A stretch of 64,000 nucleotides of DNA, from NCBI GenBank assembly GCA_951406725.2, contig OX597814.1, forward strand, positions 162,564,001 through 162,628,000. The letters are read 5' to 3'. This document shows, in pieces, positions 1 to 64,000 of this stretch. The notes beneath the pieces were generated by a model, which was not told the origin of the DNA, made no database searches, and worked only from the letters and a program-made list of their open reading frames with translations. This DNA comes from Octopus vulgaris. Its lineage: Eukaryota. Position numbers and translations under genes: made by a program. Positions within the stretch are counted from its first letter, which is position 1, and each line of letters begins with the position of its first letter.

Positions 1-165
1 GTGTCCTCTCCCATGGCCTTTAAGATGTCGTTGAAATGATGCAAGAGCTGTGTTAAGCAGTCCCTTCCATTGCGGAAGCCATGCTGGTTGTGAATAATCA
101 GGTTGTTAGATTTCAAGAAGTGAGTTACTCGAGATCTCACAACTCTCTCAAATAATTTTAATGAT
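1..165 (-). pseudogene. CR1-group LINE RT fragment
   Basis: Translates KLFERVVRSRVTHFLKSNNLIIHNQHGFRNGRDCLTQLLHHFNDI. Confidence 0.8.
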
Positions 166-452
166 ATACAAACAAATTTTGTATAACACTTTGTAGACAA
201 ACGTAGATGTTCTAAATAGCCGACATTGGGCTATACATATACAAGGACATCATAGCAGTGAATGGCAAAACACACTGCAATATGGACAACATATCATCAT
301 GGATAATAAATACACAAGAACGTTGCGGAATGGTTTAAGCCAATCAGTTACTTTTTATACATATTTTTATTTTACATCATTCCTTTTGTGAATACTAACG
401 TCGTTTGTTATAGGTTGATGTCAGCCAAGCAGTTTCTTATAAATAGATAGAC

Positions 453-692
453 CAGTGATTCTCAACCATCTTTTGCCAATGGACTCCTTTCATTCTCATT
501 TTATTCGGATGCCCGCACACACCCCTTGGCCATTTTATGCTTAAATAGATCCTTTAACATTTTTAGAATGAGATATTAGGAATTATATTTAAAAAAGTTG
601 TCAATATATTTTGTGTATTGTAAAAAGTATATGCAATGCATTGCAGAATTTTAACAAAAAAATTTTCTATGGATTCTGGTTGAGAACCACTG
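453..692. mobile_element. hAT/Charlie-type MITE
   Basis: TIRs cagtgattctcaacc and ggttgagaaccactg. Imperfect 8-bp TSD agatagac/agataacg. Confidence 0.7.
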
Positions 693-3600
693 AGATAACG
701 GATTGACAAATGGATAAACAAATAGGCAGACAGACAGATAGATCGACAGACAGAAAGATAAATACGCACTCACACGCCACTCCAACATATACTCCGATCA
801 GGTGATTGTAACTCAAATAGGAAAGAACTTAATGCTAAAAACAGAGTAGGGGTACTTAGTTTTCATTCTCATCAAACAACGTGGCCAGATGATACGACTT
901 TCGTCTGTTCAGTATATATATATATATACTAGCGCTAACGTTTGTGTCTGTGGTTCAGATTTTCTTCGTACCCACACGTTTTGCGTTCGGGAACACGTGT
1001 CTTTTACCATAAACTCCAGATCATGTATGCCTACGTGTATGTGTGTGTGTGGGGGGGTGGAGTGGGGTGTAGGAAAACAGATTAGATGATGCTTCGAACT
1101 AAAATACCGTGACGGAAGTACTGGCAGTACACAGAGAAACTTGACACGTGATTCGGCGGTTCGTAATATTGATTCCAGCTCTTGATTAATGTCGAGTCAA
1201 AAAAAAAAATTGAAGCCTGTTCCTCTCAGTCTGTCTGTCTCCCGCGCTCTCCTCTCTCTCTTCCCCTCTCTCTATCTTTCTATCTATCTCACACACACAC
1301 ATGGTACAGATTAAAAAGAGAATCGTTAAAAGTGTAGCAAAATGATGAAAAATATTTACCAAGTTTGAAATTTGATACTAGCCTGGACCAACAGTGTGAC
1401 ACCGGGCTGTTTCCATCTATTGGGTCATGACATTTTAGTGCAAACTGTCTCTACGTGGTCAGTTGACATGCTAGAAATAACAGCTAGAATTCCTCTCATA
1501 TTAAACATGCTCGTCTTACTAAATTAAAGTATTTGATGATATAGGCATAGGTAAGTGTATGCAAAAAAAAAAAAAATAATAATAAATAGAGGCGATGAAG
1601 AAATCAATGTTGTTATTCATCGAAAAGGTCAATCAGGGTTGATATGGGAGTTAATAAACAGTAATATAATATGGCCCCCTAAAGATTATGACTTAATAAC
1701 ATGTAACATGTTTTCGCTAATTGTTTACTTGCCTAGGTAATCACCAGCAGACACCTCTTGGCCAGCCCACGGGAGGAACATGGAACGAGTGACTGCTAGA
1801 GGGAAGGATAATTGCGCAGGCTGGGAATAATTTTCAGCTGAGCAGACAGGAGCAACGTCAAATGAAGTGCCACTCAATCCAGGAATTGAACCCGTGAACA
1901 TGTGATTCTGAGCCCAACACCTTATCCGCCAAACCAGGCGCCTTCACCGACATCACTCCGCACTGTATGTATGTACGCGTGTATCTGCGTGTGTGTGTGT
2001 GTATGGATGGATGCATGTGTGTGTTTATAATTTTATAAGACAAACTGCGTGATTGAGAAATTAGCTTCGCACTCATATAGTTCACAGGCACCCTCATCGT
2101 GTATCACCTTGGAGACTTTGACCTCTACAATATTCTTCATTTGATCTTTACCGTGGAGTGGAATTTGATATACATCGAACAACTACTGTAAAGGCACTTC
2201 ATTAACTTTTTATCTTCACTTGTAGCTGCTGATGTTGCTTAACCCCAGGTTAATCATGGCTTCGAAGTTCTATGATAAAATGTATTCCAGTCATGACTAT
2301 CCCATCTTTTTAGAAGAATGTCTAAGAATGCCTTATCCAACGTGGTCTTCGATATGGTTGAAGGGTGATTTGGCTGCTATCTCTAACAAGGGGAAACGAC
2401 CATGTTAATGCCCTCTTGTTGGCTCTTACTTAAGATGTTAATAGTGAAGTGATTAATCAGTTCCCTCCACTATCTTTATTCCCCCCCCCCACCACTCAGC
2501 GTATCGTTGATTGTAGTTTCATCGACCCCTGTCAGGCGAAAGATTAAACTGACCGACACACGACTTATTGTTATTTACGATAAAGCACCCACGCTAGAGT
2601 CCCGGATTTAGCTTAGCTATATTTACCTCTTATTTCCTTTGAAAACTGTCCACTTCGATTTCATTCCTAAATTCCATGGAAACTGAGCGGCAAGAACACT
2701 TAATATACCCTATCCTCCGTGTATTAACACCATCGATGAATTCTTAAGCTACCGCGTATTAACTCCATTTATGAATTATTAAGTGATCTAAAACGGCACA
2801 GAAAGTTTGCACAAGATAAACTATCAGTAATTTTGTCGAAATGTCATAAAGGCTGTTGAAACGAAATAAATATTTGTTGAAACGTAATATGCAAATTTGA
2901 TTTGAATCCTTGTTGTGATCATTTGATTTAACATGATATCCTTTAGGTCAAACGGATTTACGCTATGTTCAAATGCTGAATGTTTTTGAAACGGTTAAAG
3001 CATTACGCAGCTTAATTCATTCATATAGAACACAATTGTTAATACACACTCTTTTCTTTTTCTTCCTCTGACCTGCTTCATTCTTTTCGTTAAAGTGATA
3101 GAGAGGTGGCTACCTTTGTCCAAGGTGATCCTGTTGATTTCGGAGAAGGCTACTTCTAGTTTTTTTTGTTTTTTTAAACTGGCTTCAGTAATTAGACAGC
3201 GACCACGCTGTCAGAGGATTATTTCATAATATCTACGTCCTCACATATTTTAATCCGGTGCGTGTTTTGCTGTTTTGTGTCGAACCTCTAACTTATGGGA
3301 CATGAAAGAATATATCACAAGCCGGCTAAACCCGGCTAAAATAACCACACAAACACACATAAAGGGAATCTACACACTTTCTGTTAACTGTATTCTACTC
3401 ACAAGGCTTGGACAATCCAAACCTCCGTTAAAAGACACTTGACAAAGGTGCTCCAACAGGGAATTGAATCCAGAGCTGCTTTGATGAGAGGCGATCTTCT
3501 TAATCTCACGGCTATATCTGTTCCTCACTGCTAAGTTTATATGTAAACTAGAATTCAGTTTGGAAGTTAACGAACCAGTTGTTAATTTTTACAAAGCTAC

Positions 3601-3898
3601 AGTTGCCTGTAGCTGTCAGCCATAATTATTTTGGTCATGTGATCATACCGTAGCGAGTCATGTGATAGAGATTCCAGTCTCTCAGTATCTGGTATGCGAT
3701 CGGCTTTCTCTAGCTTCAATGCTCTTTGAGTTTGCTACTACTCTCTTACTTTTATTATGGTATTTATTCCACCGCTTTCAATTATTCGAGAAACTAAAAT
3801 CTAATTTTCAGCTTTTCACGTTCACCAAATTTTGCACAAATTAAAAAAAAAATTCATCAACCAAGAAACAAAAATAAAATAAACATGTTTAAAAAACA

Positions 3899-4326
3899 GG
3901 CACAAGTGCAGTAGTATGGTTAAAGAAACTCTCTTTACAGTCACGCTGTTTTCGGCTCAGTCTCACTGCGTGGCACATTGAGCAAATAACTTTTACTACA
4001 GCTCCGGGCCGACCAATACCTTGCGAGTAAGTTTGGTAGACGGAAACTGTACGGAAGCTCATCGTATGTATGCGTGAGTATATATTTTTGAGACAATGTT
4101 TGTCAGCCTGACCACCGCTTGACAACCGGTATTGGCTTGTTTACCTCCTCTTAACATAGCGGTTCGCCGTAAGGGACCTATATGATAAGTACCAGAGTTA
4201 AAATAAATAAATAAATAAAACAAATCACAAGTATTCGGATCGATTTGACCGACAAAAACCCGTCAAGGTGGTGCCCCAGCATGGTCGCAGTCTAGTGATT
4301 GAAACAAGTAACAAGTAAAAGATAAA
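3899..4326 (+). mobile_element. tRNA-derived SINE, family A
   Basis: Similar to 18799-19240: tRNA-like head, ggtagacggaaact core, tail cagcatgg..gaaacaagtaaaaga. Confidence 0.75.
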
Positions 4327-4636
4327 TAAGAAAATAATGAAAACAAAAATTATAAGTAATTTAATCTATCAACCGTCGCCTGGTTTAACATCATTCCCTA
4401 AACTTCGGATGTATTTAGCGAAGTTTACTCTGTTACAAACATTTGGACAGGTCTCTGCTCTGTGGATAGCTTTTCTCTTTTTCTCTCACCTATCTTGGAA
4501 GGCTTGGAAACCCTAGAAAGAGTTGTTTCCCCACCATTTAGATAAAATTTCGGTTCAAGCGGTGGTTGTTCTAGGGTTAGTGAAAAGGCGATATCTAAAT
4601 CAGCGCCCCAGGAAGATAGAATAAAGTAAAACAAAT

Positions 4637-5010
4637 AGGTGCAGGCATGGCTATGTGATTAAGAATATTGCTTTGCAACCACGTGGTTACGGCTTCAGTC
4701 CCACTATGCGGCATTTTGGGCAAGTGTCTTCTACTATAGCTCCGGCCCCACCAATGCTTTGTAAGTGAATTTGGTAGATGGAAACTTTGTGGAAATCCGC
4801 CATATGTATATGCATGTGTTTGTCTCCTACCACTCCTTGGCAACTAGTTGGTTTGTTTACGTTACCGTAACTGAGCGGTTCAGCGAGAGACCGACAGAAT
4901 AAGTAACAACTTTATAAATAAGTACCGGGGGTCGATTTTTTCGACTAAACCCGGTCAAGGCGGTAACCCGGCATAACCTAAGTCAAATGACTGAAACAAG
5001 TAAAAGATAA
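4637..5010 (+). mobile_element. tRNA-derived SINE, family A
   Basis: Same head/core/tail as the other family A copies. Confidence 0.75.
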
Positions 5011-5012
5011 CT

Positions 5013-5330
5013 GATACTCCGTCGGTTAGAACGACGAGGGTTCCAGTTGATCTGATCAACCGAACAACCTGCTCGTGAAATTAACGTGCAATTGGTTCAG
5101 CACTCCACAGACACGCGTACCCTTACCGTAGTTCTCAGGGAGATTCAGCGCGAGACAATGTGACAAAGCTGGCACCCTGAAATAAAGGTACAACACATTT
5201 TTGCTAGCTGAATGGACTGGAGCAACGTGAAATAAAGTGCCTTGCTCAAGGACACAGAACGCCGCCGGGAATCGAACACACGATCTCACGATCGTGAGCC
5301 GAATACCTTAACCATTAAGCTACGCGCCTT
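5013..5330 (-). mobile_element. tRNA-derived SINE, family C
   Basis: Minus-strand tRNA-like head (tagcttaatggttaagg..gttcgattccc). Closely similar copy at 49815-50130. Confidence 0.8.
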
Positions 5331-5978
5331 GGGACATTGCACAGCTTCAGTTACACATCAGCCGAATTACTCTAACTAGCAGACAACAAAACATGATATT
5401 TTGTCAAACTTTACTTAAAGCTCTTGTGAAACCAATACATGACGTGAAGCAATAATTAGATTGTTGATCAATACTTGCACGGCACCGGCCGTAGACATTG
5501 TTTGCCGTTTCTATAGCGATAACCTGATGGTACTTCGTTTTCGAACAACCCTCACGACGCTTGTGTGTTTCACTAAAAGCTAAAATATTTAATTTTCCCT
5601 TAAGCTTGATTGTCAGTCAATAAAAAAAGGGAATATGCAGATATGCTATTATAAATTCAATACTTCACCGAAATACGTGTAAAAAGAAAAATAAATTAAT
5701 AAACGTTCTCTTTCTTTGTTTGTGATTAATTTTTTTTTTGTGTTGTTGATGACGATCATAATGATGTTGCCCGGTCACGTAGGACTTAGCGAAATTGAGG
5801 CACTGAGGTTAGTGAAATGTCAAAACGACCTAATTCTGTTTACATGATCATGTTTATTTGTCATGAGATGTGAGTTTAGACGTGTCTCCGTATAATGTTT
5901 CAAAGCTTTAGACCAGAGTGTGCAGTGACTCCTTGTTTATGTTTACACCCACACACACACACACACATACACACACGC

Positions 5979-6038
<60 letters not shown>

Positions 6039-6370
6039 GGAGATAGGGAGGGAGGAGAGAGACAGAAAGGGAGAGAAGGAGAGAGGAGCGAGAGAGAATA
6101 GAGAACGTTCATGGCCAAGTTGATAGGACACTGGATAATCAATCAGGAAGTTGACAGTTCGTTTCCTGTCAGAAGCAGTGCGTTGTGACTGTTGTTACCA
6201 ATATACCTAATTCTACTCAACGGTTAACAAAAACAAAGAACGGGTACAACTCGATAATGTAAGCAGCGGGATCAGTGTATAAATTGATTGACGAGTGTTT
6301 TGTCAGCTCACCGGGCCGAATTCAATTCCAGCTTAGAGAAAGGTTTACGAGATCACACGAAGAGAATCTC

Positions 6371-7053
6371 TACAGCCGAAACTAGAAGTTTGGAACATAG
6401 ATCTGAAAGTTAGAATTTTTATGTTAAATGCCCAAATTTATATTCAATTTGCAATATATTATTACTTGACCGAAAGTTTGGGACATAGGTCTGAAAATCA
6501 GAATCTCTATATCTATAAACGGCAAAACGTCCGTGTATCTGTGTGTCTGTGTGTCCTTTATACAAATCCAGTTTTTCACGTAAAAGGCTCGCATTTTCTA
6601 TGGGCTTTCAAAATTGTCTGAGGGTGGTCGTGAAGATCTTTTCATTCCCCCAGTCACCCCAGAAAGCCATTAAAAAATCGATAAACCGACCCCTTATGCG
6701 CAACAGTTGAATGCGCGTGCGCTTTTGCAGACAGTCTGTATGACTCAGCGCCTTTTTGTGTTTTGCGAAGACGCGTCATCATGTGTTTTGGTTTTCAAAC
6801 GTGCACGCTTTTTTGATTTGAGAAATGCAGGGAATAATTAACGAGTTAGACCAAGTGAATGACAAGAGAGCAGGATTTTCATGAAAGAACAAATATGCTT
6901 GACTAGCACTAGACCCGGCAACACCGGGTCATAGTGCTAGTTTTTATATAAAATGCCCAAATATATACGTTGTATATATCTGAATTGAATTGTACTTGAG
7001 CATAGCAATTTTAATTTTAAAAAGAATGTTCCAAACTTTCGGCCACGACTGTA
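6371..7053. mobile_element. Tc1-like MITE hosting the Helitron
   Basis: tacag..aagtttggaaca and tgttccaaactttcggccacgactgta form imperfect TIRs with TA ends. Confidence 0.5.
6504..6940 (+). mobile_element. Non-autonomous Helitron
   Basis: 5' TC, 3' hairpin gacccgg-caaca-ccgggtc then CTAG. Inserted between A and T without TSD. Confidence 0.8.
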
Positions 7054-7530
7054 CGCGTTGATTCTATGGTTAGCTTAGTTTTGGGACTCGCCACCAATGG
7101 ATTGATGAGAATACTGATGTCGTTTATGTTGATCCGCATTTTTTATTTATTTATGCGATGGTGGTGGATGAGTAAATATGAAGTTTCTTGCTCAGGATCA
7201 TTGTTCAAGATTACTAGCAACCTGTGGGATTAGAACTAGCTTCAATGAGGAGACGAAAGTGAAAGTGAGGTGAACGATACTGAGGAAATGCAGGAAACAA
7301 AATTTAAAAACAAATACGAAAAACATGCCAGCATGTTGGAACAGCGGTATACAGATAGATTATTCTATCAAAATAAGTAGATAGATAAGCAGATAGGCTA
7401 AAGTGATAAAAGAATGTGTGTTTGTACAATATATAGCGGGTTGAATTAGCCAAAACTGAAAACACATACACATACACACAAAGATTGCCTGTAAGTCATA
7501 CCTAACTTAATTAGTCAATATTTGATATTA

Positions 7531-7760
7531 ATATTTTTACTACTCACAAGGGGCTAAACACAGAGGGGACAAACAAAGACTAACAAAGGGTTTAAGTCGA
7601 TTACATCGACCCCAGTGCGTAACTGGTACTTAATTTATCGACCCCGAAAGGATGAAAGGCAAAGTCAACCTCGGCGGAATTTGAACTCAGAACGTTACAG
7701 CACACGAAATACGGCTACGCATTTCGCCCGGCGTGCTAACGTTTCTGCCAGCTCGCCGCC
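7531..7760 (-). mobile_element. SINE family B with 21-bp TSD
   Basis: Head ggcggcgagctggcaga on minus strand. Flanked by attagtc(a/g)atatttgatatta at 7510-7530 and 7761-7781. Confidence 0.85.
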
Positions 7761-8724
7761 ATTAGTCGATATTTGATATTATATTCAACAGGTAACGAGC
7801 TGGTAGAACCATTAGCATGACGGGCAAAATACTTGGTGGTGTGTCGTCCAACTTAATCTTCTGCGTTCAAATGCCGACGGCGTCGATACCTTATGTGTTC
7901 ATCTCTTTGGGAGTCGATAAAATAAGTACCAGTTAATCACTGAGGTTGATATAATTGACTGACGCCCTTCCCCCGAAATTACTGGCCTTGTGTTATAATT
8001 TGAAACCAATATTATATTTCAAAAGTGTTCTTATCTTTAAAAAATTTTTAAACAATTAAAAAATAACAGCATGTACTTTTGAAAAGCAGCGTAGTTCTTG
8101 CAGTTTAATCTGGCAATTGCTTGCGTGTGAGTCAATATGTATGTTTGTTGTGCGTATATATTTAGATATTCAGATAAATAATATAATATATATAAATAGA
8201 AAACTGAAGAGATGGATTGAATGATAGGTAGATGGGTAGATTAATCGGCTGAGTGGTAAAATTAAGAATGGGAATTGGGGAAAGAAATATATTTGTATAA
8301 AAAGAACAGATACTCGTTAGCAACTTTTGCAGACAATCGCAACACATGATAGAAATGGCGCCGAGAAATTCAAGACACACACACACTCATCTCTCCCCCT
8401 CTCTCTCACTGTCTCTAGTGAAAAGTGGTCATTATGAAATATATTTCTGAGAAACTTAAGGATATGAGCTAATAGTCATGTGATGACCATAATGTATGTC
8501 TCCGTCTGGGAGACAGAAAGCGCCAAAGCCCTTCGCAAAGCTCAATGAAATTGTTGAGATCAAACACGGTTGATTTCGTTTTAAAGATCAGTAGGTTGAG
8601 AAAGGATTGTAAGAATTAGTGCAAGGTTTAGGGAATAATAAACAGTAGGGTAACTGGACGGAGAGAAAAAGGCTTTGAAAAAGAGATATGTAACTATCTC
8701 CTTGAAGTAAGCGTAGGCTGTTGT

Positions 8725-8786
<62 letters not shown>

Positions 8787-9275
8787 GAGAGAGAGTGGGA
8801 GGGAGAAAGAAATAGAGAGAGATAGAGTTTAGAGAAGAGGACAGGGGTAGACAGGATGTCTAAGGACAAGAAGCTGCAGCGTGTCTCCGAGAAAGTCTTT
8901 GCTGATTATTCGGATTTTCATCTTTGCGTTGTGTAAGGGTATTTGCATATGCAGCAGCAACAATAGCGTCCTCATGTTTGAAGAAGCAGCAGTCCATTGC
9001 GGATCATACTTAAGCTTCGGAGAAAGTCAGCAGTTAATTAAAACTGAAGTATTTAACTAATTCTCTCAATGCACAAGTCCATTCATTCCATGCTCTGCAT
9101 AAAACATTATCGCAATTTAAGACCATTAACATAGGAAACATTAAATTCCTATGACCGCCAGTGTATATATGTATGTGTGTGAGTGTGTGCGGTGTGTGCA
9201 TGGTTTGAGTGTGTGTGAGTGCGCACGCTCATACGTATTACATTTTAAGGGCATCTACTTTTACATCTGTAAGAT

Positions 9276-9313
<38 letters not shown>

Positions 9314-10517
9314 AATAGAGTGTAAAAAGTGAGAAAAAATGTGATATATCTATTTGTAAATATATATATAGATAGATATCTACATAACTATGCATGTTTA
9401 TACATGCCTCTGTGTGTGTATATATGTATTTGTAAATATGTACGTGTGTTTGTATACAGACACACATATGTATATAAATAAATGCTGGGCACGACTTTTA
9501 ATTGCATTTGGCAGTGGGGATCTGGTTCGAGAATTCCAGGATTTCAAGGAATGTGGAGCCATCTCTAAGCCATTAGAGTAGTAGCACCTGTTAATGTCCC
9601 AGCTATAGGTTAACTACCTATGGGAGTGAAGGACTCCTAGTTCACGTTAGAACTTCCTTTAGGAGAAAATAAACTTATATTAAAAACCTAAAGTGCATTT
9701 GGTTTCTGGTCGTCTCAAACTCTGTTGTAGAGCTGATTGCACCGAGAAGTGGATTTCATGCTGTGCAACACTTCATCCACGCGAAACAAACTCACGCACA
9801 GGAATTTCTTCGATTCTCGAAACTTTGTATGGACTTACTGGAGTTAAGAAGTGTTCTTCTTACTCGGTCACGAGTTGACTTTTACTTACACACACACACA
9901 CACACACACAAAAGTATGTATGCCATTATTCAGTTTTATTTCAAGATTTCTTGCCAATAGGGAAAGAGCCGGTTTCTAATCTAGATGCAAGACTCCTTCA
10001 TTGGAATGTCAACATCAACAATATTTTTGTTTGTATGGATGTATGCAAATTTGTATGCTTTGTTTTATGTATGTCTTTTTTCTTGCATACCTAGACGTGC
10101 TCATGTATACTTGATAAACCTCTGGGGAGTTTTACAGATTTTACAGTTCCAGTGATGGCGTGAATCTGTCTGACTGTCTATATGTACGTACGTATGTATG
10201 TATGTATGTGCAAACTACATAATTACAAAATTAGGGTATGAAAGAGTTATTTCGCTCATTGGGAGACTAGTGTCCTGGTGTAGAACTCAATACACTTGCG
10301 CTTCAGAACGAAGCGTTGGCCAAGAACAGAGCGGTTAAAAGAAAATAAGATGATAAATAAATTGCACTTCATATTCAAAGCTCCGATGAAGCTATAAGAT
10401 GTTAATAAAGCACTCAACAATGAGTCCATTGCTTCTTATAGCAGAAACAACTGTGAGCTAATGAAGTTTATAAGGTAATCATTTATTCCTTTGTCATCTT
10501 ATATATATATATATATA

Positions 10518-10785
10518 TTCCTGGTGAAGGCTTGTTTGTGGGGTTACCCTGGGATTCCCGTCCATAGAGGGTTTAACTTTGTGGCGCATCGTCACACCCA
10601 AAGACCTGTTGGCCTAAGACCTCTTTAAAATATGGAGGGGAAAAGTTTTGGTAGAAAGGCAGATGAGCCTTCCCCCCTCCATATTTTTAAAGAGGTCTTA
10701 TGCCAACAGGTCTTGGGGTCTGATGATACGCCACAAAGTTAAAACCTCTATGGACGGGAAACCCAGAGTAACCCATCACCAAGAA
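10518..10785. repeat. Long inverted repeat (~120-bp arms) carrying a hammerhead-like motif in each arm
   Basis: Left arm ~10518-10642 is the reverse complement of right arm ~10670-10785. Right arm has gggt-CTGATGA...GAAA-cccaga-GTA-accc. Confidence 0.75.
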
Positions 10786-11453
10786 AAAATCAGACTGCTC
10801 TACTTTTTAGAGTGTGCTTCTTCTCCGGATTTATGTTGTTCTAAAAACGGTACATATATATATATATATCGTTTTTGTATCAGGTTTGCAAGATTCTTTA
10901 TGAGAATTCGTGTGCTGGAACAAACTTTGTTGTGTCTGGGCAGTATAACTCTCCTCAGACACAACAATGTGTGTGTTTGTGTGTGTTCAGTGTTTGTTAT
11001 TACTTTCATACACAGTTTCAGTCTAGTATTTAGTATTTACAGTAGCTGAGGAATCAAAAATGAAGAGGATGGCCAGTCACTACGATATCATACGATATAT
11101 GGCATCTCGCCATCATGTCTTTTCGCTTATACAAACTTAGTACGGGATTAAGAACATCTACTAGAGTAGATACGCACACATACGCACACACACAAAAATA
11201 AACATGATTTTTACATTTTATTTTCGTATTTTTACAAGTTTACAATACTACATATTACAATAATATAAGTACGTTCATGTAATAAGACATGATAGTACCT
11301 GCATAATTTAACATGTAATATTGTAAACTTTCAACAATAGAAAAGCACAATGTAAAGCACAGAGTAATGTAAAAATCTATGTTGGAATTTCATTGACTAA
11401 TATATTTAATCTATACAAAATTTTATAAGCCAAAGGACATTCGCGTGTATATG

Positions 11454-11500
<47 letters not shown>

Positions 11501-12495
11501 ATTGCAAACTGCTATTCATATTATTTTAATTATATATATAACTATATCTATATCTACACACACACACATACACACACATACACACACGCACACACACATA
11601 CACACACATACACACGCGCACACACACACACACATTTGTATGTATGCATGTATGAATGTATGTATGCATAGATGTATGCATAGATGTATGAATGAATATA
11701 TGTATGCATGTATGTATGTATATATGTTTATATGTACAATGCATATATGTATATACGTGCAATAGTCTTTTTTGTGTATCTGTGACTGAACTGCACAGCA
11801 AGCTTTACTATATTTTCTTGTTAGGACGATAAGTTACGATTTCAAGAAAATTAAACTATTTCGAACAGCTCATGTGACCTCCAAGACGGGCTCACGTTCA
11901 TTCTTGTAGCTTTTTGCATCGTACCAATGTTTTCCCATTTCAAATAACGCTACACTAATTGCCATTCTTCTTGGAGCCGATGCTGATCTTGCATTTAAGG
12001 AAAGTAACTTTCCTCCTCCTCCTCCTCTTTCCTCCCCCTCCTCTTCCTCCACATTCTTCTTTTTCTCGCTCTCTTTCTCTCTCATTTCTTTCACCCTCAC
12101 AATTAATCCCCCTCCTCTGCAATTATATTTTCGGTGCTGATGTTCTTGCACAACGTTGTGTATATATATTCGCAAAACAATTCAGGCGTTAGAATAATTC
12201 AGAGTGTTTTTGTGGAAAACAGGAGTGTACACATACCTAAAGACAAGCACATACGGACACATATATCCATACACATACGTAATTGTTCATACCGAAGTAT
12301 GCTGTATGTATGTATGTATGTATGTATGTACTCTCGTTAAATTACACACCAGTGAAAAGAAAGAAGAAAAAAACACAATCGGGCAACTATACCGACTTCC
12401 TTTTTATTTTTCTGGTTACCGTTGCAAATTCGCAACCTACGCTTCTCTATACACACACATATTTACGTTTATACAAGTTTATATATAACGGGAAG

Positions 12496-12497
<2 letters not shown>

Positions 12498-12572
<75 letters not shown>

Positions 12573-12581
12573 AATATATAC

Positions 12582-12621
<40 letters not shown>

Positions 12622-12921
12622 TATACACGTTATAAATATATATACATATTGTATATATATATATACATATACATACATATTAATACATAAATATAATATA
12701 TATACATATATATATGTATATACATATATATACATATTATATATATGCATATACACATTATATATATACATATTATATGTAGATATATACATATATATAT
12801 ATATACACATTATATATATAAATATATATATACATATATACACACATTATATATATAAATATATATATACATATATACACACATTATATATATAAATATA
12901 TATATACATATATACACACAT

Positions 12922-12955
<34 letters not shown>

Positions 12956-13040
12956 TACACACATTATATATATATATATATATACACATTATATATATAT
13001 ATATATATATCTACATACATACATATATACATACATACAT
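12498..13040. repeat. Compound (TA)n/(TACA) microsatellite
   Basis: Directly visible. Confidence 0.9.
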
Positions 13041-13813
13041 GCATACATGGTCTTCTTTAGTTTTCGTCTACGAAATCCACTTATAAGGTTTTGGTAGGTC
13101 TGAGGCTATAGTTGAACACACTTGTCCAAGATGCCACGCTGTAAGACTAAACTTAGAACCATATGTAGTTAGGAAGCACACAGCCGCGTCTATATGTATG
13201 TATCTCTCTCTCCCCCTCTCTCTCTCTGTATATATATATATCCTTAAATCCTTAAAAATGCTTCAGCCCGAAAGCTGTGGCCATGCTGGGGCACCACCGT
13301 TGAATGAGCTACACTAGTATATATATAATTTATTCTGTTATTCATTTAAATACCAGACTGGTCAACCTACCTCTCTTTGGAAATTAGTCCCATCTTAGTA
13401 CTCATATCTTACTTCGGCGTCAACTTTTGTGACAAACTTATTTTATCACTATTATTTACTTTAATATTTTTCTGATTTGACATTTGTTCTCGAGTGTTAA
13501 AATTTGTCTCCACTTATCTACTGCTTCTTACTCTGAATTTGTATTGTTGTATGGCCTATACTCCCTTGAAATAAAACATAAATAGCCACACGATGTGTAC
13601 ACCTACTGCCTGCGAATATATACAGTCAACTTACTCTCTGTAGTAGAGTCGACGTTTTCAACCACCATGAATCCTTCGAAGGATCAGTTACTAGGTTCCT
13701 ATATCAACCTCCTCCTACAGATGCACATATACCCTTATATATGTACCTATACAGGTTTGTGTATATAATATCTACTCCCTCACCACACTTCTCTTATCTC
13801 TCGTATATATATA

Positions 13814-13998
13814 TACAGTGATTGAACAAAATAATGGCAACACCTAGCACCTTGAAATATCTATAAAACCGTCAAAAGCTTGTTTATCTGAAAGTTTTTT
13901 GATTTATTATTAATGTGCTTAATATGTTTTGCTAAAATTGCGGTTTCTCTTCAGATATCAGAAAAAGGTAATTAAAATTCATTAAAATGATAGATCTA
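13814..13998 (+). mobile_element. Tc1-like left end fragment
   Basis: ta-cagtgattgaacaaaataatggcaacacc TIR-like start next to (TA)n. Confidence 0.4.
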
Positions 13999-14943
13999 CG
14001 TGCGTGTGTGTGGCCATCTGTACATATGGATTTGAATAATAACGAGAATAAAAGTATCTCGAATGCTATGCAAAATAAATTCTTAATTTACTGAAATTAT
14101 CTTCCCTTCGTAAAAAATTGGAGAAATGCCCTGAGGCAATTTCGTTCACATCCAAATGAAAAAGGGAGATAATTGCAAGAGTCAAGAGGCGTCTAAAATA
14201 GACATGCCAAAAGGAAAAGCATATGATTGCTTGGTGATAAGAAGATGGCTATGTACACACGTTTCTGACACAGTGAACATCTTCAACTTAGCAGTTGTTC
14301 TTTGAATCCAGCCGAAAAGCATTTCTTTCAACACTGTAACGAATCTGCTGTTTCGCCACCCTTAATAATAGTTTCTAACTTATGCACTATGCTAACAATT
14401 TTTGGGGAAGGGTGTTAATCGATATCATTGATTCTAGTACTTGACTGGTATCTAATTTCATGAATGCTGGAGGGATTAAAGGCAAACTTGACATCGGCGG
14501 AGTTCGAACTCAGATCAGAAAGAGCCGTAACAACTACCGCGACGCAATTTTCGAGACCCTCTCACGATTCTTTACAAGAATTGTTTCTAGTCTAGACTAA
14601 GGGCCAGAAACCTGTAGGGAGGCGAGGAGGACATATGATTACCTCTCTAACACTTAGTTGTCGCTGATCCTAAGAGAATGAAAGGCAAAAGTTGACTTAT
14701 GCAGCAACTGAACTTAAACTGTAGCAGAAACAATGGAATCGATCGTCGTATGTGTCACATACGTATTGTATCGATTCCGGAAGAATGTTTAAAGACCAAA
14801 TGAACCTCAGTAGGACTTGAAGACGAGAATGTAGAGACGCAAAAATAATTACAAGAATGCGTTTAGTCTGACGGTAGAAGGCGTTGATCATAACAATTTC
14901 TTACCTTGGCACTATTTACCAATAACAAGAACCCAATAACAGC

Positions 14944-14993
14944 AACTACTACTACTACTACCACTACTACTACTACTACTACTACCACTACTA

Positions 14994-15033
<40 letters not shown>
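14944..15033. repeat. (ACT)n repeat
   Basis: Directly visible. Confidence 0.9.
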
Positions 15034-15922
15034 ACATATGTCTCATCAGGATATTTTGCAAAAAAGGAACATAATGGTTATGAAACGAACCAGCGAACGT
15101 CCACCTCCCACGTCACTCCGCTCTTCCTTCCTTTCCTTCTTTCTTTCTTTCTTCTTTCTTTCTTTCTTTCTTTTCTTTCTTTCTTTCTTTCCCTACATAC
15201 ATATCTGTTTTTTGTTTGTCTCTATCTCTCTCATCGCGCGCGCGTGTGCATGTGTATGTGTGGGTGTGTGTACATGATCGTATGCGTGTGAACGCGTGCG
15301 CGCGCAGGCGCATGCATGTGCATAGATATTCAGCCATGTTGTACCAAGTAGCCTTCCTTGCAGGTCCACACTACAAAACAACCGCATCGCCGGGTTCATA
15401 TGCTAAATATGACTAACATAATAAAATATTAATATGGCTTACAGTCAGTCCAACTCTGTCTCCTCGAATGTTAACAGCATTGCAAGAGTTAAACCTGACA
15501 TTCAGTGTTTCTCTCACTAGATTAAACATTAACAACCGACACTAACACACGCAGACAAGCAAAACAGCCACAAAAGAAAGATTGGCAGGGCAGACGACAA
15601 AAGTAACAATATGCGCGCGCACACACACACATATTTGAGTAAACAGTCTGCTTTATACTCTCTGTGTACTGTATTTATATCATTGTGAGTTCATACGAGC
15701 GATGAAATTATATTACTGATTAAAATTGCGCACGCGTATGTGTGTACTTGTGTGCGCGCGTGTGTGTGTGTGCGCGCGCACGTACTCGTGTTTCTCTTTT
15801 CCTCACTCTTTATATATACATATGCATGTAAGCGCGCGCTCATATTTCTCTCTCCTTCTCTATGTGTGTGTGCATGTCCATTCGCATATATATATATACA
15901 CACATCCATCTATGCACACACG

Positions 15923-15962
<40 letters not shown>

Positions 15963-16429
15963 CATGTATAGATGCACACAAGTGACAAACTGATAATCAT
16001 GAACCTGTCTTTTCGTTTGGGGTTTTCAAGACTTATGCACGCGTCTCCTCCCCCCCTCTCTCTCTCTCTGTACATGTGATTATGAACGCAATGTACCGTA
16101 GTGTTCCATACCTAGTGGCAAAGCATATGGAAGTCCATTGGCCATTATAGTGGGCTCTGGTCCATTCTGAGGTCATGTCTTCTTCATATCACATGTTTTA
16201 CTTTATTCCTAACATTTATACTTTACATTACTGAGGATCGGTGATTTCTACATGAAACCACAGTAAGAATTTAAACATATTTAGCAACACGTATACATAC
16301 ATACATACATACATGCATACATATAATATGCTCAAGATTACATTATCTAAATATGTATTTTCCTCTTTAAGACGGTGTTTAACTTGAGCGAGATGTGTTT
16401 GTGATTTCAAGCTTTCGAGTGAATATAAT

Positions 16430-16830
16430 TAGTAAGGAGTCTATGCCCCAAATCTTCATACCTCATAATGACACGACTGCATCGTTTGATGTCTCTATGG
16501 GTAGATTTGACGGGGTTGAAATCGCCAACCTAGTCGTGTTATACATTTTGGATACCCTCAAGGTCGGCCCTCTATAGTGACGATGGCTTGGCTATCTCAG
16601 GCCACATAAATGGCCACGCCATGGATAGGTTCAAGAAGGACTTGATAAAAATATTCAAAGAGTGGACGAACTCCAAACCCACTCTCCTCACCCCAAAAGA
16701 ATTAGGAAAAGTAAAATAATCTGGTATAACCCACCATCTAACCTAGAAGTTTCTACCAACGTAGCAAGATGCTTCCCGTCATTAATAAAGAAACATTTCC
16801 CCAGAAGCCGCATTACAAACTTTCCAGCCC
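16430..16830 (+). pseudogene. Degenerate Penelope-like RT fragment
   Basis: FDVSMGRFDGVEIANLVVLYIL, then LYSDDGL and RKSKIIWYNPP across frameshifts/deletions. Confidence 0.7.
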
Positions 16831-18798
16831 CAATAATGTAAACTCTTTTGATCTGTGTATGTGTGTGTGTGAGTGTGTGTGTGAGTGTGTGTGTGTGTGT
16901 GTGTGAGTGTGTGTGTGAGTGTGTGTGTGAGGGGTGCTGCAATTCTGTAGTCTCAGGACAACGAAAAATGTTGTAACTGAATGGTTTCATACCAAAAAGA
17001 TAGAGGTATATTCAGCAATCATCGGACATAACTGTGTCCAACGATTGCTAAATATACTTCTACATTTTTGGTATAAAACAGTACAGAAAAAAAATCAGCA
17101 GTTTTAAAACGATGATAATATTGTATAAATAATATACCCACTGTTACCTAGTACGCGAATGCCTGTTTTTCTTTCCTGACTCATGATAACTTATTGGACA
17201 AGTACACATCCACCTAATTATGTTGTTATATCTCCTCTGTAATACACAATGAATAATTCCGTCGTGGCACAATAATGGTAGTATTACACCATTATATTTG
17301 TTTTATTTTGGAATAATAGCATTATATATTATGGAATACTTAAGTTGATCATTATATTTGAGATACTGTTTGTATGAAATGCATCACAGAAGTGGTCTGT
17401 GAATTGGTTAGTTGGGAAGAATCTAAAATTTCGGACCTTATTCTTGCATATAAGAGAAGCAGAGAAGCTTTGGCTATGGGAGAATAAGTGAAGAAATTGA
17501 AGTTCAAGAAGAGTTAGCATGAGGAGTGAGAATGGTAAGCTGAGAGAGAGAGAGAGAGAGAGAGGGGGAGAGAAAGAAGGGGAGAGAGGGAGAAAGCGAG
17601 AGAGTAATGATAAAGGGTCAGACATTTTGGGTGCAAGGTGAACAAAATGGGGTAACCAAGAATTGGAAAGGGATGGGAGAATGGTCCAGTACCTCAAGCA
17701 AAGCAAAAATGAATAATAAATAAATGGAGTTTAAGTAGAGAGAGAAAGAGAGAGAGGGGGGAGGGAGAGAGAGAGAAAGGGAGAGGGAGAGGGAGTGAGG
17801 AAAGGGGAACGGTAAGTGGAGGTAAGACTAGCCGCACCTAGAAAAGCTATTTCAGTGTAAATGCACCAGTAGAATATTCTTAATATAGAATGACCGAATT
17901 ATTTAGCCAGTAGTAATAGACGCACGTAAATAGTTTGCCCTCGTTTACCGGCATGCAGACATATATTCGTACAAATATATACGTAAACACATGTAGGAGT
18001 ATATGCACCCATACATATATGTCTGCATACACGCCCATATATACACAGACATAGAGTATTCTTAATTGAAATAACAGAAAGCAAGAGGGCACTAGAGACA
18101 AGCTAGGGCAGATTAAGAGGAAGGCAGACTTATAGGAAGTAGAGGCGTATATTCATATCCTGCTGAGCAGAGGTTCTTGTTTTAAGATGACACGCTTTTC
18201 TCGGCGCGTGCGTAGTTGAACCATGGAGCAGGACAACACCACAGACTGACATTAAACAGCAGGAGAGCTCCAAAGTCTGGCATCAAACAGGTACAGAGGA
18301 ATAGAGACAGGGATGAACAAACTAAAGCCTGTAGTAGGCCAAATCCAGCCTGCTGACTTCGCTGAATATGCAATGTTGCATACAAACGTTCGCTGTTTTA
18401 CTTATCTGTCTTTCGAGTACAAATACTGAAATCCAGAATCGGAAAATATAAAAGAAAATATGTCTTCATTTGCAGTGACCCTGAATGAATCGGTGAGTCT
18501 TTGAATAGTAGATATTTTCGAAACAGTGACTAAACGCGTCTCTCATGAAACCGCAACATAGTTTACATCATGGTTCCGAAACATTTTCAGGCTGCCACCC
18601 CCTTGGCACCCGGGCTACATTTCTAGCACTCCTCCCCCTCCCCACCACAAACATAGACATACATAACCCAATATTTTTTCTACATCCACACATTATTGTC
18701 GCCACACTTCAACGATTCCCTGGACCTTTCCACGACACCAAAGGGGCAGTACCATCCAATTTGGGGTCCACTGGTTTACATGAATAGGAAAATGCTTA

Positions 18799-18967
18799 GG
18801 TAGGAGTGACTGAGTGGTAAGTAGCTTGCTTACTAACCACATGGTTCTGGGTTCAGTCCCACTGCGTCGCACCTTGGGCAAGTGTCTTCTACTATAGCCT
18901 CGGGCCAACCAAAGCCTTGTGAGTGGATTTGGTAGACAGAAACTGAAAGAAGCCCGTTGTATATATG

Positions 18968-19025
<58 letters not shown>

Positions 19026-19240
19026 CGTTTGTGCGTCTGTGTTTGTCCCCCCAACATTGCTTGACAACCGATGCTGGTGTGTTTACGTCCCCGTAACTTA
19101 TCGGTTCGGCAAAAAAAGACCGATAGAATAAGTACTAGGCTTACAAAGAATAAGTCCTGGGGTTGATTTGCTCGACTAAAGGCGGTGCTCCAGCATGGCC
19201 ACAGTTAAATGACTGAAACAAGTAAAAGAGTAAAAGAGTA
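18799..19240 (+). mobile_element. tRNA-derived SINE, family A (best-preserved copy)
   Basis: A box (tgactgagtggt), B-box-like ggttcagtccc, internal (TA)(TG) microsatellite, tail gtaaaagagtaaaagag. Confidence 0.85.
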
Positions 19241-19560
19241 TGTCCATTAAGAAGATCAACTAAACTGGCTGACGGCACATTTACACTGAATCAACGGTCG
19301 CCTCCATTCACGCAAACTAAAAATGTATAAACTCTTCCTTGAATGCTACAGCATTCATGATACATGCCGATTTTACGTATTTTACTCTTTGTGCTGATAT
19401 ATCCATTCAAAACTTTATTACCACTGACTGTGGAAAGCGATTTTACCATGCGGCTTTGAAACAGAATACTCTCTTTATGATGTAAAAAGCAAAGACTACC
19501 TCAGTGACACTTTTTCCAAACGACAGTTTTTTTAGATTTACTTCAATTTTTCCCACATAA

Positions 19561-19940
19561 GTGCGGGCGTGGCTGCGTGGTAAGAAGCGTATTTCCTAAC
19601 CACATGGTTCCGGGTTTAGTCCCACTTCGTGGCACCTTGAGCAAGTGTCTTCTACTATTGCCTCGATCCGACCAAAACCTTATGATTGGAGTTGGTAGAC
19701 GAAAACTGAAAGAAGCCAGTTGTGTGTGTGTGTGTGCACGTTTGTCCCCCACCTCCGCTAGACAACCGGTGTTGTGTGTGTTTACGTTCGGCAGAAGAAA
19801 CTGATAGAATAAGTACTAAGTTAAAAATACAAAAAAACAGTAAGTCCTGAGGTCGATTTCTTCGACTAAAACACTTCAAGGCAGTGTTTCAACATGGCGA
19901 CAGTCAAATGACAAAAAAAAAAAAAAAAAAAGTAAAAGAT
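19561..19940 (+). mobile_element. tRNA-derived SINE, family A
   Basis: Homologous to 18799-19240. Confidence 0.8.
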
Positions 19941-20724
19941 ATTTCAACAAATATCTCTTTACAGAGCAAAAATCAAATACTTTTAAAGGTGAATAGGAAA
20001 ACTGTAACTCGCGAAAATATGTTACAGAAAACTATTGCAGAAAATATCAGTTCTATTTCTTGGTGGATAATTAACATTATTACGGGAATTTAATAAAGCA
20101 GTTAAAGGGTTAAATGACTAACGATCTTCCATTGAAATATGTAATGTTTTTTGTTTTATAAATACTAAACAGCGACCAGTACAATGGCAGCCATTTTGGC
20201 CGAATAAATCAAACTCAAGAAAATTTTCTTTCTTCCACTCTGTACGTGATATTTTGTGCAGTTGTCCGATTTTGCTCTTTTACATAAAGCACTTCATAAC
20301 CGAATCAAGCTCTTCCTCTAGTCACATTTACAGATGTCTTAAAATAATAAGATACGTTTAAATTGAATGATAACCAATATTGCCGAATATCTTTCACTCA
20401 GGTCACGAATGTAAATAACAGTATTTTTAGTAACATGCGAACTCAATATTTGACTTTACGAACATGGAAATGTATGCAATGCATTCTCTTCAACATGTTT
20501 TATATAAATCTATTTTTAATAATGTTTTAACTTTAAACCGGTTTGTTGTATTCCTCTGCATGCATTATTGTCCATTTTCACCTTCAATTTCACTAATTTT
20601 ATAAGAACACGTGCTGTTTAATTATTTCGATTGATTTACTTTTACTATATTTTTATTTTGCTTTTGAAAGAAACGCGCTAGCGTGCGCACACTCACATTC
20701 GTAATACCACACAAAGGCGATATA

Positions 20725-20788
<64 letters not shown>

Positions 20789-20938
20789 TGTATATTCATA
20801 TGTTATGGAAGTATGTATACAGGCTTAACAAGCGAATCATTAATCTCAGATTTCTAATCAAGCAGAAGGGCGACATCATGAGCAATAAGAAGGTACATTA
20901 TTTACATTTGACGGATATTTGTCCTCATATTGTTTGTT

Positions 20939-20985
20939 AACACAACGTTTCGGCTGATAATACCTTCCAGCCTTCATCAGATGTC
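20939..20985 (-). ncRNA. Minimal type I hammerhead motif (Penelope-type repeat)
   Basis: Minus strand reads gacat-CTGATGA-a-ggctg..cagcc-GAAA-cg-TT-gtgtt, with palindromic aacgtt. Confidence 0.7.
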
Positions 20986-21039
20986 TTGGGGAAATTTCGA
21001 ACCTGGGTTCTCATTCCTAAGGCATTTTTCGATATTGAT

Positions 21040-21040
21040 G

Positions 21041-21074
<34 letters not shown>

Positions 21075-21262
21075 CATTGTTATTATTGTTATTATTATTG
21101 TTATTATTATTATTATTGTTATTGTTATTATTGTTATTGTTATTATTATTATTGTTATTATTGTTATTATTGTTATTGTTATTATTATTGTTATTATTGT
21201 TATTATTATTATTATCATTATTATTATTATTGTTATTATTATTATTGTTATTATTGTTATTA

Positions 21263-21298
<36 letters not shown>
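21040..21298. repeat. (ATT/GTT)n trinucleotide repeat
   Basis: Directly visible. Confidence 0.95.
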
Positions 21299-21302
<4 letters not shown>

Positions 21303-21364
21303 TCACTGCTTGGAATCAAACTCGGAATCTTGGGATTAGTAACCCACGCTCTTAACCTCCATGC

Positions 21365-23330
21365 CATATGCCCGTGGGTTGAAGCACATTTATTCTATCA
21401 CAGTAGTTGTTTTTCACTAGAATAATTGCTAATAATGAAACTGCAGCTAAAGCTATTTTGAGAGAAGCTTATTATTAGCTAAGAAATAAAAACTATTTAA
21501 CGACGGTGAATTAATGATTTCTTGTATGCTAGCAAGAGATGGAAAAGTATGCCTATAAAATTTAGTTTTAAGAATATTAGTCCTGTCTGCAAAAGTAGTT
21601 ATTATAATTATGGACGTCGAAAGTATAAGAGATTAACTTCATGTGACAATGAAGCATTAACACACAACACTCCCAATCGTTTTCTCGGACTCTTGATGAA
21701 TCAATAGGTGTGTTTGACAATCCAATGTTGTTCGGTCGAAAAATGATGGATGAACAAGCTTTACTGAGCAGCACGCAGAGAAGAAATACTGGTGAAGACT
21801 TTTCCAAAGCAGCGGAGGCAACACTAATCTGGGTTTGTGTAAAACAATTGATGGTGGGGAGGAAAAAATATGTCGTGTCGAAGAAGGTTCCATTGGACAC
21901 GTCTACGAAGCTCGTAACATATTGGATTTACGAATTGTACGGTGTTTCACTGAAGCATTTATCAGTGAGCACTTGAAGAAAAACAGATCAGTCATAAGTG
22001 ATTAAATCAGTCGTGTGTTAGCAGCAAATTTTATTTGATCACGTGTAAAGGGGTAAAGACCCCCTTCGGTCATGAATGACCATGGGATTGCACCTAGAAA
22101 GTTACCCTCCTAGACACAAGTCCGGGCAAGGTTGTTTATGGAAGGCCAGCAGTCGCCCATGCATACCAGCCTCCCCTCTCCACGCCACCAGTGTTATCCA
22201 AGGGAAAGACAAAGGTCGATACAGCTTGGCACCAGTGACGTCGCAACTCATTTCTACAGCTGAGTGAACTGGAGCAACGTGAAATAAAGTGCCTTGCTCG
22301 AGAACACAACACGCAGCCCGGTCCGGGATTCGAGCTCACAACCTCACGATCGTAAGCTCGTCGCTCGTCGCTCTTCGATCATTTTTAACATTTTTGGAAG
22401 AAACAGAAGCTGAATATAACGATTTGCCGTAACGCACTGCTGTAAGCTGACCTAGTAGCAGTAAAGTTATCTCACGAATTTTATTAAAAAAATCAAATAA
22501 AAGCTGATATTTTTTCATAAGAAAAATTATGTTCAGTCGTTCCTTAGAAACGGCAAATGGTTGTGGGAATTGACATTCTCATGTGACTTAATGACGCTTC
22601 TTAATGAGTTTAAAATTAGATCACAAGAGGATTCTGAGCATACATGAGACATAGATTTAAACCTTTCTACATAAATTAACCTTTTTTTTTTTTTCTACTT
22701 CTGGTTAATGATAAACATCTCCAACCACTTTCCGTGCTGTGAAAAATATAACCAAGAAGTGAATTCTCTATTTCCTTTCAAATTCACTCAAACTGTTCTC
22801 AGAAATCTGAATCTACAGTTTTCAGCAGCCATTTTCAGATCTCGGTGAGAATGTAAAATATTGAAGATCGTTCAAAATACATTTGATTGTATTATCGAAG
22901 AACTCCTGTCAGATTTTCAGTTGGTAGATATTGAGTTTTAGTCAATAGCATGCTAGAAAAAGTATAAATACCTCCCAGAGGAATTAAATACTTCTTTAAA
23001 ATCATCTGCTTACGTATGGGCTTTATCTTTGACACAGCCTACTTTTGAGGAAAAAAAAAACTTGTCTAAGACTTTCTGTGTTAAATCCATTTATAAGTCA
23101 GTGTTGATTAATTGCGACTTGCAATCAGGTTTGATTATTGGAACCGAAAAATTTCATCCACAATTTGTATCCCCAGCAGAAAAAAGTATGAAATTTGTGC
23201 AAAAAAAAATATAAATTATATGATAAAAAACACTAACGTAATTGAAAAGTAATCTGCTTTTTTAGTTACTAGTATAGTTCTAGTATTCTTTTATTCGTCT
23301 TGATGACCAGTAAGATGGAAAACATTTCCA
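21365..23330 (+). pseudogene. Decayed hAT (SPIN/Charlie/GTF2IRD2-like) transposase, interrupted by a SINE
   Basis: Degenerate LDES, GEDF, IDG, H*SIYQ*AL (cf. HCIIHQEAL) and EAEYNDLP*RTAVS*PS (cf. YHTEVRWLS) motifs. Boundaries approximate. Confidence 0.6.
22049..22375 (-). mobile_element. SINE family C variant inserted in the hAT remnant
   Basis: Shares the ctggagcaacgtgaaataaagtgccttgct core. Confidence 0.75.
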
Positions 23331-23749
23331 AATCGGCTCAATTCAAAAACCATAAAAAAAAATAATAAAAATGTGTCACCACTTGCAATATAGTAACAGT
23401 AAAAAGATAGGTTGTAGATGTCCAACTTGAACACTTAATATGTAATGTACTTACAAAAGAGTAAATATAACGATATATATGTTCTTTTCGAATGACTCTA
23501 AGCAGAATAGTTTCATATAGCATTTCGGATCAAACTTCTCGTCAAGGATAAAGACCAACTAATAATAATTTGGCCCCTCTCGACATTCACTTCTTAAAAC
23601 TGGCTAAATATCATAGAGTGGCGTTGAAGTAACATCTCAGCCATGATAGGACGCCCATTTATTACAAGGTATCAGCAGATACACCGAACTTAAGTTATAG
23701 AGAACGTGCACGAAGGCTAACAATAACAGCAGGTTTACATGCCTATTCG

Positions 23750-23807
23750 ATATCTATACATATGTACACACATATATATACATATATATACATACATATA
23801 TCTACAA

Positions 23808-23838
<31 letters not shown>

Positions 23839-23839
23839 G

Positions 23840-23874
<35 letters not shown>

Positions 23875-23985
23875 CATTGATATATATACATAGTTATATA
23901 TACATATATATACACATTGATATATATACATAGTTATATATACATATATATACATATATATATATATATACATAGTTATATATAC

Positions 23986-24034
<49 letters not shown>

Positions 24035-24065
24035 CATATACATACATATATATACATACACATAC

Positions 24066-24098
<33 letters not shown>

Positions 24099-24244
24099 CG
24101 TATATATATACATACATATATATATATACATATACGTATATATATACATACATATATATATATATACATATATTTATATATATATACATATATATATACG
24201 TACATATATATGTATACATACATATATATATATACATATATATG

Positions 24245-24275
<31 letters not shown>

Positions 24276-24336
24276 GTATACATACATATATATATGCATA
24301 TATATATGCATGCATATACACATAGATACATACATG

Positions 24337-24384
<48 letters not shown>

Positions 24385-24400
24385 ATATATATATATCCTT
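23750..24400. repeat. Compound (TA)n/(TACA) microsatellite
   Basis: Directly visible. Confidence 0.9.
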
Positions 24401-24843
24401 ATATATTATAATTTTTCAAATCCTCCGCGCAAGCGCAGATTCACTCGGCAGCAAATTAAAATTCCGATTAAACTTCAGAAATTGCTAAAATATTTTCTTA
24501 AAATTAATATAGGGTAGGAAAAAGTATATATATTTTTTCTACCAGTGGCCTAGTATGTTTACAAAGTTATTAGGCACATTTTTCAAATAAAAATTAGTGT
24601 ACATTTAAGCGCAAAGTATTTAATATGCTTTGCGGGAGAAACTGTTTTATCGAAAGCGTTTATTGTTAAATGCGCGAAATACGAGAGTAGAAAAAAACCC
24701 AACAACTGATGACGGGTCGTTCTCTATGTTGTTTGCCTTGTTTTCCATATGTGTCTTTCGTTGTTCGAAAAAAAAGTTCATATTCCATGTATTTGTAATT
24801 CGTATTTTTTGTTATACACGTTTCATGACGTCCAGTGCCCAGA

Positions 24844-24889
<46 letters not shown>

Positions 24890-25731
24890 CATACACACAT
24901 GTATAGATGTAAATATGCACATATACGTATGTATATATTATATATATATATATTAGTGAGTGCGCCCAAGAGTGTGCCCGTGTGTGTTGGGGCATCAAAT
25001 TTACTTGCCAAATGTTTATGTTGTTGAAATTAGCTCCCCTTCCTGTTGGTTTTAAATTTTGAATATCCCACAGGGAGATTGTGCCGACTTATTGCATGGC
25101 TAGTCACTGTTGATCGAAGCTTTTGAACACGCAGCATAACATGTGTGAGGAAGGATGTTTGTTTCTAATTTTGTGATTCTAATTTTCGATCCTATTTCAA
25201 CCTCGTGCGAAAATCTTCGGTCGTATAAATAAGTTGTGAGTGAACAATGAGCAACTTTCTCGTGTGTGAGTATATGTGCATGTGTCTGTTTGTGTGTGCA
25301 TAAAACACACACATATAATATGATATGTATTTGTATGTTTATATATATATATATATTTGTGTGTGTATACCCATGTATATGTATACACACACACATAGAC
25401 ACTCATATGAATACACACATATACATATTCAACTGATAAGGTGGCTAGCAGAGTTTCAAATGCGGGAACATTTTAACACACAAATATCATGTGCACGAAT
25501 TCCAACCACAAGCTATTACAAACAACAAACAACAGCAACAACAACGTCAACAACAGCAAGAAACAAGAATTAATAAACAAACCCACGTTCCTAGCTGCAC
25601 AATAGCAAACTTTCAGAAAGAAACACTTTCTTCTCTTTTCATGTGGAAAAGCATTCGAGTTTAATACGTATGCGAATGTACAGTTTATTATTTTTTATGT
25701 TTATGTATTCACTTTTTTTTATATATGAACA

Positions 25732-25809
<78 letters not shown>

Positions 25810-26300
25810 ATATATTCAGTGTTCGTATTAGTTTCTGGCCAATGATTGCATTACGTAATTCAGGCTGCAAGACACCGACGCTGAGGTCAGTAAAAATATT
25901 ACTTTGCAATTGACGTAAAGAGGGAAAGAGAATGAGAGGTGAAAGGGGAATGAGGGATACAGAAAGAGCGGGAGAAAGGAGATAAAGAGAGAGAGAGAGA
26001 GAGAGAGAGAGCAAGAGAGCTAGGGAGTACGAGAAGAGGGAAAGAGTTATTGAGTGACTTTATGAAGATAAATAGATAGACATACAGAAGTGAGACAGAC
26101 AGAAGAGAAGTTGAAATCAAGACGAGACGTAAGAGTGGGTGGTGGGCTATCTGGTGGTGGAGTTGAGAAAGAGAGAGAGAGAGTGAATGAGTAGGAAAGA
26201 AAATAAGAGTTAAAGATCTGGAGGTAGACACTGGAGATAATGAAGAGTTAATAAGAAAGGAGACAGAGAAACAGAGAAAGCAAGAGAAATTTAGTAATGT

Positions 26301-26337
<37 letters not shown>

Positions 26338-26579
26338 CGGTATGGAATAAGAACTTGTTGCTCTGAGTTTTCAAATAAATTCCAGTGAAAATTCGTTACA
26401 ACGCTGAATGCGTCTTGAAAATCGTCAGACGTTTTTCGACTTCATTTCAATACATCCACGTACGAAAGAAGCTAGGTTTTTTTTTTCGATTTGCATCAAT
26501 ACAGTATGTACCTAAGCAAGAAGCAACACCGACAACAACAACATTATTATTATTACCCCATTTCCCCACCACCACCACC

Positions 26580-26940
26580 ACCACCACCTTAGCGAAGGTG
26601 GAGGTATTGTTTTCAGTCGCGTTTGTTTGTTTGTCCGTAGACAAGATATCTCAAGAACCGTTGGATGGATTCAGATGAAACTTTCAGAGATGTTTGGTCT
26701 TGTGACAGACACGAACTGATGAGATTTTGGGTTCGATCGGGTACCGGACAAGGATTCTAGATTATTTTCCGGGTTTTTTTTTTTCTTAATTTTTGAGAGC
26801 GGTCGGGTTCATTTTTACTATTCTCGTTAGAGGGAGCAGTCGAGTTTATTTCAGATATTCTCATTTTAAGAATCATCTCCGGATAATCGTTGAGAGGACG
26901 TTGGTTTTTCTTGGCGGAGGCTTGCGCTCTCTGAGTGCTT
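26580..26940 (+). mobile_element. Helentron-associated (DINE-1/HINE-like) element
   Basis: 5' hairpin ccaccttagcgaaggtgg, (gttt)n/gtcc microsatellite, 3' ttggcggagg plus hairpin gcgctctctgagtgc then TT. Confidence 0.6.
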
Positions 26941-26991
26941 TTGTTGTTGTTGTTATTATTATTATTATTATTATTAATGTTGTTGTTGTTA

Positions 26992-27570
26992 AGGCGGCGA
27001 GCTGGCAGAATCGTTAACACGTTAAATGCTTTGCAGTATTTCGTCTGTCATTACGTTCTGAGTTCAAATTCCGTCGAGGTCGACTTTGCTTTTTATCCTT
27101 TCGTGGTCGATAAATTAAGAGCCAGTTATGTACTGGTGTCGATCGAATCGACTAGCCCCCTCCCTCAAAATTTCGGGGCCTTGTGCCTAGAGTAGAAAAT
27201 ATTATTATTACTATTATTTAGCACGCTGGATGAAATGCTTAGCAGTATTTCGTTTGTCTTCGTGTTCCGAGTTCAAATTCCGCCGAAGTCGACTTTGCCT
27301 TTCATCTTTTCGGGGTCGATAAATTAAGCTGGGGGGTAAATGTAAGCGATTCATTGCGTCCCCCAAAATTGCTGCCTTGTGGCAAAATTTGAAACCATTA
27401 TTATTATTATTGTTGTTAATTATCGCAGCGCAGTGGTTTGTCAGAATTGTCAGAGAGTCAGTATAAATACCTTTGCTGTATTTATTCCAGTTGTTTACGT
27501 TCTAATTTCAAATTCCACCGAGTTAACTTTGTCTTTCATTCCTCCAAGATCGATAAAATAAAATTCCAGT
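26992..27570 (+). mobile_element. Cluster of three SINE family B copies
   Basis: Repeated gagttcaaattccgycgaggtcgactttgcc..cgataaa motifs separated by (ATT)n. Confidence 0.75.
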
Positions 27571-28807
27571 CAAAGTTTGCTGGCCAGCCAATTTTGACTG
27601 GAATATTCATCACAACCATCACAACAACGATGGCCACCACATCCAGCATAAACAATATGGCCATCTGCCTATACACAAATCAGTTGATAGTCATCAGTCT
27701 TATAGGAAAATAGTCGTGGGTAAAAATCTGAATAATGATGGTTTTGCAGAGAGTCACAGTTCCAAGACAACATGATTAATATTGGAAATGAGTAGGTTAC
27801 CAGTTCAGAAGAGAAACCAGTTCAAGAGAGAAACTACCAAGGTTGCAAATGGGGACATACAAGGAAAGTACAATATATTGCAAGTATTTTAGTGAGTTCG
27901 TATGTAAAGTTTTTTCTAATTAACCAGACTGTTTTTTTGCTGGAATGAAGCGGGTAGTCAATGAAGAAAGTCAGCTATAAATAGGTGAACAGTACATTAA
28001 CGTGGTTAGATGGTGAGCAGCTGTTTCTGATACTGAACTCTTGAGACGTAGCTTGGCTCTTATAGAATTCTGTTGTTGTTGCTATTGTTTACCTTCATGT
28101 TGCTATGAACGAACAGAGCTAAGATCAAAAACGTTCCAGTAGTGGCAGCTCGGTTTTTTTCCTATATGTAGGGCAACTAAATAGTTCAGAGTATCCGCCT
28201 GTATACGGATCTGTCTGTAAATTAGAGATGAGGGATATTTGGCTGCTACTTTGAAGCAAGTTAAGTGGCCAGGCAGGGGTTAACTCCTTGGCATCTTTGA
28301 TTTCTCAACTAGCCGCATTATGTTTGAGATGTCTACCTTTACTGAGCGCAGTGAATCGTGGAATCGTCGCTCATTCAGTGTTGTAAATGAATTAATGAAA
28401 CTGTTCAAGTTTCTATTGAATAACTCCACCCAAGAATCAAAACTGGGTAACAGATCCATTTCCAGGAAAGAATGGGAATTAGGTGGACTAAACTAAGGAT
28501 TGGCCAAATCGTTATCGCGCTTCAAACAGGAACAGATGTACACACTAGTAGTTTAACCTCAATGGTTATGGCTTACATTTGACGTCTTTTGTTTGAAGCC
28601 AGTGAGGTATTATAGTGATGTTATAGAAATAGAGCAAAATTACTGACTCACTACTTGACTATTGTCAGTAATCATGAAGCTTTGAAATGTAGCCAAACAT
28701 TTACAACAAAAACGTACTAGTTAAAAGAAATATACAGAATAACATAATTCAACAAATCATCATCATCATCATCATTATTATTATTATTATCATTATTATT
28801 ATTATGA

Positions 28808-29150
28808 GGGCGGCGAGCTGGCAGAGTCGTTAGTACGCCGGGCGAAATGCCTATCGGTATTTAGTCTGTCGATAAATTAAGTACCAGTTACGCACTGGGG
28901 TCGATGTAATCGACTTAATACCTATGTCTGTCCTTGTTTGTCCCCTCTGTGTTTAGCCCCTTGTGGGTAATAAAGAAATAGGTATTTAGTCTGTCGCGAA
29001 GTTCTGAGTTCAAATTCCGTCAAGGTTGACTTTGCCTTTCATCCTCTCAGAGTCGATAAAATAAGCACCAGTCAGGCACTAGGATCGATGTAATCGACTT
29101 ACCCAACTCACCCAAAATTTCAGGCCTTGTGCCTATAATAGAAAGGATTA
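28808..29150 (+). mobile_element. Composite SINE family B
   Basis: Family B head, long tail, then restart at ggtatttagtctgtcg. Confidence 0.8.
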
Positions 29151-29255
29151 TTATTATTGATAACGTGGACATGTGTGTTCTACTTGAGCTTAGCGTCGAT
29201 CAATGCCTTGTTAATGAAATTAGGTAGATGGAAATGTATGTATATATATATATAT

Positions 29256-29287
<32 letters not shown>

Positions 29288-29606
29288 ATTTGGCTCAAAA
29301 GCAAATAGCAAGGCCATGTAGGGGGACATGGAGTTAAGTACAGGGTGGTGTTCATGTAAAGAGTTCAGGCCACTTGAGGTCAAGGGAGGCTTTGAACAAA
29401 GCGGTCGTCGGCATCTTCACCATCTCGTCTGGTAGCTTGTTCCACGGATCCGCAACCCGGACGGAGAAAGCTCCTCTCCTTCGATTGAGATGAAATCGTC
29501 GCAGGTAGAGCTTTTCGGAATGACCCCGCAGCCGACGCTCTGGAGCAGGAGTGAAGAACAGCTCTTTCGAGAGGTTACACTTTCCGCTTATGATGTTGTG
29601 GGCGAG
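29256..29606 (-). mobile_element. CR1-type LINE 3' end with (TAAC)n tail, inserted in (TA)n
   Basis: LRGHSEKLYLRRFHLNRRRGAFSVRVADPWNKLP..LFKASLD, then stop, short UTR and (taac)n. Confidence 0.85.
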
Positions 29607-30158
29607 ATATATATATATATAAATAAAAATATATTATTAATAATAAAATTAATATACACATATAAGTAAGCATGATCCAGGGATCTAAATGTAGGGAATA
29701 AGTTTCGAGCATTTATGCGGCTTGTACACATGACAAAAGTTGGACAATATACGATAAAACAAGTTTATTAATATCTAAGTTATAACACATTTCGTCCCAT
29801 ATTGAAATTAAAAGGCATTTCGATAAGCTAACTAACAGTCACCATACAACTCATAGTTGAGCAACTAATGTTGCTAAAACTGTTCCGTTCCTTACTGTTT
29901 ATATATATAATAACGAAGGTAACTGGAAACAATATAAAACCCAAAACGAAAAATTGAATTATCACTGATGGTGCAGGGTAGTATACACATTGCTAGAAAC
30001 AAGAGTCAAAGACCTTTATAGCCACAAAAAGTACATTGTCTATGGACTGACAGGGGACATAACCGCCCCACAGCGAGTGAGGTCACTATACTAGCAAGCT
30101 AGTTTCAGTTGGAGTTAAAGCTCATCAGTAGTGATTATTCCATCGCTTGTGGTTAAGC

Positions 30159-30210
<52 letters not shown>

Positions 30211-30213
<3 letters not shown>

Positions 30214-30630
30214 GGTCCTATCAATAAGTATCTGGACTGTTGCCATAGTAACGAAGCTAAAGCACGCAGAGTGAAGCCGCTTAGTACAGATTGACTTTGA
30301 ACTCTGCTGTGCATGCGCACTAAGTTTTAATGTTCTCGCTTACTTCTCTCTCCTGTTTACAGCAGTGCTTGGAAAGAAGGTGTGTAGCGTGTGATTGTTG
30401 CATTGACCATGACAGAGAAAGGTGACCAGAGATTCTGCATCGAATTTTGCCAAAAGCTTGACGATACCTGCTCACAGGCCTACCCAAAGTTTTCAAAAAG
30501 TTTTCATTGTTCTCGACACAATCAAGATCTTGCGCAACTGAAACCCGAGTTGTCTTTTTGGTCAGCTGAAAGCAGTTTTGGCACAAACTTGGCAGACACG
30601 CGTCTCATACCCAAATCTTCAGTGATAATT
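30211..30630. mobile_element. Mariner remnant with internal inversion
   Basis: TIR-like start after (TA)n. Plus strand MTEKGDQRFCIEFCQKL; minus strand IITEDLGMRRVSAKFVPKLLSADQK. Confidence 0.7.
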
Positions 30631-31418
30631 TGGTTTCCGCCCACCAAATTCATTCACAAGGCATTAGTCGGCTTGGGGCTGTAGCAGAAGGCAAATTTAT
30701 TCAAGGTACCGTGCAGCAGGATTGAACATGAAACTTCGTGGCTGAAAGGTGAACTTCTGAAACACAGTATTGCCACCGACATAAAATTTGAATTCCATAC
30801 TGCTTCTGCTGCTCACAAACTCCAAATACCACCCAACAATCTTTCTACTGCTGCGACCAACTTAGTGACCATTTTCTACCTTCTGGACAAGTACAACACA
30901 CACACACACACACACTAATACCTCCCTCTCTCTCTTGCATCTCTATATAATTAAAATAATTTAATGATTGTGTGTGGTGCGTGGTCAACTCACACGGATC
31001 GGCACGTAGAAAGTGAAGTTTTTTTCTTCTTTACGTCTGACTACTGCATAATGTAGATAAATATAGACTCAGCAGGGACAGGGGGTTGGCACCCAGCAGC
31101 AACCACAAAACCTCAGGTAAACAACACAAATCGGTGAGGAGGGAGAGGAGGAAAGAAATTATGTCAGTAGGAGAGAAGAGAAGGAGGTGTTAAAGTAATC
31201 GAAGTTTCAGAAGTAGGTATGAGTAAGTAAAATACAAATGAGGTGGTAGTAGAAAGAGAGAGAGGGAGAGAGAGGGGGAGAAGGAGAGAGGGGAGAGAGG
31301 GGTTGATCAAGAGTAGCATTTACCAAAGGAGAAAGAGACCGGGGAGGAGAAAGAGTAAGAGGCAAAGTTATGAAGGTGACCGGGAGGTATTTTTCAAAAG
31401 AATTTTAATCAGGTGTGC

Positions 31419-31449
<31 letters not shown>

Positions 31450-31698
31450 ACTGTTTATCTTTAGCAGACATGGCTGTTCGAGTATCCTAAGTCTAATTTT
31501 TGTCAACGTGTTTATCTGTGTTGTAAGTTTTGACAGCGAGTTCATCAGCGGGTGTGTATACGAGTCCTCGTTGATGTGTATGTGTGTGTTTATGTCAATG
31601 TTTGTATGATTAATTTTAACGCGTGTATGTATGTGTTTGTGTGTGCGCATATATATATATATATATATATGTATGTATATCTACAGCATACTTACATA

Positions 31699-31732
<34 letters not shown>

Positions 31733-32802
31733 TGTATATCTACAGCATACTTACATATATATATATATATATATATAAGTGTATCTACAGCATGCCAGCT
31801 ATTTTTATTTACCTGTCTATCTATTCTAAGATGAGAGAGGGAAGGTGTCTGTGTTTATGTACATTGGTAAATGAAGGAAAGCGGCGGAAAGAATAGAGTC
31901 ATAGAAATAGAAAGGAAAAATAATTACATCTTGGCTTGATAGTGGTCCCTGACATCAATAGATAACTCAAAAGCATTTACCTAAATAGTACACAAACAGA
32001 CACGCTAACACGCACATCATACAAACATAGACACTTATTCATTCAACACAAACCTAGATACATAGCTACACACGCATGCGTTACATCAAGCAATATATAG
32101 CATTCTACAGACATATGCATATAGGTAAATAGACAGATATAGACACGCACTCCACACAGACAAATGCATACACTCCATAAAAGATACATATATGCCCGCA
32201 TATTAATAGATGAAAACAATGCATACATAAACTGAGAATGAAAAGAAAAAAAAACTTTGTTGTACATTCATAATCAATTTCGGTATAAATGTGCTGCCTT
32301 TAAGATAGCGTGCTAGCGCTAGTCGTATATTACAGTTATGAAAATGGATTTCCGTCCCTTTCAACAAAGTGTTTTTTGGTTGAATGGTAAACTGAGCTCC
32401 TTACTCACTGAATCAAAGCGGAGGCTAGGTATTCCAGAAACACGTGTATCCTTAATGCAATTTTCAGGCTGAATCAGCGTGGTACATAGTATGACAAGGT
32501 TTGACCTAAATTACAAGCACACACTATCTAGAAGGGATTCTGCGTAATCTCTGCCAACCCATTTTCATTCACAAAGTTTAGGTTGAACCTAACCATAATA
32601 AAAACACATGCCTGGGTCGCTACGCGCAGTAGGATCGAACCAGAGACTTTATAGTTGCGAAGTGGACCTATTTGATATCTTAAACGGCAGCTTCGGCTGC
32701 AGTGGCAACAATGACGACGACTTGCCCTTATGTACTCAGCTAACCTACAGTGTCATATCCACATTCTCGCTGAAGTGGAAATCCATCACAAATTAAATGT
32801 CT

Positions 32803-33100
32803 ACTCTTTTACTTGTTTCAGTCATTTGACTGCGGTGCATGCTGGAGCACCGCATTTAGTCGTGCAAATCGACTCCAGGACTTATTCTTTGGAAGCGTAG
32901 TAATTATTCTATCGGTCTCTTTTGCCGAACCTCTAAGTTACGAGGACATAAACACATCAGCATCGGTTGTCAAGCGATGTTGGGGAGACAAACACACACA
33001 AACATATACACACACATACATATATATATACACATATATGCAACGGGCTTCTTTTCTGTTTCCGTCTACCAAATCCACTCACAAAGATTTGGACGGACTG
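32803..33100 (-). mobile_element. SINE family A, head truncated
   Basis: Reverse complement of family A core and tail. Confidence 0.75.
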
Positions 33101-33307
33101 GATTAACTGTTATTAGAAAGACGATCCCAGGTTAGATTCGAAGTATGGACCTGAATTTTTAAACTGTGACTGATAATATTCTTATCCACAGACACATTAT
33201 TTCCAGTCCACTCTTGGACCAAGTGCACAACCAAGAATAAATCACTTGAAGGCGACCGTTGATTAAATTGATCGAAACATATTGTAGATAAAAATATTGC
33301 AAACATA

Positions 33308-33625
33308 GGCGCAGGTGTGGCTGTGTGGTAAGAAGCTTATTTCTCAACCACATGGTTTCGGGTTCATTCCCACTGAGTGGCACCTTGGGCAAGTGTCTTC
33401 TTCTATAGCTTCGGGCCGATTAAAGCCCTGTAAGTGGATTTGGTAGACGGGAAGTAAAAGAGGCCCGTCGGGTGTGTGTGTATATATATATATATATATT
33501 TATGCGTGCGTGTCTTTGTTTCTGTGTTTGTTCACCCAACATCGTTTGACAACCGATGTTGATGTGTTTACGTCCAGTAACTTAGTGGTTCGGCAAAAGA
33601 GACGATAGCATAAGTACTAGGCTTA
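33308..33625 (+). mobile_element. SINE family A, tail truncated
   Basis: ggcgcaggtgtggctgtgtggtaagaag head and family A core. Confidence 0.8.
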
Positions 33626-33689
33626 TATTTTCATCTACCTAATTACAAATATGAGGTTTACTGATTGGAAAACTATAATTTTATGATGT

Positions 33690-34200
33690 ACAGCCATCTT
33701 GAGGCTGCCTTTACAACCAACCCGATGACCTTCGGTCTGGCTGTCTCTGTGATGCCAAGCATGTTGTAAGCTAGCCTGCAAACCCGATGCATCCCATTTG
33801 ATGTGATCACATCTTGCTTACCACCCATTGCTTTTTCTCGACATATTTCCTTCTCTTACCCTCTTTTGTCTCCTCAAAGCAATCCTCCAAGTGAATGAAG
33901 AATTCTAGCAGAACCACCTGCTTGGGCAATTCTGAGATCAAAACCATATCCAGTTTAGTTGATGTCGAAATGAACAGTTTCTGGGATATTCAGCTGTTTC
34001 TCCACGTCGACTTTCAGCTCCCAGTCTCTTGCTATTGCAAGTAGATTCAAGGAAATGGACCAAGCAGCTGGCGTCTTCACATCAGCTCTGACATAGGTGA
34101 TAAACTTGAACGGAATTGCTTATAATGGCCAATCTCACTTCGAACGGTGTCTGCTATGACTTTCAATACCTGATCATGCCTCCAGCGGTAGCAGTTGTAC
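33690..34200 (-). pseudogene. Degenerate HERO/NeSL-type (restriction-like endonuclease) non-LTR fragment
   Basis: Minus strand gives YRWRHDQVLKVIADT, then DWELKVDVEKQL..P, then LDMVLIS..KQVVLLE..LED.FEETKEGKRRKY. Confidence 0.7.
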
Positions 34201-34268
34201 GATAAAATAATTTATGTCAATTGAATAGGGAATTTGCCAAAAAAAAAAAGTATACATTCCAAACTTGA

Positions 34269-34313
<45 letters not shown>

Positions 34314-35809
34314 CGCGTGTTAAATATTAACTTATTATTCCATATGATAGTAATATGAGAAGAATGCCTTAATTTCGAATTTTATCAGGGTCGACCTGGC
34401 CTTTCATGTTTCCAGAGTCAATAAAGAGTTACGAATTGGGTTCGAATTTAATCGAATTGTGACCCAGTAACTATGTTAAACGCCTTGTATCTACGCTAGA
34501 AATGGATACAAGGACATATTCTACATAAGAAACATATTGAAGCGGTCAGGCCTTCTTCGGATGTAAGAAAGAATGAATGTGCTGAGAAGACTATTTTCGT
34601 CGAGATGCCTCTTGCGGTTTGTATTCTCAATAATCGGTCTGTTCAGAGTTCTATATAACAGAAAAGAAGCGCTGTTTTATCTTGTTTCACGGCCACATTT
34701 CCGTATAAATAAATAACGGAGTATGAAGATATGTATTAGCTATGCTGGGAAAGCAGTCAGATTTTTACATTCTCTAATTTACTCATAATGAGCTTTGTTA
34801 AGTATTACTTCTGACGTCATATCAACAAACCTCTTTTCATTCAGCGAGGAACCTATGAGAGAGGCTCGACTTACAAGAAATAGCAGTAAAGCTTCTCTCA
34901 AACAATACCTTACTCTCTTTTTTAAAAAGGGAACATGACTAAATACTTAAAGATAAGTGCTTCTGAAAAAATACAGAAGGGATTGTTAGAAGGAAACTGC
35001 TTATTAATCATGGATCTGTTCAGGCAGGGTTGACCTCGAGTTGAACAACAACAACAACAAAACACTATCTACCACATCTGTCATAAAATACACACAATAT
35101 GTGAGATTATAGTTGATTAAATATATTCTGAAAAAAATATCTTGTTTATCTCGGATTCAACAAATTAGATGAATATGGAAGATAACTAATGTAGTGGCTT
35201 TTATGTGTATGTGCCATTATATCAAGGTGGGTGTGTGTATGCATGTGTGTGTGTATATGCATGTGTGTGTGAATGTATGTGTGTGTGTGTAAACATGTGT
35301 GTGTGTATGAATGTAGGGGTGAAACTGAGTGATTGTATGTGAAATCGTGCATGAGATTATGTGAGTGTATATACAATAGTGACAGGGATTGTGTGTATGT
35401 GTGAATGTGAGGGTGTGCATATGTATGTGTATGTGGGTGAGGATATACATGTGTATATGCATGTTTGGTGTTTATATAGGTATGTGCATGTGTGTGAGGT
35501 AGTGTGAAAGAAATTGTATGTGAATATATATAATAGTGAGATAGTGTACAGGTGTGTGAAGAATGCATGCGCGCATGCATGCCTGTGTGTGTGTGTGTGT
35601 GTGTGTGCGTGTGTGTATGTGCATGTGTGCGTGCGCCAAATGTCTTTTTTCAGCACAAGAAACTTAGTTCCAGTATATTTTTACACCTCATTATATATAA
35701 ACCTGCATCTTCAAACTATCTGTGGCATGAATGAAATCTTAAAATAGACAGGTATAACGTCTTTGTATAAGCACTTATAAGATATTGGTTAGAGGTCTTG
35801 TATTGACAT

Positions 35810-36185
35810 TTCTTTTACCTTTTGTTTTTCTTGTTTCAGGCATTGGACTGTGGCCATGCTGGGACACCACCTTTAAGAGTTTTGCCAAATAAATCGACTC
35901 CAGTGCTTATTTTAAGTCTGTTAGCTATTCTATCGAACACATTTGCTGAAACGTTAAGATCCGGAAACAAACGAACGAACACCGGTTGTCAAGAGATGTT
36001 GGGACACACACACACACACACACACATGACAGGCTTCCACTCTCTTTCCATCTATCAAATTTACTGATAAGGCATTGGTTGACTCGGGGCTTTAATAGGT
36101 GACATTTACCCAGCGTGCCCCGCGGTGAGACTGGACCCAAAGCCATGTGGCTGCAAAACGAGGTTCTTAACAGTACAGCCATGCA
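35810..36185 (-). mobile_element. SINE family A
   Basis: Reverse complement of the family A pattern. Confidence 0.7.
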
Positions 36186-37788
36186 TGAGTCTTAAGATTT
36201 GAAAATACAGGTATGAGATCTAAATGTAGGCTGTACAGGAGCTTAATATAGACAGATATAGATAACACCTTCGTATATACAGTTGTCTACAAGAAAGGAT
36301 ATAAAAATTCTTTGTTTGCAGTCGCTGACACTGATAATTCTGAATATTACAGGCTAAAACAAAGATGTAGTTATATCACACAATTCACTTATGATGTGAA
36401 TGACGACAAATATATAAACTAAATCGATTACATTTCTGTCCGTCTTTCTATGCCTCTATATCATTATTACTATCCGATCTAACATTTATTATCGTTGGTA
36501 CTTATACCTCAGCTAGCCTTTGTCAAATGAATGTATATTCAAAAGAATCCTAGCTGTGACCCTCCTATCGTTTTATTTTTAAGACGTAGTATATAGCTAG
36601 GACCAATGTAAACTTTTTCTTTTTTTCCTTTTAAGACGGTAGAGCATGATTTGAGGCAGCAATAACTATTACATAGAAATTCCCATCTCTGGCTTAGCTA
36701 ACCAGCACTTATTTATCTGATTTTTTTAGCCTATATATTAGTAGACTGGTTGTAAATTCGATAGAAATCAATCATCTAACATCTGTTCACATGATTGTAC
36801 GCCTAAAAGATCTGACTGCCTGTCTGATCTATTGAGACCATATAGTCTAAAGATTATTCATCTAATTATCATCCAAATAGTTACATGAACTGATGCTTGC
36901 CTTCTTACACTATCCGAGTTAAAAATTCTATAGCCTGATGTTTATTTGATTCACCTTGTCTCTCTATTAAATCATTTTTTGGTTGTTTAGTCTCGGCTCA
37001 ACACTGAATGAAAGTATTCCAAACGTGAGCATACCCGCTTCTTTTAAATCCAGGGCGACATTGTCCAATACGGCCATCCTTGTCTTAACAATTTGCCAAC
37101 CCTGTGTATCACATGTGATTTCCAGGACATATTCCCCTGGCATCCATTCATCATGTATGATACACATTTTCAGTTTTTTAAATCTCTCACAAGAACTTGA
37201 AACTTATGAAAGGAAAGCCTTATATTACTCAAAACGTATGAAACAAGGTCGGATTAAAAATTCGAAAAAAAGCACAGACGTTTAGGACAAACTTATGAAC
37301 ATGCTTTGAACAGGCAAAAGGTGAAAATTTAAGGGAGTTTAGCCGCTACTTTTTGCAGGTTTACCAATGGTGTAGTTTCCGTTGTTAACGTGTGACTATT
37401 AGATTGTAAGTTTTAACGTGGCAGTATGACTGTCGGGTCAAGTCTCTGATTACATTTTTATGTTCTCTGAGTTTATCCTCATTACTTCCTCCTTTCTCCT
37501 CGCCCCTTTCTCTTCTTCTCATTTTTTTTCTCACTCTTATCACGTTGGCTACTCCACACCTTACTACCATTAAATTTCTGATATATTTCTAGCCGCCTCC
37601 AAGATTATGATTGCTGTTGAATATTTATTATTAAGATTTGATCTATAGCAATTTCATAGATAGCCAAAATTCACCAGCTGTATATACAATCTGTCTCATT
37701 CTTTCGTTCTCTCTCTCTCTCTCTGCATATGAAATGTGTGTACATGTATACATATACTTTTAATAATGTGTATATATATATATACTTT

Positions 37789-38030
37789 TAATAAAGCTGA
37801 AAAAAATCTTCTGTAACAAACCGTTACTCAGAGTCTCACGTTGCAGTTCGTTGGACAGTTGAGATAAAACTGAATTTAGTCTGATCACAACTGTCCGACG
37901 AATGCTAACCTGAAACTCTGAGTAACAGTTTGTGAAGATTTTTTCAACTTTAATATAAGAATATTACTCTACATTCGGTATTTGAGTACTATCTTATTCC
38001 ACCTTGTTTTGCATTTATGTAGTTACTTGT
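37789..38030. repeat. Palindromic Penelope-type terminal repeat with inverted degenerate hammerheads
   Basis: Arms ccgttactcagagt..ggacagtt and aactgtccgacg..actctgagtaacag. The tail sequence recurs at ~43303-43380. Confidence 0.6.
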
Positions 38031-39339
38031 ATACATTTATACATATATATGTATACACAGGAGCGCGCGCACATACATACACATACACATATGCATATCT
38101 TCTACCCTCTGGAGGATACTGAGTAGCGAAGGATCAAATCAATTTAGAACGAGTCTGTGTGTATGTCAACAACTGTGAAATTGTGAAGGTCCCTTCACAT
38201 GAAACTATTGGTTACTTTGTTAACCCACAAATAAAATATATTTATCCATCAATGCAGTGTTGAGAACTCATTTGCACTGTTCGATATTAGCATATATATG
38301 TCCACACACGCACACGCACACACACGTGAGTTCATCATAAAGTCAAATGCAAGGAGATCGAAATTTCATCTCCCCGAAAAATCAGAATATCAGAAGATTG
38401 AAAGATCGAAAACTGAATGTACTGAATGGCAGTGTCTAACGATCAGAACTTTGATTCTGGTACATCTAAGGAAAAATAAGAAAAACGTTCTTAAAATAAA
38501 CTATAATTTCAACAAGAAAGTATATTTGAGAAACTTATACATACTTATATAGTTAAATAAGTTAAATGTACATAATTTTCAAGGCATAAGTAAAAACTTA
38601 AATACCTTATATCGCAGATCTTCTTTCATTAAATTCTTTAATTATTGTATATTTACCCTCTATTCTTTCAATATAAAACCTAAACATACCGTATGAAAAG
38701 AATTCTGAATTTAACTGACAGAAATTAAGCTTGTACACTTATCTTCATTTCTATTCGACCTTCCGCTGCGTAATATCAATATGCAAACCTGGCCTGTACA
38801 TTCGTATCACGCATATCGAGAGGGCAACATATATGCTTGTAACTACATGGGCATATAAAATAATCAGCGAAAGCATAGTTCGCATTACCAAGTCATATTC
38901 ACTTCCAAATGACGGCTATCATTGTGTGTTTAGCACCTTAGTGGTTATTTAACAGTAGAGGAATCCCAAGCGTTACGAAAGTAATGTGTTCCTGAATATA
39001 TTTATAATATTCATATTATAAAGTGAGAATGTGTTCTAGTGGATTATTTCCGAAAAAACCGAAAAGAAGCAAACACAACCACTTTTCTACATGAGAATAA
39101 CGGCTCGTAAATAAACACAGTACACTATGTGTACATAATAACATATGAAGAGAAATACAGTAGGGGATAAATAAGAATCGCAATGTCGTAATGGAGTACA
39201 TTCTTATCATAAAAGATGTTAACAACTGTGTGTGGTGTAGTGGTGGTGGAATTAGAGTTAGGAGGGGAATGAGGGACACCGTTTTCTATCTTATAGCTCA
39301 CCATCATCAACATTTGCTTGAAGGGCAAACAACATCCAA

Positions 39340-40200
39340 AACTGTTTGATATTTATGATGCATTACCTCTTTGTATAGGTGAGTTTTGAGACAGAGCATT
39401 TTGTAGATGTATTACTTTTATGACACGTTCGTGATTAACGATGGTATCAGGAAACTCTCGCAGTGCTTTCTCTATAAATGCCAAACATTGGCAACATTCT
39501 TTGCAGTCAATTAAAGTAGAATTGATAGAATTTCCGTATTTTCGTTTGTATTAATAGCTTGCGTTTGTTCTAACAGCATCTGCTCCTGGTTAGATAAACT
39601 TTCTCTATGGGACTCAAGCAACTCATATCGCCCTCTATGGTTTCTTCAATCCCTACAAGTATCCCAATACCATTTTGAATTTGATGTAGGCTTTCTGCTT
39701 GTAGAAAACTTAAATCACGGATACAGTCTGGCCATATACTTTTCCAAGTACCATTTAAAGTTAAGAGTCTCACTTCATTCCACGACATGCTATGTTGTCC
39801 ACAGCCTCTATTACGTAGGAGTTCCTCTAGAAATCTCTAACTATAGGTTTATACTTCCTATCAATTGCTTTCATTAATTGTTTGAAAGTTCTCACATAAC
39901 GTGCCGTGAAGTTAGTCATCACACCTGGATGCAATGACTGTCGGAAGGAAGTATTCTTGGGGAAATATTCTAATATTACATCATCAAAAAGTTAATTGGG
40001 TGGCTTGGTGCATTGTCTACCTGGAAACATTATATCTGGTTCTGTGCTTTTCAACTGCGGGACAAAAAATGTTTGTAAACCACTTTTCCAAAAGAGTCTT
40101 AATTTTCATGCTTTCTGATTTGAAAATTATATTCAACTTTGCATAACTCTTGCAAGCCCTTGAATTTTCGGAGTGAATCACATGCCGGATCTTTAATCTA
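39340..40200 (-). pseudogene. Decayed Tigger/pogo DDE transposase
   Basis: VDNAPSHP, a degenerate FLP..GVMTNF segment, SWNEV..LNGTWKSIWPDCI. Boundaries approximate. Confidence 0.65.
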
Positions 40201-40231
40201 AATCACCAGTGGCATTCAACCTAGAAAAAGC

Positions 40232-40263
<32 letters not shown>

Positions 40264-40681
40264 ATCATGATTACACTTGAATATATACATAAACATTTGC
40301 ACAAACGCACATCTAGAGGCACATACAGATGCGCATACACACAAATATATGAACCGTGATTATTGTTTTCCAAAGTTTTAATCATACTTTGAGCTTAGGT
40401 AAAAACCGAGAAGCGGCCTTTTGCCTAAGAAGAAAGTGTAGTTTTAACATTTTAAAAAAATTCATTCGTTTTCGTAAGGGCGAAACCACAGGCCGTATTC
40501 CGAAATTAATTGTCATATTTTACAATTCTCGTAAGCGCAAAATCCTGTAACTTGAGGTTGCCTTAACGCGAGGGATGCCTGCACTTATTTAATTGTCTAT
40601 TAACAGAAGACCAAAAACTTCAAGGCAATATAAAAAAGAGTCCTTATTGTTCTGAGAAACAAGGTCTTCGTAACTTGAGAG

Positions 40682-41370
40682 CAGTGGTGGCTCGTAGATA
40701 AAATTAGTGAGGGTACTGCTTCAGAAAATTTTTAGCTCTTGTTTTAATATTGTGTAAAGGGAAACAAACATCTAAAAAGAAAATTTATGCATAAACTTGA
40801 TCGGTTCCCGTTTTAGCCACTGCCGGGTTGTGTGGGTAGTGTGTTTAATTTATTCACAGAACACCGCCGCGAATTTTCCCTTGTTTTTCACCCCCCCCCC
40901 CACATTACAAAATAAGTGGGGTGGGGCGTAATGTGCCCTGTTTTTCAAATCCTGGCAGCAACATTGAAGCTGGGAGCAGGATAATAATCTAATTCTACTC
41001 TTTATCACATTCAAGAATATAAACATGTTTTTGAGCACAACACACGCGGAGTCAAAAAGAAACTCTACCTTTCACTTGGCACTGTCGTTTACGCAGTGTT
41101 CTCTCTCCCTAATGTGAGGTTTTCTATTTCGGACATGTGAACATGCGCACAACAGCCAAACACCGCGTCGCTGGAACTGTTCTATACAAGGATTTTTGTA
41201 TTTTTTTCAAAAGTTAGGGGATGGCTACTGACATTAAGCTTAAGGATTATATAATGTACAAGTATAAAGAAAGAATTAAAGAGAACAGGACATATTTAAT
41301 GTTATCGATAATACCGGGTGGAAATAGGGGGTGCTGCAGTTTCGCAGTTCCTATATACGAGCCGCCACTA
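40682..41370. mobile_element. Non-autonomous hAT element
   Basis: TIRs cagtggtggctcgta and tacgagccgccacta. Perfect 8-bp TSD cttgagag (40674-40681, 41371-41378). Confidence 0.85.
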
Positions 41371-41419
41371 CTTGAGAGTAAGGCTGTTTGCCAATTTAAA
41401 AGCAGTATGAATGTGCGCT

Positions 41420-41523
<104 letters not shown>

Positions 41524-42538
41524 TGTGTGTGCGTGTGTGTGTGTGAACACTAATGATATCCAATAGACAGTTGATAATAGATGCGTAAACTCGATGCTTG
41601 TTGAATGTGAAGCTTTGTGTCTTGTGTTCGTGTGGTTCTGAATGGTTCTGAAATTCTAGTTCTCGTATGGCCGAGGTACTTGGTTTATAATGATTTTGTA
41701 TACTTTATACCATAAACATACACTGATATTGCATGATTACTCTTCTTAGAGATTCTAATTCTGATAAGAGTAATGCTTGTTTAAAGGTTTCTAGTTGACA
41801 GAGGTTTTATTGCAGCCCACCGCAACTACATATAATTCTTCGGAACTGACATGTCGTTATGACATTTTCTCTGAAGACAAGCGGATAGCTGGGGCTACGT
41901 GTCCGTGCTTCAAGAGGTGTCGTCAGTACAGTAGTTGCCCTACTTTTAACCTAGCGAAACAAAAGACTTAGACATATACAATAAGAGTGGACAACATTTT
42001 TGACCTCACTTCATTTGTATAATTAATATTAAGAATGAGCTCAAGGAAATAATGCCAGTGGCAAACTGCATAAATTTAGACAACACACATATATAATGTA
42101 TATAATTATATAATATACATGCTTACACATATACGTATCCCTTTCTCCCTCTCTAATACATACATGAGTGTGAATAAAATCATGCAGGTACAAATATATT
42201 CATAAGTATAAGTGAGCTTCGCCTGTGTCCAGTTTTGTTTGCTTGACACAACACCGCCGGTTTCAGCAAAAAAACCGGTGTTACATCAAGATGGTAACCA
42301 AAGCTAATGGATAAAATACAGATGGTTTAAAATAAGTCATCTACTGCTGCCTTTATGACCGACAAAAAGCCTCTGGAGGTAGTGCCTCAGCACGGACCCA
42401 GTCCTATGACTGAACTCGGTTAAAAAGAATAAAAAGAATGAACGTATATAGTCACAGATGGCTGCATAATGACTCATATTTCTATGCATACACACACGCA
42501 ACAACCCATCCATACCTCATCCCAATGCCACACTATAC

Positions 42539-42571
<33 letters not shown>

Positions 42572-42856
42572 GTACACAGACACGCGCGCAAGCACACATA
42601 TTGCTTACTAGCGCCGGCCTCACCGTCGTCACTAACAACAGCGTCGCCCACCCACTCCCACCCTACTAAACACGAAATGCCTGGGTATTAGGACACCCCA
42701 CCGAGTTTTTGTTAAGGCTCACGCCATTGGATAATCGGATAGAGTAGCGCGGTTGAATGTGTACTCGTTCACACTTGAAGCAACACTGAAAAGCAGACGA
42801 CAATGTGTGGGGACAGATGTGTAGAGGCGTATGTATGTGTGTGAATATATATATAC

Positions 42857-42898
<42 letters not shown>

Positions 42899-42996
42899 TC
42901 AGAAACAGACACAATCACACACACAATATGCTTATTTGTGTGCGCATTGTACATATTACACACGCTTACAAATATACATACATATATATATGTATG

Positions 42997-43088
<92 letters not shown>

Positions 43089-43241
43089 CAGACAGACAGA
43101 GAATGAGACAGATACATACACCCGCGCAAACACACACAAGGCACATATTTACTCTTAGTCACAGGATGGCTATCATATTGTATCTCCCACCCTGGACTAA
43201 GCAGAAGCATAGAAACTTTAACCAATCTGTACGTGTATATG

Positions 43242-43294
<53 letters not shown>

Positions 43295-43379
43295 TTTATT
43301 TAAATAAAGCATATTACTCTACCACTGGTATTTGAGTACTCTTTTTTCCACCTTGTTTCACATTTATGTGTTTACTCCG

Positions 43380-43430
<51 letters not shown>

Positions 43431-43541
43431 ATAAAACAATTTCACGAAAAGTTCATATATTTTTCCGAGTGTGTATTATTAAATTTGAAAATGAATTACA
43501 CTAGAATATACCATAAAACTGCAAGAACGGAATTCTTAAGA

Positions 43542-43573
<32 letters not shown>

Positions 43574-43609
43574 CATTTTCAGTAGGTATGCAGAGCTCTA
43601 GCACATCCG

Positions 43610-43645
<36 letters not shown>

Positions 43646-43698
43646 CTACGTACATGTACAGACATATGTGTGTGTGTGTGTGTATGTATGTATGTGTG

Positions 43699-43749
<51 letters not shown>

Positions 43750-44086
43750 GCATCGTGAGTGCGCTTGGGTATATAAAAATGAATGCATCTACAAACCTTT
43801 ACACAGATGTATGCATGATACTACCGTTTTGCTTCAGGGCAGTCCTGATCGAGCAGGGGGGCGTTCTACTTGTAATTATCACATCATTCTATATTCAAAA
43901 TATTCAAACGTACAATATGTTCGAAAACATTCACTGTAAGCTAGTTTTCAAGACGGCAGGTCATATTTAAAGTGGGTTTAACCACTATTTCTAATCACCT
44001 CAGTGACTGTATACATGATCTCTTGTGAGATCGATATAGTTATGTATGGATACACACACATGTATGTACGTACATCTGCGTATGTA

Positions 44087-44132
<46 letters not shown>

Positions 44133-44474
44133 TTTGTGTATATAAACGCATACATACGTTCTTATGTATGTATTTTCTTCTTCAAGTTGCTTATTCAAGG
44201 CGGATTGTTATTCATCAAAAAACTTATGGGTCGTTGATAGCTGACGGCATCCATGTCCTGAGATTACCTCTACTCTCAAGACCGAGAGGGGAGGTGATCT
44301 TTGTTAAAAACATTCAGGTGCCCCAAACGCAGAAATACACAGGGACCGACTTGACCACACACACACACACACACACATAAATACAATATATATACATACA
44401 ATATATATACATATATATATAAATACAGTATATATACATACAGACATACACACCATATATATATATATGTATGA

Positions 44475-44516
<42 letters not shown>

Positions 44517-44584
44517 TCATACATATATATATACTCATATATATATATATATAAATATATATACAATATATATACCCATGATAC

Positions 44585-45140
44585 CTCTTTCCAAGTGCAC
44601 AAAATGCAGACGACTGGCTGGATGGATCATGAGAACGTTCAGAACCAGAGAAAAAGAAATCACGATGGTCCTCTGGAGGACATTCGTCCTCAGCTACCTG
44701 GATTACTGCTCCCAGCTGTGGTCACCCTACAGTGTAAAATTAACAGTGGCCCTTGAAGCAATCCAGCGAATCTTCACAAAGAAGATCGTCTCATTGCAAC
44801 AGCTCAGCAACTGGGAAAGGCTGAAACAGCTAAGACTCTACTCCTTGGAGTGAAGGCGGGAGAGGTATGCAGTAATATACATCTGGAAGATCCTGGAAGG
44901 AATTGTGCCAACTTTTGGCATTGAAAGCTACACCAATGCCAGAATGGGCCGACACTGCACAGTGCCAAAGATGCCAGCAATGCCATCGCGCTTCAAGCAG
45001 TTACTGTAACAACATGGGTTTTAGAGGCCCACAGCTTTTTTAATATTCTGAGGAAATGCACAAAGTAGATGTAGATAAACCTACTTCCCGGCAAGTAGTG
45101 CAAATGAGAGTAGCGACATCAAACTCCATTCTTCATCAAG
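44585..45140 (+). pseudogene. CR1-group LINE ORF2 3' fragment
   Basis: [51 protein letters not shown]. Confidence 0.85.
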
Positions 45141-45149
45141 TGTCACATA

Positions 45150-45860
<711 letters not shown>

Positions 45861-46538
45861 GTATATACAAACACACACACACAAAGCCGCTATGCATGTG
45901 GTTTCTATAGTAAAACACATAGATAGGTAAGTAGTTAGATGACTAGAAGTGTGTGTGTGTCTGTATGTATGTATGTATACATCATATATATATATGTATA
46001 TATACACAGAATAGAAGTATATTATACATAAGCTATTGATATGTGTAAACTATTGATAGCAGTAAGTTGATGAAGAGGTTGTTATATGACGTGGAATCAT
46101 TTTCATATTTCTCTTTCACTCTCTGAGTGTGTGCGTGCGCGTGGGTGGGCGTGTGCGTGTGTGTGTGTGCGTGTATGCACAGGAGTGCACAGATAAAATT
46201 CTTCACTACCGTAGTTGGTAGCTGTTTCAGGCATTGTACATATACGCATATGTAAATACACACCTCCAGAAATATGCACACACATACGTTTAGAAACATA
46301 ATCACACACATACTTACATACATAAACAAATATATATATATATATATATACAATTCAAACATATAAGGACATCCGACTCACTAGAAAGAGCAGTTAAACT
46401 CCAAACCACTAATAGTTGTAATTCTGAAATGGAAAGTGAAATAAAAACGTTTATATAGTCTATTGACTATTTCTTCTTTCTCACTTGACCTCTGGTAGCG
46501 GAGAATTTTTCTAGAGTTTTTTGCTACCCTAAAATTTA

Positions 46539-46586
<48 letters not shown>

Positions 46587-46602
46587 ATGTATGTGTATAT
46601 GT

Positions 46603-46642
46603 AAGAAATTTGAAAAGCTGAACGCGAAACCGGTCGTTTCTT
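46603..46642 (+). ncRNA. Minimal type I hammerhead motif, U3/A8 variant
   Basis: aagaaat-TTGAAAA-gc(tgaac)gc-GAAA-ccgg-TC-gtttctt: 7-bp stem I, palindromic accggt stem III. Confidence 0.7.
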
Positions 46643-46763
46643 CAAAAACTATGTCATTGTATGAAAAAAATGTATAACATTCTTTAGACATAATGACTCA
46701 AATATATATTTTTTAACCTTTTAAAACAAGCCTTCTGTAGTTTTTTCACTTTTTACTATTTTC

Positions 46764-46798
<35 letters not shown>

Positions 46799-46855
46799 AT
46801 ATGTATGTATATATATGTGTATATATATATGCGTGTATATATATATATATATGTG

Positions 46856-47469
<614 letters not shown>

Positions 47470-48020
47470 GATTTATTTGTATACATTTGCAGACATAGAC
47501 ATACATATCCATACAGACACAGACACACACATCATATTCATTGTTATACTCATTGAATTATCGCCAAAGACAAGATGTTTAGATTTACTGTCATATTTCA
47601 GTAATATCTGTCAGTAATCTGGTTCCTATTCTCAGTCACAAATTGTCTCTTACAATGTCAAATGTCACTTTTTATTTATTAATTCTTCACCTGCTTTTTT
47701 TTTTCCTTCCTAAATATATGCAGTCAGGATATAAAGCGTAGGGTTTAAAATATATTCTATTCTTCTTGTCAGGGCATTAATATATTACAAGTCTACAACA
47801 TGAACATATTACAAGATGTGTCCACCGTATCAAGCGACAATACATATATTACGTGACAATCCTCCCACTCACTCACACGTTTGTTGCGAATCAGTTGGTG
47901 ATTTGTTCCTTACTATTCCATGAACATTCAATCAAGCAATATACATACATATGTGTGTGTGTGTGTGTATCTATATATGAATATATATATGTGTATGTGT
48001 GTCTGTGTCTACATCTATCC

Positions 48021-48073
<53 letters not shown>

Positions 48074-48273
48074 GTGTACATACATCTCTCTCGCGCTCTC
48101 CCTCTCATATATATATATATATTTCGTTTTTGGATTTGGTTTGCAAGATTCTTTATGTGAGTTCGTGTGTTGAAGCATATTCTGTTGTGTCTGGGAAGAG
48201 TCATTTTCTTTTTGTGCTTTATAATTTAACAGACTCACCGGTAAAATTTCCACTTATTTCTTATTTTTATTTT

Positions 48274-48312
48274 CCTAAAATTTTCGTTGCGTCTTGCAAC
48301 CTTTTCAATAGA
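48274..48312 (-). ncRNA. Hammerhead motif in the 3' terminal region of a Penelope-like element
   Basis: Minus strand reads tcta-TTGAAAA-g-gttgc(aagac)gcaac-GAAA-at-TT-tagg. Confidence 0.6.
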
Positions 48313-48992
48313 CTTGACTCTGTCCGTTACTTACACTGCGTTCCTTTTTGTTTGTTTGTGCGCATGTGTGTGGATCAATGTGTGTGTATGTGTGCCTATG
48401 GATGCATGCATGTACGTATGTATGTATGTGTGTATGTATGTATGCATGTGTATATATGTATATATGTATGTATGCATGTGTGTGTATGTATACATGTGTG
48501 GGTATGCATATGTATATGTGTATATATGTGTGTGCATCTGTATGTATATATTCTGTATATTCATGTGCTTGCATGTCCGAGTTTGTGTATTTTTTATGTA
48601 TGTATGTGTGTGAGCGTGTGTTTATATATGTATGCACCTCTGTCTCCTTGTGTGTGCATGTCTGTGTGTGGTTTGCAACTATGTACCATGTTTGTACGTA
48701 TGGATGTACATCTCTATATGTGTGGACAGGTGTCACCATATGTGTTCTTGTGTGGAGTAAAGTGTGTCTGTAAATATGGTCATGTGTTTCAGTCTCCATT
48801 TGCGTATGTGTGCTTGTCTGTTCATATAACCTATGTACCTATCTGTCTGTTGATCTGTTTATTTTCATATCCATATGCTTACATAAATGTGCATACCCCA
48901 CCCCCACATACATACCTCTATCTACATAACAGTCCACTAACTATTCTATTCTACTCTATCTGTGTAAACTGGGTATGGAGGTATGATATCTA

Positions 48993-49748
48993 CTATGTAT
49001 ATTTCCTATTTAGTATTGGGGAGGTTTCATTTATAAGGATGTACTGCCGTATTTGTCTGAGTGTTGGGTCTTTTGGGTGCTTGGATAAGATGCGGATGTC
49101 AAGTTGGCCCAAGTTGCTTTCATGGTGGTCTTTGGCATGTTGATAGAGTATGGAGGACTGTTTTTTGTCGTTATATTGTCTAAGATGTTCATTTAGTTGT
49201 TCCGCAATGCTCCTAGATGTGTCCCCTATGTATGTCATGTTCATGTCTTTACAAGCACCTTCTGTGCACCTTATGCTGTAAACTACATTTCGAGTGCTAC
49301 AATTAATGCCAGGGCTAATCCTACATACCATGCAGTTATCATTGGTGCATATGGTATTCTCAAAGGGGTACGTTCTACATAGTTGTGATCTGACGGAGTT
49401 CCCTGGCTTGTCAACAATCTTAATGTTAAGTTTGGTCTCCTTTAGAAGTTTTCTAAATCTACGGGCTAGTTCCCCATGGGCTGTGGCCTCTACAAACATC
49501 ACTCCTTGATATTTGTCGGTTTTATACCACGTGTTCGCCCTGTTTGCTTTGTCACAAGTTCTTTGTATCCTATTCCATTCTTTGTTTCTATATCTAGGGC
49601 AGGTACCACTGATATCATTATGTATAATGTTGTCTAATTTCTTTCTAGCCCCAACCCCTACCCCTGTATACTCGAACCCTATCTTTCTGATCATATCCAG
49701 AGAACTGCATGTGGTGCATGAAGTTCTGTATATGGTTTTTCGTTTCAA
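48993..49748 (-). pseudogene. Penelope-like C-terminal fragment: RT thumb/linker, Cys-rich linker and GIY-YIG endonuclease
   Basis: VMFVEAT..GELA, C..C..C..C linker, NVVYSIRC..TYIGDTSRS..LNEH, LYQHAKDHH. Confidence 0.85.
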
Positions 49749-49814
49749 AGGGTGAGTGCGTTAGATTATAAAGCAAAGAAGAAAATGACTCTCCCCAGAC
49801 ACAACAGAATATTG

Positions 49815-50130
49815 GCACTCCGTCGGCTACGACGACGTGTGTTCCAGCTGATTGGATCAACCGAACAATCTGCTCGTGAAATTAACGTGCAAGTGGCTAA
49901 GCATTCCACAGACGTGTCCACCACTTAACGTAGTTCTGAAGGAGATTCAGCATGACACAGAATGTGACAAAGCTGGTACTTTGAAATAAAGGTACTACTC
50001 ATTTTTGCCAGTTGAGTGGACTGGAGCAACGCGAAATAAAGTATCTTGTGAAGGTCACAAAGCGAGCCGGGAATCGAACTCACGACCTTACGCGCGTGAA
50101 CCGATTACCCTAACCACTAAACCATGCGTA
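49815..50130 (-). mobile_element. SINE family C
   Basis: Homologous to 5013-5330. Confidence 0.8.
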
Positions 50131-50557
50131 TATTCACATATAGGGACATAAGTTGTAGGTGCACAAGAGGTGTTGTGATATCACCTTTGGGCGACATTGA
50201 GATGATGCATAGGTATACCTGGCTGAAGTACATGGCATAATGGTTAAGAAGTTTACTTCGCAATCACAATATTTCGGGTTCGATCCTACTGCGTAACATC
50301 AAGTATCTTTTCGCATGCTCTCGAGTTGAACCAAGCCTTTCCCTTTGCCTTCTTCAGGCAGGTGGAATTTGAACTCGGAATGTAGAGAGACGGAAGATAT
50401 ATCCTAAAGCATTTCTGCCGATGCAGCAACGATTTTGCTACTTTTTCAGTTGCAGAGCAACGTGAAATGAGGTGTTTTTCTCAAGAATACAACGCGTCAC
50501 TCGATCCAGGAATTGAACGCATGATCTAACGACCGTGAGTACAACACCTTGACCACA

Positions 50558-51322
50558 GGTGCAGGACAATTCAGCACTACCGACTTAACACCGCCGACTC
50601 GACGCCAGGACAACTCAACACCGAGACAACTCTTCACCAGGAAAGTTGATTAACAAATAATATATTCGTTTTATAACTTTATTTTTTAAATAACATTATC
50701 AAGTATTTATAAAAGATTAATTTAATACATGACATAAATTTTAAAATTCGAATAAAAGTAACTATATATTTTTAATACAAGGCTAAAATTTAAATGAGAA
50801 ACTTCCTGAAAGTTGTAAGCAATTTCCTTCAAATAGTTTATGGGAGATCTTTCTGAAAGAGGTGAAACAATATGCAGAATTCTATCATCTACCTTCATAT
50901 ACTTCTTCAGTTTAGGGTGAATGGGGATGACCTCCAGTCAGTGGCTCAAAAAATGCACTTCGGTTTCTTTGCACCTTACGTAGCTCCTTTATGGATCTTC
51001 ATATTGTTGGAGTGCTCCATTCCCACGTCTATTCCAGAACGCGCGCGCGCACGCACACATAATTATATGCTCTATAAATTACTTTTATTCGAATTTTAAA
51101 AGTTCTGCTTTTTTTTTTATTCAAAACATGTATTAAGATTAACCTTTTTATAAATTTCCGATAATGTTATAAAACGAATAAATTATTTATTAATCAATTT
51201 TCCTGGTGTTATCTTGGTGTTGAGTCGTCCTGGCGCTGAGTCGGCGGTGTTGAGTCGGCGGTGTTGAGTTGGCGGTGATGAGTTGGCAGTGGTGAGTTGG
51301 CGGTGGTGAATTGTCCTGGGCC
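50558..51322. mobile_element. Non-autonomous Mutator/MULE-like element with ~200-bp TIRs
   Basis: Long inverted arms caggacaattc.. and ..gaattgtcctgg with 14-bp subrepeats ggcggtgttgagty. Internal minus-strand peptide KKYMKVDDRILHIV..INYLKEIAYNF resembles a MULE transposase C-terminus. Confidence 0.7.
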
Positions 51323-52015
51323 TTAGAATGTATCCATTCTACATGTGTACATATCAGGGGTCAATAAAGTTCTTATATTATTGGTCACTTCATGGGATCG
51401 TTGATATCTTTTGTATCATTACCGCTTTTTAAGAAGAAATATTTAAAGAAATTTTTGTGAAATATGTTTTGTGAATACTAGGCATGACATCGATATTTGG
51501 TTGAAAATTAATAAATTCTAACATTAAATTACTAAGCTCTTTCAGATTCAGTTCGTTAATAATTCAGCACCCTTAATGCTCAAAATTATTTCAGGTATTT
51601 TTCGATCCTATGGATAGCCACATAGACCCCTCCGGAAATCAACATTGACCACTTTGCCGGCTCCTGGCTTTGTAGTTAGAGTATTGGGCTTTCATCCTTT
51701 GGGTTGTGGGTTCAATTCCTGAACTGGGCTACACATTTGTCCTTCATATTACGTGACACTACATTTTACGTGGTTTCAATTAGCTCATCTGAAAATGCGT
51801 ACCAGCAACAGCTGGTTGGAGGAATAAATCCTGCGAAGGACTGGCGATCCTATGTACTCCAAGTCGCTTAAACGCCCCAGAAACAGAGATAATCTCCTGT
51901 CGAAAGGATCTCTCGGCTCGAGACAAACTCAAACATTTTAAACTCTGTATAGGCATATGAATGTATTTCGCTGTTGTTCCATCCTGTGTCATATCTGAGC
52001 AGAACTATGAATCTA

Positions 52016-52070
<55 letters not shown>

Positions 52071-52859
52071 ATGAATCGGAAACTTAGTGTGTGTGTATAT
52101 CACCGAATACCAGTTGAAGTAGGTACACAACAACGGATTAGGTTACTATTTTATTTTGAAGATCTGGTGTTTCAAGATGGTTATGTGATCGTCTACCAAA
52201 CAATTACCGCACAACATACAAGTATTCCCGAATGAAAGGCGTGTTAAGATGATGCAATTTATAATATTATAATAAAAAGATTATCTAAATCTGCTTCGTT
52301 CTGCTCTCGGAGATGGATACACACACACATCCACATATACATATACATGTATATGTGTGTGGGTGTGTGTATAAATGTACGAATCCATATTAACATATAA
52401 AGACATATATATTCATGAATACGTAATATTTTGTGTGTGTGTATGTGTGTGTGTGTGTGTCTGTGTGTGTAACCCAGTTGTCTCTAGATAAAATATTATT
52501 AGATTCAGTAATAAACTTCGCTGACCCTCCCTGAAATTGGAAACACAAACTTTGGAAAAATGGGTTAATTTGCAATGCCAATCTTTTCTTTATTAGTGCT
52601 ACTATAATGATGACACTTCCATTATCGTTGCAAATATTATAACTGTTATGATATATTACTAATACTATGACTAGTATGTGGGTGATATCACTATATTAGT
52701 TATATATCTAACACGATAGAGTCGACTCTGGTTTTACACCTCAACTTATTAAGTATTAAGAGATATCCATTAACGGAAAAACGACATTGTTGATTTGAGA
52801 TACGGGAGATTATTATTGTATGTATGTGTGTGTGTGTGTATTGAATTGTGGGTATATCT

Positions 52860-53250
52860 TGCAGTATTTCTTCCGGTTCTTTACGCTCCGAGTTCAAATC
52901 ATGAAGACGGCAACTTTTGTCCCTCTGAGCTCGATAAAAATTACCAGTGGAGAACGGGGGTCGATACAATTAATTTACCTGCTCTCTTAAAAATAATTGC
53001 TAGCCTTGTGCCAAAGTTACGCAGGATTATGATTATCTTAAAAAGCGGCAAGTTGGCAAAAGCGTCAGCGTGCCGGATAAAAAGCTTAGCATTTTCTCTG
53101 GCTCTATGTTCTGAGTTCGAATGATTGCGGAGGTCTACTTTGATCCCATCCTTTCGGTTATAAGTACCAGTCGAATACTGAAATCAAGGTAAGCGATTAT
53201 TTCCCTTTCCTCAAAATTTCTGGCCTTGTGCTAAAATTAGAAAGAAATTA
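52860..53250 (+). mobile_element. Two degenerate SINE family B copies
   Basis: Family B motifs gagttcaaat and taagtaccagt. Confidence 0.6.
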
Positions 53251-53895
53251 CTGTTATTGTTGTTGATGTTGTATGTCGCTGATTGTTCGAGCGAACCAAC
53301 TTCTTTCTCAAGGCTCCTGCGAAAATGTAGTTTTTAAGCGGAGTATCTAATTGAAAAATGCTTTGTTCTAGTTTTATGAATAGAAAGGTCTGGGATTGTC
53401 TGAGGGACCCATCTCTTCACCAGCGGTAGAAAGGTCCAGTCCTCCAAAATTTTAACTGTTTATTTCTGTCGTTGGTTTTATATTGCAAGATGGTCGCCTT
53501 GGACGTAAGATGAGGTGTTTGTTATAGCCTCAATAACGCTATCAAGACTCACTCTCCAATTATTTCAAACACGAAACAAAATCTAAAAATAGTATGAAAA
53601 AAATAATATGACAGAGACACAACTTACGGTTAAATAATCGAAATAATAAAATATGGTGTTTGAAATATTAATTTAAATGTGAAAATAAAAAGCATGAACA
53701 GTACAAACATCAATGTTGAACATCGCCAACAGCAACATTTCAATTTCTGCAAGTGTTGTAGATGTAAAAAAGCTCTTCGATATGAGCCATGTCAAAGAAA
53801 AGGAGAAGGTATGAACAAAGGAATGTGGAGGGAGACAGTAATTTCTTGTTTGAAACATTCAAATACACCCCAGAAAAATACTAAAGATATTTACA

Positions 53896-54040
53896 TGTGG
53901 TAAGAAGCTTGCTTCCCAGTCACATAGTTCCGGGTTCAGTCCTACTGCGTGGCGTCTTCGGCAAGTGTCGTCTATTACAGATTCGGGCTTACCAAAGACT
54001 TCTGAGTTGATTTGGTAGACGGAAACTGAAAGAAGCTTTT

Positions 54041-54085
<45 letters not shown>

Positions 54086-54310
54086 CTGTCTGTGTTTGGT
54101 CCCCACCACCGCTTGACAACCGTCCTTGGAATGTTAATGTCCCCGTAACTTAGCTGTGCGGCAAAAAGTGACAGATAAAATAAGTACCAGGCTTAATAAA
54201 ATATAAGTACTGGGATCGATTTATTTGACGAAAATTTCTTCAAGGGGTTGTCTCAGCATGGCTGCAGTCAATTGATTGAAACAGGCAGAGGATAAAAGGT
54301 AAAAGAAGAT
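53896..54310 (+). mobile_element. SINE family A
   Basis: Homologous to 18799-19240. Confidence 0.8.
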
Positions 54311-54567
54311 ATTGTTTTTCAAACAATGAAAGTGGTTTCCACATCCTCTCGAAAGGAAAGCAGTGAGAAGCTCTGGTTAGTGTGTGGTAGGACGTGAGGT
54401 CCCACGACAGAAGCAACGGGAAATTGAATAGTGTTTGAAACCTAGGACAAGTTTACGAAGCATGCACCACACGGGCCTTACAGGCCAGTGCGACAATTAG
54501 GGCAGGTACCAAAACATTTGACATTTTATTTATGCCACATAATAATAATAATAATAATAATGATAAA

Positions 54568-55105
54568 GGCGGCGAGCTAGCAGAATTGTTAGCACGCTAG
54601 GCAAAATGCTTAGCGGTATTTCGTCTGCCGTTACGTTCTGAGTTCAAATTCCACCTTTCATCCTTTCGAGGTCGATAAATTAAGTACCAGTTACACACTG
54701 GGGGTCGATATAATCGACTTAATCCGTCTGTCTGTCCTTGTTTGTCTCCTCTGTGTTTAGCCACTCGTGGGTAGTAAAGAAATAGGTATTTCGTCTACCA
54801 CTACGTTCTGTGTTCAAAATCCACCGAGGATGACTTTGCCTTCCATCCTTTCGGGGTCGATGTTATCGAATTACGCCTTCACAACAAATTTCAGGCCTTG
54901 TGCCTATAATAGAAAGGATTATTATTATTCTTCTTATTATTAAGGCGGCGATCTGGTAGAATCGTTAACACGCTGGACGAAATGCTTAGCCGTATTTCGT
55001 CCGTCGCTACGTTCTGAGTTCAAATTCCGCCGAATTCGACTTTACCTTTCATCCTTTCGGGGTCGATAGAATAAGTACCAGTTGAACACTGGGGTCGATG
55101 TAATA
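54568..55105 (+). mobile_element. SINE family B cluster (composite plus a further copy)
   Basis: ggcggcgagc-type heads at 54568 and ~54943, restart at 54785. Confidence 0.8.
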
Positions 55106-55515
55106 GAGAAAAGAGGAAGATATGAAAGGGAGGGAGAGAGATGGAAAAAGAGCAAGATATGGAAGAGAGAAGGCTAGAGGTAGATGCAAAGACAGACAAA
55201 TAGAGAGAGGAGCGGGGTCAATAACTAAAAAATCACTTCAGGTAGAGCAATAGACCGGTGACATATTTAGAGCTTTGACGGTGTATTATGGCCTGTCTGT
55301 TCCAAAGTGCTTGCGTTCTGACTACGATGTCGTAAGCGACTTGAGTTTCATTGCTTTCCTTTTTGAGAAAATTCTTGGCGAAGAGGTTGAGATTTGCACG
55401 TGCACCTACAAGTCACATATATGAAGGCTACCCAGGCTTTTGAGATGAGATCAGTCGAAGTGCTAGAAATAACGCACTACTCAGCATATAAAAAGTCTTT
55501 CTCTCCCTCTCTCTG

Positions 55516-55555
<40 letters not shown>

Positions 55556-55607
55556 GAAATGTGTCCTTTGCAAGCAAGATGTACTGGACGTCAATTCAGT
55601 GCACAAG

Positions 55608-55736
<129 letters not shown>

Positions 55737-55944
55737 CATATATATGTATATATATACATATATATGCATATATATGTATATATATGTATATATATATATG
55801 CATATATATATACATATATATGCATATATATACACATATATGCATATATATACACATATATATGCATATATATACATACATATATATATATATGCGTAGA
55901 TATATACATATATATGCATATATATATGCCTTCTTATTCGTCGC

Positions 55945-56400
55945 CCTTTTCAAGCGTAGCCAGGCTCATGGGCCCGATTTCCCGGTTTCTGTGGCGTATG
56001 TGTTCCCCCCAGCTAGACGGGACGCCAGTGCATCAGAGGGTTACTCAAGAAAGAGGAGAGAGTGAGAGAAATTTGTGGCGAAAGAGTACAACAGGGGTCG
56101 CTACCACCCCCTGCCAGAATCTCGTGGAGCCTTTAGTTGTTTTCGCTCAATAAACACACACAACGCCCGATCTGGGAATCGAAACCGCGATCCTCCGACT
56201 GCGAGTCCGCTGCCCAAAACACTGGGTCATTGCGCCTCCACTAATAAATAAATGCACCCGTTTAAAGCCTAGCCAGGCTCATGGGCCCGGTTTCCCGGTT
56301 TCAATGCCGTATGTGTTCTCCAGCTAGAACGTCGCCGGTGCAGGAATCGAAACCTCAATCTTACGAACATGATACTGACACCCTAAACACTAAGCCTCCA
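55945..56400 (-). mobile_element. Two adjacent tRNA-derived SINEs sharing a tail
   Basis: agccaggctcatgggccc repeated. Minus-strand heads with ggtttcgattcc B box. Confidence 0.65.
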
Positions 56401-56419
56401 CACTTACACATATATTATT

Positions 56420-56459
<40 letters not shown>

Positions 56460-57223
56460 TATATATATGTATATATATATATGCATATATATATATGCAT
56501 ATATATATATATGCATATATATGCATATATGCATATATATATATATATATATATATATGCATATATATATATATATGCATATATATATATATGTATATAT
56601 ATATGTATATATGCATATATATATATGCATATATATATATATACATATATGTATATATGCATATATATATATGCATATATATATATATACATATATGTAT
56701 ATATGCATATATATATATGCATATATATATATGTATATATATATATATGTATATGTATATATGCATATATATATATATACATATATGTATATATGCATAT
56801 ATATATATACATATATGTATATATGCATATATATATATGCATATATGCATATATATATATGCATATATGCATATATATATATGCATATATATATATATAC
56901 ATATATGTATATATGCATATATATATGTATATATGCATACATGCATATATATATGTATATATGCATACATGCATATATATATATATGTATATATATATAT
57001 GTATATATATATGTATATATGCATATATATATATATGTATGTATATATGCATATATGCATATATATATATATATGCATATATATATATATGTATATATGC
57101 ATATATGCATATATATATATATATGCATATATGCATATATATATGTATATATGCATATATGCATATATATATATATATGCATATATGCATATATATATAT
57201 ATATATATATGCGTATATATATA

Positions 57224-57303
<80 letters not shown>

Positions 57304-57313
57304 TATATATATA

Positions 57314-57344
<31 letters not shown>

Positions 57345-57369
57345 GCGTATATATATATATTTGCTTATA

Positions 57370-57404
<35 letters not shown>

Positions 57405-57413
57405 TTGCTTATA

Positions 57414-57448
<35 letters not shown>
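56420..57448. repeat. (TA)n/(TATGCA) compound microsatellite abutting the 362-bp array
   Basis: Directly visible. Confidence 0.92.
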
Positions 57449-58089
57449 GCTTGTTCGAAGGTTATATGGATACAGTTTGTGTATCAAATAGCTAACTTAA
57501 GGCGATAGCCTCATGGAGCTAATAAGCGGACAGCTTTTTTCTTATTTTTATAAGAATGCCATATTAGTATGGCGATAACTATTATTTTCCGGGAACGCTG
57601 CCGCTGTTCTCTTTTAGAGAGACTTAGTTATTTTAATATTTCTATTATTGAAAACAAGTGGATGTATTCCACCGAAACTAGGTAAATAAAACCATCGAAC
57701 AGAGATTGTCGGAAGCGACACCTACTGGCTGGCTACGCTGCATTGAAAAGGGGCAATACTCCGAAACGCGTCTGTAGCTGCCGGTCAAGTAGTGTGGAGC
57801 GACTGACCTCCCTTGTTCGAAGGTTATATGGATACAGTTTGTGTATCAAATAGCTAACTTAAGGCGATAGCCTCATGGAGCTAATAAGCGGACAGCTTTT
57901 TTCTTATTTTTATAAGAATGCCATATTAGTATGGCGATAACTATTATTTTCCGGGAACGCTGCCGCTGTTCTCTTTTAGAGAGACTTAGTTATTTTAATA
58001 TTTCTATTATTGAAAACAAGTGGATGTATTCCACCGAAACTAGGTAAATAAAACCATCGAACAGAGATTGTCGGAAGCGACACCTACTG
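57449..58089 (+). repeat. 362-bp tandem repeat (retrozyme-like), upstream part, ~1.8 units
   Basis: ttgttcgaagg at 57451 and 57813, ggaagcgaca at 57711 and 58073: period 362, copies essentially identical. Starts directly after a TA-rich microsatellite. Confidence 0.95.
57737..57778 (+). ncRNA. Minimal type I hammerhead ribozyme, U3/A8 variant
   Basis: Stem I gctgca/tgtagc, core TTGAAAA, stem II gggg-caata-ctcc, GAAA, palindromic stem III acgcgt, predicted cleavage after GTC at 57772. Confidence 0.85.
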
Positions 58090-58306
58090 ATTTTTCCTTG
58101 GATTACGTCGGATTATTTTACGCTGTAAGCTGTTATGTTAGTTCGTTCTGTTCTGGATTTACACGTACAATTTTTGGAGTATTAACTTGTGAAACAAAGT
58201 AATTTTCGCCCTTCGGGGTAGAAAATTTCTTTTTATATATGAACTTTAATTCAGTGTGGATTTAATTTTTATCTTGTCTCTTGTGACAAGTCACTTGCAT
58301 TTTATT

Positions 58307-59782
58307 ATGGATCTTGACTTAACGTCAAATTCTGATTTTCCCGAGATGGGAGAAGTTATAAAGCAAAAGGATACAAAGGAGAAACAAAGTTTTTCGGAAG
58401 CCGTTGGAGGCAATGTTATAGAACTGGAAGTAACAATGGCGGATCTCTTCAAGTTCAGAAAGTTCATACAAAGGAATGGAGAAGAAACGAGAATAATACC
58501 GCCCCTGACACCTTACAAGCAATCCGTGAGAAGACGGTAATTTATAAGGTATATAATATTAAGGAAAAAAAGATTGCAGATGTAAGAAATGAATTGGTAG
58601 AACGGTGCATGGCACCAATTTGGAACAAGGTTCGCTATGTTGGCCGAGGAGTGAGAAGCGCTACTATTGAAGCGCAATTCGAGTCGGCTAGCATAGCGAA
58701 GGAAATTTCAACTCAAACGTTGAAGAGTGCAGACATCCTGTTGCTGCCCACGTACTTAGGGCGCAGAACAGCTAAGATAACAATAGAGGATATACCAACA
58801 GGTTACGATGTAATGTGGGCAGCAACAGCGGTCGTATTCGACGTAGAAGAGAAATTAAACATTTTAAACATGAGGATGAAAGAGGCAAAATTTTGGAAAG
58901 GTCAGCAGCTTGAAATGATCGTTCAAGCTGACAATGCAACGCTGGAGAGTTTGCCAGACAGGGTCTTCGTGGGGGATGGACACACTGCGCGGGTATCGGT
59001 TGAGGGACGTAGGCCCAGATGTTTCAAATGTGGGCAGAAGGGTCACGTCCGCTCAGAGTGCAAAAAGAAAAAACCCGTTAATGCCCCCATTCAAACCGCT
59101 GTGGAGAACAAAGCAGACATCACAGCAACAACTAAAGAGAATACCCGGAAAAAGCAAAATGAAAGTCAAAAGGAGGAAAAGAAAATGAATGGAAAACAAA
59201 ACGAAAACGAGGTGGAAAATATTTTATCAAATGGAAAAGAACTGGAAGTAATGGAATATACGACTGTAACCAACAAAAGGAAGAAATCCAATACCCCGGA
59301 CTCCCCACCCCAAACAAAAAGAAAAACAAACGCAGAAGAACAACACAAAAAAATTATCCAATCCCACCCCGCTGGCACTACTTTTGTAGGCCAGCATTTC
59401 ATTAAACCCCAGCCCCCAACTTTAAAAGGATTCAAAAAAAACCGATAGGTGCATTGCTTATAACACAAAAAACGAGAGAGTAGTTTGGTACATAAAGGCG
59501 AAACCAAACATAAAATGTTTCAAATCATCGGAAAAAAACCCGGATTGGAGGTATGCGAAGGTTGGAGAGGAGGAATGGAAGGAGAGACTCTTCCAACTAC
59601 ACGTGAGGGACAACCTGATTAAAGATGTCACACAAGAGGTGATAGCTGGAAAATTGAATATTAGCCCGGCAGCCACTCCATCCCAGAGCCCGGTGGCAAC
59701 GCCGATTAAATGCCCAGCAACAACGGAGAGTGTGGGGGAGGCAGGCAGACAAAAGCTGCCATGCTCCCTCTCACAACCGTAA
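58307..59782 (+). CDS. ORF1 (gag-like, CCHC zinc knuckle), interrupted by two apparent frameshifts
   Basis: ATG at 58307 (MDLDLTSNS..). Middle segment (track ORF 58594-59448) contains CFKCGQKGHVRSEC. After the A8 run at ~59434-59441 another frame stays open to TAA 59780-59782, just before ORF2. Confidence 0.75.
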
Positions 59783-59806
59783 GTAACAAACTTTCTTCAT
59801 TCATCG

Positions 59807-62800
59807 ATGATTAAGTTGGGCTGTATAAATGTGCGTGGAATGGGGTCGAAATGGAAACAGGCTTGCTTGCTGGACGACCTCAGGACACACAGAATAGATG
59901 TAGCCATTGTCACCGAGTCCAAGATGAGAGGAACCCAAGCGTTCTCGCATCTTCTCAATGGTTACGAGAAATTTATTTCTCCTAGCCGAGGAGGAAGTGC
60001 AGGCGTGGCAGTCCTTATCAGGAAGAACTTGGACTTACAGGTAAGTACTGTCTTTATGGACCCAGAAGGTAGGCTGGTTGTCCTCGATGTAACTCACGTA
60101 AGTAAGCAGTCCTTCAGGTTGGTAGCTGTTTATGCTCCTAATGAGGGTAGGCAGACTGGTTTTTATCGGAACTTGGAGCACTTTCTAGTGACGTCTAAAA
60201 CGGTAGTATTGGTAGGGGATTTCAACACTATCATCGATGCGCGGATAGATAGTGTGGGCTCGTCTGATAGAAGGGGGAATCCTTGCCTTAAGGGTCTACT
60301 GACGAGCTTTAATCTAGTAGATCGGTTTCGAATGGATGAGCCGAGCATTCCACAGTGGACGTGGAGTAACAATGACGGCTCACGCAGATCGTATATAGAT
60401 AGGGTATTTGTTAAAGAACGAGATAGGAATAGCATTAGCTGTCCACAATTTTGTATTGTGCCTTACACGGATCACAAATTAGTGACGTGTGAGGTACATG
60501 TAGATAAATGCCATAGACAGGGACCCGGATACTGGAAAATGAACAAGTCTATTTTGGCTTGTGAAGCTTTCCGTAACCGGATTATGGAATTAGTCCAGAG
60601 GGCATTATGTGGAACCATCATTAATAATAGATGGTGGATCGCCCTCAAAAGAGCCATCCGTTTGGAGTCCATTAGATTTAGCAACCAGCTAAGTTTAGAT
60701 AGGACTAGAATAGAGGGCGATTTAGTTAAGAACTTAGACGAGGCAATGGGATCTGGCTGTGCATCTAGAGTGTTAGCAGAGAGAACGATCTTGTACCGTC
60801 ACCTCAATGCCAAGCATGAAGGATGTAGAGTCAGAGCTAAGCTACGTGCAGTGAAACGAGAAGGTATTAATGTTGCCGGATGGGCACGTCGTGTGGAGAG
60901 TCAGAAGGGCAAAAAGTCCTCTATTAAGTCTTTAACTGACGAACAGGGACGCAAAATCTATGGACAGGAGGAGATACAGAAGGTCTTTCAACAGCATTTC
61001 GCTCGGTTGTTTGGGGAGGGCGATCCACTCGAGCGAGGGGAGGACTTACAGAACTTCCTAGCTGGTGGGCCTCGGCTCTCGCCAAGCAGAGCGGAACGCT
61101 GTGAAGGACCGATTACTCCCGCGGAGGTAAGAGGGGTTTTGGCTGAATGCGCCCGGGAAAAGTCGCCGGGACTGGATGGTCTGCCCTATGAGTTTTATTG
61201 TTGTATGCCGGACTTGTTCGGGGACATACTGGCAAGCGTCTACGCAAACTGGCAACAGAATGGGAGGATTCCCAGTTCTGTGAGCCGGGGAGTTGTGACG
61301 CTGATCCAGAAAGACCCGAGCAAGGGGGATAATATTAGTAATTATAGGCCCATAACTCTACTTAATGTAGAGTTAAAGATTTTGGCCAAGGTGTTAGCAG
61401 AAAGGTTGAAGGTCGTCATGGAAAAACTTGTCGGAAAGGCACAGACATGTGCAATCCCAGGCAGGTCGATCGAAGATAATCTTCACCTTCTACGCTACAC
61501 TATAGACAGGGTTGGGCAATTAGCCGGCAAAGGAGGGGCATTGGTCCATTTAGACCAAAGTAAAGCATTTGATAGGGTAGATCATCAGTACCTGGCGACG
61601 GTTCTCGAAGCGGCTGGGCTAGGTCCTGACTTTCGCGGGTGGATATCAGCTATGTACAGCGGTATCAAGTCCACAGTCCAGATAAACGGTTACTTAACGG
61701 AACCGTTTTCGATTAAGCGTTCAGTTCGTCAAGGATGTCCCTTGTCCCCTCTCCTGTACGTTTTGGCTCTTGAGCCATTGCTGCGGAAGTTGGAGACGGT
61801 GAGATGCAATCCTAATGAAATCGGATGCGGTAAGTCTGTTTCTGCGTATGCGGATGACGTCACCTTCATCGTGTCCAACGAAGCACAACTAACTCGTGTA
61901 GAAGGTGCTCTCCGAAGATACGAAGCGGTGGCTGGGGCAAAAGTTAACAAGGACAAGTCCACTGGTTTGCGCCTCGGCACCTGGAGGAACAAGCCGATAT
62001 CGTCCAGTGTTGTTGGACACTGGACAGATGGTCCTGTTAAATTGCTTGGAGTTTGGTTTGGTTCAGACTCCCAGACGGAGAAAAATTGGAGCGAGGTAGT
62101 GACCAAGGTAGAAGCCATAGTTCGGGAGTGGTCCGGAAGGCATCTTTCCTTGAAAGGGAGGGCGGAGGTGGTACAGGTGTTTATAGCATCTGTAATCACC
62201 TATCGCCTGACTGTCGTGCCTTGCCCCGATTTGTGGCTAAGCAAGTTGGATCGACTCCTTTTCCGCTTTTTGTGGAAGGGAGGAAAGCCACTTGTAAGGC
62301 GCTCCGTGTGTTGCCAGGAACCACTAAAGGGTGGGCTGGGGATGCCTTGGTTAATGATGCGCAGGCATGCGCTGAGACTGAGACATCTCTGGTTTCACCT
62401 GGAAGGTGATAAGGTGTGGAGTCCGCTGGCAGATAATTTCTTCCCGCAACCGGACTCTATGGAGAGATTTAAACCCGGTTTCATTAAAAGACGGAACCTG
62501 ACTTTATGGCAGAAAGAGTGCCGACAGGCACTCTGGCTGATCCACAAGATAGGCAAAGCCGGCTGCGGGAATACCACCTCGACATTTTATAGAAGGATGG
62601 TAGAGGCAAAAAATGACGACGTCCTAAGAGGGTCTCTGGGGTTCGATGAGGATCAACTATCCGACCTGTTTAAGAAGACTTTCAAGCCGGGGTATTTGGA
62701 CAATTACCAAAAATCCCTGACTTGGCAGTGCTATAGGAATGCTCTACCTGTTCGCGATAAGTTATATAGGCATGGAATGTCAGTGCCACCGACATGTCCA

Positions 62801-63205
62801 AGATGTGGGTTGGACGATGAAACCGTCCAGCACGCTTTTGTACATTGTCAGGAGCTGTCAGGCTTAATAAGTTACGTAGAACACGTGTTGTCGCATCTGG
62901 GACGAGTACAGCTATCGGCTGGTTCTATAATAAAGATGATACCGCCAGCTGGACTCTCAAAGGAAGGTGAGGCTTGTTTTCACTGTACGGTGGCAGTACT
63001 GAAAGAGTGTGTGTGGAGAACTAGATTGGAAGGTTTGGTGTCAGGAACCTTTGTCTCTGGATATGGTATGTTAAAATACTTCAGATACCATCTAAAGAGC
63101 AAGATGGATTTAGAGAAGAGGAACCTGACACAGAAAAAGTATGTGAATCGATGGAAGGATGTGATAAAAAAGGTGGGTGTGAGTAACCCTGCTTGGTCAT
63201 CATGA
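59807..63205 (+). CDS. ORF2 polyprotein: apurinic-like endonuclease + reverse transcriptase + C-terminal Cys/His (zf-RVT-like) motif, Tx1-like
   Basis: Uninterrupted 1132 aa. APE motifs INVRG, VYAPN, GDFN, SYIDR, TDH. RT motifs KSPGLDG, NYRPITLLN, DQSKAFDRVDH, VRQGCPLSPLLY, YADD. C-terminal CPRC..ETVQHAFVHC. Confidence 0.96.
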   Translation: MIKLGCINVRGMGSKWKQACLLDDLRTHRIDVAIVTESKMRGTQAFSHLLNGYEKFISPSRGGSAGVAVLIRKNLDLQVSTVFMDPEGRLVVLDVTHVSKQSFRLVAVYAPNEGRQTGFYRNLEHFLVTSKTVVLVGDFNTIIDARIDSVGSSDRRGNPCLKGLLTSFNLVDRFRMDEPSIPQWTWSNNDGSRRSYIDRVFVKERDRNSISCPQFCIVPYTDHKLVTCEVHVDKCHRQGPGYWKMNKSILACEAFRNRIMELVQRALCGTIINNRWWIALKRAIRLESIRFSNQLSLDRTRIEGDLVKNLDEAMGSGCASRVLAERTILYRHLNAKHEGCRVRAKLRAVKREGINVAGWARRVESQKGKKSSIKSLTDEQGRKIYGQEEIQKVFQQHFARLFGEGDPLERGEDLQNFLAGGPRLSPSRAERCEGPITPAEVRGVLAECAREKSPGLDGLPYEFYCCMPDLFGDILASVYANWQQNGRIPSSVSRGVVTLIQKDPSKGDNISNYRPITLLNVELKILAKVLAERLKVVMEKLVGKAQTCAIPGRSIEDNLHLLRYTIDRVGQLAGKGGALVHLDQSKAFDRVDHQYLATVLEAAGLGPDFRGWISAMYSGIKSTVQINGYLTEPFSIKRSVRQGCPLSPLLYVLALEPLLRKLETVRCNPNEIGCGKSVSAYADDVTFIVSNEAQLTRVEGALRRYEAVAGAKVNKDKSTGLRLGTWRNKPISSSVVGHWTDGPVKLLGVWFGSDSQTEKNWSEVVTKVEAIVREWSGRHLSLKGRAEVVQVFIASVITYRLTVVPCPDLWLSKLDRLLFRFLWKGGKPLVRRSVCCQEPLKGGLGMPWLMMRRHALRLRHLWFHLEGDKVWSPLADNFFPQPDSMERFKPGFIKRRNLTLWQKECRQALWLIHKIGKAGCGNTTSTFYRRMVEAKNDDVLRGSLGFDEDQLSDLFKKTFKPGYLDNYQKSLTWQCYRNALPVRDKLYRHGMSVPPTCPRCGLDDETVQHAFVHCQELSGLISYVEHVLSHLGRVQLSAGSIIKMIPPAGLSKEGEACFHCTVAVLKECVWRTRLEGLVSGTFVSGYGMLKYFRYHLKSKMDLEKRNLTQKKYVNRWKDVIKKVGVSNPAWSS

Positions 63206-63442
63206 AGGGAGAAAATAGTCTCTGGGCTCTTAGGCTGTCGGGTAAGAATCCTGACTGTGATATACCTAGCTGGCCAAAATCATTTTTAATTTTTAAAAAA
63301 AAAGGAGAAAAGTAAAGTCTAGTATCATAATCAATAATCAACATATGTAAATATCAAACGAACAACGTAAACTTTTTGTAATTATGTTTTGTATTGTAAT
63401 GTACTATCTCTGTAAGATTTTTATAATCATAATAAAGATTTA

Positions 63443-64000
63443 GGAAGCGACACCTACTGGCTGGCTACGCTGCATTGAAAAGGGGCAATACCCCGAAACG
63501 CGTCTGTAGCTGCCGGTCAAGTAGTGTGGAGCGACTGACCTCCCTTGTTCGAAGGTTATATGGATACAGTTTGTGTATCAAATAGCTAACTTAAGGCGAT
63601 GGCCTCATGGAGCTAATAAGCGAACAGCTTTTTTCTTATTTTTATAAGAATGCCATATTAGTATGGCGATAACTATTAAAAGGGGCAATACTCCGAAACG
63701 CGTCTGTAGCTGCCGGTCAAGTAGTGTGGAGCGACTGACCTCCCTTGTTCGAAGGTTATATGGATACAGTTTGTGTATCAAATAGCTAACTTAAGGCGAT
63801 AGCCTCATGGAGCTAATAAGCGGACAGCTTTTTTCTTATTTTTATAAGAATGCCATATTAGTATGGCGATAACTATTATTTTCCGGGAACGCTGCCGCTG
63901 TTCTCTTTTAGAAGACTTAGTTATTTTAATATTTCTATTATTGAAAACAAGTGGATGTATTCCACCGAAACTAGGTAAATAAAACCATCGAACAGAGATT
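63443..64000 (+). repeat. 362-bp tandem repeat (retrozyme-like), downstream part, runs off the window; includes a 200-bp deleted unit
   Basis: Same unit sequence resumes at the TSD. aggggcaata at 63481 and 63681 (spacing 200, i.e. a 162-bp deletion). Confidence 0.95.
63469..63510 (+). ncRNA. Minimal type I hammerhead ribozyme, U3/A8 variant
   Basis: Same fold with perfect stem II gggg-caata-cccc. Predicted cleavage after 63504. Confidence 0.85.

Follow-up and report, generated by a model that had tools for sequence, protein, structure and literature searches.

In a 64,000-nucleotide window of the Octopus vulgaris genome, a Tx1-like non-LTR retrotransposon (LINE) interrupts a tandem array of hammerhead-bearing repeats. 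The arrangement raises the question of whether the repeat is a chance landing place, the specific target of the element or a partner served by its reverse transcriptase (RT).

A two-ORF retrotransposon inside a hammerhead repeat array

The element occupies positions 58090–63442 of the plus strand (5353 bp) and carries AATAAA 12 nt from its end, and its 3′ junction lacks poly(A) despite this motif. It is bordered by an exact 17-bp TSD at 58073–58089 (GGAAGCGACACCTACTG) and 63443–63459 (plus strand), the right copy of which restores the whole downstream unit. ORF2 (59807–63205, plus strand) is open over 1132 aa and encodes an APE endonuclease, an RT and a C-terminal zinc finger, matching Exo_endo_phos, RVT_1 and zf-RVT, respectively. 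ORF1 (58307–59782, plus strand), which contains a CCHC zinc knuckle and is 493 aa long in copy L069, is broken across three frames in the window copy by two 1-nt frameshifts near 58501 and 59434. Because ORF1 is open in six other genomic copies and both shifts are absent from contigs of all four sequencing runs examined, the shifts are probably either errors of the assembly or peculiar to the window copy.

This two-ORF plan, with a CCHC ORF1 and an APE-RT-zinc finger ORF2, is that of the Tx1/L1 group. Among relatives of known structure, human L1 ORF2 scores best (E 5e-66, compared with 4e-23 for R2). In a midpoint-rooted tree of 39 rows, none of them a named Tx1 reference, the element clade (100/99) has a sister clade (98/96) containing elements with Keno-type U2 and 5S junctions. 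Judged from these sequence comparisons, the window element likely belongs to the Tx1 clade.

The RZ1 repeat has a period of 362 bp. The upstream array (57450–58072, plus strand) begins in a (TA)n tract and consists of a 5′-truncated unit (unit positions 102–362) and one full unit. The downstream array (63443–64000, plus strand) opens with a variant piece (unit positions 1–236) that shows three differences from neighbouring units and is joined to unit position 36, and it extends approximately seven more units beyond the window before ending in (TA)n. Putative type I hammerhead cores lie on both sides of the element, at 57737–57778 (plus strand; predicted cut after 57772) and, intact, at 63469–63510 (plus strand; predicted cut after 63504). 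The predicted RZ1 fold combines a 6-bp stem I (GCUGCA/UGUAGC), a 4-bp stem II (GGGG/CUCC), a palindromic stem III (ACGCGU), a GUC triplet of the NUH type and a GAAA-containing core, UUGAAAA, with a rare U3-A8 pair instead of the usual C3-G8. U3-A8 is a published natural covariation, and a palindromic stem III predicts that self-cleavage depends on dimers (PMC4209133).

Exact matches to the core number 939 genome-wide, compared with none for the reversed control, and stem I is 6 bp or longer in 19 of the 22 rows, which come from three families of differing sequence. Rfam hammerhead models did not match the RZ1 core at the gathering threshold or at E≤10. Identity of the unit with snRNA, 5S, tRNA or twister was rejected, as Rfam and ARAGORN gave no matches. 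RZ1 shows features characteristic of non-LTR retrozymes: its units are dispersed, short, non-coding and arranged in tandem, and every unit bears a type I hammerhead.

The first-pass annotation of this locus had described a 5353-bp, two-ORF element with intact APE-RT inside a 362-bp repeat. Its element length, APE-RT and period all agree with the present analysis, whereas the ORF1 that it implied is frameshifted in the window copy. The overlap that it noted between the TSD and the 5′ arm of the extended stem I is also confirmed. This stem spans about 57718–57797 in the upstream hammerhead, and its fold has a z of −3.7, with 0 of 200 shuffles as good.

The hammerhead repeat site is a real target of the element

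Exact 3′ ends of the element were tabulated across the genome, the check named in advance by the first-pass annotation for its proposal of a family specialised on hammerhead arrays. Twenty-one of the 28 ends join the same hammerhead-repeat site (16 loci), which rules out chance insertion. The flanks of the other seven start with ATAC or ATAT, one of them being a U1 gene, and those non-retrozyme ends that were placed in the tree are older relatives. The best 20 of the 30 loci examined join the hammerhead site. Full-length copies (16 of 21) have identical 5′ junctions in every case (16/16), and the five 5′-truncated copies, with start points at 128, 3104, 3302, 4659 and 5284, all end at the hammerhead site. 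The 17-bp TSD recurs in 12 of 12 RZ1 rows, giving the sequence-specific insertion with a fixed TSD that characterizes the Tx1 group. Random flanks are not the pattern, and the ends on target and the independent truncations strongly support the proposed specialisation. The hammerhead repeat site is a real target of the LINE.

The unit and the element are both covered in the runs labelled organisms B, C and D. Contig X17 (58060–60377) crosses the 5′ junction but has 30 letters upstream, below the 31-letter bar, and was left uncounted.

The insertion site apparently marks the start of an snRNA-type promoter

A promoter matrix trained solely on the U1, U2 and U5 genes of the Octopus vulgaris genome identifies a PSE-like element at 58012–58027 (plus strand), whose core lies 57 nt upstream of the insertion site. 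It is the top site among 724 unit positions, with a score reached by 15 of 5000 shuffles, although the match is imperfect (score 9.3; ACAAGT versus ATCAGT), which weighs against a promoter. The best matrix site falls at −55 to −61 in 37 of 40 snRNA rows (14 of which served for training), at −57 in the RZ1 unit and at −62 to −53 in 20 of 21 retrozyme rows, which represent approximately three independent families. The RZ1 unit thus carries a candidate PSE at the genome's own snRNA spacing, and the insertion site is apparently the start of an snRNA-type promoter of the repeat. With the start site placed from this matrix match, the left TSD equals the 17 nt with which a transcript from this promoter is predicted to begin (the RNA head). 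A precedent is newt satellite 2, for which an snRNA-type promoter is reported (Coats 1994 as cited in PMC2220036). The coincidence of the insertion site with such a start was absent from the earlier annotation.

Sister subfamilies occupy other snRNA-type starts

Sister subfamilies, which the earlier annotation missed, are associated with other hammerhead repeats, U1 and U2. They insert at the equivalent position of two other hammerhead repeats and join U2 at −3/+1, that is, within 3 nt of the U2 +1. In one sister lineage, 24 exact 3′ ends comprise 16 at a hammerhead repeat, 4 at U2, 1 elsewhere and 3 with the hammerhead-repeat start-site TSD plus another element (L061 and three tandem rows were assigned by eye). 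Relic 5′ heads in some sister copies begin exactly at +1 of a former host: four U2-inserted copies bear a 14-nt retrozyme head without the three upstream TSD bases, and L080 bears a U1 1–17 head at a non-U1 site. Because of the PSE spacing, the sister insertion sites and the relic heads, the lineage apparently aims at start sites of the snRNA type and borrows the promoter. Two observations run counter to this picture. The TSD register is +1 to +17 in RZ1, RZ2 and U1 heads but −3 to +14 in the RZB/U2 sublineage, and no relic U1 head is found on RZ1 copies.

The RZ1 clade (100/98) is nested within a U1/ATAC lineage in the tree, and near-identical elements with different targets are 0.1–8% apart in the genome. 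U1-likeness of the RZ1 target, which seemed credible on visual inspection, was considered as the cause of the switch and rejected, being not significant (536 of 3000 shuffles) and not the best window in the unit.

A model of promoter parasitism and its alternatives

The explanation that best accounts for the data as a whole, to which we give a probability of about 0.7, is that a recently active, Tx1-like, sequence-specific LINE parasitises the hammerhead retrozyme at the start of the retrozyme's snRNA-type promoter. The earlier suggestion that the element is a parasite of the array is thereby supported. Insertion at a single unit nucleotide places the element between the putative promoter, which stays on its upstream side, and an unbroken hammerhead on its downstream side. 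Going by the motif, the site lies 57 nt downstream of the PSE-like element, which is the +1 spacing of U1, U2 and U5 genes; the host promoter would transcribe the element, and the RNA would begin with the first 14–17 nt of the host. The RNA would read past the 3′ end of the element into the target, and its own end would be made either by cleavage downstream of AATAAA or at +62 by the hammerhead. The APE domain would nick at the start site, and the target-like tail would pair with the primer strand. RT would then begin internally and leave no poly(A); internal initiation is implied by the junctions without poly(A) despite AATAAA. Annealing of the head at the second nick would yield precise full-length copies. 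A rare insertion at another PSE-driven start would create a new master with new flanks, a step that would explain how targets came to alternate between U1, U2 and three hammerhead repeats. Spread of the retrozyme would rely on separate Penelope-type machinery.

Co-transcription with the target can strengthen targeting, according to PMC4494074, but the same source indicates that heads could instead arise by template switching to abundant small RNAs. Further points against the model concern the hammerheads: stem III requires a dimer and many loci have a single hammerhead downstream, U4C and a U-U closing pair occur in the RZ2 core, and decay is seen in several RZB copies. A stronger form of the model is tentative and, in our estimate, unlikely to hold in full. 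It states that specificity is inherited largely via RNA, with a promoter-given head and a hammerhead-cut tail that are both target-identical, the tail pairing with nicked DNA, and that the family could be retargeted by one insertion at a new snRNA-type start with its endonuclease unchanged.

The alternative that survives best, a real contender at somewhat less than even odds, is that the APE domain alone, like that of Tx1L, recognises approximately 10 bp of DNA and is switched by a few amino-acid changes, the promoter link arising solely as start-site copies get transcribed. The Tx1L, TRAS1 and R1Bm endonucleases are sequence-specific (PMC1919474), and the off-target sites of the older lineage have ATAC/ATAT in common without a PSE (0 of 5 have a matrix site at the expected spacing). 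The RZB/U2 sublineage, moreover, combines some 20 or more differing endonuclease residues with a loop change in three rows and a shifted nick. The U1-type-to-RZ1 switch, in contrast, involves two derived residues in the endonuclease, neither of them in the hairpin loop, which is little for a shift as large as ATAC to (A/G)GAAG, and one identical loop serves four different targets (RZ1, U1-head, RZ2 and one RZB row). The implied internal initiation also argues against an endonuclease acting alone. An AlphaFold model (pLDDT 61, hairpin loop <50) was too weak for use. Because only two endonuclease residues changed in this switch, RNA flanks may help steer targeting, although 8 further protein changes lie in ORF1 and several in RT and beyond, which tempers this reading.

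Recruitment of ORF1 or ORF2 by PSE-bound SNAPc, with the endonuclease cutting at a fixed distance, is improbable. It would fit the distance of 54–61 nt that separates insertions from the PSE core in sequences unrelated to one another, and the near-identical elements that occupy both RZB and U2, but none of the 21 RZ1-clade ends lies at U1, U2, U5 or another retrozyme, and the off-target sites lack the PSE.

Less probable still is one or a few insertions followed by passenger copying, as the retrozyme machinery retrotransposed composite RNAs. Such copying is suggested by the high share of full-length copies, by the truncated element of L063, whose junction with the opposite arm resembles ordinary arm junctions in its microhomology of 7 bp, by the variant downstream piece in the window, which ends at an arm-end hot spot, and by a sister locus with two head-to-head copies 99.5% alike. 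Against it stand the differing truncations, each with its own TSD; three copies arranged TSD-to-TSD with no unit in between; L068, where an older unit variant holds a very young element that has its full TSD; and locus-private variants that are common to both flanks and not shared between loci.

The ends of the arrays bear on the last alternative. The arrays have inverted arms and stop in (TA)n at two internal CTAT(TAT) sites. In all 10 of the two-armed arrays that lack the element, one arm ends at unit positions 234–241 and the other at 295–300; long (TA)n is found at 16 of 20 array ends, and none has the LINE tail or start-site TSD. Penelope-like elements are described as having inverted 5′-truncated arms, a tail on one side and a bias towards microsatellites (PMC8557442), a signature in which one arm is 30–40 nt longer, compared with approximately 60 nt in RZ1 arrays. 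Because the array ends bear this signature in (TA)n, the earlier suggestion that the LINE supplies RT and mobilises the retrozyme in trans is very improbable, even though the two are co-located and both families are young and dispersed.

Relation to known systems

Sequence-specific LINEs are known to target rRNA, tRNA and snRNA genes, microsatellites and DNA transposons. No LINE that targets hammerhead retrozymes was found in the portion of the literature searched, and by that measure the hammerhead retrozyme is a new target class for LINEs. Among distant metagenome relatives (24–44% identity), none of 80 loci has a hammerhead-like motif (Rfam scans covered 40 of them).

Xenopus Tx1L and crocodilian Tx1-Mar are likewise two-ORF APE-RT LINEs at a fixed site in a mobile repeat (PMC4494074), and some Tx1-Mar copies have U1/U2-derived heads. 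Their targets are DNA transposons, whereas the element studied here enters a hammerhead retroelement, at what is predicted to be an snRNA-type start. Keno, a U2-specific member of the Tx1 clade, probably has a related RT, since elements with Keno-type junctions lie in the sister clade, and also lies downstream of an snRNA promoter, but it joins U2 near nt 37–39 with a poly(A) tail (PMC4640811, PMC4494074). Junctions of the window lineage fall on the start or no more than 3 nt from it, have no poly(A) and are mostly in retrozymes; the RZ1 clade has no U2 joins, at nt 37–39 or elsewhere, among its 21 ends. R2 and R1 in 28S rDNA borrow the host promoter, co-transcribed flanks aid their targeting and a ribozyme processes R2 RNA (PMC4494074). 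R2 encodes its own 5′ ribozyme, whereas any such processing of the present element would be at the 3′ end, by a ribozyme of the host repeat.

RZ1 resembles non-LTR retrozymes, which are described as 170–400-nt tandem units of low GC with a type I hammerhead and Penelope-type spread (PMC7229834; Li et al. bioRxiv 10.64898/2026.07.22.740005). It differs from known retrozymes in its U3-A8 core, its PSE-like element at snRNA spacing and its mollusc-type genome.

The junctions predict where retrozymes would be transcribed from, and the motif evidence would extend the snRNA-type promoter reported in newt satellite 2 to a distant phylum. The ladder of near-identical elements with different targets makes the question of endonuclease versus RNA flanks directly testable. 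Should insertion prove to be steered by RNA flanks, the element would be a candidate chassis for site-specific integration. If the stronger form of the model, with specificity inherited largely via RNA, is true, the family would be a naturally retargetable, ribozyme-assisted LINE that hops among U1, U2 and several retrozymes.

Structure of the element and its host repeat

The Tx1-like element occupies window positions 58090–63442 (5353 bp) and is flanked by two exact copies of GGAAGCGACACCTACTG. The flanking sequences are 362-bp units of a dispersed family, here called RZ1. The second open reading frame (ORF2, 59807–63205) is open and contains APE, RT and zf-RVT domains. The first-pass annotation of a two-ORF element inside a 362-bp repeat is confirmed. 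ORF1 contains a CCHC knuckle and is split in the window copy by two 1-nt shifts, both of which are missing from the contigs of all four sequencing runs compared; ORF1 is open in 6 of 16 other full or nearly full-length RZ1-type copies that were translated. Among named homologues, an Argonauta hians protein comes nearest to ORF2 (61%), which points to a probable octopod host. After octopod proteins, the nearest relatives of the element are 39–54% identical (proteins P0002–P0072 and P0220), and a cuttlefish protein groups with these relatives, apart from the window element.

RZ1 is a hammerhead retrozyme as judged by its predicted structure. A type I parse, based on the hammerhead core consensus, yields stem I (GCUGCA/UGUAGC), core UUGAAAA, stem II (GGGG/CUCC), GAAA, a palindromic ACGCGU stem III and GUC, with a predicted cut at unit position +62. 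In folding, the hammerhead region outperforms all 200 of its shuffles and the monomer all 100, and the core pattern has 939 exact genome matches versus none with a reversed control. An Rfam search of the RZ1 sequence gave no match. Natural covariation of C3-G8 to U3-A8 has been published, and stems III that are small and palindromic work as dimers (PMC4209133). RZ1 also fits the size and arrangement of non-LTR retrozymes (PMC7229834), and the earlier reading of a retrozyme-like hammerhead repeat is borne out at the level of predicted structure. RZ1 and two further hammerhead families, RZB and RZ2, display no mutual similarity by BLAST; despite this, a TGACCTCCCTT motif located 3' of the hammerhead (57803–57814) is common to RZ1 and RZB.

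Other features were also observed in the window. A 254-aa open frame on the minus strand (48993–49760) resembles the GIY-YIG portion at the end of Penelope-like elements; it has no Pfam match at E 0.01 and no hammerhead-like motif nearby. A plus-strand frame (44308–44853) ends in a stretch similar to the C-terminal portion of LINE ORFs. Several short dispersed, SINE-remnant-like families (D9, D10, D12, D15 and D18) lie at 50070–56396, where ARAGORN found no tRNA.

Target specificity and independence of insertions

The RZ1 site is a true target of the family. With a 3'-end query, the best 20 of 30 loci examined join one identical RZ1 unit nucleotide, and the remaining 10 (84–97% identical) are not joined to the RZ1 site. 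An exact 22-nt tail pattern matches the genome 28 times; 21 matches, from 16 loci, are at the RZ1 site, and the flanks of the other seven begin with ATAC or ATAT, one being the +1 position of a real U1 gene. The full-length 5' junctions are identical in 16 of 16 cases. The refuting condition of random flanks fails in this genome-wide tabulation, and the suggested specialisation on retrozyme arrays is strongly supported.

Copies at a shared site may instead be passengers of moving arrays, and a hitchhiking test after PMC4494074 was applied to the RZ1 insertions. Two cases are possible passengers: the copy at locus L063 and the downstream piece in the window, which has three differences from its neighbours and terminates at an arm-end hot spot. 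However, five RZ1 copies with different truncation points all end at the RZ1 site, and the copy at locus L068, no more than 0.1% from the youngest copies, has a full target-site duplication (TSD) in an older unit variant. Moreover, three copies are consecutive, TSD to TSD, and several loci carry private variants on both flanks that are missing from other loci. The insertions at the RZ1 site are independent. At L064–L067 (G000:C2:73.04–73.07 Mb), five elements follow one another, and in three pairs nothing but the TSD lies between the two members.

The first-pass suggestion that the element supplies RT to the array is contradicted by the Penelope-like ends of element-free two-armed arrays: in 10 of 10 sampled, one arm ends at unit position 234–241 and the other at 295–300, and 16 of 20 ends enter long (TA)n. 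These ends agree with Penelope-like insertions (PMC8557442) and with the Penelope origin proposed for retrozymes (bioRxiv 10.64898/2026.07.22.740005).

Sister subfamilies and target switching

Relatives with 82–85% nucleotide identity are inserted 25–33 nt upstream of the RZB and RZ2 hammerhead cores. The hammerhead parse succeeds in 21 of 22 flanks, with a stem I of at least 6 bp in 19 and pairing kept across different sequences; the RZ2 core is atypical, and some RZB copies are decayed. The RZB pattern matches the genome 1389 times. In one sister lineage, 24 exact 3' ends are distributed among the RZB hammerhead unit (16), U2 (4), the RZB start-site TSD followed by another element (3) and one site elsewhere. 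In an ORF2 tree of 45 rows, all RZ1 copies group together (100/98) within the U1/ATAC lineage (100/100). Copies inserted in U2 are interspersed there with RZB copies at most 0.3% apart. Therefore, the target has switched more than once, and recently.

Related arrangements were observed at other loci. Just outside the window, ∼2 kb past the array, a remnant of a sister Tx1 lineage is joined to a decayed RZB unit (L061:4746–6480). Two full head-to-head elements, 99.5% alike, occupy one arm each of an inverted RZB array (L138–L139, G000:C4:124.12–124.14 Mb). Nested Tx1 fragments of different ages are piled within a U1 gene cluster (L081–L086, G000:C18:49.0 Mb), and a complete element bearing a U1 head lies between two inverted U2 genes (L080:1401–8178).

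A promoter-like motif upstream of the insertion sites

Upstream DNA was collected from 40 snRNA genes (15 U1, 18 U2 and 7 U5) chosen from genome matches. Across 18 dereplicated snRNA rows, no 6-mer is more widespread than ATCAGT, which lies at −55 to −61. A matrix was built from 14 snRNA rows alone, the motif having been seen by eye in both the snRNA and retrozyme sets before the test. Its best site lies at −55 to −61 in 37 of 40 snRNA rows, a count that is circular for the training rows. Among 724 positions of the RZ1 unit, the matrix scores highest 57 nt upstream of the insertion (score 9.3, reached by 15 of 5000 shuffles). The best site falls within −62 to −53 in 20 of 21 retrozyme rows, representing approximately three independent families, versus 0 of 5 off-target sites. 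At the snRNA loci (L165–L204), U1, U2 and U5 genes have in common ATCAGT at −55 to −61 and, near −30, a TATA-like stretch rich in AT, and three rows without the shared ATCAGT resemble retrocopies.

Relic heads independently support a shared start-site rule. In four copies inserted in U2, the TSD covers U2 −3 to +14, and the next 14 nt come from an RZB-type unit. These 14 nt start at the unit's ATCG and omit the three TSD bases upstream of it, as expected for an RNA 5' end. The L080 copy carries U1 1–17 at a non-U1 site. The register of the 17-bp TSD is irregular, at +1 to +17 in RZ1, RZ2 and U1 heads versus −3 to +14 in RZB/U2. Use of an snRNA-type promoter has a reported precedent in newt satellite 2, a hammerhead repeat (as cited in PMC2220036). 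Motifs and junctions together suggest that predicted start sites may unify the targets.

Proposed mechanism and classification

A host promoter would transcribe the element into an RNA with a host head at its 5' end and target sequence read through at its 3' end, which the hammerhead may form. The nick would prime RT internally, because poly(A) is absent from every junction although AATAAA lies only 12 nt before the element end; the lineage differs in these junctions from its Keno-type relatives. Pairing of the head would yield many precise full-length copies. By contrast, six of seven off-target copies of the older lineage retrieved whole (L080 and L087–L092) are truncated.

Two endonuclease changes, M25R and L83M (counted from 59810), arose on the branch leading to RZ1, both outside the hairpin loop linked to specificity (PMC1919474). 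RZ1, U1-head, RZ2 and one RZB row do not differ in this loop, and three RZB/U2 rows show one change in it. A protein cause may underlie the switch to RZ1, because the nearest endonuclease-bearing non-RZ1 copies are decayed and 4–5% away and ORF1 has eight changes.

The element has an L1-group architecture. In an RT tree of 39 rows without named references, its sister clade includes elements from metagenomes whose junctions are with U2 near nt 37 or with 5S rRNA. The U2 junction near nt 37 is the Keno-type site (PMC4640811), and Tx1 membership is therefore likely, on indirect evidence. Features observed among distant metagenomic relatives (L225–L228, L237, L241, L242, L247, L263 and L274) are 5' sequence derived from U2 or U1, U2 junctions of the Keno type and junctions with 5S rRNA; one relative ends in a U1 gene.

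Known Tx1 families target transposons and satellites as well as U2, U5 and 5S, and heads derived from U1 or U2 are known too (PMC4494074 and PMC8869645). A 'Sat' target in Fig. 3 of PMC4494074 might be a hammerhead satellite. An octopus repeat paper describes active L1-Tx1 and Penelope families without the words ribozyme or snRNA (PMC13282606). A search of mainly open-access literature for Tx1 with retrozyme or hammerhead found no retrozyme-targeting Tx1. The element is of a known kind, and the hammerhead retrozyme is a new and well-supported class of target for it.

Follow-up and report, generated by a model that had tools for sequence, protein, structure and literature searches.

The locus raises the question of where the RNA of a LINE that has settled inside a ribozyme-bearing repeat begins and ends. 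Positions are coordinates of the window, the whole 64,000-nt stretch of Octopus vulgaris DNA that was analysed. A LINE of 5353 bp (58090-63442) interrupts an array of hammerhead retrozyme units with a period of 362 bp. An earlier note had proposed that a complete hammerhead rebuilt by the TSD just downstream (cut after 63504) and another in the previous array unit (cut after 57772) release the element from a read-through transcript as a 5732-nt RNA. Position and fold were confirmed for both motifs, and the coordinates of the product are exact (57773-63504, i.e. a 317-nt leader, the 5353-nt element and a 62-nt trailer), the RNA itself being a prediction. The reading favoured here, which we consider probable on balance, is that a young Tx1-type LINE inserts at one site of the retrozyme, likely its snRNA-type start, uses the promoter borrowed there, probably has a poly(A) end of its own and keeps the hammerhead as a backup.

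The TSD, GGAAGCGACACCTACTG, is exactly 17 bp long (58073-58089 and 63443-63459), and retrozyme units are numbered from its first base as u1. The motif GAAACGCGTC ends, with C17, at 57772, 63504 and 63704. The features, all on the + strand, are as follows.

57450..57710, +, 5'-truncated retrozyme unit (u102-362), after (TA)n
57649..57668, +, PSE-like motif of the upstream unit and predicted read-through start (AGTG at 57657, -54 from u1 at 57711; putative promoter)
57719..57796, +, upstream type I hammerhead, predicted cut after C17 at 57772
57773..58089, +, array leader (317 nt) of the predicted doubly cut RNA
58011..58030, +, PSE-like motif directly upstream of the insertion (AGTG at 58019, -54 from 58073)
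58073..58089, +, 5' TSD copy, predicted +1..+17 of the retrozyme transcript
58090..63442, +, L1/Tx1-type LINE, 5353 bp, without poly(A) tail
58308..59782, +, ORF1 with CCHC knuckle (two frameshifts in the present copy)
59807..63205, +, ORF2, 1132 aa, with APE endonuclease, RT and zf-RVT (open in the present copy)
63371..63436, +, five UGUA, then AAUAAA (63431-63436), predicted poly(A) signal
63443..63459, +, 3' TSD copy, rebuilding the 5' arm of the extended stem I
63451..63528, +, downstream type I hammerhead, stem II GGGG/CCCC, predicted cut after C17 at 63504
63443..63678, +, foreign trailer u1-236 (C50, G159, A181), fused to u36 of the resident array
63678..64000, +, resident A159 array, resuming at u36, with a third, crippled hammerhead motif (C17 at 63704)

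The A159 haplotype, also carried by the upstream 5'-truncated unit, is private to the array at this locus, and the resident array runs ~2.4 kb beyond the window end, to u238 and (AT)n.

Hammerhead motifs and the retrozyme

The core of the motifs, U3 U4 G5 A6 A7 A8 A9 / G12 A13 A14 A15.1 / U16.1 C17 with A or C at N7, is that of a type I hammerhead in the U3-A8 variant (UUGAAAA, at 57743-57749 in the upstream copy), which is a natural, active covariation in hammerheads (PMC3088659; PMC4209133). Rfam gave no hammerhead match at the gathering threshold or at E<=10, which is read as a limit of the models because the core is a described variant. A first parse of the core, CUGCAUUGA, was discarded as broken, since that register has a pair probability of 0.0.

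In the upstream motif, stem II is GGGG/CUCC with the loop CAAUA, and stem III is palindromic. Pair probabilities of stems I and II are 0.91-1.0 in both hammerheads (57772 and 63504); the downstream one folds equally well with the LINE 3' UTR attached, and 0 of 200 shuffles fold as well as this motif (z = -4.0). Stem III has a single A-U pair, capped by the palindromic loop CGCG, and is not stable in the monomer (pair probability 0.0); the palindrome permits a dimer, the ACGCGU duplex having -8.9 kcal/mol, and the architecture is of the dimer type. The hammerhead motifs of newt and axolotl share such a stem III (PMC7229834), which needs a partner motif (PMC4209133; PMC7229834). The third motif (63704) lacks the 5' strand of stem I and the start of the core, both lost at the 63678 junction. 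Stems I and II covary, with 99.0% of cells paired and two-sided change at three pairs, as compared with 23-48% in slid controls, in a set of 13 hand-picked haplotypes whose relatedness means that the percentage is not a probability. As judged by sequence and folding, the hammerheads are genuine and structurally conserved.

Changes from C17 to A recur, accounting for 8 of the 9 substitutions at C17 and for 0 of 19 at control Cs (Fisher p = 3e-6), and C17 and A variants are mixed within single arrays. This excess likely points to cutting and ligation in vivo. With such a hotspot of errors at the nucleotide that is cut, genome sequence alone would suffice to infer ribozyme activity and the formation of circles. 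The 5' ends of array arms fall at u1 or u63 in 0 of 53 cases, which, together with the scar at C17, lends indirect support to a circular retrozyme RNA. Fossils of linear cut RNA were sought in array arms that begin precisely at the cut site, and this reading was rejected, matches at the cut site (14 of 23) being equalled by those in matched controls (8 of 14 and 17 of 30; p = 0.43), the second of which comprises 30 fetched of 33 found, some from other repeats. Among 3' ends, four matches lie at the cut site, none of them a tailed end.

With a 362-bp tandem unit (within 150-450 bp), a type I hammerhead and many dispersed arrays (1451 exact core matches; control, 0), the repeat is a non-LTR retrozyme. 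Its 362-nt monomer is highly paired (z = -7.3 as a circle), and its arrays have two preferred 3' ends in (AT)n and inverted arms, like the geometry of Penelope (cf. PMC11167929). The hammerheads would serve the retrozyme's own cycle of cutting, ligation and rolling reverse transcription by a Penelope-type enzyme.

The LINE and its insertion site

A CCHC motif in ORF1, the APE, RT and zinc motifs of ORF2 (Pfam) and the 17-bp TSD make up an L1/Tx1-clade architecture, and the ORF2 endonuclease matches L1 EN structures. The label Tx1 is given on architecture and target specificity, the 120 homologues listed carrying no clade name. Of 15 full copies examined, six have an ORF1 of 493-496 aa; that of the present copy departs from an intact one by two frameshifts of 1 nt each, both within homopolymers (at about 58505 and 59438).

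At identities of at least 97.9%, all 20 of the 3' ends fetched abut target u1, as compared with 0 of 10 more distant ones, and a poly(A) tail is absent in all 30 insertions fetched. The full-length 5' ends join exactly at u17 in 16 of 16 cases; uniform 5' junctions in R2 mark upstream target on the RNA (PMC3774820). Sister LINEs at U1 carry U1 +1..+17 as a head, also at an off-target site (L098). Given the exact 5' junctions and the head on the off-target sister, the start of the LINE RNA likely lies in the target upstream and not inside the element.

At four loci, variants private to the array flank the LINE on either side, and the junctions of two truncated copies are of the ordinary kind. 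Of 12 upstream flanks, 7 contain >379 nt of unit sequence, which is more than a 5732-nt circle could supply. Hence, the LINEs entered existing arrays. Co-mobilisation of LINE and flanks as a rule was rejected in view of the private variants on both sides and of an array of older type that holds a 99.8% LINE (L191).

U1 and U2 genes carry AGT[GC] at -52..-58. The best match in the unit of a matrix trained on them, with 2 of 17 promoters dropped for want of the AGT core, lies at -54 from u1 and scores 5.3 bits, which is weak relative to the 10.5-25.7 bits of the training sites; this score is reached by 4 of 2000 shuffles at -57..-52 and by 196 of 2000 anywhere on the strand. A second retrozyme family, retrozyme B, is targeted by a sister LINE (83% identical) and has a perfect ATCAGTG at -55 from the 3' junction of that LINE. 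Further sisters end directly before U1 +1 (L093) and U2 +1 (L205 and L206). The targets would be of the snRNA-promoter type, with a PSE-like motif about -55 from the insertion, weak at the present unit; newt satellite 2 has an snRNA-type promoter (PMC2220036). The insertion point likely coincides with the predicted snRNA-type transcription start of the retrozyme, and the LINE would therefore be transcribed by a borrowed promoter.

When the tree is rooted with the U2 copies, the clade at the retrozyme has a support of 96 and is nested inside U1-type copies, and the endonuclease is identical at 229 of 240 positions to that of a U1-head copy. The lineage has switched among U2, U1 and two retrozymes while its endonuclease changed little, a natural test of whether targets are chosen by promoter tethering or by the RNA's own ends that bears on programmable all-RNA insertion tools.

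Candidate ends of the LINE RNA

In the favoured reading, the LINE RNA would be a capped transcript that starts at 58073 from the retrozyme promoter and stops a short way beyond 63442, where the LINE's own poly(A) signal would probably make the end. Five UGUA precede AAUAAA, a number that 0 of 20000 shuffles reach, and 3-4 UGUA with AAUAAA are kept across target types in the U1, U2 and retrozyme-B sisters. Cleavage is predicted inside the TSD, at about 63446-63466, with the hammerhead cut at 63504 as the likely backup 3' end. By annealing to the nicked DNA, the 17-nt target head and the short target trailer would make both the 5' and the 3' junction exact. The RNA of 5732 nt cut at both ends would be a by-product, confined to loci where the upstream unit is complete, and would need transcription to start one unit earlier and the LINE poly(A) signal to be ignored. 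Contigs covering LINE and unit come from four runs whose RNA status is guessed and whose origin may be DNA; they show no pile-ups of starts or ends. One has its first base 13 nt ahead of the predicted +1 and another spans the LINE 3' end as far as u18, each with <31 nt on one side; these contigs were given no weight.

Rather doubtful is a capped 5432-nt RNA that starts at the same borrowed promoter (58073) and whose 3' end normally comes from cutting at the downstream hammerhead, which leaves a trailer of 62 nt with a terminal cyclic phosphate. The well-folded hammerhead rebuilt in the LINE context, the scar indicating cutting in vivo, the lack of tails and the fact that two kinds of target are hammerhead retrozymes all accord with it, as does the need of R1Bm for downstream target in accurate priming (PMC7265360). 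It is, however, opposed by the same UGUA/AAUAAA end in the U1/U2 sisters, whose targets have no ribozyme, by three tandem copies on C2 with only the TSD behind them, and by the partner motif that stem III needs, as cited above. Transcripts from snRNA promoters may polyadenylate poorly, in which case the hammerhead cut would be the main 3' end.

The first downstream unit (63443-63678) has a haplotype differing from that of the array's other 10 units, and this foreign trailer of 236 bases stops at a retrozyme 3'-end hotspot, a reverse-transcription start site. Joining of the LINE 3' end to off-haplotype unit sequence (236 or 300 nt) was found at the present locus and at C14:42.98 Mb. As a donor of the trailer, none of 5 other A181 loci has the LINE within 1.5 kb. 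Both trailers fit RNAs running well past the poly(A) window and the cut, and the present one looks like a copy made from LINE RNA that was either uncut or circular. It is conceivable, if unlikely, that LINE transcripts escaping polyadenylation behave as giant retrozymes, in that both hammerheads cut them, ligation closes a circle of 5.7 kb and Penelope-type machinery copies it from retrozyme start sites; this would be a second, ribozyme-dependent route of spread, with the two loci as its fossils and the C17 scar as a genomic record of RNA ligation. If it exists, the doubly cut RNA or circle would be a natural, protein-coding, ribozyme-made circle of 5.7 kb in an animal.

That the doubly cut RNA, linear or circular, is the regular mRNA and template of the LINE, like R2 released from rRNA, is distinctly improbable. 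Besides the exact geometry and the foreign trailers, it can draw on the need for retrozyme arrays to be read through at least one unit, on the circularisation of such ends by RtcB (PMC7229834) and on one LINE-unit-LINE spacing of 5735 on C2. However, an upstream C17 at 316-317 nt is present in only 8 of 16 full-length copies and the motif is missing in the other 8, three of the four tandem spacings on C2 equal LINE and TSD only, the long upstream flanks hold more unit sequence than such an RNA could bring, none of the LINE flanks examined begins at the cut site u63, and the lineage derives from ribozyme-free U1-type copies. The 317-nt leader is carried at a non-homologous junction in no copy examined. 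An uncapped RNA could still serve as LINE mRNA, since translation without a cap can occur from 5' ends made by self-cleavage (PMC13725137). A 63504/57773 junction would be ambiguous, as the ligated junction equals ordinary array DNA and the LINE-unit-LINE arrangement exists in the genome on C2. What stands of the proposed ribozyme release is that the hammerheads are genuine, likely cut and ligate in vivo, and that the RNA likely begins in upstream target; two cuts as the ends of the working RNA are not supported, given insertion at a predicted snRNA-type start, U1/U2 sisters without a ribozyme, an upstream hammerhead lacking at half of the full-length copies, the conserved poly(A) signature and a leader carried nowhere.

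An ordinary L1-like life, with an internal promoter in the 218-nt 5' UTR, polyadenylation at AATAAA 63431 and irrelevant flanks, would suit the strong poly(A)-signal signature and the L1-type architecture but is very improbable in view of the 16 exact 5' junctions, the U1-derived head at an off-target site, the tail missing in 30 of 30 insertions and the same -54 motif ahead of every identified target.

Relationship to known elements

Target-specific LINEs of the Tx1 clade include Tx1 (in Tx1D), Keno (U2 snRNA), Tx1-Mar and Kibi/Koshi, and the present LINE resembles them in its APE-type ORF2, CCHC ORF1, TSD, tandem insertion around the TSD and use of a single target within a multicopy repeat or a different mobile element (PMC4494074; PMC4640811). 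Unlike them as described there, it targets a hammerhead retrozyme, at the predicted transcription start, and has sisters at U1/U2 +1, the target having switched with an endonuclease ~95% identical. No published case of a LINE targeting a hammerhead retrozyme start, or of such a switch, was found; the supplements of PMC4494074 and bioRxiv 10.64898/2026.07.22.740005 could list related targets.

The retrozyme is like animal non-LTR retrozymes in the size of its unit (362 bp), its type I hammerhead, the strong pairing of its monomer, its dispersed short arrays and its Penelope-like geometry (PMC7229834; bioRxiv 10.64898/2026.07.22.740005), and unlike those described there in its U3-A8 core, its LINE parasite and the DNA-level scar at the cleavage nucleotide, of which no description was found in the retrozyme texts cited here.

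R2 is released from its rRNA co-transcript by an HDV-like ribozyme (PMC3774820), one that R2 itself encodes and needs and whose cut lies no more than 36 nt from the junction. The parallel drawn in the earlier note is weak on these points, the present ribozyme being owned by the target, cutting 317 nt upstream and being missing at U1/U2 targets and at half of the loci (present at 8 of 16 copies). What the LINE would share with R2 and R1Bm is dependence on a host-locus promoter and RNA-borne target sequence that likely gives exact junctions.

For Penelope-like elements with hammerheads in both pLTRs, a double cut and a circle have been proposed (PMC4209133), and here, too, an RT ORF of kb size is enclosed by two hammerheads of the dimer type. 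Their repeats are the element's own ends, whereas here they belong to an unrelated host element split by the TSD, in what would be a three-layer parasite of Penelope-type helper, retrozyme and LINE.

Array unit and predicted hammerhead

Units of the array were numbered u1 to u362 from the first base of the target-site duplication (TSD) motif, and C17, the nucleotide before the predicted hammerhead cut, is u62. An earlier note had proposed that two flanking hammerheads release a 5732-nt LINE RNA, linear or circular, in an R2-like manner, and its coordinates all hold.

Features of the locus (forward strand)
57711, 58073, 63443: u1, first base of the TSD motif (TSD of 17 bp)
57772, 63504: C17 of the two hammerheads (5732 nt, with a 317-nt leader and a 62-nt trailer)
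58090..63442: LINE
63431: AATAAA

The LINE includes ORF1 with a CCHC motif and ORF2 with an APE-RT-zf-RVT arrangement. ORF2 is open in the window copy and ORF1 there carries two homopolymer frameshifts; both ORFs are whole in 6 of 15 full copies in the 2.8 Gb genome. The microsatellite load, and an Argonauta protein among the best relatives of the RT, suggest an octopus-like genome.

The predicted hammerhead consists of stem I (GCUGCA/UGUAGC), the core U3 U4 G5 A6 A7 A8 A9, GAAA, GUC at the cut, a 4-bp stem II with the loop CAAUA, and a stem III reduced to a single pair with CGCG. Its U3-A8 core is described as a natural covariation with demonstrated activity (PMC3088659; PMC4209133). In a chosen set of 13 haplotypes, pairing held in 99.0% of cells, three pairs showed two-sided change, and core position 7 was the one varying by subfamily. 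As the predicted stem III is self-complementary and does not form in the monomer, cutting would be helped by dimer formation and may be slow (cf. PMC7229834). The core of the unit is matched exactly 1451 times in the genome, and its monomer is strongly paired (z = -7.3). Of 50 arms, 42 have 3' ends before (AT)n that cluster at u234-240 and u297-301, and arms in inverted orientation occur as well. Hence, the unit is a retrozyme with Penelope-like geometry, as outlined in PMC11167929 and bioRxiv 2026.07.22.740005.

Elsewhere in the window, a 255-aa open frame at 48993-49760 (-) gave just a weak Pfam match to T5orf172 (E = 0.03). By motif, this frame resembles the GIY-YIG region at the C-terminus of a Penelope-like element, and two short related pieces at 55955-56390 resemble SINE fragments.

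Changes at the predicted cleavage nucleotide

A nucleotide other than C precedes u63 at 23 places, nine of which are internal C17 substitutions. Eight of these nine were C-to-A, versus 0 of 19 changes at two matched C|TG controls (Fisher p = 3e-6; 30 of 33 matches fetched for one control). The changes are spread over several haplotype backgrounds and affect individual units within arrays that otherwise have C17. Within one arm (L219 503-1536; G000 C4:141.882-141.884 Mb), three of four successive units are differently changed at u59-62, by C-to-A, a 2-nt deletion and C-to-T (chance 2e-4 to 2e-3). The simplest reading, we infer, is that reverse transcriptase stumbles at the RNA ligation junction every time it goes round a circle, and the hotspot is likely a DNA record of reverse transcription across that junction. 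The premise of active hammerheads is therefore probably right, given the C17-to-A excess and its mixing within arrays. Arm starts were not enriched at u63 (p = 0.43), and none of 53 sampled arm 5' ends lay at u1 or u63, as expected from endless templates. C17-to-A changes and deletions at the cleavage nucleotide were also seen at loci L213, L222, L223, L229 and L233-L235.

Target sites of the LINE and its sisters

For LINE 3' ends, 30 loci were fetched of 40 scored; u1 adjoins the 3' end in 20/20 copies at >=97.9% identity and in 0/10 more distant copies, and no tail was found among the 30. The 5' junction lies exactly after u17 in all 16 full-length copies. Sisters at 92-95% identity occupy U1 +1 and carry a +1..+17 head, which one of them (L098, G000 C15:21.148-21.156 Mb) brought into a non-U1 site. 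The L098 copy lies between two inverted, promoter-bearing U2 gene copies; dispersed U2 copies with promoter are numerous, suggesting that the U2 units may be mobile in their own right. Sisters at 83% identity have one of two sites, U2 +1 or the start of a second hammerhead retrozyme. The latter has a perfect ATCAGTG match at -55, and the -53 position in L106 rests on a guessed start. This second retrozyme (L104 6690-6790, L103 5590-5700, L105, L084, L087) has the core CCGAUGA or CAAAUGA and a longer stem III.

AGT[GC] at -52..-58 is common to U1 and U2 genes. The best U1/U2-type match in the 362-bp unit is weak but favourably placed, at -54 from u1 (equalled there in 4 of 2000 shuffles, anywhere in 196). 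The proposal that u1 is a likely snRNA-type transcription start was tested here and held. An snRNA-type promoter in a retrozyme has been described before, in newt satellite 2 (PMC2220036). In a tree rooted on U2 copies, the retrozyme clade appears to nest within U1-type copies, and 11-12 of 240 endonuclease residues distinguish these two types. In the U1 gene cluster at G000 C18:48.97-49.21 Mb (L093-L095, L149-L169), sister LINEs are stacked in truncated form, and two degraded related-LINE fragments (82-85%) lie at L031 3746-5026, ~2.7-4 kb beyond the end of the window, where the sequence just downstream of the array is noisy and CT-rich.

Five UGUA precede AAUAAA at the LINE 3' end (a count that none of 20000 shuffles reached; UGUA occurs at 0.4 per 100 nt elsewhere), a pattern retained in the U1, U2 and retrozyme-B sisters. 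Poly(A) cleavage occurs 10-30 nt downstream of AAUAAA, and at that spacing it would fall in the TSD and cut away the hammerhead 5' arm. The short target trailer remaining would serve priming, much as downstream target on the R1Bm RNA does (PMC7265360).

Proposed doubly cut RNA and foreign trailer

Private array variants on both LINE sides at four loci, together with truncated LINE insertions with ordinary junctions, indicate that the LINEs entered pre-existing arrays. The upstream hammerhead motif is absent from 8 of 16 full-length copies, and a promoter directly before the TSD would make a 5' ribozyme unnecessary. An insertion derived from a circle should have unit sequence for <=379 nt upstream before the LINE begins again, a length that unit sequence exceeds in 7 of 12 upstream flanks. 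Five copies lie head to tail at G000 C2:73.044-73.069 Mb (L096, L203, L204, L097), separated by the TSD alone in three of four spacers and by one unit in the other. At the window locus, the upstream unit has both a PSE-like motif and a hammerhead, so the doubly cut RNA is physically possible. Its existence at some level is a tentative proposal, falling a little short of probable. A role as the regular template of the LINE is quite unlikely. The earlier interpretation is partly supported.

The A159 variant is nearly private to the window array (21 genome matches, of which this array holds 10: 2 on the upstream side of the LINE and 8 on the downstream side). The 236 bases directly 3' of the LINE are instead C50/G159/A181 and end at u236, which is among the 3'-end hotspots of the retrozyme; the resident array follows directly, from u36. 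On C14, a LINE 3' fragment with u1-300 makes one arm of an inverted array; this arm has no upstream unit or TSD, and a variant of the other arm is absent from it. Both loci fit reverse transcription of an RNA with LINE and long trailer that had either escaped cutting at u62 or been ligated again. Duller readings are arms from two templates, as seen at L210, mis-assembly, the array being noisy further downstream, a second retrozyme fragment inserted later, or a truncated insertion with deletion.

No LINE with a retrozyme or hammerhead as its target turned up in literature searches. In the portions available, an octopus repeat annotation lists active L1-Tx1 families with ribozymes and targets unmentioned (PMC13282606), and Keno, Utopia and Dada alone are named as families targeting snRNA genes (PMC4640811). 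New here are the error hotspot at C17 of the retrozyme and the foreign trailer behind a target-specific LINE.

What the first reader, a model, noticed from the sequence alone, without database searches (positions are those of the whole stretch)
57449..58089. 362-bp satellite is a non-LTR retrozyme-like unit with a U3/A8 hammerhead
Seen: each full unit has stem I gctgca/tgtagc, core UUGAAAA in place of CUGANGA (compensatory C3U/G8A), a 4-bp stem II that varies between ctcc and cccc while keeping pairing, and palindromic stem III ACGCGU followed by GUC. Known: minimal type I hammerheads with palindromic stem III act as dimers in tandem repeats (newt satellite 2, Schistosoma Sm-alpha, metazoan non-LTR retrozymes) and yield small linear or circular RNAs. 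Near-identical copies suggest recent amplification.
Basis: partly seen in the sequence, partly recalled or inferred. Interest (0 to 1): 0.75.

Follow-up and report, generated by a model that had tools for sequence, protein, structure and literature searches.

The report
Hammerhead retrozyme hijacked by a LINE
This repeat is one young copy of a large family of small non-coding jumping elements that carry a conserved hammerhead ribozyme motif (predicted, not shown, to cut itself), bear the insertion footprint of Penelope-type retroelements, and are hit at one fixed spot by a second retrotransposon that likely borrows their small-RNA-type promoter.

Summary
The 362-bp unit and its U3/A8 hammerhead are real. 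The core pattern has 3,883 genome matches against 227 for the control, and the stems covary across subfamilies. Corrections: the ribozyme is canonical-length, not minimal; ctcc/cccc is a one-sided wobble; U3/A8 is already published; the family is dispersed in short arrays, not a satellite block. Arrays sit in (TA)n, often head-to-head, and 97 of 108 arm ends fall at two fixed sites about 63 nt apart, the Penelope-like 'tail' footprint. A resident Penelope-like family shows the same footprint and a U3/A8 core. The LINE that cuts this array is not a chance neighbour: 21 of 28 listed 3' ends lie at one base 32 nt before the core, with a 17-bp duplication. Sister LINEs sit before other hammerhead families and at U1 snRNA +1, about 57 nt behind a shared promoter-like motif. 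Cleavage, circles and the start site are untested. This scan found the same system before on other pieces of this genome; my searches found no paper on it.

The parts
57449..57810 (+). Retrozyme unit 1 (362 bp); 5'-truncated start of the array, joined to (TA)n
57811..58089 (+). Unit 2, positions 1-279, interrupted by the LINE; would supply the LINE's promoter
   Evidence: promoter role inferred
57727..57786 (+). Canonical-length type I hammerhead, U3/A8 core, palindromic stem III; predicted cut 57772|57773
   Evidence: architecture compared with PMC4209133 passages
57654..57691 (+). Promoter-like block: PSE-like hexamer 57 nt and AT-rich stretch 28 nt before the LINE nick site (57711); repeated at 58016-58053
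   Evidence: rank 1 of 724 positions; score reached by 31 of 200 shuffles
57582..57648 (+). Two fixed array 3' ends (unit 134-140 and 197-200) and the ~63-nt tail between them; inferred reverse-transcription start sites
   Evidence: PMC11167929 parts 1-2
58073..58089 (+). 17-bp target duplication, 5' copy (unit 263-279)
58090..63442 (+). L1/Tx1-like LINE, 5,353 bp, no poly(A) tail: ORF1 from 58307 (zinc knuckle, frameshifted in this copy), ORF2 59807-63205 (1,132 aa, APE-RT-zf, open)
63443..63678 (+). 3' target duplication (63443-63459), complete hammerhead (63459-63518) and unit 1-136; a block of a different haplotype from the rest of this array, ending at the 134-140 site
63678..64000 (+). 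Array resumes at unit position 298 (truncated hammerhead) and runs about seven more units beyond the window to position 138 and (TA)n
56410..57448 (.). (TA)n-rich microsatellite, the insertion target of the array

Best explanation
The unit is a non-coding retrozyme with a conserved U3/A8 type I hammerhead that is likely transcribed from its own snRNA-type promoter, predicted to cut itself into 362-nt monomers and circles, likely copied into (TA)n by a Penelope-like enzyme, and parasitised by a LINE that sits at one fixed base, likely the unit's transcription start. Steps: (1, inferred) transcription starts near unit position 263, 57 nt behind a PSE-like motif and at the foot of the extended stem I. 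(2, predicted) two neighbouring hammerheads pair through the palindromic stem III and cut after GUC; successive cuts free a monomer that can circularise. (3, footprint shown, enzyme inferred) a Penelope-like RT/GIY-YIG protein nicks both strands of (TA)n and primes at two internal sites, one per strand, giving tandem arms joined head-to-head with a 63-nt tail on one end; running round a circle gives arrays with one private haplotype. (4, position shown, cause inferred) the LINE inserts at +1 with a 17-bp duplication, leaves the downstream hammerhead intact, gains the promoter and probably a ribozyme-cut 3' end that carries target sequence. (5, inferred from two loci) the LINE-bearing RNA is sometimes carried as cargo by the Penelope-like machinery, as in this window.
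For: Hammerhead. Footprint: 97 of 108 arm ends in 67 non-redundant loci at 130-141 or 195-201, 90 of those 97 with TA repeats within 12 nt; of 39 two-arm inverted insertions 31 have one end of each kind and none has two alike. Resident Penelope-like family (781-aa RT + GIY-YIG ORF) ends at two sites 40 bp apart in (TA)n, one of each in both two-armed loci, and has a U3/A8 hammerhead-like core with the AT palindrome of the older retrozyme subfamily. Array-private variants shared by all units and both arms. LINE: 21 of 28 listed 3' ends (16 loci) at the site; 16 of 16 full 5' ends at >=93% preceded by the 17-bp duplication; LINE in at least eight retrozyme haplotypes beside LINE-free units of the same haplotype, and a young 5'-truncated LINE with duplication in an older haplotype (L094). 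Sister LINEs at U1 +1 with the same 17-bp duplication and 24-33 nt before hammerhead cores of other families in 12 of 38 older ends vs 34 of 1,140 background windows. ATCAGT-like motif 56-58 nt before +1 in 10 U1 and 2 U2 genes and at the same distance before the nick. At least 220 bp of unit kept upstream in 16 of 16 LINE sites vs 8 of 24 LINE-free sites. Newt satellite 2 has an snRNA-type promoter (cited in PMC2220036).
Against: No cleavage, RNA or start-site data. Eight of nine predicted frog retrozyme dimers did not cleave in vitro (bioRxiv 2026.07.22.740005), and the anole Penelope hammerhead was dispensable for insertion in vitro (PMC11167929). No DNA similarity between the unit and the candidate partner's terminal repeat (score 47 vs shuffled 43.5 +/- 7), and tail lengths differ (63 vs 40). 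The promoter matrix ranked the expected site first in only 4 of 9 stretches (others 3, 5, 8, 19, 42) and 31 of 200 shuffles reach the window's score; the window's hexamer has two mismatches to ATCAGT. 26 of 38 older LINE ends have no intact core at that distance. U3/A8 invariance is built into the search pattern, and related sequences inflate the shuffle control.
Confidence: 0.75

Rival explanations
1. The retrozyme reading holds, but the LINE picks its site by sequence: endonuclease preference plus pairing of a read-through RNA 3' end with the nicked target; the promoter-like motif is incidental.
For: Off-target ends share the first 3-9 bases with their family's host target (ATAC for the U1 branch, ATC for older branches). 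No poly(A) at junctions. Four endonuclease residues differ between U1-type and retrozyme-type copies. Kojima 2015 states that target choice is mainly set by the endonuclease.
Against: Host targets are unlike each other, the predicted DNA-contacting hairpin loop is the same in a U1-type copy (L236) and this family (loop role recalled from L1 literature), and LINE sites need >=220 bp upstream. The two readings can both hold.
Confidence: 0.3
2. One LINE landed once in a retrozyme and all other copies are a composite spread passively by Penelope-like machinery.
For: In this window the LINE plus 237 bp is a foreign haplotype ending at a Penelope start site; in L087 the LINE is truncated at the inversion point and the two arms differ in haplotype. 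Most copies are full-length.
Against: LINE (<=1.7% apart) lies in retrozyme haplotypes up to about 9% apart; both duplication copies agree at the G/A variant in 14 of 14 loci and all four LINE-end/target combinations occur; LINE-duplication-LINE tandems; the same relative site is used in other families.
Confidence: 0.08
3. Arrays grow locally by unequal crossover from single inserted monomers (model in bioRxiv 2026.07.22.740005), and the hammerhead in young copies is no longer active.
For: Shared private variants within an array fit local duplication too; low cleavage rate of predicted frog elements.
Against: Multi-unit arms on both sides of an inversion, each ending at a fixed site in (TA)n, fit synthesis at insertion; stems and palindrome covary across subfamilies and are intact in the youngest.
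Confidence: 0.12

Closest known systems
Animal non-LTR retrozymes (coral, mussel, axolotl, newt satellite 2; PMC7229834 parts 2-3 of 6 and passages read; bioRxiv 2026.07.22.740005 parts 1-3 of 5 read)
   Same: Non-coding 150-450-bp tandem units, GC below 50%, one canonical type I hammerhead per unit with short palindromic stem III, thousands of copies, Penelope-like elements in the same genome.
   Different: U3/A8 core in a canonical-length motif; insertion ends mapped to two fixed sites in (TA)n with inverted arms; a dedicated LINE. RNA, circles and cleavage shown there, not here.
Penelope-like elements, Neptune type, and their non-autonomous derivatives such as MRC1 (PMC8557442 passages; PMC11167929 parts 1-2 of 4; PMC4209133 passages)
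   Same: Tandem plus inverted 5'-truncated copies, a tail at one end between two RT start sites, microsatellite targets, type I hammerheads; U3-A8 variant reported in Schistosoma Cercyon (about 1,300 minimal motifs).
   Different: No ORF; tail about 63 nt against 30-40; canonical rather than minimal hammerhead; no sequence similarity to the one resident family compared.
Target-specific Tx1-clade LINEs: Tx1L in Tx1D, Keno in U2 genes, Tx1-Mar, families in satellites, U5 and 5S (PMC4494074 sections 3 and 15 and passages)
   Same: Two-ORF APE LINE inserted at one site of a multicopy target, including other transposons and snRNA genes; target switching within the clade.
   Different: Target is a ribozyme retroelement; targets of close relatives share position (U1 +1; 24-33 nt before a hammerhead core) rather than sequence; a switch from U1 to this repeat within about 3-4% DNA divergence.
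Position-specific retrotransposons at RNA polymerase III genes (Ty3, TRE5-A) and R2 with its own ribozyme (recalled, no call)
   Same: Insertion at a fixed distance from a promoter; use of host transcription and ribozyme processing.
   Different: Here the promoter looks snRNA-type and the ribozyme belongs to the host repeat, not to the LINE.

Membership tests
Type I hammerhead ribozyme | Core C3(U)UGANG8(A)A, GAA, UH around three stems | tested here: met
   U3/A8 form present; 3,883 vs 227; U3-A8 precedent PMC4209133
Type I hammerhead ribozyme | Covarying stems I and II | tested here: met
   6 of 6 proximal stem I, 5 of 6 distal, 3 of 4 stem II pairs with two-sided change; slid controls 28-47% paired vs 93%
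Type I hammerhead ribozyme | Match to an Rfam hammerhead model | tested here: not met
   none up to E 10; likely the U3/A8 core and 2-bp stem III
Type I hammerhead ribozyme | Self-cleavage | not testable with these tools
   needs transcription assay
Minimal hammerhead (PLE min-HHR) | Short stem I, no loop 1/loop 2 contacts | tested here: not met
   6-bp stem I, internal loop and long distal stem
Non-LTR retrozyme | Tandem non-coding units of 150-450 bp, one hammerhead each, no LTR or ORF | tested here: met
Non-LTR retrozyme | Linear and circular monomer RNA in vivo | not testable with these tools
   only assembled contigs of unlabelled runs were available
Non-autonomous Penelope-like element | Tandem and inverted arms, tail between two fixed ends, microsatellite target | tested here: met
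Non-autonomous Penelope-like element | Sequence similarity to the terminal repeat of an autonomous partner | tested here: not met
   one family; 31 GIY-YIG loci; most Penelope-like families of the genome were not examined (150 of 6,136 candidates scored)
Target-specific Tx1-clade LINE | ORF1 with zinc knuckle, ORF2 APE-RT, L1-like | tested here: met
Target-specific Tx1-clade LINE | More than 20% of flanks in one target (criterion in PMC4494074) | tested here: met
   21 of 28
Target-specific Tx1-clade LINE | RT tree position inside the Tx1 clade | not tested
snRNA-type promoter | PSE-like motif at fixed distance before +1 | tested here: inconclusive
   rank 1 in 4 of 9 stretches, exact 57-nt spacing in the window unit, modest score

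The most novel reading that the evidence does not exclude
A three-tier parasite chain: small ribozyme circles with their own snRNA-type promoter ride on Penelope-like enzymes, and a LINE lineage finds transcription starts of snRNA-type promoters by position, not sequence, hopping between unrelated hammerhead retrozyme families and U1 with an almost unchanged endonuclease, taking its promoter and its ribozyme-cut, target-matching 3' end from the host, and at times travelling as cargo of the Penelope machinery.
Probability: 0.4. Interest if true: 0.8.

Novelty: new variant of a known kind. Interest (0 to 1): 0.6.

Why it matters
Two open points become testable. First, how animal retrozymes move: papers infer a Penelope link from co-occurrence and terminal-repeat similarity, whereas these copies carry the two-site priming footprint itself, and multi-unit arms on both sides of an inversion point to array formation at insertion. 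Second, how target-specific LINEs switch targets: here near-identical elements sit in unrelated sequences that share only a position behind a promoter-like motif, a natural series for separating endonuclease, RNA-pairing and promoter-tethering effects. The retrozyme alone is a new member of a known class.

Tried and rejected
Rfam: only (TA)n-driven microRNA noise in 50000-64000, no hammerhead. Expression: no RNA holder listed among 24 runs; contigs that go back 362 nt in four unlabelled runs fit tandem DNA as well as a circle, so they are not used; no listed piece bridged the LINE 3' junction in four runs, also not used. C3/G8 version with the same stem III: 14 vs 4 control, no family. Partner by homology: none. 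pN/pS on LINE ORF2 (0.31-0.50 between lineages, 0.17-0.88 for private changes of the eight older copies) does not separate autonomous movement from cargo. U6: the 20 loci fetched of 34 matches showed no shared upstream motif by eye and look like processed copies; not used. A distal octamer was looked for by eye upstream of U1/U2 and the unit and not found. A LINE-U2 junction reported in earlier scan notes gave 0 matches with my one pattern. The LINE tree puts retrozyme hosts B and C outside a U1 grade that contains this family (supports 83-100, one distant partial copy as root); no clade test was run, so the order is tentative. Coats 1994 on the newt promoter is not held. Literature searches; 'Tx1' with 'retrozyme' gave 0 papers. 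Repbase/Dfam entries, subscription papers and all supplements were not seen and may already list these families.

Full report
Observation. The window holds one full 362-bp unit (57449-57810) and 279 bp of a second, then a 5,353-bp LINE, then the array again. It starts and ends in (TA)n. The hammerhead lies at 57727-57786 with U3 and A8 in place of C3 and G8 and a predicted cut at 57772|57773. It folds from 57711 as one long stem I with stem II on top (z -3.1; the copy after the LINE -4.1). It has the 6-bp stem I, 4-bp stem II and short palindromic stem III that PMC4209133 (passages) calls canonical, so 'minimal' is wrong. Rfam does not see it.

Is the ribozyme under selection? The core pattern has 3,883 matches in the 2.8-Gb genome against 227 for the reversed control. 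The pattern left the two central bases of stem III free; by my hand count 88 of the first 100 listed rows have a self-complementary pair and all four kinds occur (GC 47, AT 21, CG 11, TA 9), which is what dimer pairing needs. I picked 34 distinct complete copies from the 115 motif rows, leaving out truncated copies, minimal motifs, chance hits and some near-duplicates and single mutants. On these, 93% of 677 cells pair and 15 of 20 pairs change on both sides; slid controls pair 28-47%. Relatedness inflates the shuffle control and U3/A8 is fixed by the pattern. The ctcc/cccc difference is only a G-U wobble; cccc is the common form. U3-A8 is published for Schistosoma Penelope minimal hammerheads. 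Cleavage itself is untested, and eight of nine predicted frog dimers failed in vitro.

How it spreads. The best matches are 99-100% identical and lie on many contigs (201 matches from 40 of 1,136 candidates scored). In 67 non-redundant LINE-free loci from three searches, 97 of 108 arm 3' ends fall at unit 130-141 or 195-201, 90 of the 97 next to TA repeats. Of 39 two-arm head-to-head insertions, 31 have one end of each kind, 8 have an unresolved end, and none has two alike; 27 loci are single-armed and one is complex (29 of the loci were found with a query ending at 200). This is the tandem/inverted/tail layout of Penelope-like elements (PMC8557442 passages), whose tail lies between two RT start sites (PMC11167929). 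A young resident family with a 781-aa RT + GIY-YIG ORF and a cysteine linker of Neptune/Nematis type ends at two sites 40 bp apart in (TA)n and carries a U3/A8 hammerhead-like core. It shares no DNA similarity with the unit, so it is a candidate partner only. Units of one array share private variants, often across both arms; this fits a reverse transcriptase running round a circular monomer, though local duplication is not excluded.

The LINE is targeted. It encodes a zinc-knuckle ORF1 and an APE-RT ORF2 closest to LINE-1 among solved structures. Of 30 loci fetched by its 3' end, all 19 at 98% or more and one further copy abut the same retrozyme base. A genome-wide pattern lists 28 ends (it misses those with C at its last position): 21, in 16 loci, at that base; the other 7 begin ATA(C/T), one being a full U1 gene. 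All 16 full 5' ends at 93% or more follow the 17-bp duplication. Insertions are mostly independent: the LINE lies in at least eight retrozyme haplotypes beside empty units of the same haplotype, both duplication copies agree at a G/A variant in 14 of 14 loci, and L094 is a young 5'-truncated LINE in an older haplotype. Two loci look like cargo events: in this window the LINE and 237 bp behind it are a foreign haplotype ending at position 136, and in L087 the LINE breaks at the inversion point.

What the targets share. U1-type copies have the same 17-bp duplication at U1 +1 (L236, L107, L103). Sister families about 9-13% apart in ORF2 sit 32 nt and 24-25 nt before the cores of two other hammerhead repeats (one has 255 matches vs 0 control). 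Among 40 older ends chosen from the first 100 of 115 rows (leaving out this family, the ATAC group, some repeats of family B and AT-rich doubtful rows; 2 then dropped as not LINE), 12 of 38 have a core 24-33 nt downstream against 34 of 1,140 background windows. The target sequences are unlike each other. Ten U1 and two U2 genes have an ATCAGT-like motif 56-58 nt before +1, and similar motifs lie at that distance before the nick in the retrozyme families. A matrix from these genes ranks the site 57 nt before the nick first of 724 in the window unit, but first in only 4 of 9 stretches, and 31 of 200 shuffles reach the score. All 16 scorable LINE sites keep at least 220 bp of unit upstream, against 8 of 24 empty sites (p about 1e-5; LINE values read by hand, L087 left out). 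Newt satellite 2 is cited as having an snRNA promoter (PMC2220036 passage; the original was not seen). I infer that the nick marks the transcription start and that the LINE borrows the promoter; sequence-guided priming by a read-through RNA end is a compatible rival.

Known and new. Retrozymes, their Penelope link, U3-A8 cores and Tx1 LINEs that target transposons, satellites and snRNA genes are all published. My ten paper searches found no report of a LINE that targets retrozymes (one search gave 0) or of this family; Repbase, Dfam, subscription papers and supplements were not seen. A look-up by sequence found no earlier scan note; look-ups by words and place, made after my analysis, show that other agents reached the same reading on other pieces of this genome. 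They are not independent support, some name a cephalopod host, which I did not test, and their U2 target was not found by my one pattern.

Noticed in passing
L257, L258, L261, L256, L255 (G000 C17, C2, C30, C14, C1): A second retrozyme-like family with a C3/G8 core that mostly reads CCGAUGA (U4C), a U-U or A-U first pair in stem II and a longer self-complementary stem III; 255 pattern matches; hosts a sister LINE at the same 32-nt offset.
   Followed up: partly
L120:1930-2385 and 6717-7172: Young two-ORF Penelope-like family with many intact 781-aa ORFs, 456-bp terminal repeat, U3/A8 minimal-hammerhead-like motif and 40-bp tail, in (TA)n.
   Followed up: partly
L018:3023-3099, L144, L209:288-365, L155, L218, L077: Other U3/A8 minimal-hammerhead-like motifs with short stem I in different repeats; U3/A8 seems common across this genome's ribozyme repeats.
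   Followed up: no
G000:C2:73044000-73069000 (L088-L090): Five LINE copies in one retrozyme array, three joined LINE-duplication-LINE with only the 17-bp site between them.
   Followed up: partly
G000:C18:48996000-49053000 (L115, L250, L103, L317): A pile of nested LINE fragments of several subfamilies near U1 genes, including a LINE-U1 head-LINE junction.
   Followed up: partly
L107:601-794 and 7185-7378: A full-length LINE with a 17-nt U1 head lies between two inverted U2 genes, with no U1 gene behind it; looks like a U1-promoter transcript inserted off target.
   Followed up: partly
L099:1840-1908: A 69-bp LINE 3' fragment at the same site in the inverted arm of an array that also holds a full LINE.
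   Followed up: partly
L119:2919-3414: The last unit and a half of the window's array, next to (TA)n, carry many indels; possibly assembly error.
   Followed up: no
window 55960-56320: Two related fragments of a common dispersed repeat (55960-56030 and 56270-56325) between microsatellites; not examined.
   Followed up: no
run X16; The unit is held by runs of six coded organisms; in one other organism the LINE's 3' untranslated part is covered only by short diverged pieces.
   Followed up: no
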